The notes under the pieces were generated by a model. It ran no database searches. It had not been told where the DNA came from and saw nothing but the letters and a program-made list of their open reading frames with translations. A stretch of 48,850 nt of DNA, the filler included, from Basidiobolus ranarum (lineage: Eukaryota): the NCBI GenBank assembly GCA_040143965.1. It is 2 parts of 2 records of this genome, joined end to end, with 100 filler letters (N's around TTAATTAATTAA, not from the genome) between each part and the next. Parts side by side here need not be neighbours in the genome. Positions count along the whole stretch, not along the records: positions 24,511 to 48,850 come from JASJQH010000155.1; 1 more part is not named here. One strand, 5' to 3'. Made by a program: the position numbers and the translations under genes. Shown here one piece after another: positions 1-48,850 of the stretch (position 1 is the first letter of the stretch; every line of letters begins with the position of its first letter).

Positions 1-1
1 C

Positions 2-1936
2 ACAAGTGACTCTCAAATACCAACTGGCGAAAGTACAACTTCCACTAGTGCCACACCATCATCCACTACTGCGACCGATTCTCAAGTGCCTACCGAGTCT
101 ACCAGTGAAGAGAGTATATCTGGCACTAGTAACTCTTTTACCACTGGCTCCGTAACATCCACTAGTACAAATGACTCACAAATGCCAGTCGAGTCTACGA
201 ACGAGGAAAGTACAACACTCACTAGCATCTCATATCCCGTGAGTTCTACAACAATCACTATATCTAGTGAGTCTCAAATGCCAACCGAGCCCACGAAGGA
301 GGGAAGCATAACTCTCACTAGCACCTCTGATTCTATAGGCTCTACAACATCTACTATTTCTAGTCATTCTCAAATACCAACCTGTTCTAACAACGAGGAA
401 GGTACAACTCCTACTTGCAACACTCATACCAGCGAGGAAAGCACAACACTCATTAGTAACACAGTGAGCTCTGCGCCATCCACTACTGCTTGTGATTCCG
501 ATAGTGGTATCGATCCTACCAGTTCTGCAACAACTACTATTATGTATCCCTCACAATTACCGACCGAGTCCATCAGTGAGGAGATAACCACTCTCGCTAG
601 TAGTTCGGACCCCATAGTCTCTACAACATCCACTACCTCTAGTCAATCACTAAGTTCGACTAATGAAAGCACAACTCTCGATGACAACACCGAATGTACG
701 AACGCATCAACATTCACGACTACAACTTACTCACAATCACCTACACAGTTCATTAGTAATACCGATTTCACCCACACCACAGCAGCCACCACCACTAGCG
801 AGTCGCAAATTCCACATGAATCCACCGACCAGGAGGGTACCGCTGAGGAAAGACCAACTTGCACTAGCCATTCAGACTCTATGGGACAGCAAACAACTGG
901 TGGAGGTTGTGTAAAGCCGACGACAACTGCCAGCGATAGTCAAATAACAAGCACAAATATTCCTGCGCCCACTGATGGGGAAAGCCTACCTGATAGCAGT
1001 AGCTGTGAATCTATCTATTCATCAACAACTTCCACTGTGTCTCAACAATGTACCAAATCCTCAGATGAAGAAAGTTTAACTGGATCAGGCACATCTACTG
1101 AGGTTAGCAAATCTCATCAGTACATCTCGTCTACCGCAGGGCAACAGAGTGGATCTTCAGATATTTCTACCACTCCTGAGTCTACTTGCATGCCCACTTC
1201 AACTGCTGTGATTTCAACGGCTTCGGAGCCTCATGTACAACCAACGCAATCATCGCAAGTAAATGGATCTAATCATTCCACTGAAGAGCAAAAGGAAACC
1301 GTAACAATCACTGCATCTGATCTGCCTCTAAGGCCTACACAGTGTACCGACAATAGTATTTCTAATGAATCTACTGTCGAGGAGATGACATCTTTGACCA
1401 CTGCTGTTGTTACAGAGACTCATGTGAGTGAGAAGCCTACACCAACAGATACATGTATTCAACCTGCTCATAGCTTCGTCACCACTGTCACATACCCTGT
1501 TACAACCTACAAGACTGTTGAGTTCACATTCACCACTAATAATAATGTGTCTAATGACTGCCTCACTGACTCTACTACCAAACATGTGACAACATCCCGA
1601 TCAGCATCGACTAAAACGTGTACTACGAAAGCAAGCACTGTTAGTGCACATACTGATAACACTTTGTGTACTCCTGTAACCGTTACAGCAGCCCCGGTCA
1701 CAATTATGGCACCACCTGTTACCGTAACTATTACCTCTACAATATCCACTTCTCAACTGGTGGACGAACCTCAGGGTACAGATAAACTTTGTCAGAATGG
1801 TGTCTATAAATGTATTCACGCTGGATTCTCACCTAAATTCACACTTTGCTCTCATGGTAAGTTAGAGGAATACATTTGCTCAGCAGGCACCGTATGTAAA
1901 CCTTTAGGACAATCCATCGTATGCGACTGGCCATAG
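2..1936 (+). CDS. 5'-partial Ser/Thr-rich mucin-like protein with C-terminal Cys-rich chitin-binding (CBM19-like) domain; possibly the tail of a chitinase or cell-wall enzyme
   Basis: Frame is open from base 2. S/T-rich with degenerate 96-bp repeats (SQ[M/I/V]P motif at ~77, 173, 269, 365). Ends CQNGVYKC...FTLCSHG...CSAGTVC...IVCDWP, the pattern of fungal CBM19 tails. Confidence 0.75.
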   Translation, partial: TSDSQIPTGESTTSTSATPSSTTATDSQVPTESTSEESISGTSNSFTTGSVTSTSTNDSQMPVESTNEESTTLTSISYPVSSTTITISSESQMPTEPTKEGSITLTSTSDSIGSTTSTISSHSQIPTCSNNEEGTTPTCNTHTSEESTTLISNTVSSAPSTTACDSDSGIDPTSSATTTIMYPSQLPTESISEEITTLASSSDPIVSTTSTTSSQSLSSTNESTTLDDNTECTNASTFTTTTYSQSPTQFISNTDFTHTTAATTTSESQIPHESTDQEGTAEERPTCTSHSDSMGQQTTGGGCVKPTTTASDSQITSTNIPAPTDGESLPDSSSCESIYSSTTSTVSQQCTKSSDEESLTGSGTSTEVSKSHQYISSTAGQQSGSSDISTTPESTCMPTSTAVISTASEPHVQPTQSSQVNGSNHSTEEQKETVTITASDLPLRPTQCTDNSISNESTVEEMTSLTTAVVTETHVSEKPTPTDTCIQPAHSFVTTVTYPVTTYKTVEFTFTTNNNVSNDCLTDSTTKHVTTSRSASTKTCTTKASTVSAHTDNTLCTPVTVTAAPVTIMAPPVTVTITSTISTSQLVDEPQGTDKLCQNGVYKCIHAGFSPKFTLCSHGKLEEYICSAGTVCKPLGQSIVCDWP

Positions 1937-2419
1937 TTGAAATATATACTTTTATCAATGTGTAAATTCCAACTTACATATAGCTACCATCATTTAAAAT
2001 TAACCCCTCTATTCCACAAAAACTCTGGACCACAATACTCTGATTGAATTTGCATAACAAAACTATAAATAAAAATCATCAATCTGGTATTTGTTCATTG
2101 GACTCCAAGCTATTATATGAAAACGTACTATCTTGCGACCATATTAAAGGATTATATATATAATGTGGTATTCTTCCTCAGATATTTAAACAATAGTACT
2201 GAGCTGTATAGGGCATCGAGAGTGTATTCGATAAACTTTTACAAATGGTCTGATTTAAATAGTAGTAGCACATAGCAATAATAAAACGTTACTTCATGTC
2301 TGTTGAAGATGTATCACACATAGAGAACTATTCATTATCAAATACAATACAAATACAAAGTATTCTTAGTTAAATATTGTTTTATTTATTCAAAGATCGA
2401 TGTATGTACACTAAACTCT

Positions 2420-3923
2420 CTATTTCTTGGCTTCTTTCGTAGCATCTTTGGTCTTATCCTGAACAACGTCTTCACTTTCAGATTTGACTTCCTCAGTAAG
2501 ATTTTTGATCTCTGACAATTTCTTCTCTAACAATTCTTTTCCTTCCTTGATCGTATCCTTTCCAACTCCTTTATCCGCAATCTTCTTGATTTCGGTGTAA
2601 GTATCAGAGATGATTTTAGATGCCTCTGGTCCCTTCTTTTCTGCCAAAGTCTTCATCTCCTTTACTCCTTCATCGACTATTTTCTTCAGTTCGGGGGCCT
2701 TCTGAAGCACGGGATTTGCTAATTCTTGCGCTTTATTCCAAGTTTGCTCTCCCACCTTTCCTTTAAGATCTTTTAGCTCCGATAACTTGTCTTCAACAAG
2801 AGTTTTAGCCTCCTTAATAGTGTCCTCATTAATTCCCTTTTCGGAGATTTTCTTTAATTGAGACATAAGATCTTCAGCCATTTCTTTTACTTGTGGTCCG
2901 TGCTCTTTAGCAGCTCCTGAGAACACATCAGTTGCTTGTTCAAGCTTCTTCTTCACATCTGGCATTTTATCAAGGAATGGCCCAGCTAGTAGAATACCTT
3001 TATCCCAGGCTACGTCCCCGGCCTTACCAACAAGTTTTTTGGCATCCTCCATATTGTCCTTGATTAATTCGGTGATTTCGCTGACAGTATTTTCATTCAT
3101 GCCTTCATCAAGGGTCTTCTTAATTTGAGAATATGTTTTGGAAACAATTTTTTGTACATCTTCACCGCCCTTTCCACTGAGTGATTTCAACTCCTCGAGA
3201 CTTCCTCCGACTGCATCCTTTACCTGAGGGAAAGCATTCAAGAACTCATCACTAACATCTCCAGCTATATCTTTGACTAATTCCTGAAGGCGAGTAGCCT
3301 TCTGTTTGATAAGCTCGGTGACTTTCTTAGTGGATTCTTCATCCCATCCATTTGCGGTGATTTTAGAAACTTCCTGGGTCGTTTCATCCCAAAGTTTCTT
3401 GATTTCCGGGCCATGATTATCTTCCAACTTTTGAAGTTGATCCAATAAAGTTTGTGCACCTGGAATGGACATCAGAAGAGGAGTAGATAGATTTTTAACT
3501 GTATTCACAATCACTCCTGGTGGTGGTGTTTTGGCCTCAATATTTTGAATGGTTTGTATGGCTGATTGAGCTTTGCCTACGACATCTTTGGCACCGGAAA
3601 AGTGATACCATCCATAACCTGTAAATATAAAATATTAGAAGGAGTTACAAAAGGAAGATTTGAGATTGAAGAAGTTCCTACCTCCGATTACGACGACACT
3701 TCCACCGGCGAGACCAGAGAGAATATGGCTTACGTTGCTTGCAGTTGGAGGAGTAGTTTGCTTAATTTGTCCCGATGAGATGTTAATATTTTGTAGACAG
3801 CAACTTTGTTCAATCATTCGAACTTACCGAAATGAAACGTCTGGCACTTGGTGTAGACATACGGCCTGTGATGGCGGAAGAGGCTTTGGCTAATGAACGG
3901 GTCATGGAAATTGAACGGTACAT
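2420..3923 (-). CDS. LEA/apolipophorin-like amphipathic helical-repeat protein with putative mitochondrial presequence and one TM segment (3 exons)
   Basis: ATG at 3923 (MYRSISMTRSLAKASSAITGRMSTPSARRFIS), GTAAGT intron, exon ...HILSGLAGGSVVVIG, second intron, then GYGWYHFSGAK running into the 2420-3514 ORF with four K/E-rich ~85-aa repeats (HGPEIKK/GGEDVQK/HGPQVKE/KGPEASK). Confidence 0.75.
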
Positions 3924-4001
3924 TTTTATGAGGTAGTTATAAGGGAAAGTATACAAGGTATGCAATGGAAAGTGATAGTTGATATGAAGAATGTATCTGT
4001 C

Positions 4002-4048
4002 GAGGTGACTTATATATCAGTAGAGGTGACTTATATATCAGTAGAGGT
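4002..4048. repeat. 21-bp tandem duplication containing a TATA-like box (TATATAAG on minus strand) upstream of the LEA-like gene
   Basis: GAGGTGACTTATATATCAGTA x2 followed by GAGGT. Confidence 0.85.
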
Positions 4049-4617
4049 GTGTATGATGTGGCCTGTAACGCTGAGTTGAAATGAAGATATCTACCCAAAT
4101 TAAAAGTTATGTCATTTCCTTGCCTTTAGTTGTGACGTTATTATCAATGAGATAATGTAATATTTTCTAAATCAGTTACCGATCAAACTTAGAGTGATAC
4201 AAGGTGGTCTATTCCATATATGAATAGAGTTACGTATCATATACGAACAACCTGTTTAATAAGTAACGGCCATCAACTTACATGGTATTGTAATCTGCTT
4301 CGCGTAACTAAGCAACCCTATTGGTGGAGATTCCGTATATATAAGCAGTGTCAATTGTGCCTTAATCATGTGACTTGCGGGGAAATACATTGTAGATCGA
4401 GAATTATTCCGAGGTTTCGTATAAGTCAAGATGGAAATAAAACCCACTACACTGAAAAGGGATAAGGAATGAAATACGATTGTTTGTAAATAAGAGTGCT
4501 CGTATAAATAAGGTTAAACCATAAACTTTACTGACCATTCCTCATCTCAAAAAAAAAACCCCCTCTGTAACCCCTTAGAAACCTCTAATCCAACTAAAAA
4601 CTATCAAGTTAAAGAGA

Positions 4618-5139
4618 ATGGTAAGTTTCGGTTAGTTTCTTTTTCACTAAGAAAAGTGTTAACTGCTTTACTCTGATGGGGAAATGTAGGCTGATCAATT
4701 AACAAAGGAACAATATGCCGAGTGTAAAGAAGCGTTCAGTCAAATTGACTACGATAACTCTGGCTTTATCGATAGAAATAAACTTTACAAAACAATGAAA
4801 TCCCTGGGACAATCGCCAACTGAAGAGGACTTAACACGTATGATATCTGAGGCCGACGCAACCGGTGACGGAGTGATAGATTTCCACGAATTCATGAATA
4901 TGGCAGTGAGCAAGATGAAAAAGCATCGAGGTAACATGATGAAAATGCGGGATGCGTTCCTATCTTTCGATAAGGATGGGGATGGAGTCATCGATCCCCA
5001 AGAGTTGAAGAGTGTATTGGAACACTATGGCGAGCATATCGATGACGATGAGATTCAACGAATGTTTAACGAAGTAGATATTGATGGGAATGGCTATATT
5101 GAATTCGACGAATTCGTGAAGCTGATGAAGTCTCTGTAA
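4618..5139 (+). CDS. Calmodulin-like 4-EF-hand protein (divergent paralog)
   Basis: ATG-only first exon (4618-4620), intron GTAAGT..TAG 4621-4689, then ADQLTKEQYAECKEAF. EF loops: DYDNSGFIDRNK, DATGDGVIDFHE, DKDGDGVIDPQE, DIDGNGYIEFDE. Confidence 0.9.
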
Positions 5140-5441
5140 GTATTGTTGTGTAGACTCTGTATCACCTATTACTTGATGGTTGTATTTTCTTATCCTGTGG
5201 CTTGAATATCACGTTACGAACAACCTTTAATTTTGTTTGAAGAGGACCTTGATGGCGTTGTAATTATGGGAACTGTTTAGATTTAATAACACGTATATAA
5301 CACAGCAATCAACTCAGAACTATACAAAATAGAACATAATAAAGCCAGGATTCTATATATCCGCAACAAATGTACATATCAATCGAGAATTGAATGATGT
5401 CTTAACGGAGTATTATCAAGTCTTCTAGATCGGGGCTCTAT

Positions 5442-5846
5442 CTAGTTCGCTGTGGCAGTTTTTTGGATCCACTGATCAGAAGAAAAGATCAATGAAACTG
5501 CTCCAGCAATCGATCCTTTTCTTTTTTGTAGATGAACTGGATACTTGAGCTGATGTTCTGATCTATTCTGTCTTTCCATGTCTAGCCCATTCTCCGCCTC
5601 CGCTTCTTCATCTTCAAGCTGAGGAAATGATACATAGGAAGATTCAGGTCGCTTCCTATTTGCTAAATCCTCGTCTTCCGGAGTCAACCTTAACATAGTA
5701 GCCACCAACGAATTACGCTTGCCAAGAGATCGATCAGCTGCAACCACACTAGTGGTATCACACAGTTGTACGGAGCCGCGACGCATTGGCACCCAAAATT
5801 CCCCCTGATAATCCACCGAAGTTTTACGTACGTGGTTGGTATTCAT
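5442..5846 (-). CDS. Hypothetical protein, 134 aa
   Basis: Intronless ATG-initiated ORF with protein-like composition (RRGS/RKGS basic-Ser motifs, SYVSFP). No family recognised. Confidence 0.55.
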   Translation of the reverse strand: MNTNHVRKTSVDYQGEFWVPMRRGSVQLCDTTSVVAADRSLGKRNSLVATMLRLTPEDEDLANRKRPESSYVSFPQLEDEEAEAENGLDMERQNRSEHQLKYPVHLQKRKGSIAGAVSLIFSSDQWIQKTATAN

Positions 5847-7048
5847 TTGGATATGTCAAGCAAACGAATAAGGGAAATGGAATGTTTAGGGAATATTCGC
5901 TAAAAAACGCTTCTGTTTACGAGATAACGAAATATTGGAGCAGTTTAGATGTGCGATACTATATTCTTCTGATTGATTGTTTTTTTACTGAACGCGTATC
6001 TACTAAACCCGTTTAACGAAGATTAATGAGTCTTGATTGATAAAGTGGAGGCTTATTAGAAGGTGAAGATCAAAGTTAAAGTAAGGTGATTGAGTGTAGT
6101 GATTCTTTTTCTGTTCTCTCCGTTTCTATAGTGGTTTAAAAGTTTAATTAGTGAATGTCAAGACACAAACAAATAGCCTGGAATAAGCGATCAATTTAAT
6201 GGCTAGCCAGGAGAATCGATAGAAGCAGCGAAAGTATCTTGTATTTATAGCGAATTGATAGTCACAAGCTTTTAAAAGATGAGCATTTATCCACTTTGTT
6301 TGCCACACCATTAGAATACCTCAGTACATGCATACACATGCCTTTCTATTTTACCAAGAAAATCTCCTAATCAGCCTCTTCTGACCGCTTGTTATGTAAC
6401 ATGAAATGACCCCTTTTCTTACTTTCGTTTGGTGGCTACGTACAGAACATTTGTCTCAACAAAAGTATTATTTGATCAAACACATGGGCAACACCTGAGT
6501 ATGCATCAGTTCCTAGAAACAGATGGAAATAATGGAGAATTTAGCAGTATGCGTGTTCTATGCGACATATATGAGACAACTCTGATTATCTCGTATTAGC
6601 TTCTCATATCATCAAGTCTGTCGAGCAAAATATTTACTGACATATTCCTCACATCTGATGGATTTAGACTATTCATTTATGAAGAAATATGTAGAATTTA
6701 ACATCGGTCTTAATGTAGCACGTAGGATTACTGATGGTTCCGCGTAGCCGAAGAAGAGGAGGTGAAGTTGTTACGAATATAAGTATCGAACACCAATTGA
6801 ATCCCATCACGAAACAGATATCAATCAATGGTGGGAATGTTGAGTAAGGTAGTGGCTGAAGGAGAAAAATGAATCCTCGAAGTTTGAAACTTAAAGAAGT
6901 AAAGAAATAAGCGAGAGAAAGTCGGGATAAATAAGCACTCTTTATCGGTAACAAAAGAAAGGGAATGATCGACATAAACATAATATATAAGTAGGAACTA
7001 CTAAATAAAATAGGACACGGACACTACGGGTAAAACTAGCGGTTAGCT

Positions 7049-8240
7049 TTAACATGCGCATCCGCTAGTGTCATTATTCTGGGTCAGATCAACCCCTTGT
7101 CTTTGGTTCATTCCGTTGCGGTTACGAGCGGAAGTGATTTGCTCCAATGGTAACTTTCTGGCTATAAAGTAGAAAAAGCAAGCTCATTAATGTCAACATC
7201 GGCGTAACGAGTTCAATCATTGGGATAATTTACCAAGAGCTGTGAAAAGGTCATTGACATTCTGTGCAGTTTTGGCTGAGGTCTCAAAGAACAACAACCC
7301 TGCTTCATCAGCATAGGCTTGAGCTTCCTAAATGTTTTTAGGAAAAGTCAGTATCATGCGCTGCTATTTGTCGATTGATATGATTGGGTACCTCAGTAGG
7401 AATTGCGCGACGAGAAACTAAATCACTTTTGTTTCCAGCAAGAGCAATCACGATATTAGGATCAGCCTGTCTTTGCAACTCCTTAATCCAAGACTTGGCT
7501 TTATCCAGCGATGCCTACAACAATACGTCTGAATGAGTTTCTTTCGGTATATACTGAAGATTACAAAATGAACATACAGGTTGGGTAATATCGTATACGA
7601 CTACAGCGCAATTAGCGTTGCGGTAGTACATGGGGGCTAAGCTCTGAGTAAAAATATAACAGTTAGTGAATCATACGTGAGTATGGGATTCAGTTATGTA
7701 TTATATATGCCTTGTATCTCTCTTGACCAGCGGTATCCCTAGGAGTAATAAATCAGCCAAAGTTACGTAAATGAACCACTTCTTATTAAGAACTTACCAT
7801 ATTTCAAATTTGACAGTAGTGTTATCATCAAGGGAAATTGTTTGTGTGAGAAAAGCAGCTAATCAGCAAATTAGTAACTTTGTAAAAGAGGAAATGCCTG
7901 TAAACGAGAAGAATTGACTTCTCTCATCAGTTTAATTTACCTCCAATAGTACTTTCTCTATAATCGTCGAATTGGTCTTTTACAAAACGAAGAACCAAAC
8001 TAAAGCATTCAAGAAATTGGTAAATAAACTAAGTGGGGATGATGGATATCAACTGAAATTCTTTTAGATGCCTTGATTTTCCTACAGCTGACTCTCCTAA
8101 TAAACAAGATTTGTTTAGTACATGATATGAGATCGCTATCTGGAAACAGAAACAAAGAGAAACATACCGAGAAGAACTAATTTGAACTGATGCAATTTTG
8201 AAGAGCTCTGGCTCGCCGCTTGTCTTGTTTGTGCAGACAT
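7049..8240 (-). CDS. Rab5-family small GTPase (Ypt5/Vps21-like), 9 exons
   Basis: Spliced product: MSAQTRQ...[41 protein letters not shown]...[20 protein letters not shown]...[21 protein letters not shown]...ETSAKT...SGCAC* (CxC prenylation site). Confidence 0.95.
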
Positions 8241-9798
8241 GTTTACCGTTCAAAAAATAAAACAATTATCAAAGTCTAAAATAAATAAATGGGTTAACCA
8301 CCGTTAAGATGAACAGCAGAAACATTGGTATCTGATGATGAACAAAATACATCAAACTGGTTCAAGATGATAATAGTTACAGAGAAAAACGATACGCAAC
8401 TTGGTACTCTTTAGGTGCTACTAGGCAAATGATAGTGAATAGTCAAGCTTGAGTACAAAGAAAATGCTGATTAATTGAAAGTATGCGTAATAAGAATAAG
8501 AGGGAGAGGGGTGAACGCTTGGAAAAAGCACAAAATCCGATCCGAGTAGGCCAACCAAGCAATACAACTTCACTCAATAAAAATGATCATTTGAGGAATG
8601 AATGATTTAATTGGATTTTTTAAAGTAGGAATCAATATAGTTCTTGGATATCATCTAGACATGCATCTCTAGCTTGAACGGCAATGGATTCAATCAAATG
8701 TATGCATCATCCTCATTTCACATGACAAACTCAAGTACGTCATAGTATAGCTAATCACCAATAAGTATTTCAACCACGGTTACCAGCATTGAAAGCAAGT
8801 TGAGGTAGGAAACAGCGGATAACTGTCCATAGTCTATATCTTAACCGCCCATAGTCTATTCATAACCATCATTGTCTAGAAATAGTAGACATGTGGCATA
8901 TACAACCCAAGTATTTGGACCACACGACGTTGAAAGACTTCCTTCTAATTATAAATATACAGATACTCACTTTACATTTGTTACTTTTCAATAGGCGGGA
9001 TATGGAATAACTCGATTGACAAGGGTATATATAGCAGGGGTGTATTAGATCTATATAAGCCTTATTCTCGCTTCTTACAACTTCCTCGATCTCACTTTCA
9101 TCGATTAGCATCAGGTAAATTGGAATCCTAGTATTCACACCCGAAGTATATATAACTAAATTATATTTTTATTAGATGAGAGATAAGTGGAAGAAGAAGA
9201 GACAGAGACGTCTCAAGCGTAAAAGAAGAAAGATGAGAGCCAGATCCAAATAAACTGATCGGACCCGACCTCGGACCCATCTCGCTCTCTAGGCTGTAGA
9301 GAATCTTGCCGCTTGCCGGAAATTTTCATTGTTATTGGATTTTGATCCTTGCCTCTACGAGGATTATTTTCTTGTACCAAAATATGGTCTTTAAACATAA
9401 ATAAAATTAGCTACTTCGTAACTAAAACACTCGTTTCTCTTAACTTATATTATCAAATATGCAAAAGTCAGTATGAAAGAGGGGAACGAAAACCGCATGC
9501 ACATGTTACATGTTCACCTTTATGCTACAAGCAATGTACAGAAATTTCAAAGGTTCTTCACTCATTTCCACAGTCTATGCCAACTTCTCAAATCTGAATT
9601 GCAGTTATAGAGAATTGCTATATGTTTGCTTAAAACTTTTCGAACAAAAAATCATAAAATTTTGTTGACGAATTGACCAATCATTTGATTTAGATTCAGA
9701 ATTCCAGACAAGGTCGAATAAATGAGACTTCAGTTGCTTTATAGAATCCCTCTTCCTCTTTCAGGTGTGCATCGATTACTCGAATCCTTACAAGCATC

Positions 9799-10518
9799 AT
9801 GGGTAGAGTAAGTATTTCATGTCTACTTTCACGTTTGCTGTAAATGCTGTGAGCAGGTTTATTTCGCATGGATATTGAAGTATAATTAATACGCGACAAA
9901 TTCTTTAAACCTATCGGCCCAACTATAGCATTACATCCATCTAAATTCTCATTAGAAATTGCATGCACTCCTCTCTAATACGTTTTTATCTTCTAGTTGC
10001 ACGAATATCAAATCATTGGCCGTAAGCTTCCTTCCGAAAAGGAGCCTGTCCCCAGACTCTTCCGTATGAGAATCTTCGCTCCCAATGAAGTTGTCGCCAA
10101 GAGCCGTTTCTGGTACTTCTTGACTAAGCTCAAGAAGGTCAAGAAGGCCGCTGGTGAGATCGTTTCTTTGAACGAAATCTTCGAGAAGAACCCCTTGAAG
10201 ATCAAGACCTTCGGTATCTGGCTTCGTTATGATTCCCGTTCCGGTACTCACAACATGTACAAGGAATACCGTGAATTGACCCGTAACGATGCCGTTGAAG
10301 CCTGTTATCAAGATATGGCTGCTCGTCACCGTGCCCGTTTCAGATCTATTCAAATTATCCGTGTTGCTGAAGTTGCTAACGCTGATGTTCGTCGTCCTTA
10401 CATCAAGCAACTTATGGTGCCTAAGCTTCGCTTCCCTCTTCCCCACCGTGTTGCTCGCCCTGCTGACAAGGCTAACCGTAGCCTCTTCATTGCTAAGCGT
10501 CCTTCTACCTTCTACTAA
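9799..10518 (+). CDS. RPL20: 60S ribosomal protein eL20 (L18a)
   Basis: Exon 1 ATGGGTAGA, intron 9808-9996, then [12 protein letters not shown]...[16 protein letters not shown]...[16 protein letters not shown]...RPSTFY. Strong codon bias. Confidence 0.97.
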
Positions 10519-10915
10519 ATGCTTGTTTAGCTGGTTGGTGTGAATATCAATGTTTACATTTTGCTTGCCAATAAAAATACGTTGAATTATTGAAGTATGA
10601 GTCAATTGCGATATATATCGAACCACTGAAGTTACCTCCATGCCAAGGATATGACTTTCCACTTGTACACATTATTTTCAAAATGTCATTAGATTAGCGT
10701 GGTTGTATTTGGCATAAGTTGAATTATACAAAATCTTGGATATTGGCCTTGGATATTAGCCAATATGGAAAATCAATTCCCCTGTTGCTTGAATACTGAC
10801 AGCATCGCGTTTGCGTCATCCAATATTTGAATATAAAAAGTATTCACAGCCCTTATAACGTCTACTTAAATAGCAGTTATTTTGGGTTGTATCTTAAATC
10901 TTCTGTACTATAGAC

Positions 10916-11677
10916 ATGGCTACCGGTCCTATTATTTACAGCTTTCCTAACGTTTCTGAGGTTTCCGTTGCTTTAGCTCAGTATGTCGCTAAAGCTTCTG
11001 CTGAAGCAATCCAACGTCATGGCCGTTTTACTGTTGCCCTATCCGGCGGTTCACTTCCAAATACCTTGGCCGCCGTGTTGAAGGACGATCCCTCTGTACA
11101 ATGGAGTAAATGGCACGTTTTCTTTGCTGATGAACGTTGCGTTCCCTTGGACCACGAAGACTCGAACTATTTACTTGCCAAGAGAGAATTATTCGATCAC
11201 GTAAGCATTCCTGACGCACAGATCTACACCATCAACAACTCTTTAGTGAATGATGTGGAGAAGGCCAGTGATGACTACCAAGATACCTTACGCAAGGTAT
11301 TTGCCTCGAAGACCGAAGTTATGTTCCCAGTATTCGATTTGATTCTTTTAGGTATCGGACCAGACGGACATACCTGTTCCCTTTTCCCAGGTCATCCTCT
11401 CCTTCAAGAGCAATACGAATGGGTTGCTCCTATCGAAGACTCCCCTAAGCCACCACCAAGACGTATCACCTTGACCCTTCCAGTACTTAACCATTGTCAT
11501 GCTGCCGTCTTCGTTGTTACCGGTGGTAATAAGAAGGATATCGTTCCACAGATCCTTGAACAAGAGTCCCACCTACCCGCTCAGTTGGTGAAACCTACTC
11601 ATGGTCAAGTCTTTTGGTTCTTTGATGATGATGCTTGCGCTAATTTAAAGGTGAAGCCACAACAATTCAAACTTTAA
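10916..11677 (+). CDS. 6-phosphogluconolactonase (SOL/PGLS family)
   Basis: Motifs ALSGGSLP, FFADERCVP, LLGIGPDGHTCSLFPGH, DSPKPPPRRITLTLP. Confidence 0.95.
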   Translation: MATGPIIYSFPNVSEVSVALAQYVAKASAEAIQRHGRFTVALSGGSLPNTLAAVLKDDPSVQWSKWHVFFADERCVPLDHEDSNYLLAKRELFDHVSIPDAQIYTINNSLVNDVEKASDDYQDTLRKVFASKTEVMFPVFDLILLGIGPDGHTCSLFPGHPLLQEQYEWVAPIEDSPKPPPRRITLTLPVLNHCHAAVFVVTGGNKKDIVPQILEQESHLPAQLVKPTHGQVFWFFDDDACANLKVKPQQFKL

Positions 11678-11952
11678 TCATGTGCACCTAGAGCCTCAAT
11701 CCTGTATCTACTTAATGATAGAATTTTTAGCATACAACAAATCCCATCTTCCCATCATCATTTGATAGCTTAAAGAACGGGGATAATAAACAACCAAGAC
11801 ATGATCAAAATTATCTGAATTCCAAATGATATGGTAGTCGAGATTTCCAAAGTATGTTTATTGTTTCATGAATAATTACAGCTTGAATGGTATGCAAATT
11901 GAAAGGGGAAAAATAAGATAGAATCACTTCCAAAAGTTAACCAGAATATTAG

Positions 11953-12477
11953 TTAAAGTTTGGCAGGTGTTTGAAGTTTACGAAGTCTATCTCTAGCTAT
12001 GATCAACATTTCGCTTAAACCGAGCTTTAACTCACTTTCTTTGGTACCAACTTGTAGTCTCTTTTCCAAGACGGGTATGATTTCTTTTCTTGGTCTACCG
12101 TTAACGAAAACAACGAATTTAAATCCATATTTCTTCTCGTACTCTTCGTTCAATTCTCCAAGACGACCATTTACTTGCTCTTCCTCTGGAGTGGGTTTTT
12201 TATCATAACCTTGTTCTTTGATGGAATGAGCTGAGAGACCTTGAGGAGGTGCACCTATACGAGGATGAGCATTCACAACCAGAATACGGTCTTCCTCGGA
12301 GAGGTCGTGGTCAATAACGTATTGAGCAAAGTCCAACAACCCACTGTAGGAGAGGTAAGGACGGGCTTCATAGAGAATTTTGGCAAGAGGTGGGGCAGGT
12401 TCGAATAAGCTGTTAACCGCTTCTAAGAAATCCTCTCTGGGGAGTCCGTTAAGCTTGGAAATAGGAGGGAAAGTCAT
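11953..12477 (-). CDS. OHCU decarboxylase (urate degradation), C-terminal PTS1 AKL
   Basis: Motifs LFEPAP, NAHPRIG, SIKEQG, LNEEYEKKYGFKFVVFVNGR, IARDRL; ends AKL. Confidence 0.9.
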   Translation of the reverse strand: MTFPPISKLNGLPREDFLEAVNSLFEPAPPLAKILYEARPYLSYSGLLDFAQYVIDHDLSEEDRILVVNAHPRIGAPPQGLSAHSIKEQGYDKKPTPEEEQVNGRLGELNEEYEKKYGFKFVVFVNGRPRKEIIPVLEKRLQVGTKESELKLGLSEMLIIARDRLRKLQTPAKL

Positions 12478-12788
12478 TCTCGAAGGATAGAAGGATGTTC
12501 TCTTGTAGGAGTTGTCGGCATATATACTAATAAGTTCAAAGTGAATTTAAGGTGATACAAGATGATCGAATATTGTTCTAAATCATAGATTTCCATTTAT
12601 ATTTGATTCCTTATAGATGAGATTATCATACATCTTAATCGTGTAGACATGATAAACCATGTCGCTAGCATCTATCACTGAGGTGTAACCAATAGATGGT
12701 TGGAATTATTCTTCGCAATTAACAGTGGATGGAAGAGGCAAAAGAACATATACATACTGAAGAAAAGCCTGCTCTAACATAAATAAAT

Positions 12789-14887
12789 CTAACGTACTAG
12801 GGAATTAGGTCCATCTAAGTCTAATGGAAGATCTAGTGAGGGGACAACACCACCAGGTAAAGTTCCGAATGGGCAGGAAGTCCACAAGTCGACGTCATAT
12901 AGTTTCCACTTGCTGCTTGACTCTAGTCCATCGATGTCCCCGTTCTGTGGTGTGTCGTTAGCATCAACCTCCATAGAGTCACTAGTCTCTTCATCCTCTC
13001 TAGTCTCACCAAACACCTTGATCACTCTGGCTTTCAGCTTATGGATCTCCCGCTGCATATCACCGTCTGTTAGTGCCGGTACGTCTTTGAAGTTTTTGAT
13101 ATTCTATTGAAAAGACCGTAAGTCAAGTGACTGGGTTGGAATGGTCATGTGATTGGGTTGGAATAGATGTACGGTGATACTTACATTCTTGTTGGAGAGA
13201 GATTTTGTGATGAATTTGATGAACGGGGAGAGGCGCTTTCCAAGTTCTGGATCATATTCGACAACAGTCAAAAGTACATTACGAGTGCTACGAACGGTAA
13301 ATGAGTATGTATTGTGCATTGGGATTGCATAGGTACTTACTATACGGTTGGTTTTCTTAGACAGCCCTCTAGCAGATCATCCATTTGCAGACTAGACAAG
13401 AGCACGTCTTCTTTCGTATAGTAGCTCTTTACAAAGTGCTTAAGCCATGCAGCTACAGGCAGACGTATGGGTTAGTTACAGCATGGAATGTAAAGCATAA
13501 TGGCAACAAACGTACTCAGAGTGAGTAGATAGCTGGTGCTTCTGTTGGCGCGCTTGGTGTTCTACACATAGAAAGATCAGGTCAATTTAGACTGGAAAAT
13601 AAAAGAGGACTCGAGATGACTCTAACCTCGTCTTGAGTTGGGTCACTGATACCAGAGATCTTGAAGGGAGCTAAGAGTATAGGTGTTAGCAGGCAGTCAG
13701 GCCAGTGTAGGAGAAAAGATCACTTACTTTCATCATAGTCGAATTGATCCAAAATCCCAGCAACTAAATCATCACCAAAGCTTTTCCACGTCCCGTCGAA
13801 TCTTTGAAATAGCGGGGTCCACAATGCAAGCAAGTCTTGGGACAGGTTGAGCTCAGGGAGAGTCGACCGTTTTCTAAATATCAAAGTTAGTTTCGGGAAC
13901 TGGGGACTACATAGCATTTAGTCTGTTCACTAACTTCTTTCCTGTTGGAACCAAAAACCCATTTTCCAAAAGAACCGGAATAAGCATAAGCTTGAGGGTG
14001 TCTGGATCGTTCAAGGAGATAATTTCCCGGAGAGCCTTTTGAGAAGGGGAATTGTCTGCATTTGGATTCATAGTCCTTTTGGGGTCTAAATTGAATGGTT
14101 GAGTGACTATCGAACTGTTAACCACGCTAGCATTGCAAGGTACCTTTGCTAAATTGCTTTCCAAGATCTTTGTAAGTCGAAAGCTGTTCGCGTATTTCCG
14201 TAATGCAGTCAGGATACGTTTTCTTAACAGACCAGTAGTTATCATTTAGCCATTGTAGAGCCTATAATATTCAGTTGTTAGATTAGGTAGGAGGGTTAAA
14301 CAATTCCCGACTGTGCCCTACTTGTTGACAACCAGTTCTCAAAGTCTGCAAACTGGGTAAATTCTCATGAGTACCAGCATGTCTCAAATCAACAAACCAT
14401 GCAGGTAAGTTCAATTTATCTGCCAAACCAGCCACTGACTGAGCAAATTGCTTATTCTGCTCGGCATCTACAAGGCCATTCACGAACCTAAAACCCAGGT
14501 TAACACTATTTCTATTTCTGTTTTGTGAATAGAATGGAAGTTACCTAATGAATACCATAGTATACATCAATCTTAATTCATGACTCGAAATTCTTCCAGA
14601 TTCAAAATAATCTCTCAAGGAAATCTCCACAAATCCAGCAGTTGTCTCGATAGCCTGGGGTACTCTACCGCGACTCTTCCACGCTTTGACCTAAAAGGGC
14701 AATACATTGTAAGTAAGAAATTTTACTTTTCTTAACCCAAGTTATTCGTATATTTACAAAGGCACCGTACCCTCTTTACTCCTAATTCTCTCAAATGAAA
14801 GTCAGGTGCTTCAGCATACAACCAACTATAGACTTGTTCGTACTCTTCATTGCTTGTCCAGGGAACAACACGAGGGGGCAACGGCAT
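12789..14887 (-). CDS. LAS1: Las1 pre-rRNA ITS2 endoribonuclease (HEPN), multi-exon
   Basis: Spliced product: MPLPPRVVPWTSNEEYEQVYSWLY...VKAWKSRGRVPQAIETTA...RFVNGLVD...LPAWFVDLRHAGTHENLPSL...ALQWLNDNYW...WTSCPFGTLP. GT-AG introns. Confidence 0.92.
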
Positions 14888-15356
14888 TTTAGATAGCAAC
14901 TAAGGTCGAGAGGTAATCTTTACTTTAGCGATAGTACATATTAATCACCTTGGATTTTTTTCTTTTTTTCTTATCGAGATTGGAGCAATTTGTCTAAACA
15001 CATATTGCGAATAAATTGCTCTTAAGCATGATTTTAATCAGCATAATTTAGAGCTTCAATTTAAGAAAAGCACACAGTAGATAATATATAGAACAGTCAT
15101 AGCATTTGCTCCAGCACTGGTTAAGATGATTGATTCACACTGATAAAAAGGGATTCAGTTCCCAACAAAACTCAAGAAAAGTTCTAAATTTATTATTTAG
15201 TGGAGATGAAACGAAAACAGTAAATGCAATATTTGAGGTATTGAAAGGGTTCTAGGAAAGGTGCAAGCACAAGTTATCGTGAATTCGCATGTTTGATATG
15301 TTGTGGAAGCATGAAGAATAAACGAGATAAATTGAGCGTAGTAAAGTTTCTAACAA

Positions 15357-15749
15357 TTAGATAACTTTAGGAGCCAAAGAGATGAGTTTCATCCATTGTT
15401 TTTGGCGAAGTTCAGCTGCAACAAGTCCCAAAACTCTAGTACCGAGGGGTTGTTTGTTGTTATTTAAAAGAATGCAAGCATTATCATCGAAACGAATGTA
15501 ACGCCCATCGGGTCTACGGGTTTCTTTCTTGGTACGAACAATTAAAGCACGACGAACATCTCCTTTCTTGATTTTAGCGGCGGTGTTGGTGCTCTGGAAA
15601 CCTTGAGTAATAGGTCTAGCTTTCTTAACAGCAACCACAATTTCGTCACCAATGTGTCCAACCTTAGCACCTTTAAGAACTTTAATGCACTCTACCAAAG
15701 TAGCTCCGGAGTTATCAATGACGTTAATAACACTCTTTAATTGAATCAT
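15357..15749 (-). CDS. MRPL38: Mitochondrial ribosomal protein uL14m
   Basis: MIQLKSVINVIDNSGA...GDEIVVAVKKAR...RPDGRYIRFDDNACILL...PLGTRV; ATG at 15749. Confidence 0.92.
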   Translation of the reverse strand: MIQLKSVINVIDNSGATLVECIKVLKGAKVGHIGDEIVVAVKKARPITQGFQSTNTAAKIKKGDVRRALIVRTKKETRRPDGRYIRFDDNACILLNNNKQPLGTRVLGLVAAELRQKQWMKLISLAPKVI

Positions 15750-16167
15750 ATTAACAGTGGTGAAAGTAAACTCGAATGAGTTAAAAGAAAGAAACACTGG
15801 ACGACTTTTGAACAAACTTTTTCCAAAGCTATCATTTCACCATTTAATCGAAATTTTTTCAACCTGATGGTCTTGGAATTCACAATTGGACAAGATCAAT
15901 TATATTGAATCAATTGATTTATATATATATACATGGAGCTATCTAGTCAATCACTTTTACTCTAACTAAATATATTCAACTTCGAATTTAATCACTATTT
16001 TTGTTACTAAATCTAAACGAACTATTGCATTTTCGCTAGATTTCTAGCCCGAGATAGTTCGATAACAAACACTGAGCTTTGTAGAGTAACTCCACATTTC
16101 GCCTATTCAGTCACGAAAATTCAAGGCAACACTGTTCTTAGGTTGATTTCATTGTATACTCACAGAA

Positions 16168-17675
16168 ATGTCCACATCCACGAAAATCCGAAATAAAGGT
16201 GCAAAAATAGGTCACAATCAAGAATCTAATTCCCGACTTAAAGGAACAGATAAGATAAAGATCAAGTTTCGTGATTCACATAAATCTGGTGGAGGTGAGG
16301 GTGAAGGAGACGAAGAAGAGGATGAAGACGATGAAAGGGCTGCAGCAACAGAGGAGCATTTTGTATTAAGAATATCCAGCCAAAATGTAGCTGATAAACT
16401 AAGAAAATATGTACAGGAAAGGGAGATCCCCGAAGATACAGGTTTTATGTTCAAAGGTATGGTTATTTTTCAGGCCTCCAGTAGATCTATGGAGATCTTT
16501 ATCAATTTATTTGTTCCCTTTCTTCAGGGATACTGAACCTTCTACGAGTACAGATAATCGAACTGGGACCTTTCACTTCGACGGAGTTGTTTTCAACACG
16601 AAATTAGTAGATCTACCCACCATCACCGAATCACAGAAAACTTTAGACAATAAGAGAATGTTTAAGATAGCCGACGTGTGTCAGGTTACTATTTATTTGC
16701 GGCTTCTTTTTTTCGTTTCCTGTTCTTAACCGGTCAAATATAGATGCTAGTTGTTGATGGTATTCACAAAGAAACAGAACAGCCAAAGAATCGACATCCA
16801 AATCCTGACGATTTCATATGGGCCGATGGAATGTCGAGGCCGTTGAAAAATTGTCGAAGAAGAAGGTTCAGGAAAAGGGTCTCGAAAAGAGTAAGTTATT
16901 TTATGTAGAATTCACTTGGTATACTTGAAACTTAAGTTGTCTTCCAGACCATTGAAGTGGTAGAACGCGAAGTAGAGCGCTTACTCCAAGAAGACGCCCA
17001 AGCTGAAGATGTTCAATATGGTAAGGTTATCATTCTATAGTCTATAGTATATAGTTAAATTAACACGAGCATCATTGCAGAGGTTCATGATCTTCATGAT
17101 GGAGGCTATGGAGATGAATCGGAAGTCGGTACACCGGAACCATTTACGATCCATGACAACTTCGGTAGTAGCGATGCTGAGACGGAGGATATCGTTTCGC
17201 AAGAGCAAGATGATGAGGATGATTCAGATCTTGATCTAGCAGCAGAAATCGATAGGGGTTTGGAGGAGCTGGAGGAAGAAGAAACCGCGGAAGTTGAGCT
17301 TGAAGAGGTTGATATCAACATGGAACGAGATGATATTGAGAAGGACGAAGAAAGTGAAGACGAGGACGAAGATGAAGATGAGGACAGTGGATCAGACAAT
17401 GAAGAGCAAGATAGAGAACTTCTGCAACAAAAAGAGCTGCTGACTGACAAAGTTTCCGAGCTTGAATCATCCATCAATAAGAAGAGAGGGGAGCTTTTCT
17501 CAGCACGAAATATCCTTATCAAGGTAAGACGCGTGTTTAAGAGGCCCTATTTCGATACTAAATTTGTTTTCATTAGCGACGTCACGAAGGGCAAATCAAA
17601 ATCTGGCAGTCAGAGCTGGAGCAGAAAAGAGCGCAGTTGGAGGAAGTACATCGGAAACTCGGTAAACACAAGTAA
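16168..17675 (+). CDS. TAF7: TFIID subunit TAF7 (TAFII55_N domain), 6 exons
   Basis: Motifs EEHFVLR, LVDLPTITESQKTLD...FKIADVCQMLVV, FIWADGMSRPLKNCRRRRFRKR, acidic tract and coiled coil; last exon 17577-17675. Confidence 0.9.
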
Positions 17676-18613
17676 TCCGTTTGGTCCAATATTCGAATCC
17701 TGTTGTATAGCCATTTAGTATATGATAAAATATTATATTTTGAATTTCAATTAATATCAAAACAAGAATGTGGTTGGCAGCAAGTGCAATATCTAGACAT
17801 AGCTCGGCAAGAGTAGTAAAGGTGTCTGTATGGGCTAATACAGCTATAAAGTGGCTTTCACTGTCTGTTCTAATCACTTACCTGAGTCGCCCTCCCCCGT
17901 CGCTCTACCTTGTTGACTTTGATTACCTTAGTCAGAATAGCTTTATGATTGTAATCTACTCGTTTTCAAGGCTGTTGCTGAGCGATGTCTTCGTTCAACA
18001 TGCCCAGAAGATAGATTAGTTCTGAATTGACAGCTACGTGGTAGCTTAATACATAAATCAAGTATGATTGTCATTTGTTTTTAAAATTGATAGTTCATGT
18101 GTATAAATTTTGGACGAGATATAGACCATCAAACCCACGATGGATTTGACGGTGAGTAACTGTCCGGTTTCTGGTTTACATAAAAATTGAGTCCTAACAT
18201 TGATGTTGAAAGGCCACAGAGTGTAGTAAACATGCTTGTAATATGAGACCACGCTGGATGTTTTGTTAATTTTGGAGAGGGTACCCAAATTGTGGGATTG
18301 ATCGAAACTTTCATTTCATCGATTTTTCATTCTCACAACTCTAGATTGATAAGCTTGGAAGTAAATCTCAGACTTCACTAGCATAATTAATCTGATTACT
18401 AAAAGAATTGGAATAATCTCAGGATCCCGTAATAAGCTCTTCCAATCGTTTGATATTTCAATTTAGTGCATCTCGCCAGATTTGGCATTTTTATGACCAC
18501 GGTTGACTATTTTTTAAGGGTAATTCTCGGGTTGATAAAAAGCTCCACTTTTTAGTTTCCTTTACAAATTTCACCTTTGCGCTCCTTCAACTCTACCTTG
18601 GAGTTGTTTTATA

Positions 18614-19442
18614 ATGGCACCAATCAGACTCGGCGATATTGCCCCTAGTAGGAATTCCTTCGATAGAAGCAATCTTCTCGAATAACTTTAACTCATCACA
18701 TTGTCAAACTCTAGATTTTGTTGTCCCCACTACTCATGGAGTAATAGACTTTCACGAATGGATTGGCGACTCTTGGGCTTTTTTCTTTTCTCATCCAGCT
18801 GATTTCAGTAAGTAGATCTATCGACAATTATGCACCGGTTCGTAGATATTTTTTAGTCCGGTTATTAACTTTCTTTATAGCACCTGTATGTACGACCGAA
18901 ATAGCTGCCGTGGCTCGTTTATACCCCGACTTCGCACAAAGGAATTGCAAGGTTATAGGGATTAGTACGGATGTTTTGGAAGACCATGAGGCTTGGTTAG
19001 AGGATATCATGCAAATTCATCAAGTGAAAGTCCAGTTTCCCATTGTAAGTTGTTGCACTCAGTTTCTCTATGACCAAGTATTCTAATGAGTGAACCTCTA
19101 CAGATTGCTGACCCCGATAGAAGGGTATCTCTTTTGTACGATATGCTGGATGATCTTGACCCGAACTCTTTTACCGAGAATATCTCACAGAACCAATACA
19201 ATCTTCGTACTATTTTTGTCATCGATCCCCAGAAGAAAATTCGTATGAGTCTAACCTACCCAACCTCATGCGGCCGAAACTTCGATGAGGTAATACGTGT
19301 TGTTGATGTACTTCAGCTCCGTGACCGTCTAGTTGCACAGAAATTAGCAGCCCAGCAGCAAAACCGCGCGTCACAAGATATTGCACAGAAGCCAGCTACA
19401 TCACAGCCTGAGCAACTTAACTCTCCACCTCTTCAGCAATGA
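18614..19442 (+). CDS. 1-Cys peroxiredoxin (Prx6 type) with atypical Gln-rich C-terminus, 4 exons
   Basis: Spliced product: MAPIRLGDIAPNF...[26 protein letters not shown]...FPIIADPDRRVS...RTIFVIDPQKKIRMSLTYPTSCGRNFDEVIRVVDVLQL. Confidence 0.9.
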
Positions 19443-21468
19443 TGGTTGCACTTCTGTTCATGCGGGTGTATGTTGATGGTAGTTGAAAGAACAGCACCGC
19501 TTGCTTTCCTTACCATGTAAATCTAGAAAAATGAAGAAATGTAATATATTTATGGAAGTTGCTTCTCATAATTTTTAACTCGCTATTTTGCGCTCCCCAT
19601 TCTACCGCATTCAGTAGTTTGATATCATTACCCTATAGTCTATGAATCCGGTGTAATAAATGCCAGATCCGAATTAATCAGCATATTTATTATGGCTAGT
19701 AGAACTGTTGTACGAGCAATCAGCTGATAACATCAGTTTGATATTGGGGTGGAGTATCGATGCTTTGTACTTGCCTGGGAGTGACTTGAATGTTTGTAGA
19801 TGGGAAGACTCATCAGGATAGGTCGCAAACAATATACACAGGTTAGCATATGCTTTGTCCAAAGTTCTCTTGGATTAGTCGATCTATCGCGAGGCACTGT
19901 CACCGTTACTTTCCGGCTGTTGTGGAATAGAAGAATGAGTTGGGTGGACTATTAACGTGAGGTTTGCTCATTATAGTCCTTGAAAGCGAATTGGGAGGTA
20001 GATTCCTGACAATATTCAATGGATGTGGTACTAGTATAGCCTTGTGGATGACTAGGCTAGTATCTGTGCTTATGACCCCTCGAAGTAAAGGCAAGCTCAC
20101 TGGTTATCCTTCGTATGCTACACTTCTTCAGGCTACTTAATGCATTGAGCAAGTAAGTTGCCATCTAAACCAGTAGTTCTTTCCATGAGCAGAAGATGAT
20201 ACGTATTAGAAATCAACTGCGTCTCACAAACGATCGGAAAAGGAATATAGGAGGGAGTATGGAGATCGAGATATAGTATTCTGGAATCTCTCATCCTCGT
20301 GATTCAACCCAGGTCAAGTCTTTTCATTAACACAAGCTTACCTGACCTTTGCACTCTATCCAGAGCCATCCACATTCGATTCTTCTCTGTTTCGCAATTG
20401 AAGGAACACGAACAACCTTCTTTTTGGTCCAACAAGCTATCTGTAATACGAAAAGCCTTTACTCCAGCATATACTTGCGCATATACATTGCTTTATCAAT
20501 CGATATATTGAACGGGCTTTAAGCTTCGATCTGACGGGTTTTATCCGATAGTGCTTGCAGGACAAGGGTAATATTCAGGAGAAAGCGAAGGAAAAATCAC
20601 ATCGAGATATTTTGCAGAAGGGCTGGAGAGCAGCCTCCTCGATAAGCTGTGGGGTTTAGGATTTGAGTGTTAAATATTCTCGGGCTAGGGTTCAAACAGC
20701 CATATCAATTAGGCTACTAATGGTCCAATCAAAGCTCTGGAAACTCACTGATCGATAAATAAATGCTATTATTGCAAAGCATTTAAACTTGATGTGTCAC
20801 CAGCGTCATTATTAGTTAGTACCAATTTGGCTGAGGGAATTATGGCTTCTCGATAATTTATAACGGATTTTCGATGATGGAAAGGATGCGAATGTTGCCT
20901 TTGACTGGATTCAACATATATATTTAGTTTGATTGAGAATGTATGTATATATTTATTAGTTTGCACATGTATGGTAAAATCCTCTAATTTAAGTTTTCAT
21001 GCTAATCATTGAGAATACATGAATAAAGTCAGAAAATTCCCTTTTCGAACTTCTTTATGTGATCGTTCTTTGTTCTAAAGTTATTGGCTTTTTTTACACT
21101 CGTACATACAATTTCTCCCTTTCTAATTATTGCCTTAGAGTTATCAATATCACCAAATATCTTTCACTTCTCTTTTCTTACAAAGTGAATACCAGGATAG
21201 TATTGTTTCTGGATATATTTCTCCTTGTACAATAGACATCGTCGACTTTGTTCTTTTGCATAAAAGCAAAGATAACCTAGAGTAATAATCGGTTAATACG
21301 CATACTCTGTTCTTTCTAATTCCAATATTTTTGGACGAGCCTGAGGCTACAAATAAGAGAGCGTGGCACTAGCTATCCGCTATATTATTTTTCCCAAGTG
21401 GATAATCCAGCAGTACTATTACAAGCCAATTGTCATTCCTTATTCTGTTAGTTTGAAACCATACTACC

Positions 21469-24410
21469 ATGGACTTGTTTAGAAAAAAAAAGACTAAACA
21501 CAGTCCAAGTCTGGAAATCACCGCTCCAATAGATAACTCCGATATCATCTCATATTATACCTCTCCTTCTACCCCTACTCGGTCAAGTACTTTTAGTACC
21601 CTCAGCCAGAACATAGGCGGTGCCAGCAACAACTCGAGTCAACATAATTCTAGCACATTCAAGCGTTCTCCCACAACTTATTCGTTAGCTTCTACAGCTT
21701 CTTCAGGTTCCGCCGGCTCAAGTAATGGACATAGGGACTCCATTGCTTCCACCATGTCCAGTATTGACCATTCAAAAAGTGAGGACCACCTAAATGATTC
21801 TCTGGAGAAGCTGATGGTAACAACCTTAACAATATCAAATTGGTGAGCTGCCATGTTAACTTTGATTATTTTCGATTTTAGGATTCTATGGACCTTGATG
21901 AGAGCAAACGTGAAGCTATGCGCAAGTTACCAACTGATACTAAATGGATGATTATTGTATCTCAGAAGCAAAGAGAGTTTGAAGATGTAAAGTATACACA
22001 AATACGCTGTATTAAGCATGAGTTGATGCTAACTTGTAACTCGAATCATTTGGGTGTATCTATTCTAAAGGTCAAGAATCGCAGTCGCAATGACGGCAAA
22101 TTAGATCGCTCTACTCCAGAATATTACGTACAAAAGATTTCTCAAACCGAAGTTCGATACATACCCCTCAAGCTATTCGTTTCTTTGCGTGTCTCTTTAG
22201 CGACACAGCCGATCAGGTAATATAATGTTGACTATATTCATGTAAAAATGTAGACATGTCGTTTGATATTACATTGGATAATAATTAGTTTCCTCTATTT
22301 ATTAGCTGGGTTCATCATTTTCTCGAGTTGAGTGGGTTGAAGTTACTGTCGGACACACTAATCTCTTTGGGACGAAAATCAAACAAGTAAGGTTTCCCAC
22401 TTGATATTTCGTCTATTGGCGTATCTAACGAATGGTTTTCAAATTTCAGAAAAGACAACGATCTTCAAATAGAGTTTGAGATTATAAAATGCTTAAAGTC
22501 GATGCTCAACACCAAGGTAATTCTCTCTCGTTATGTTATCAGTGTGTGTATTCTCAGTTCTAAACATATCCATTCTTTTTAAATACATATAGTGGGGAGC
22601 TCAAGAGGCATTGGAACAACCAAAAGTGATTATTAACATCACATATTCCTTGGATTCAGCATTTCTACCAACGAGGAAGCTGGTCGCCGAGTTTCTTACT
22701 TTTATATGTTACTTCGAAGCTCGGGGCTGTGATTATATATTAAAAGGGCTGGATCAGGTCAAGCGGGCTAGGAATCATCACCTAAGGTTTGAGGCTTGGA
22801 TGAAGTCCCTCGAAAACACCATCGATGGTAGAGGTATACTGGGTTCTTTGGTAGGAGCTAGCGAGGAGATTAAAAAGACTGCAGGTGCAGATCGAGAGCT
22901 GGTTGAATATGTGGTATGTACAACTATCATTACATTTGAAAAGTGCGGTTGTCATAAGTTTAACTTGAACATTCGTAAATCCATGTGTATTGTTAGATAA
23001 CCAACCTTATGCTAGTAAATGGTCTGATCAGTGGATATGAAGACCTTGAGATGAGAACTCATATTCGGAACCAAATGAACACAGCTGGTCTAGACCGAAT
23101 TATCAAGAAAGTTGTGGGCTTTAATGACGAGTTAATACTTCGCCATGTTCAGCTATTTGATCAACTTAGCGATCAGGATTATTTAGAGCTTTCAGAAGTG
23201 TACAACCATCAGATGCTCCAAGATCTAAACGATCCCAGAGATGTATTTGATGCGTTGTTGAACTCAGTGGAGGATACGAAAGCCAAAGATTTTCTGCTAT
23301 CAATTCTTCAGCATTTATTGATGGTCAGGAATGAGGGTGATGGTGATGGTGACGACATGAAAAATAAGTGCTTTCAACTCATCGATACACTAGTCACCCA
23401 AATAGTACTCGATAGGCGTGGACTAGATCATGATTTCTCTTCTAGCTATGGTGTGTCATTAGGCTCACTTGTATCCAAGTTAGCTGATGGAGATCAATTA
23501 CAGGAAGCTCTGGATGCTGCTAAAGAAGCTAAAGATATCGCTGAAGCTGCTACTCGTCGTCAAAACGAATTAGAGTCTGAGATTGCCATGAGATCCGATG
23601 GACTTATCGGGAAACTTAAAGCTAAAATTTCATCACTCGAAGATTTGCTTCGTATGTCGCGTCATACAATTGAAGCTCTCCAAACACAGGTTCAGAATTT
23701 ACGTGAACAGTATCACACCAAGCTATCGCAACAAGGCCGAGAACTTAAGAAATTATATCAAGCTGTTAAGAAGAGCGTTGGAGATAAGGCATCATTAATG
23801 GAATTAAGTGATTACTTATTGCTGGAGAATAAAGCATTGAAGAATGGTGCCGGTTTCGAAGAAGTCCTAAGATCTGTCGACCCTAATGCTTACAAACAAT
23901 TCAAGATTGATGAATCGAAATTGCAGCAAGAAATTAAGAGACTGAAAGACGAACACTTGACTGTCAATGATCAAATGCTTCAAGCAAAGAAGAAGTTGGA
24001 CGAACTCAAGCATTCATCTACCGAACCTTATGTTCTTAATCTCAAAATGGATGATTTTGGAGGTAATTCAAGCTATCAAAGCTTCAATCACATTGATATC
24101 GTTGTTAACATTATTGACCATTCTAGGTGAACACAAGAAAGGTGCCCGTCCAGGAGGAATTTACATTTCGCAGGATTCTGAACTCCCTGACATGGGAGCA
24201 CTTGACCAAACTCTGGTTCCAGAGTTAGTTAAGGCAGGTTTCGGAAAGAGTGGTGCAGTTTCTCTCGATACTCCCAAATCGTCTGATATTCCGACACCAT
24301 CCACAATCCCGAATCCTAATATTCCGCCACCGCCACCACCTCCTCCCGCACCTTCACTTGCAAATGCTCCGCCGCCACCACCTCCACCACCAATGGCTCC
24401 GGGAGCTAGC
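21469..24410 (+). CDS. Diaphanous-related formin (GBD/FH3, coiled coil, start of poly-Pro FH1), truncated by the assembly gap
   Basis: LRVSLATQPI, TRKLVAEFLTFICY, LENTIDGRGILGSLVGAS, RTHIRNQMNTAGLDRI, FLLSILQHLL, PPPPPPPP. Seven GT-AG introns. FH2 is absent from the window. Confidence 0.92.
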
Positions 24411-24510
24411 NNNNNNNNNNNNNNNNNNNNNNNNNNNNNNNNNNNNNNNNNNNNTTAATTAATTAANNNNNNNNNNNNNNNNNNNNNNNNNNNNNNNNNN
24501 NNNNNNNNNN
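24411..24510. other. Artificial contig-joining spacer (N44-TTAATTAATTAA-N44)
   Basis: A 12-mer with stops in all six frames is embedded in a 100-nt N run; the formin does not continue after it. Confidence 0.93.
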
Positions 24511-24728
24511 CATATATTATGATAAGCATTATTCCTAAAACGATGCCGGCAAAGATTTTGCTCGTAACTGAGATACATATTGCAGGGAAACATATTATTA
24601 CGCAAGGAAAGCAAGAAGCAAAATTTATTGACTGATTGTTAAGTACTATATTGTGCACCCCCCCCCCCACCTTTTTATACATGCCTTACTTGTATTGTGT
24701 GAATCATTCTTTGATATCACTAGCTCCT

Positions 24729-25184
24729 CTATTCCTCATTACTTCCAGATGAGGAACCTACTGCAGGATGTGAGACTGACTGTAATTGTCTCATATATGA
24801 TTCCAGTTGTTCTTGAAGTTCATTTTCAATATCATTTTCTGATGAATCATTGGTGAGGCGATTTGATATTCTTCCAAATAAATTGAGCTTTCTACTTTGG
24901 CTTCTGATCACATTTTCAGATTCGATAGAGTTTTGCATCACAAGTTGATAACTATCTACAATATTTGTTTGATTGACTCTCCAAACCCAAGCTTTGGCTT
25001 GCATTTCGACGTATGGATTCCACCAATTATCAGCAAAGATGACTACTGACGCCATTTGCAAATTCAGTCCGTATGCCCCGCACCTTAGATTAATCAGCAT
25101 CACTTTTATCCCGTTGTCTGGCACTGCTTCTGCAAACTCCTTGATGCGAGCAACTCTGACTTTGACAGTAGTACTCCCTTGGAT
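24729..25184 (-). pseudogene. SNF2-family helicase C-terminal (HELICc) exon, decayed
   Basis: After acceptor ttatcacag: IQGSTTVKVRVARIKEF...VMLINLRCGAYGLNLQMASVVIFADNWWNPYVEMQAKAWVWRVNQ...YQLVMQNSIE (motifs V and VI). The first Arg of motif VI is replaced by Trp. No intact N-terminal part seen. Confidence 0.8.
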
Positions 25185-25195
25185 CTGTGATAAAA

Positions 25196-26003
25196 ATGCT
25201 AAAAGTAAACAGGTTTTTATAAAAAAATTGCTCACATTTGTAGTGCACATTGAGATATGTATAATCTTATAACCCCAATAAATTCAAATGTGAAATATCA
25301 TTGCAGGGAATGTGTTATATGCATGCCAAAAGGTAGTATGTTTTTAAAAAGAGACTCATATTTGTAGTGCGCGTCAAGGGATGAAAAGTTTTTGTAACCC
25401 CATTAAATTCAAAAGTAAAAAATATCATGATGTGGTCTAAGTTATATGCACACAAAAAGTAAAGAAATTTTTAAAAAGAGGCTCACATTTGTAGTGTGTG
25501 TTGAGGGATGAGCAGTCTTTGTAACTCTTGTAAGTCAAAGGCAAAAAATAATGATGTGGTATCAGTTATGCATATGCCAAAAGTAAATATGTTTTTAAAA
25601 TGAGACTCACATTTGTGGTGTGCATCAAGGGATGAGTGGTCTTTGTAACTCCTATAAAGTCAAAGGTAAAAAATAATGACGTGATATCAGTTATATGCAC
25701 ACCAAAAGTAAATATGTTTTTAAAAAGAGGCTTACATTTGTAGTGCACATTGAGGGATGAGTGGACTTTGTGACTCCTGTAAAGTCAGAGATACAATATA
25801 ATGATGTGGTAACAGTTATACACACTATGGAAGTAAACAAGTTTTTAAAAAGAGGCTCATGTTTATAGTGCACATTGATAGTCTATCACCAATGTAGCCC
25901 CTATAAAATCAGGGGCAATACATAAAGGCATGTTTCCAGTACTATGCAGCTTGAAAGTGAGTATGTTTTTGAAATTATAGTGGGTTCTGTTGTGTGCATT
26001 GCT
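25196..26003. repeat. ~125-bp degenerate tandem repeat array (about 6 copies)
   Basis: Anchor CTCACATTTGTAGTG-like recurs at ~25231, 25356, 25482, 25606, 25731, 25856. Confidence 0.93.
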
Positions 26004-26372
26004 TTTATTTATATTATTTAGAATACCTTAGTTACAAATACATCACATTTTATATAACTTTTTAAATTTGTAGCACCTTTGTGCTGCACTGGTTACACAG
26101 CCCAAAAGTTTATTTTAATGACTATTTTGTTGTTTTGTATATAAATAAACATATATGGAGCCTAGTGCTAGTGATACGTCAATATTTGTAAAACATGAGT
26201 AGAAAGCTTTTTATCAACACTTTCAATATTTCTAGATTTGTAATATAATTGTAATGTTTCCAATATTCACTTTCTTCATTATTTAATTTTGTAATCCTCA
26301 CAAAGTTTTTACTAATATTACTAATTCCCATATAATAGTGACTTGAGTATATTGTGATAGAAGGGTGTACAT

Positions 26373-26439
26373 GGGGATTGCATCCCCCAAACCCTCTGCT
26401 TTCTTTTTATACTGGGAGGACTGCATCCCCCAGACCCCC
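26373..26439. repeat. Two GC-rich imperfect hairpin motifs (GGGGA.TGCATCCCCCA.ACCC)
   Basis: ggggattgcatcccccaaaccc (26373) and gggaggactgcatcccccagaccccc (26414) in otherwise AT-rich DNA. Confidence 0.75.
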
Positions 26440-26578
26440 TCTTTTCATCCTTACCCTTACCAGAACATCTATACCCACTCGAGTAACAATACTGAATGTT
26501 GGGTAGTAAGATGATTTTATTGGACACCAGATATTAGAAAGAAAATAGAAAAAATGCCGTTTTCAAAGTAAATGTTAT

Positions 26579-26595
26579 CCCAACCCTAACCCTAA
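26579..26595 (+). repeat. Short interstitial telomere-like repeat (CCCAA-CCCTAA-CCCTAA)
   Basis: cccaaccctaaccctaa at the boundary between decayed repeat DNA and the GST locus. Confidence 0.6.
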
Positions 26596-26817
26596 GCTCA
26601 TCACTTTCCATTTGGATAAACAGTCATGTAAAGATATGTTATTATATTATGTGGCTTGTACAGTCCATTTGTGTTAGAAATTTTGAACGATCCTTTCTCG
26701 AGTTGTACAATGCAATCGTCAAACAAATCCAATCTAATCGCTCTTTCCTCCGCAGCCGTAAACTTCCTTATTTTATTGTCGAACCTTCTCATTCCGCACT
26801 CATTCTTCAATCTGATC

Positions 26818-27758
26818 ATGGCCGCTCTCCCTCAACCAACTCAGGCAAGCTCTAACCACCTTTCCGAGCTTACAAAGAACCCTGACTCGTCTTTCAAAGT
26901 CTTGTACTATCCTATACATGGAAGAGCAGATCTTATCCGAACAATTCTTGCCTATAGCAGAGCCAAATGGGAGGATCTTGCTTTCGTAAGAACGGCCTTC
27001 ATTTTTTTCTCCAGCTAAAATTAGTTTAGCTGCTGTTTTGACATATCATTTTTCCTTCTTCTTCCGGTGTATAAACATTCCTTTATTTCTCTTATTTATA
27101 ATTTATAGGACTGGCCAAATCAAAAGGAAAAAACCCCTTACAAATGCGTCCCGGTAGTGTATGAAGAAACAAAATCTGGTGAAGTGCTTCAGCTCGCCGA
27201 ACAGCAGGCGATTGAACGATACCTCGCTCGCAAGTTTGGACTGCTTGGTGAAAATGCCTGGGAAGAACACCAGATCAACGAGCTTTCATCCAGTATTGAA
27301 TCATTAAAAACGGCATTTTTGCAAAGTCTTGGCAGTGTTGCCTTCGAAAAGCGCGCCGAGGCGCATGCGAGCTTTGTCTTAACAAAATGGGCCGGATTTA
27401 AAGAGATTCACGAGGCGCTACTGATCAAGAATGGCTCTAATGGGCACTACATTGGCAACAAGGTTGGTATTTTGGTTTTCCACTAATCTTTTATAGTGTC
27501 TCTTTCTTACAACTCTTTGGTGATGTTTGTTATTTAATTCAGTTTTCTTTGGCTGATTTCAAACTCGCAAACACTATCCAGAGATTGGAAGAATGGGTAC
27601 CTGAAGGCGCTCAGCCGTTCCCTGTCTCCGCTAGTGCCACTCCGGCCATTTGGAAAGTGTACAAGGGTGTTAATAGTCACTCTTCTATTGCTACTTGGCG
27701 CAGCTCACCCTTCTATGAGGTGTTGAGTGAAGGAACAAGAAAAAAGCTCAAGATCTAA
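26818..27758 (+). CDS. Glutathione S-transferase, 3 exons
   Basis: FKVLYYPIHGRADLIRTILAY | DWPNQKEKTPYKCVPVVYE...LAEQQAIERYLARKFGLLG...NGSNGHYIGNK | FSLADFKL. Introns 26986-27108 and 27463-27542. Confidence 0.9.
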
Positions 27759-28173
27759 ATCACTGAATATATTAGTAGTGCAGACATCTGTTGGTAAATA
27801 CTTGTATATCAACGCACTTGCCAAAAAATAAAGTATAGCACGTTAACCTGAGCCAATAATATGTATAATTCAGCAATTCACTTGACTTTAACATAAATAT
27901 CTTAAAAACGAAAGGAAACCATAGCCATCTGAAAAGTTTAATAACAGAAGCTAAGGAGGAAATTCATCAACCCCTTGTGGCAACAGACTAGTATCAGCTT
28001 GAGATATTTTTAAAACAAATCAAACCAGCTCGTGCATTGTTATCTCGTTAATGTCTAGCTCTTCGTTCATGTTATCTAATCCAAGTAGTTTTGATTTATG
28101 TAGTTTCTAATTAAACAGTATAAAAATCCAATTCATTTTTTTGTTCCTTCCTAGTCAACTCACAAATACAACT

Positions 28174-29060
28174 ATGTCAGAACTCCCTCAACCAACTGTG
28201 GCAGATTCTGAGCATCTCTCCGAGCTCACCAAAAGTACCGATTCGTTCTTCAAAGTATTGTATCATCCTATACATGGAAGAGCGGAACTTATCCGAACCA
28301 TTCTTGCCTACAGTGGAGCCGAGTGGGAGGAGCTTGTTCTGGTAAAATAATTTCTATTTTAAAGTTTTTAATTGTTGAGGTAACACATTTACCTCTTTAA
28401 CGGTTTATAGGATTGGCCAAATCAAAAGGGAATGACTCTCTTTAAATGCGTACCAGTGGTATATGAAGTATTAAATTCTGGAGAAGTACTTCTACTCGCA
28501 GAACAGAAGGCGATTAAACGATACCTCACTCACAAGTTTGGACTGTTTGGTACGAATGCCTGGTAGGAACACGAGGTCAACAAGTATACGTCCAACATTG
28601 ATGCCTTTAAATTATTGTTCTTACAATACGTCACGAGGGTGCCTATTGAGAGACGTGCTGAGGTTTATGAAAATTTCATCTCGAAACATTGGGCCTCATT
28701 CGTAGAGATTCACGAAACGCATTTGGCCAAGAATGGCTCTAATGGACACTACGTCGGCGACAAGGTTGATATTTTGCTTCTGTCCTCTTTGTTTATGTTC
28801 AATCTTCCTCATGCCTCTTTCGCGGCATATGATTTTTCATTTAGTTTTCCTAGGCTGACTTCAAGCTTGCAAACGTTCTTCACAGACTCGAAGAATGGGC
28901 CCCCAGAGGTACCCAACAATCTCCAATATCCGCCACTACCGCTCCAGGTATTTGGAAGGTGTATGAAACTGTAAACAGTCACCTTAACATTGCTACCTGG
29001 TGTAGCTCCCCTTCCTATGAAGTACTCAGCGAAGGAACAAGAAAGATGTTTAAGATCTAA
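28174..29060 (+). pseudogene. Tandem GST paralog with in-frame nonsense codon
   Basis: Same exon structure as the upstream GST. TGG TAG GAA CAC at 28561-28572, where the paralog has TGG GAA GAA CAC. Confidence 0.82.
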
Positions 29061-29490
29061 ATTACTGAATTTAATTTGGGTTGCCGTTATCTGTAGGTTT
29101 TAAGATATGTACATTCAAAGAGATTTCCCACACTTTGAGCGTATTAGACTACACCAACCAAACAGTTATACCATCGAGAACGTTTATAACGATTATGATG
29201 TAAAAGCTAAGAGTCAGGAGAGATGTAATTGACTGCAAGTACTCCAATCCAAACGATATAAAAGTCGGCAGTAGAGGCAAGCCTTTCACATAGTAGCCAA
29301 GTTAATTAAAAGCCACGGGATAATTAGATGGATGAGTAAGCACAAAGTTTAGTGCAATATTGATATAAGCAGAACCACTCTTCTCTCAATGCTATTTATT
29401 ATGCTCTTGAGCACGTTGAGAAAATACTTCACATTTGTATAAAAGTTGACTGCTCTCTATTTCTATTCTCCATCGAAAACTTGACTCATC

Positions 29491-29904
29491 ATGAAGTGCT
29501 TCTCTCTTATTTTCATTCTTTCAATCATTGCCTTAGCATCCGGCTTGGTGGATATTCGATTCAGACAATCAATATTGAGTAAGCGACAAATAATGACTTT
29601 TACTGGCCATTAACTGACTCTTTGGTAAATTGCAGGACTTGAAAATACCCGTAGAAATACTGCTATACAACTCCCCTTCCCTCTAGGAAGATGTGAACGC
29701 GTGGACTTCGAACCAGTTAATAGGGCCAGTGTTACCCCAGGACGCTCAGTTCGCTTCGTAGAAGCAGTTTTGTATCATTCGCTATCCGACTGTTTCCGTA
29801 GACAGGACCCTATTGCCTTGGTTCCATCCGATCGTCGAGATGTATCTATTGAACGTAGAGGTAGACCTGTAAATGTGGGTGCAGTCTTCATTTCGGAACG
29901 TTAA
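29491..29904 (+). CDS. Small secreted Arg-rich protein (~118 aa), 2 exons
   Basis: Signal-like MKCFSLIFILSIIALASG; intron GTAAGC..ACTGAC..TGCAG (29579-29635) joins in frame to RLENTRRNTAIQLPFPLGRCERVDFEPVNR...FISER*. Confidence 0.75.
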
Positions 29905-30039
29905 CTCCATATGATGTGGAATTAACACGATAGCAGAAATTACAAGTGATCCCAATGAAATAAAAATCATTGATTTTACAAAATCAAGTCCCCATTTATC
30001 TATGCACTAAGATCATTATTACTTGCTCAATTAAAGAAT

Positions 30040-30756
30040 TCAAAGTGGTGATTTTGGAAATTCATCTAAAGTTAATTTAAGGGGAGTAAATAAGGGTCTA
30101 TATGTTGAATTATCACTACATAGCTCGTCCCAGCTAACCCAGCGCCATTCTGCACAGCAGTGCGGCTCCATTGCCTATTGAGAGTTTTGGGTTATTATAG
30201 GGTAGAGGCTAGTTTAATGTCATATGAATTGGGTACCTTTGGAATAGGATTTTCTTGTATACAAGTTCCTTTCATGAGTATCGAAACATAGTGCTCTTGG
30301 TGTTGTGGAACTATACTATTGACCACAGTAACTAACGAAACGTCTTTTAGCTCCAAGCCAGTTTCTTCATACGTTTCGCCTGTTTGTGAGTAAAAAATAA
30401 GCCATTAAACATTGAATATAGAAGGACAGAGGTTTATATACTACATACGAACAGCACCGGCTTGGAAACTTTCCCCAAATTCTAAATGGCCTATAGTAAG
30501 TTTGAATATACACTGTTCATATTTAAGAAAGTACTAGAGTAACTTCAAAAGAAAACTTACCACCAGGAATCTGCCACTCACCAAAACCTATCTTGCCAGG
30601 CTCTATTCTCTTACCGACAAGAAACTTCCCAGTTGTAGGATGACTTACAAAAGCACCGATACCAACTTTAACTGTGGAAGCTAGTGGAGTGTTTATGGAG
30701 CTATTAGCTCGAATAAAACTGGTTGGAAATTTCAATTTGTTTAGCAGAGCACTCAT
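30040..30756 (-). CDS. Nudix hydrolase (NUDT15/MTH2-like), 4 exons
   Basis: VKVGIGAFV...FLVGKR...WQIPG|GHLEFGESFQAGAVR|ETYEETGL (Nudix box)...HYVSILM...MEPHCCAEWRWVSWDEL...RPLFTPL. Confidence 0.88.
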
Positions 30757-31141
30757 TGCTTGGTGCAAATTTTCAAACTCACATTTAAAGTAGCAGCTCT
30801 TAGATAATCTAGTTATTCATAGCTAATCAGAAGTTAGCATAGATTATTAGGTGGTACAGGTTCAAGCCACTTAGGGTTAGCCACCAACAGATCCTAGCTA
30901 ATATCTTCAATAGCAATCAGTTATGTGTTGGTCTGCATATTTATTATACATTAATATTCGCTAGTGATCTACATGAGACTTGGGAAAAGGAAAGGAAGTA
31001 GATGATTTGATGTATGAAAAAGGAAATTGAAAGAGGCACTTGCTAAAGCAAGCTCAGGTAAAAACCTAGTAATAACTTTTCCAATTGTCTATATTATTTA
31101 TCGTGAAACTATATGGAACAGTTGGGTGCATCAACACCAAC

Positions 31142-32522
31142 TTAACGACTCTTCTTCTTCATCCATTTCTTTTCCTTTTGGAATCGACCTCCAGACTTAC
31201 GGCCAGATTGTGAGCCACCGTCAATCATTCCGTCGAAGAGCTTGCTTGTGTTGTTGTCAGCATGTCTCATACGCTTTCCAATGGCCTAAAAATGAATGTT
31301 AATGCCAGGTTCGTGCAGATATAGCTTACGTTCATATGTACCTGAGGAGGACCAGAGTGATCGTCGTCATCTTCATCATCCTCGTGAAGCTGTTGTCTGG
31401 TCTTCTTTCTCTTCAGAAGGCTAAGTGAATCCTTCTCTTGTTCTTCGACTGCTTGAATACCAGCGAGGTTGGTGAAGTCATTAAGATGTTCGAATTCATC
31501 TTCGAAGCGTTTGACACCGCCCTTTCTTATCTTGTTGAGGTCCTTCTTAGACAATGTCATACGGATGAAGTTCTCTTCTTCGTAAGTTTCTCTCTCCTTC
31601 ATCTTTCTATCGTCTTCGTTCGACATTCCGATACCCTCATTAATTCCACTGTAAGCATTAACCTCCTCTGGACGATCGTCATATTCAGCGATAAGATCCT
31701 GCATCATACGAGACTTGGAAGCTCTTTGAAGAAGACGAGCTTGCTCACGATCTTGTCTAGACTTAGCTGTTGAGCCCTCATCGAAATGAACAGGAGCCAA
31801 CTTAGGTGCTCTATATAAACCAGAGCTAGCGGCCTCTTCCTCTTCTATAAAATGATTGATAACCAGTTAGCAAACGATCGACACAAACAATCAGGTGCAT
31901 AGACAATCCAATGAATACCTTCTTTAGATTTGGCATTTTTATCAACCAGATTCTGTGGGTTAGGCTTGAAAGCGAAGGGATCACTAATTCCACCCTTTCC
32001 AGCTTCCTCATTAAGACCCTCAATACCAATGGTAGCTGCACGTACAAGTTTATCAATTTGATATTTGAGTTTCTGTTCGACTGGTTTCATCTTTTCCAAA
32101 ATTACTCGAAGTTGAATAAGATCGTCGATAACTGCGTGGTTTTCCACCGATTTTCCATCAAGCTTGAGATAGATAAAGAAGGCGATATTGGTGAGATATT
32201 GAAGTAAAATATCTAGTAAAAATAAAGTTAGGACTAAAGGGTTTAATCGGACTCGGTAAAGAAAACTCCAATAACTTACGATATTTTACATCGAGAAAAC
32301 TGACACCCTTTTCGACGGGAAGTTCATTTTTGACGACTCTAAGAAAGTTGAACATCACTGTAAATATCAAGTACACTAACATCTCGGTTATTTTCATAGG
32401 AAAAGGAAAGCTTACTTGGACTGTAATGGGTTGACTTGTTTCTTGACCTCTTGAATAACAGACTTCAAATCGCCAAGGATTTGAACGAATTCAGAAGTTT
32501 GTGGATGAACTTCCAAGGTCAT
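31142..32522 (-). CDS. LCP5: Lcp5/neuroguidin (Sas10/Utp3/C1D family) U3 snoRNP protein, multi-exon
   Basis: KGVSFLDVKY, LRVILEKMKPVEQKLKYQIDKLVRAA, DPFAFKPNP, GLYRAPKLAPV, YEEENFIRM; basic C-terminus. Confidence 0.9.
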
Positions 32523-34204
32523 GGTGTATATAACTTGATACAATTGAGACTAGTTAGTAACCAACGATATAGTATTGACTTTTTACCTCAACTCGCTTAT
32601 TTTTTTTTTCTGTTCTAATTGGACTTTTTTTTCAACCATGGTTAATTAAATCCAGATTCTAAAATGGAATAAGACCATCTATGTATTCCATATCGAGATA
32701 TTACGGAATGTGACAATGTGGTTTAATTTAGTCTTGATCTTGTCAAAACTTGAATTAAATGACGATGACAATCCAGCAAATGCAAAAAGCCGAGAAATCG
32801 TCAGTTAGTCACTGATTCGAGTTTAAACCTGAATAAAACAATATTAGCAATGTGGCGGCAACAATAAAGCACATCAAATTACTGTAGTGCTAGTTGGTTA
32901 ATATGAGAGCAGCGTCACCATTCAACGAGCTCGTATGACCCCATGCGACTGATAAATGTATTTGTACTGTATCGTTCTCCAGATACAATCCAGTTTGTTA
33001 ATCTCTTCTACATGTGTAACAAGTTAACGTTACATGTCAGCAGCGAGAAAGGTCGATCGTGGACTCTAGCAAATGACAGATATATTAACCTGAATTCCCT
33101 CGTTCGCTGTTCATTTCGCTTATCTGTTACGTCTAGTTATTTCGATCATGACGAGAAAGTCCAATTTAGCTATTAATACTCAATATCTTCATCTACATCA
33201 ATCTATACTTTTTTGACGGTCGAGGAATGTTCTCACCACCCCCACATGATAATAAAAGTTCTAATCATCCGAAACCGGTAAGAACAAGAAGCTCGGGTTC
33301 AATGGTATACTGTGTGCGGTGCATCGTGTATCGCATATGGTGTACTGAAAACCAAATCTCTTACTCTCTGTCGTGGGAACAGGTCAGTGGTGATGCACAT
33401 TTACTCAGTTTGTGGGACAAAGTCACTGGCATTGCTTTTCATTGGGCTGGGATGAGTTCACATGAGCTACTCACCTTCTTTGACCAGATTCGTATTGAAA
33501 TAAGCAAGAGAAGACGTTTAAGCTCATGTGTGTGAAAACTAGACAGCTTCTGATTAATGGAATTATGAGGGGCTATTCTCCACGGATATAATTTGCATTA
33601 GGTCGGCTCTTTTATGAAACTTGCAGTCGGCTAAATACTGGAGTACAAGCTATATCTCATATGATGGACATGTTCAAACCTTCACATCTGCTCACAAATG
33701 TAGTAAATCAATGCCACATCTACAGAATGGGAGTTCCACCTCATCTCCTACAGTGCGGTACTTCGGCAATACAGTGAGAAACTAACAAACCGTGACAGAC
33801 GACACGAAACTCAGATTATCAAGCATATGAAGCCCGGCAACTCAATCAACCATCTACGTTAATCACCCTATTTATCGAAAAATGCGGTGATTTATCAGCG
33901 AATATTTGAAGGCACTAGGTTCCTGAATCCAGTTGTAGATAATTTACAAATCAACCAACTGCCTTGTCTCGGAGGCAGACAATCGCGGATGGAAAATTCC
34001 ACCAATCTAGACCTGGGCTGCTCAAAGTGGACTCTTCAGTCCAAAGCGTATGCTATGTTAGTCCTTGGATGGAATTGATATCGTCGCGCAAGGGGATGGG
34101 GTGAGCGCTTAATCATTGGGTAAGTCTAATATCTGTTGATCGCTTGATCACTTAATCATACGAACCTAATGAGGGCAAGCGATTCGTAAATAAAGATCCT
34201 ATGT

Positions 34205-34295
34205 CGCTCTGTGATTGGCCATTCTAATCAACTTTTGTGAATCCTTCCTTTTGGGTGAGTGTTTTGTATGGGGAGGGGTTAGTATATAAGGAAAG
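34205..34295 (+). promoter_or_regulatory. Putative ACS core promoter: inverted CCAAT box and TATA box
   Basis: GATTGG at ~34213 and TATATAAG at 34283, about 130 nt upstream of the ATG. Confidence 0.45.
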
Positions 34296-34411
34296 GAGAT
34301 TCTCTGTTTGCTACTCAGGCCCCCACAACCTCATCGTTTTATATATCGTTCAACTCAAACCAGAGTAATCATCACTTCTCTCCTCGTCTCTTATACAATT
34401 TACTGATAATC

Positions 34412-36493
34412 ATGGTCATTGTCGAGCAAGCTGTTCATCCTAAATTCGATCTTAAAGACGATAAGCACAAACAATACAATGAAGCCTCGGAACATCAATC
34501 AAAGACTCTCCCCGAAGGTTTCTCGGACCCTGACCCCATTCATCCTGTTCCCAAGAAACTAAGGGACCCCAAATACCCTACTCCTCACTTTAGTTCTCTG
34601 GAGCAGTACAAGGCCGCGTATAAACAAAGTATTGAAGATCCAGATACTTACTTTGACAAACTTGCCAAGGAGCTTCTCCACTGGTTTAAGCCTTTCGAAG
34701 CCGTTCGATCCGGCTCTTTCCACGAAGGTGATGTTTCCTGGTTCCATGATGGAGAGATTAATGCATGCTATAACTGTGTCGATCGTCACGCTTTGAAAGA
34801 TCCCAACAGAGTTGCCATTATCTACGAACAAGACGAGCCAGGAACTGAAGCTCTTAAGATCACTTATCAAGAGTTGTTGCGTGAAGTTTCTCGTCTGGCC
34901 AACTTATTCCAATCCTATGGCTTGAAGAAGGGTGACACCGTTGCTATTTATTTGCCTATGGTTCCCGAGGCCGTGATCTCTATGTTAGCTTGCGCAAGAA
35001 TTGGACTTGTTCATAATGTTGTGTTTGCTGGATTCTCAGCAGAATCATTAGCTGAACGTATTCAAGATGCCTCTTGCAAACTTTTGATTACTTGCGATGA
35101 GGGCAAACGTGGTGGAAAGGTTGTTCACACCAAGAAGATTGCCGATGAAGCAGTAAAGATCTGCCCTACCATCCAAAGAGTTCTGGTAGTTCAGAGAACC
35201 GGTAATCCTGATATCACTTTGGATTCCTCACTCGAAGGTTGGTGGCACGTGGAGTTACAGAAGGCTCGCCCCTACTGTGTTCCCACTCCTATGCACCCCG
35301 AGGATCCTTTATTCTTACTTTATACCTCTGGCTCTACTGGTAAACCTAAAGGTGTTCTTCATACTACTGCTGGATACTTACTTGGAACCACTGCCACCGT
35401 GAAATATATCTTTGATCTTCACGAGGGTGACGTCTTTGGTTGTATGGCTGATGTCGGATGGATCACTGGACATTCCTACATTGTTTATGGTCCTCTTTCC
35501 AACGGTGTAACCACTGTTCTCTTTGAATCGATTCCTACTTATCCTGATGGAGGTCGTTACTGGGACTTGGTCTCTAAGCACAAACTCACTCAATTCTACA
35601 CTGCCCCCACTGCTATCAGAGCATTGAGAAGACTAGGGGATCAATTTGTTGAAGGTTATGACCTTTCTTCATTGCGTGTGATTGGAAGTGTCGGTGAGCC
35701 CATTAACCCTGAGGCTTGGAACTGGTACAACACTGTCGTCGGTAAGGGCGAGTGTGCTGTTGTGGATACCTACTGGCAAACTGAGACTGGATCCATTATT
35801 GTTACTCCGTTACCTGGTGCCATCGCTACCAAACCTGGAAGTGCCACTTTACCCTTCTTTGGTATCGATGTTGTTATCTTGGACCCACATACCGGCCAAG
35901 AACTTGAGGGCCTTGATGTTACTGGTGTCTTAGCAGTTAGAAACCCCTGGCCATCTATGGCACGTACCATCTATAATGATCATCAACGTTATTTGAATAC
36001 ATATACTCGTGCTTATCAGGGTTATTACTTCACTGGCGATGGTGCTACTCGTGATAAAGATGGCTACATCTGGATTCGTGGACGTGTTGATGATGTTATC
36101 AACGTATCTGGACATCGTCTTAGTACGGCCGAGATCGAATCCGCTCTCATTCTTCATGAGGCCGTTGCTGAGGCAGCAGTGGTTGCGATGAACGATGATT
36201 TGACTGGACAAGCCATTTGTTGCTATATTACAGTCAAACCCGAGTTCGTTCAAGAAGAAGATGCTGTAATTATTAAAGGATTGGTGGGTGCTATTCGTAA
36301 GCACATTGGACCTTTTGCTACCCCCAAGAAAATCTTTATTGTTCCTGACCTTCCCAAGACTAGAAGTGGTAAAATTATGCGTCGTATTTTGAGAAAGATC
36401 GTCGCTGGAGAAGCTGACTCTCTTGGTGATTTAAGTACCGTTGCTGATCCTGGCATCGTTGAGGTCTTGATTAACAAAGTTGCTGGTAATTAA
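34412..36493 (+). CDS. ACS: Acetyl-CoA synthetase (AMP-forming), intronless
   Basis: Motifs [59 protein letters not shown]. Confidence 0.97.
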
Positions 36494-37109
36494 ATAGTAA
36501 TAACCAAAGCAACTGTACTCAACAACTTCAATTCCTTAACATATCATGCACACATTTAAATAATCCCAATTCATTACGATTCATCTTACCAGTTTGCAAC
36601 TGTTGTAATTATCGAAGTATTCAATAAAATTCATTTCATTTGCCATATTCGCTCTGTTCGCCCTATTCACTATATTCATTTGCTGTATTTAGCAACACCA
36701 TTGACTTTCCTAGCTTACTTTACACTTTATCTTTCAAACTCCATAAATACTCCCTCGCCCCCTCAATGAACTGAACACGTGGCAAGTTTAAATTGATCTA
36801 CGTGGATAAACCTTACAATGCAATACAACTGATTGAATATAGTATAGAATGCTCTAAGCCACAAAGTTCTATATATACTTATCATCGGCTGATATCTGAT
36901 GTTCTATCCGAAGAGATAATGATCTAATCCAAGCAATATAAAGATTTGATTTGTGTGTTACGCATTAAATTAAATGTCTAAAAGTTAATCAATGAATTAA
37001 ACCAATATTAACGATCTTGAATAAATTTCTAATTCTTGAAGATTGCTCAAAGTTATTCTACTTGACAAACACTTTCGTCTAGTCCTCACGTACTCCAGTC
37101 AGCCCCAAC

Positions 37110-37815
37110 ATGGAGGACAAGATTCGTATCAACTGCATCGCAGTTGTAGGAAAGCAGGTAATTTTCTGTGAACCTTTCCATTTGAAACCCGTTCTTGTTA
37201 GTAATGTTCTTCGGTTTAACCACATTCCTTGACCAAGTAGAATAACCCTTTGTACATCAAAAGTTTCGATCCTCAACAACCTGACCTTAAATATCATTAT
37301 ATCGCCCATACTTCTTGTGATGTTATTGAAGAAAGAGGTATTTCAACTTTATCATAATAATTCCACCTATTATTTACCTCTGAGGCTCTTCTTTCAAAGC
37401 CGCTTCCGCTTCTAAAACAAACGATCTCTACCTTGGTTTACTCTATACTATTGACGATTTAGCAGTGTAAGTGGATTTCTGGAAAAGTGATGTGTAAAAA
37501 TAAATAGAATAATATACTTATGTTTGACTTGTAGATATGGTTATATGACAAATACCCGAATCAAGTTTATCCTTGTATTAACGCTTCGAGAAACCATCAT
37601 CCGCGATGCTGAAGTTCGAAATGTAAAACTATACTGTTACTACTAAATATCTACCTACTTCTACTGACAGTATTTTTTAGATTTTCAAGAGAATTCATGC
37701 TGCTTACATATCCCTTATATGTAATCCATTTTACGATATGGATAGTAATAAATTCATCAAGAGTCCACGGTTTGCATCATTAGTGGAGATGATAGGTAGT
37801 GGTAAAGATATTTAA
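37110..37815 (+). CDS. TRAPPC2L: TRAPP complex subunit 2-like (sedlin-like), 5 exons
   Basis: MEDKIRINCIAVVGKQ|NNPLYIKSF...LKYHYIAHTSCDVIEER|...DLYLGLLYTIDDLAV|YGYMTNTRIKFILV...|IFKRIHAAYISLICNPFY. Confidence 0.92.
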
Positions 37816-38202
37816 CATCTTGATACATTTAACAGTAATCCCTAACCCCAAGGAAATGCTCACTTTTGTGATAATAAATGAAATATTCATCGTAAAACTA
37901 ACCACTCTTAACACTAAGTAACATTCGATATTCATGCATCAAGACTAAAGGAATCGATCAACCAATTTCATCTTTGATTGGCCTTGGTATTTGTTTTGCT
38001 TTTTAACCTTGGATCACATAGGATCTTATTATAGTATAACGAAACTGTATGATTTGACGTGAATAATCAACAACGTATTTGTTTTGATCTGTCGAAAAGG
38101 GATTTCATCAACAATAGTATTACCAGGTCGTGACTTTATTTTCCAACTGGTATATAGAGAATTTATCGTTTATTGTGTCTTATTCTATACCACAATATCG
38201 AT

Positions 38203-41200
38203 ATGTTAGGCGAGTCATACGATCCCGACCTATTGAAAGAGTTTTATCCAGCTCTATTTAAAAAGTATCCTATGCTTAAACCAGGTGAGAGAGCAAACCT
38301 TTGAGCCAACTAGCGTTCCAGGAAATACTTAACTCTATTTTTTTAGCTACTATACATGCTGCGTTAAGTGAGGTTGATTTTGACCAAGACGCGGCGTTTG
38401 AAGTATTGGATTTATTAGCAACAACCAAGGCCAAACCAAATTTGATTAAAAAACGTACCACTTCTTCTTCAGTATTCGAAGTGGTTATCACTAAAAAGCC
38501 TAAAAGTGAAAAATACCAAGACTTTACGACATTCTTGGGTGGTCTTTCTACTCCCGAAACCTCGGTAGAGAATGTATTTACCTCGAAATTACTTCGATTC
38601 TCATACACATTTCTAAACTATTTATCAAATTAGGAAACTCTTACTAACTCTCCTAAAGTAAATAAGGGTAAAGGGAAATTAGTTGAGGTTAGTGCGGGGT
38701 TTATTTCTATTCTATCGAAGGGGATGTTAAATTTATAGCTTCTCTAACTAGTACCCAGTGAATTCAACCACCAAGTCTAATCCGGAAACCACGGTTGAGA
38801 ACCAAATCACACCACCGATTGAGGATGATGAATCCACCTCAGCCTCGCAGACTGAATCTTCAAACGAATCATTACCTTTGTCTAAAGCGTCTAAAGGTAC
38901 ACGAAAGACTCGTACCAATTCAATCAAATCATTCCTAGAAAAGGGGAAGACCGAGAGCAAGGCCAATGCTATCGAGACCAAATTAACAGTTAAATCTCCA
39001 CTTGAAAAAGGCAAAACCGCAAGCAAGGCCAATCCCACTGAATCCAAACCAACCTTCAAATCCTCTGCGTCCAGATATGTCTGTCCACCAGAGGAACTTC
39101 AGGAAGACGAAAATCTGGAGATCTTCGGGGAGGATCTGTCGGAAATTGATGAGAATCACATTCCTTGTCGCACACTCGACAATTTTATCATTTATGATGT
39201 TGCAAAGAACAATCAAATAGTCAGTATTGAGAAGATTGACGATGAAGGAAGAGAATTAAGAGCTTCAGGTGTGGTTAAAACCATCATGGTATCTGACGAT
39301 GGTCCAGTAAACACCGGGAACGCTGTGGATGAGGATCAAGATGACGAGGATTTTGAGATTGACGAAAACGGAGATTTAAACCCAACCAACGGATTCAGTG
39401 GACAGGCAGTTAAGCTCAGCACCATCTTCTATTGGGAGGTTCAATTAGTGGATGACGGTATGAGTGCCATCTGGCTACGTACTCAGTACTCCTGGTACAA
39501 ACTGGTGCGGCCCATTGAAGAGTACGAGAAGTATTATCTCCACATATTCAAGAAGATTCGACTTGCCAACATGCTGATCACTAAAATGGTAAACAATACT
39601 GCGGCTACATATCAGGATTTCTTATCCACCATGAACCAATCTTTAGTCGGCTCTTCAAACACCGATGATATGCGTATCAACTTCTATGAACGGGACATCA
39701 TCAACAATATTGATTATATCTGCGAGGAGATCAACGTTTACCTGGAGGATCAAGACGATTACTCCATCTTCAATAGTCCATTGCTTCATAAACTCACTGA
39801 GATCCGTAACAAAGATGAGGACGGAGGGATGTTCCGTGAGCCTCAACCCATCGACGTTCGTGATAGTGCTACTCGTAAAACGATCCGTAAAATCAAGAAA
39901 TCCGAGCCCGAAGAGAATCCCGCATGTGTTACCCCGCATATCAGTAACTTAGCCAAGGGATTGTTCACCCGACATATTGTCATGTCTAAACATCTCGCTG
40001 ATGCCGTAGCAGAGATGGAAGAAGCCAAGCAAGCTGGAGACAAGGATACCCCCGTCGATATTGAGAATGTCATTGATGTGATCGCCCCTCAAAAAAAGAG
40101 AGCAAAATCTTGCAGAGGCATGAAGATCTCTTGGGTCGGCGAAAGTACGGGAAGCCTTCGTTCCAAAACATATTACTCCCATGTACAGGTTGGTGAGACT
40201 GAGTTAACCATCGGGGATTGTGTGTTGTTGGATACTCGCCCTACGGAGCCAAAATATGTCAAAATTCAATACATGTACCAGGATGCCTTTGGAGTGAAAT
40301 ATTTCCACGGACGTACTTTGATTGGTGGTAAACAGACCGTTTTAGAAGAGGTTTCTCATCCTTTCGAGCTTTTCTTAGTAGATCAGTGCGATACTTGGAA
40401 TATGACATCAATCGCTGAGAAATGTGATCTGAAATTCCTTGAACCTGATGAGGCAGAGCCACAACTGCGACCCCATCCCGACTTCTACTTCTTTAGGTAA
40501 GTGATAAAGTGAATGTTTTCCCATTCAAACCATTGACACATTGATCTTCTATAGATATTGGTACGATCCCGCTTTCCCTACATTCGAGGATATATCCAAA
40601 CATGAGCTAACACCCGAGGGAAATAAGAGATTAAAGGGATGTTATTCATGTGATCGCGAGCGTGAAGAACAAAGGAAGAAAACCCCTCATCCAGTAAACA
40701 AAAAAGGAGTTCGTGGTTTTCTTTACCACGGATTTGAGTATCATATCTCCGATTACGTTTATCTTCTACCTTCCACATCGTATGGGCCCTATGAGATCGG
40801 TCAGATTGTAGAGATAATGAGTTCTCGCGACGATATGAGTGACTTAAAGAGTGTGAAGGTTCGCAGTTTAGTTAGATGTGACACTCTCTTGACCAAGTAT
40901 AAGTCAAAGACTCCCCAAACCAATTTCGACAAGAAAGATGCCAGAGGGCTGTTTGTTACTGAACAATACCTTACTGTGAGTATCGATAAATTAGAGGGCA
41001 CATGTTGGGTTCAACACAAAGATTTAATTCCAGATCTGGACTCCTATAAAGACCAAGCGGACACTTTCTACATTGCTGGACAGCGCACACATAGATCAAA
41101 CAGTGAGCCACTTGAAGAGGTGCCCGTTTCTTCCATTCGTACTTGTCAAGTGTGCAAGTCTGCTCGTGAAGAAGCTAACAGAAGATCGAAAAAACTTCAA

Positions 41201-42646
41201 CAAAAGCGTAAACCTTTAGCCGCATTAGATATTTTCTCTGGTTGTGGTGGTCTTACATGTGGCTTGGAGCAATCCGGTGTTGTCGAAACCAAGTATGCAG
41301 TTGAGTTTTACTCCAGTGCTGCCCTGAGTTTTGAAAAGAATTTTCCTGAGGCCAAAGTCTATAATCAGTGCGCCAATCTATTGCTCGATCGTGCCATCGC
41401 AGTCCATCGTGGGGAAGTACTTCCACCTGTCAAGGATCATATGGACCGCATAATGCCTGAAATGCCAGCTCCTCATGATGTTGATTTCATTTACTGTGGA
41501 CCACCTTGCCAAGGATTCAGTGGTATTAATCGGTTCAAAAAGGCCAATGATGTTAAGAACTCTCTTATCGCCACTTCACTGAGTTACGTGGATTTCTATC
41601 GACCCGAGTATTTCCTTTTGGAGAATGTTCGAGGAATGTTGGCATTTAAACTTGGAGGAGAACAAGATGGTACCAACAGAATCAAAGGTGGAATAAAAAT
41701 GGGAGTGGTGAAGTTCATATTGCGTGCTTTGACCTCTATGGGTTACCAAACAAGATTTAGCTTACAGCAAGCTGGACATCACGGTCTTCCTCAGAGTCGT
41801 CGCCGTTTGTTCTTTTGGGGAGCTAAACGAGGCTCGAATCTACCAGATTTCCCACAACCATCCAACTGTTTCCCCAAGCAAGGCACCCTTAGTATCAACC
41901 TACCGAATGGAAGAAATTTCTGCGCAATTAAACGAACCACAGGACATGCACCTCATCATCCGGTTACGGTAGCTGATGCGATTTGTGATCTACCTGGATT
42001 CGAATATCGTAATCCTGAAGTGGTTTACAAAGACGAGAATCCCAGAAAGAGCATCTTCAAGAAGCTACCAGTTGCAGCCGGTGGCTATATTGGTACCATG
42101 GAGATGGAGTACACCAATCCACCTCTGAGTGAATATCAACGACAACTTCGTAGAAAAGCCAAGAAATTACACAACCATGTTACCAGAGGGTTTAATAGCC
42201 TCACAACAGAACGTCTGTGTAGAGTTCCCATGTGGGCAGGAGCAGATCATTCCAATCTACCAGAGAAGCTGAAGCCATGGTGTTTAAGCAGTCCGGATTC
42301 GGCAGCCAGCAGACATAATGGGTGGAAGGGATTATTCGGAAGATTGGATTTTGATGGCCACTTTCAAACCGCATTAACGGATATGCAACCAATGGGTAAA
42401 CAAGGTACCGTGATACATCCAAATCAAGAGCGTGTACTTACCGTGAGAGAATGCGCCAGAGCCCAAGGTTTCCCGGACCATTTTGTATTCTATAATTTCA
42501 ACAAACAAGACGTAAAAGATCTGCACCGACAAGTAGGCAACGCAGTACCTCCACCATTAGCTGCTGCACTTGGCAGACAATTAAGAGCCGCCCTGGCTGA
42601 GACTGTCTCTGACTCAGATGATGAAGAGGTCGTAGAAGAAGCCTAA
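38203..42646 (+). CDS. DNMT1: DNMT1-type DNA (cytosine-5) methyltransferase: CUE-like N-terminus, RFTS, two BAH domains, catalytic domain
   Basis: Catalytic motifs LDIFSGCGG, GPPCQGFS, LENV, PQSRRR, RVLTVRECARAQGFPD, GNAVPPPLA. RFTS-like RTLDNFIIYD...IWLRTQYSWYKL. BAH regions IGDCVLL and ISDYVYL. Intron 40497-40554. Short 5' exons from ATG 38203 are inferred from splice signals. Confidence 0.92.
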
Positions 42647-42972
42647 ATACGATACAGAAATGCGACCATTTTCTTGATTACTATAGTATTCGTTGTATTA
42701 TTTACTAAACATCTAAGTTATTAGCGTAGACTTTCATGTGTCATTGATGGATTTTTTTCAATTTTATATTATTCGAACTTTAAATAAATTGGGTTAAATA
42801 TTTCATAATCTCGACATAGTATTAAATATTTCAAAGATAAGCCCCTAGCGAAATGTTAAATGAATTAAGTGTGTAGATAACTATAAAAGACAAGAAAAAT
42901 GCTTGGAAAAAACTAATTTCACAAAGAGAAAAATGGAAACTAAAACTGGATGTAAGTCTAAGCCGAGTCATA

Positions 42973-44073
42973 TTAATTGACTTTTTTGCCCTCAAGTTTT
43001 GCTTTCTTCATAGCTTGTTGCTTACGATATGCCTTATACTTGTTATCAGTTCCAAATAAATGGTCCCAGATACGGAACGAGGAGGAATAACAGTTAACAA
43101 AAAACTGATGATGATAGTCATGGTGTTCAGCTCCTCCCCAGAAAGGAACCCAATGGCGAAGTGACCAAGGGAAATCGTAGCCCGAGTGTGCATCTACAGC
43201 TTGCAATAAACGACAACTCATCCATGCAAGCACAGTAATGACGTGCATATCACCAGTGAACCCAATCCAGATAAGAGGTCCACCGAATGTGCCCATAGCT
43301 AGAATCAAAGTTTCCAAAGGATGTGCATATTCAGCAGCCTAATACAAAAATATAAACAATACATCCAGCTTTAAAAAGACCTCTGAATCAAACTTACCAA
43401 CCCACAAGGCGCGGTGAACTCATGGTGCTGCTTATGAATGAACTTGTAGAAGATTCCATAGTGTAAAAGGCGATGCATCCAATAATGATAAAAGTCCTCA
43501 ACAACAAAGAAGAAAGAGATTTGTACTGCCATCTGAAGTCTGTTCAAATCCCAGCAAAGTTAACAACAGACTCACGACTAAAAATCGCATGCGGGAAAGG
43601 TACTTACAAAGAAGGGAAAGGGACTTCGGTGATCTTCATACCAAGAGCAGACACAGTAGGATGGAAAGCCATGATCATTGGAAGTTGAATGAAATGGTTT
43701 TGAATCAAAACACTTTTCAAACACTTCCAACGAACTTCGTTACTAACAGGTTTACCCTAAGCAATAATATAACATCAGTATATGCTTTTAAAGGATAACG
43801 AATGTTACCGCTCTAACCTCCTGGAGTTTATATTTTTGCAACGAAGGAATATGTTCGGCAATCCAGAAGGGAACATAACGACCATAGTAGATGCACTGAT
43901 GTGAAATAAATGTTATCATAGCAAGAACTATAGCATGGTTCCTGCCTTCAAAAAGGGAGAGCCAAAAGCTTTCGATGTCATTTGGCTGGTATTCAGAACC
44001 AACACCGGTCCTATAGAAAAGAAGTTTCAGTAGTCACTCTTAAATAGTGGTGCTAATTTAACTAGGCTTACAT
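42973..44073 (-). CDS. ERG25: C-4 methylsterol oxidase (sterol desaturase family), multi-exon
   Basis: His boxes [34 protein letters not shown]-terminus [10 protein letters not shown]...[24 protein letters not shown] is split AT|G by intron 44011-44071. Confidence 0.92.
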
Positions 44074-44656
44074 CTTGGAATATTGCCAGAAAGATTAAGA
44101 TTTCAAGAAGCTGAAGTGGCGAAGTTGTGATCTATTGACACAAAGGGAAGATACAATGAGAGCACGAAGGACAATGGGAAGATTACCTGTATTTATTTAG
44201 CGCAATGACGAGGGTACCTAAAGTGGGGGTATTTACTTTATTTGTTTGTGTGTAACATTTCTATCAGTAATTTCATGATTCTTCACATTCATTTGTGAGT
44301 TTGAATCAAATAAATGAAAATCATTTAGAAACTTTTGATCGGCTCGGAAGACACTGCTTCAAAAGGACTTTAATATATGATATATACGGAAAAACACATG
44401 TCTAATCTACCGCAATGTAAGTTTCATTCATTGAAGTTCTAATCTGATAAAAAGCATCTGATAAGCGAGGTAATGCTCTTCCATATTGGAATCAATCTTG
44501 GCATCATTTTGGGCTCTATTATAGAAACCTGTCATATATGATAATGAGACAAAGTAGCTCTATAAAGAAAACTAACATGTGAATAACAATGTGGCAAGTT
44601 GTATCTTTGCTGTCTTGAAACCCTTAGATTGAGGTAAGCATATTGCAGATGGTGTT

Positions 44657-45180
44657 GAGATTAGCATAGCCTAAACATCTATATAGCCATGTATAGCTTA
44701 GTATTTAGCTGTTCCATATTGAACTAAGATATCACCTCAAGAGGAATTTACTTAGAAGTTTAAAGATACATCAATTCTGAGAACTTGTGCTGGAAGCCCC
44801 ACACTTTGCACACATGTTTCGGGCACCTTCCTTAACACATTCTACATGTTTGTTTGTTTACATCTTGACAAAAATATAAATATCTACTGCCTACTCAATA
44901 AATCAATAAGCAAAAACCACCAATTCTTCTAGTTCAAAAAACCACTTCCAACAAACTCTCGAAATACTTCAACAGATGGTGATGTGATGGAGATGTGTTC
45001 AGTATATGCATATATGCCAAGTGCAAGCATGTATATTTATGTAAACTCTGAGATATTTTATAGGTTGTTCTTGTAGATTCAACTAGTAGTGAACTTTCTA
45101 TAGTTTTTAACTGGTCTTTGTGACGAGTCTTTATGATATCTTCAGTGAAGAAATTGGCTTTAGGGAAAACTAGCAATGGA
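44657..45180 (+). mobile_element. Decayed dispersed repeat, copy 1; probable LTR-retrotransposon (Ty3/Gypsy-like) integrase remnant
   Basis: Nucleotide similarity over ~300 bp to ~47977-48320 and (inverted) to 48721-48850. Stop-riddled frame GIYLEV*RYINSENLCWK...QKYKYLL...KTTSNKLSKYFNRW*C resembles integrase Zn-finger and rve spacing. Confidence 0.55.
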
Positions 45181-45713
45181 GTGTGAATTAATTCCGACTA
45201 CATCACAAATATCTATTTCTTGCACTAATCAAATTAATTAACTAAGGGTTTAAATTAATGCACTTCAGTGATATTTCACCATAATATTTGTGTTTCGAGA
45301 AATCTAGTACTAATGGTTATCCCGTAACTGAAGAATATTCCTTGTTCGCAGGTTGCTATTACATTCGAGATACCGTGTACTTGACAGAACCTGACGTGAA
45401 GGTGTACAGAAGGATTTGTTAAACTGATTTTAATCCCCATATTAATTAACATTGCTACTCAAGCAGCGCTCAAACTTAGTGCCTATCCTATAGAAAGGTG
45501 TTCTATGGTTTTGGAAATTCTGAATTCCCATAAATGGCTACTAAATACCGGATTTCCATATTTTTATTAATTTCACCGAAACGTAGGACGTAACGTCCAC
45601 CAAGAGAACTGAGTTAAATGAGAATCCTAGCTAGGTAAAATTTATCTACTGTCAGTGTTGCTGCTTGGTTAAATACCTTTCTTCACATTGTTTTTACAAA
45701 CAAAATATTTGCT

Positions 45714-46880
45714 ATGACTTTCCTTACTGACGCCGACTTTCCACCTCTCAAGAACGACTTGATACTTCGCGCAGCTCGTGGTGAACAAGTTGAGCGTGTT
45801 CCAGTTTGGGTGATGCGTCAGGCTGGTCGTTATTTGCCAGGTGAGCCTATTTTCAACCAGCTGTGTTATCGCTCTTTACTAAACCTTTTGTCCCTTATAG
45901 AATATCTCGAGGTTTCTAGAAAGCATCCTTTCTTCGAAGTTTGCCGTACTCCAGAATTGGCTACTAAAGTGACCCTTCAACCAATAGACCGTTACCCTGG
46001 ACTTCTTGATGCCTCTATTATTTTCTCCGACATTCTAGTTGTCCCTCAAGCATTAGGTATGGAGGTTCAAATGCTTCCCGAAAAAGGTCCTCATTTTCCC
46101 TCCCCCTTGAATACTCCAGCTGACCTGGAACTTTTGGAGAAAGAAGTTGACGTCAACAAGACCCTCAGCTATGTATTTGATGCTATCACTATGACTAGAA
46201 AGGCTTTAGATGGTCGTGTTCCTCTCTTTGGTTTCTCCGGTGCTCCTTGGACGTTAATGGCCTATATGATTGAGGGCGGTGGTAGCAAGAATTACGCCAA
46301 GGCTAAGACTTGGTTTTATCAGTACCCCGAGGCAACCCATCAACTTCTCCAACGTCTTACTGACGTGATCGTTGACTATTTGGTTGGGCAAGTTAAAGCT
46401 GGAGCACAGATGCTTCAATTGTTTGAGTCATGGGCCGGTGAACTCACTCCTGAAGATTTCAAAACTTTCTCTCTACCATATCTCAGCCAAATCGCAACTC
46501 GTGTTAAGAGCGAATTAAAGGCCATTGGTGCTAATGTTGCTCCTATGTTCGTATTTGCTAAAGGCGCCCACTATGCTTTGGAAGAACTCTCAGTGAGTGG
46601 CTACGATGTAGTCTCGTTGGATTGGACCATTGATCCCTTGGTTGCTAAAGCCCAAACTCAAGGACGCGTTACTTTACAAGGCAATCTTGACCCATGCATG
46701 TTGTTTGCTCCTGAAAAAGCCATACGCGAGGTTACTCGTACTATGTTAGAGAAATTCGGTACCAAGCAACGTTACATTGCTAACCTTGGACATGGTATGC
46801 TTCCCACCCATACCCCCGAAGGTCTCCAGGCATATTTACAGGCTATTAAGGATATCAGTTTAGAGATGAACAAAGCTTGA
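45714..46880 (+). CDS. HEM12: Uroporphyrinogen decarboxylase (one 60-nt intron, 45841-45900)
   Basis: Motifs PVWVMRQAGRYLP|EY, IIFSDILVVP, GFSGAPWTLMAYMIEGGGSK, LQGNLDP, YIANLGHG. Confidence 0.97.
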   Translation: MTFLTDADFPPLKNDLILRAARGEQVERVPVWVMRQAGRYLPGEPIFNQLCYRSLLNLLSLIEYLEVSRKHPFFEVCRTPELATKVTLQPIDRYPGLLDASIIFSDILVVPQALGMEVQMLPEKGPHFPSPLNTPADLELLEKEVDVNKTLSYVFDAITMTRKALDGRVPLFGFSGAPWTLMAYMIEGGGSKNYAKAKTWFYQYPEATHQLLQRLTDVIVDYLVGQVKAGAQMLQLFESWAGELTPEDFKTFSLPYLSQIATRVKSELKAIGANVAPMFVFAKGAHYALEELSVSGYDVVSLDWTIDPLVAKAQTQGRVTLQGNLDPCMLFAPEKAIREVTRTMLEKFGTKQRYIANLGHGMLPTHTPEGLQAYLQAIKDISLEMNKA

Positions 46881-47067
46881 GGAAGTAAATCGCTCGCTGG
46901 TGAGTTGACCCTATCTTTCACCCTCTCTATCAAAACCTAATTTGATTTAATATCTTTACTGAGAATGTAATTTAGTAAATATTTAGCGTACACCTTAATA
47001 AAGAAGTTTTTTGTACCAGATACAAAGACCGAACCATTTTAACGCAACCCTCATTGATTCTTAGAAT

Positions 47068-47094
47068 TTAGGGATATTAGGGATATTAGGGATA
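47068..47094 (+). repeat. 9-bp tandem repeat TTAGGGATA x3 (telomere-like core)
   Basis: ttagggata ttagggata ttagggata. Confidence 0.8.
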
Positions 47095-47287
47095 TTTTAC
47101 ACTACTGTCTTCAATAGCCAAGTCAGTAAGACTGGATTAATGCTTCAATAGGGAAATATGTCTCGTGCCATATCAACAGTCATAATTACCAATATGAATT
47201 ACTTGCAGAATTGCTTGCAGCAGTGAATATCGACTGACATATTTCAAGCAATTAATGGATGCAGTTGCACATGATCAAACTCTGCTC

Positions 47288-47351
47288 AAGATTAATCCAT
47301 TGAAAGATATCGAAAGAAAGATTAATCCATTGAAAGATATCGAAAGAAAGA
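47288..47351. repeat. Perfect 30-bp tandem duplication
   Basis: AAGATTAATCCATTGAAAGATATCGAAAGA x2 followed by AAGA. Confidence 0.9.
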
Positions 47352-47976
47352 CTACTGGTAGTACATGTTGCTTATATATTTTATGTGGTGGCTTTAGTTA
47401 GAACTTCGACCTATTAGATGACATACTTTACGATTTTGTATGAACTATGTGTGCTAGTACCAATCGAATCTCTCGGCATCAATCCCTAATGGATAAGAGT
47501 TTATCATAATATTAATTATTAATGTGGAAAGAATTGACATATTAGAATTCTGTTATAACTTCATTTATACAAAGAAAAATGCTATTTGTCAGCAATCAAC
47601 GCTTTGATAGTAACTCAAGTATTTTCTTCCTCTAAATGCTTCATAATTTATTGTATTTTAATACTTTGATCAGAAATATAGGTGGTTACAGACTTGTTGC
47701 ATTTCCTTTATAATAGCAAATATATTCATCAAAATGTTCTCTATGCCAAGAATATTTCTGACAGCTTTACAGATTGTATTGAAGATGATAATATGGAATG
47801 AGGCTGCACAGAAATCTTTGAAACTGGGATTAAAAGTCAGTGGAAGTAACATTTCAGACATACATATCTGAGAACTATGAAATTCATATGCAAGAATATG
47901 ACATGCACAAGAATAGAAAATAATATGTACGCATGGAGACTTGCTCGGTAGTATAGTGTTTGAGATTCAATATATA

Positions 47977-48520
47977 TGAGTAGCATGGCCTAAACATCTA
48001 TATAGTCATATATAGCTTAGTACTGAGTTATCTTATATTTCATTAAGATATTATCCATTATTCTCATGAGGAATTTACTTAGAATATTGACACCAACTTA
48101 GAAGTTCTCAGATATCTAGATTTTGATAACTTGTGCTAGAAGTCCCAAACTTTGCGCACATGTTTCTGGGACCTTCTTAAAAACATTCTACTTGTTAGTT
48201 TGCTTACATCTTGACAGAACTGTAAATGTCAACTTTCAACTGAATAAATCAATAAATGAAAACCATCAATTTCTCTAATTCTCCAAACCACTTCCAGCAT
48301 GCTCCCAAATACTTCAACAATATCCAGCCTCACTTGGCTTTACTGCAATATATACAGAGATATTCAGTTGAATAAGGCTCACTTAGATGTAGATAATACT
48401 TACTATAAAGGAAATAAAGCTCATCTCCAGCCACTTTGATTTTTGATTTAGATATTTTTCCACCAACATTCAGTAACTTATGCAAATGGCAGGAGAAAGA
48501 TCATATCAGCAATAAGTTTT
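47977..48520 (+). mobile_element. Decayed dispersed repeat, copy 2 (integrase-like remnant)
   Basis: Shares tagcat.gcctaaacatctatatag, gaggaatttacttagaa, acatcttgaca and aaaccacttcca with copy 1. Frame EVLRYLDFDNLC*KS, with ANG downstream. Confidence 0.55.
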
Positions 48521-48720
48521 TTAGCATTAATTACTGAGAAACAGCTTCTTTTATATATATACATGAAGTGCCAGTAGCTGTCAATTAGTTATTCAGATGT
48601 CACCAAACTTCACAAGTCCAGTGATATAAAGTCATATTGTAAGAATAAATACATGATGAAGTATCACAGTTAAACTCTTGAATATCTATACATCATGTTA
48701 CTGTTAAAGTATATCGGGAT

Positions 48721-48850
48721 CCCGTTGGAAATGGTTTGGAGAACTAGAGAAATTGGTGGTTTTCACTTATTGATATATTGAGTATTCAATTGACATTTAT
48801 AGTTTTGTCAAGATGTTAATAAGCTAACAGGTAGAGTATGTTAAGGAAGG
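48721..48850 (-). mobile_element. Decayed dispersed repeat, copy 3 (inverted, runs off the window end)
   Basis: Reverse complement ccttccttaaca...acatcttgacaaaa...aaaaccaccaatt...ccaaaccatttccaac matches ~44826-44952 and ~48172-48297. Confidence 0.7.

Follow-up and report, generated by a model that had tools for sequence, protein, structure and literature searches.

A TG/CA footprint of CpG decay in a non-coding tandem array of Basidiobolus ranarum, consistent with cytosine methylation of a repeat-derived block

A short non-coding tandem array in Basidiobolus ranarum has lost nearly all of its inferred ancestral CpG dinucleotides, which have been replaced by TG or CA site by site and independently in each copy. 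The array lies in a window of 48,850 nucleotides, filler included, that joins parts of two records of assembly GCA_040143965.1, and the window also encodes an intact DNMT1-type cytosine methyltransferase. The footprint probably reflects long-term CpG methylation of a silent, repeat-derived block, followed by deamination of 5-methylcytosine (5mC). It is of an ordinary and well-known kind, and no new mechanism is revealed. The array nevertheless shows CpG hypermutability site by site, with unusual clarity and in a fungal lineage that has been little studied, and it adds a data point on the reach of DNMT1-based repeat defence among early-diverging fungi.

The tandem array and its CpG-derived sites

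The array occupies positions 25199..25948 of the window, about 700 bp from the start of the second contig (features given here without a strand are unstranded). It is non-coding and consists of six good units with a period of 125 bp, u1 to u6, which start at 25199, 25323, 25450, 25574, 25699 and 25824. TRF reports the 125-bp period over 25314-25875, with 4.5 copies, 79% matches and a score of 622. The units were cut at a conserved anchor and then aligned with MAFFT, which gives the six units and a degenerate seventh (25949..26010); the seventh aligns only in part and retains the GTGTGCATTG version of the motif described below. Pairs of units are 0.61-0.82 identical in the MAFFT alignment, corresponding to 18-40% divergence.

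Other identities for the array were considered. An Rfam scan of 24511-27000 at E-values up to 1 gives no matches and ARAGORN finds no tRNAs across the window, which rules out an RNA gene. Each unit contains a 32-nt imperfect palindrome, found by a repeat search, with TTTTTAAAAA at its centre and arms that are 72-75% complementary (for example at 25693-25750). CpG-derived sites are present in both arms of this palindrome. A structured hairpin was rejected on folding one unit as DNA, which gives z = 0.03 against shuffled sequences. A degenerate pattern of the unit core has no matches among metagenome contigs.

The first-pass annotation of this DNA quoted five copies of a motif that varies between units, CACATTG at 25240 and 25740, CGCGTCA at 25364, TGTGTTG at 25491 and GTGGTGTGCATCA at 25615, and all five coordinates and strings are exact. 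It derived three sites in each unit from CpG; these three are real, and the alignment raises the number to six. The adjacent group of three is found at 25246..25252 in u1 (alignment columns 45, 47 and 50), and its homologues in u2 to u6 start at 25370, 25497, 25621, 25746 and 25871. These columns read CG, TG or CA only, in all six units. The further three sites are found at 25304..25325 in u1 (columns 106, 122 and 126). Their homologues lie at 25431/25447/25451 in u2, 25555/25571/25575 in u3, 25680/25696/25700 in u4, 25805/25821/25825 in u5 and 25929/25945/25949 in u6. At column 106 CG is left in u4 alone (25680), and at columns 122 and 126 it is left in no unit.

The six site column pairs comprise 36 cells, which hold 16 TG, 15 CA, 3 CG and 2 other dinucleotides. 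CG has thus been lost in 33 of the 36 cells (~92% of the inferred ancestral CpGs), and TG and CA are balanced at 16:15, in keeping with strand symmetry. TA is found in none of the cells, against 6.7 expected if both bases changed independently (P=6e-4). A site that has been hit is no longer a CpG and its second base mutates at the background rate, which explains the absence of TA. Immediately 5' of the sites stand G, G, T, A, A and A, with no fixed neighbour on that side.

The number of column pairs containing both TG and CA was compared with a context-free null, in which each unit's own substitutions were reassigned to random sites of the same base in 5000 runs. Nine column pairs contain both, the null mean is 2.96, and none of the 5000 simulations reaches 9. 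No enrichment is seen in the mirror classes: AC with GT occurs 3 times against 3.48 expected, TC with CT once against 2.42, and AG with GA twice against 4.9. The units were also tallied by substitution context, a check proposed in the first-pass annotation, and transitions are indeed enriched at the inferred ancestral CpGs. Inferred CpG bases have 0.43 transitions per cell, compared with 0.13 for the remaining C/G bases and 0.06 for A/T (Fisher P=4e-7), a contrast that is in part circular, since the pattern itself served to choose the sites. A tree-free lower bound counts the columns that have changed at all, and these are 12/12 for CpG against 20/34 and 20/79 for the other two classes (P=0.009).

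The retention of 3 of 36 CpGs, set beside 13% change at other C/G positions, makes CpG about ninefold hypermutable; this figure is hand arithmetic from the retained CpGs and the other C/G change, in a sample of six units. Transitions at the other C/G positions are themselves raised over those at A/T (0.13 vs 0.06), so some of the decay is explained by a general pressure from GC to AT. When units are grouped by shared derived state, 28 of 50 pairs of groups overlap without nesting. The hits are therefore recurrent and independent, and were not inherited through duplication of the units. Together with the nine TG-and-CA column pairs, this agrees with the earlier proposal that CG>TG and CG>CA changes arose separately in each copy.

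A TpA ancestor of the sites is excluded: three of the six still have CG in some unit and none has TA, and the rate of A/T transitions is only 0.06 per cell.

Extent of CpG depletion in the window

The stretch 25196-26003 contains 3 CpGs (25370, 25372 and 25680) where 20.6 are expected, an observed/expected ratio (O/E) of 0.15, and its O/E values for TpG, CpA and GpC are 1.47, 1.58 and 1.31. For the array itself, 25199-25948, the same 3 CpGs stand against 19.1 expected, and the O/E values are 0.16 for CpG, 1.44 for TpG, 1.57 for CpA and 1.20 for GpC. The description of CpG as nearly absent from the array is therefore accurate, with 3 CpGs against 19-21 expected.

The array is not, as had been supposed, the whole of the depleted DNA. 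The depletion extends ~730 bp past it on the right, and the CpG-poor island as a whole spans 25121..26680, a 1.56-kb block. This island contains 7 CpGs against 42.0 expected (O/E 0.17, with TpG at 1.39 and CpA at 1.29), and its right part taken alone has a CpG O/E of 0.16. Half of the island, 25949-26680, has no copy detectable by self-BLAST within the window. The island is AT-rich (GC 0.33). Its end at 26680 is ~140 bp short of the start codon of a plus-strand gene, an ATG at 26818. Measured against the background O/E of 0.78, the array has a Poisson tail probability of 2.3e-4 and the whole island one of 6e-8.

The block was also considered as a recognisable transposon, and this was rejected as it has neither a Pfam domain nor terminal repeats. 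No convincing terminal inverted repeats are found around 25121-26680. Among 12 of the short ORFs (at least 35 aa) of the three repeat-bearing islands no Pfam family scores above the cut-off, and three matches at chance level are seen (E 0.017-0.046).

Outside the islands CpG O/E is 0.78 in ORF DNA and also 0.78 in non-ORF DNA, the latter with a GC content of 0.36. The overall value is 0.75-0.78, and the four CpG-poor islands pooled within the window give 0.21. CpG is retained in several controls, with an O/E of 0.68 in a coding 96-bp tandem repeat that has diverged to a similar degree (region 60-650), 0.78 in the DNMT1 gene, and 0.71 and 0.80 in the two members of a duplicated gene pair. The comparison of repeats with genes that had been suggested as a check thus gives, within the window, 0.16 for the array against 0.78 for ORF DNA. 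CpG had also been called common in the flanking genes; this holds for ORF DNA at large and fails for the left neighbour, a degenerate SNF2 fragment with an O/E of 0.50.

The second CpG-poor island (44361..45280, 7 CpGs against 25.4 expected) contains a dispersed repeat, and the third, at the end of the window (47481..48850, 6 CpGs against 32.4-32.8 expected), contains the same repeat family. By self-BLAST 47978-48319 matches 44659-44974 at 74%, and 48172-48322 forms an inverted pair with 48699-48850 at 80%, the two arms lying ~380 bp apart. The family is a non-coding dispersed repeat with copies 74-80% identical, and the inverted pair has a foldback or MITE-like arrangement. The ORFs of 47481..48850 contain no Pfam domain. 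A three-copy alignment of this repeat gives only a weak site-level signal, with CA/TG at 4 and CA/CG at 5 vs GC/AC at 6 and GC/GT at 8.

A weaker CpG-poor stretch is found at 30461..31180, with 6 CpGs against 23.3 expected, TpG at 0.99 and CpA at 1.14. It has no self-BLAST match within the window and no TpG excess, and is therefore a counter-example to a strict rule that CpG depletion follows repeats.

The DNMT1 gene and explanations of the decay

The DNMT1 mentioned in the first-pass annotation is present as an intact gene with the order RFD-BAH-BAH-methylase, at 38752..42646 on the plus strand. It is formed by the ORFs 38752-40500 and 40508-42646, joined across a single 56-bp GT-AG intron (40498-40553). 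Pfam matches are DNMT1-RFD (1.1e-20), BAH twice and DNA_methylase (1.8e-46). The product aligns in collinear order to residues 93-1266 of a 1284-aa Ambispora DNMT1, with 54% identity in the catalytic half, and the motifs DIFSGCGG, GPPCQGFSG, ENVRGM and GNAVPPPLA, which include the catalytic PCQ and ENV motifs, are conserved in the alignment. Its best relatives are the DNMT1 proteins of Glomeromycotina, Mucorales and Zoopagomycota (50-54% identity), and Ascobolus Masc2 is matched at 40% identity. A zf-CXXC domain gives no match in the gene at E-values up to 0.01, and the listed fungal DNMT1 relatives have PF12047, PF01426 and PF00145 only; the protein is therefore of the fungal Masc2/DNMT1-RFD form and not of the animal form. 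The gene lies 13 kb from the array, a proximity without known meaning. DNMT1 is a maintenance enzyme. Basidiobolus is one of the early-diverging fungi rich in 6mA, a group in which 5mC is said to be very scarce.

For the related B. meristosporus, the supplementary table of PMC10538959 lists DNMT1, two Dim2-like genes, UHRF1 and two HELLS genes, and shows no DNMT3 or DNMT5. The table has columns for DNMT1 and Dim2 and none for RID, and its 5mC column is empty for this species. The excerpt of B. meristosporus DNMT1 given in the same source differs very little from the motif-I region of the window gene. Our full-text literature search found no 5mC methylome of Basidiobolus.

The explanation that we consider probable is that the array and its right flank form a silent block of 1.5 kb, non-coding and derived from repeats, in which both strands would for a long time have carried CpG methylation. 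5mC would then have been deaminated in every unit separately, so that CG became TG or, where the opposite strand was hit, CA. Methylation of the block would most likely be maintained by a DNMT1-type methylase, for which the intact copy encoded in the window is a candidate by its presence. The footprint thus points to methylation of the array DNA in the past or at present, and the combination of TG/CA footprint and intact DNMT1 gene suggests that Basidiobolus has had CpG methylation directed at repeats. What the first-pass reading predicts at the sequence level is all observed, namely transitions at CpG sites, TG/CA balance and, within the window, depletion confined to islands.

Only 3 CpGs are left in the array, so its present-day methylation may be nil. 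It is possible, though we lean against it, that the footprint is a historic scar only, with no methylation now on the array or perhaps in the genome, and with DNMT1 having another role or acting elsewhere. This would be a variant of the methylation-and-deamination explanation and not an alternative to it. The 3 remaining CpGs would be the sole substrate, the units are old by their 18-40% pairwise divergence, and the introduction of PMC8298701 describes early-diverging fungi as very low in 5mC. A low genome-wide level is, however, compatible with methylation confined to repeats, and continuing use is favoured by the DNMT1 gene itself, whose reading frame and catalytic motifs are undamaged and line up with those of its relatives. 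More speculatively, and in our view rather unlikely, Basidiobolus may possess an active CpG methylation system, tightly confined to repeats and composed of DNMT1, UHRF1 and HELLS, perhaps with Dim2-like priming. Such a system would sense even short local tandem arrays free of transposon genes by a MIP-like, premeiotic sensing of duplicates, and would silence DNA to within ~140 bp of the neighbour's start codon.

Two further explanations dispense with slow deamination of methylated repeats. An active RIP- or MIP-like process, in which duplications are sensed during the sexual cycle and a DNMT-family enzyme drives bursts of C-to-T change at CpG, would suit the near-complete loss on duplicated DNA (33 of 36 cells). 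A CpG-directed RIP-like bias has been proposed in basidiomycetes, for example at TpCpG in Microbotryum in the account of PMC4352252, and the two Dim2-like genes tabulated for B. meristosporus (PMC10538959) could be taken in its favour. Such a process seems improbable here, as the six sites have no fixed 5' neighbour, expressed duplicates of similar divergence retain their CpG (O/E 0.68-0.80), and the depletion runs 730 bp beyond the array into DNA without a detectable copy. Explanations that involve no methylation at all are the least credible of those considered, and we give them very little weight; they comprise chance, a CpG-poor founder unit, a TpA ancestor changing to CA and TG, and the composition of an AT-rich promoter. 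The block is indeed AT-rich (GC 0.33) and lies upstream of a gene, and the stretch at 30461-31180 is CpG-poor without repeats. Yet non-ORF DNA of similar GC (0.36) keeps an O/E of 0.78, and 0 of 5000 context-free simulations match the observed count of TG-and-CA column pairs. A CpG-poor founder is unable to yield TG/CA polymorphism at one site, and descent from TpA would demand an A/T transition in nearly all cells, when the background of such changes is 0.06 per cell.

Known systems and the neighbourhood of the array

RIP of Neurospora and other ascomycetes prefers CpA, and results in an excess of TpA and a loss of CpA and TpG. It is recognised by a high TpA/ApT and by a (CpA+TpG)/(ApC+GpT) index below about 1.03. 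The array resembles RIP in the irreversible C-to-T mutation of duplicated DNA as a form of genome defence; its trend is the opposite, with CpA at 1.57 and TpG at 1.44. In the array the (CpA+TpG)/(ApC+GpT) index is 1.29 (background 1.17-1.20) and TpA/ApT is 0.92 (contig background 0.85). CpA-directed RIP was rejected on these two values, and the index of 1.29 upholds the separation from RIP that the first-pass annotation had drawn.

The same annotation presented the footprint as a distinctive genome-defence signature, which is an overstatement, as decay of CpG to TpG in repeats with a Masc2-like DNMT1 is already in print (PMC4352252). In the account of Amselem et al. 2015 (PMC4352252), transposons show a CpG-to-TpG signature in fungi with only a Masc2-like (class IIA) DNMT1, including Microbotryum, Melampsora and Puccinia, and also in Tuber. 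As described there, these fungi share with the array the C-to-T change at CpG in repeats, a lack of a CpA or RIP signature, and a methylase of the Masc2/DNMT1 type, and the common explanation is methylation followed by 5mC deamination. The present case differs from that account in its lineage, Basidiobolus (Zoopagomycota), and in its target, which is a short local tandem array without a transposon gene. The loss in the array is also far more complete than the 10-40% of copies given for those fungi.

In the rust Austropuccinia psidii, 5mCpG is targeted to transposable elements (TEs) with historic deamination (bioRxiv 10.1101/2025.05.29.656941). The likeness to the array, as far as that report is represented here, lies in a CpG depletion ascribed to deaminated 5mCpG in repeats, with insignificant RIP indices and spared genes. 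The A. psidii study has direct methylation calls and TE age classes, whereas the array is a mutational footprint in one window. Decay of CpG in methylated repeats is also described for vertebrates (Alu, satellites) and plants in section 1.2 of the review PMC13297926. The chemistry is the same, with a CG deficit, a TG/CA excess and strand symmetry, and hypermutability is given as roughly tenfold in vertebrates and plants, compared with the estimate of about ninefold for the array. Methylation and decay are genome-wide in the vertebrates of that review; in the Basidiobolus window they would be restricted to small islands, the overall O/E being 0.75-0.78.

An artificial joint between contigs of 24,410 and 24,340 bases lies at 24411..24510 (N44, TTAATTAATTAA, N44). 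A formin gene (Pfam Drf_GBD, Drf_FH3) is cut at this joint inside its proline-rich region, and because of the joint this left-lying gene is no true neighbour of the array. The true left neighbour is an orphan 3' fragment of an SNF2-family gene at 24729..25190 on the minus strand, which matches Pfam Helicase_C (4.5e-8) at profile positions 43-109 only. The boundary of the fragment is exactly the first unit of the array. In an alignment with PDB sequences the fragment reads KAWVWRVNQ where Snf2/Sth1-type remodelers read QDRAHRIGQ, a position that we take to be helicase motif VI. No upstream SNF2 exons are found among the ORFs of 25150-26800. Longer relatives are limited to two weak matches (41-42% identity), hence there is no parent gene for comparison, and the use of the fragment as a datable pseudogene was rejected. 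It is probably a piece of a pseudogene, left by rearrangement or captured by a mobile element.

To the right of the island is a pair of tandem duplicate genes on the plus strand, at 26827-27795 and 28183-29098, with 68.5% DNA identity; the first of them is the gene that starts at ATG 26818. Pfam searches with single exons of the pair give no match, and by eye both look glutathione-S-transferase-like. Two direct repeats of 29 nt each (GGAYTGCATCCCCCARACCC...) occupy 26375-26446 in the CpG-poor right flank, 43 bp apart and ~400 bp upstream of the neighbouring gene. A telomere-like motif, CCCTAACCCTAA, is found at 26584-26597, upstream of the gene that starts at 26818. Another, TTAGGGATA, is present as 3.2 repeats at 47068-47096, and both motifs are internal to the contig. 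Elsewhere in the window, an acetyl-CoA synthetase gene shows 92% identity to proteins of Basidiobolus ranarum and B. meristosporus, as expected for DNA from Basidiobolus or a very close relative.

The 96-bp coding tandem units used as a control above lie at 172-410, within a long Ser/Thr-rich open frame (2-1936, plus strand). This frame matches no Pfam family, and by its composition it resembles a mucin-like wall or secreted protein.
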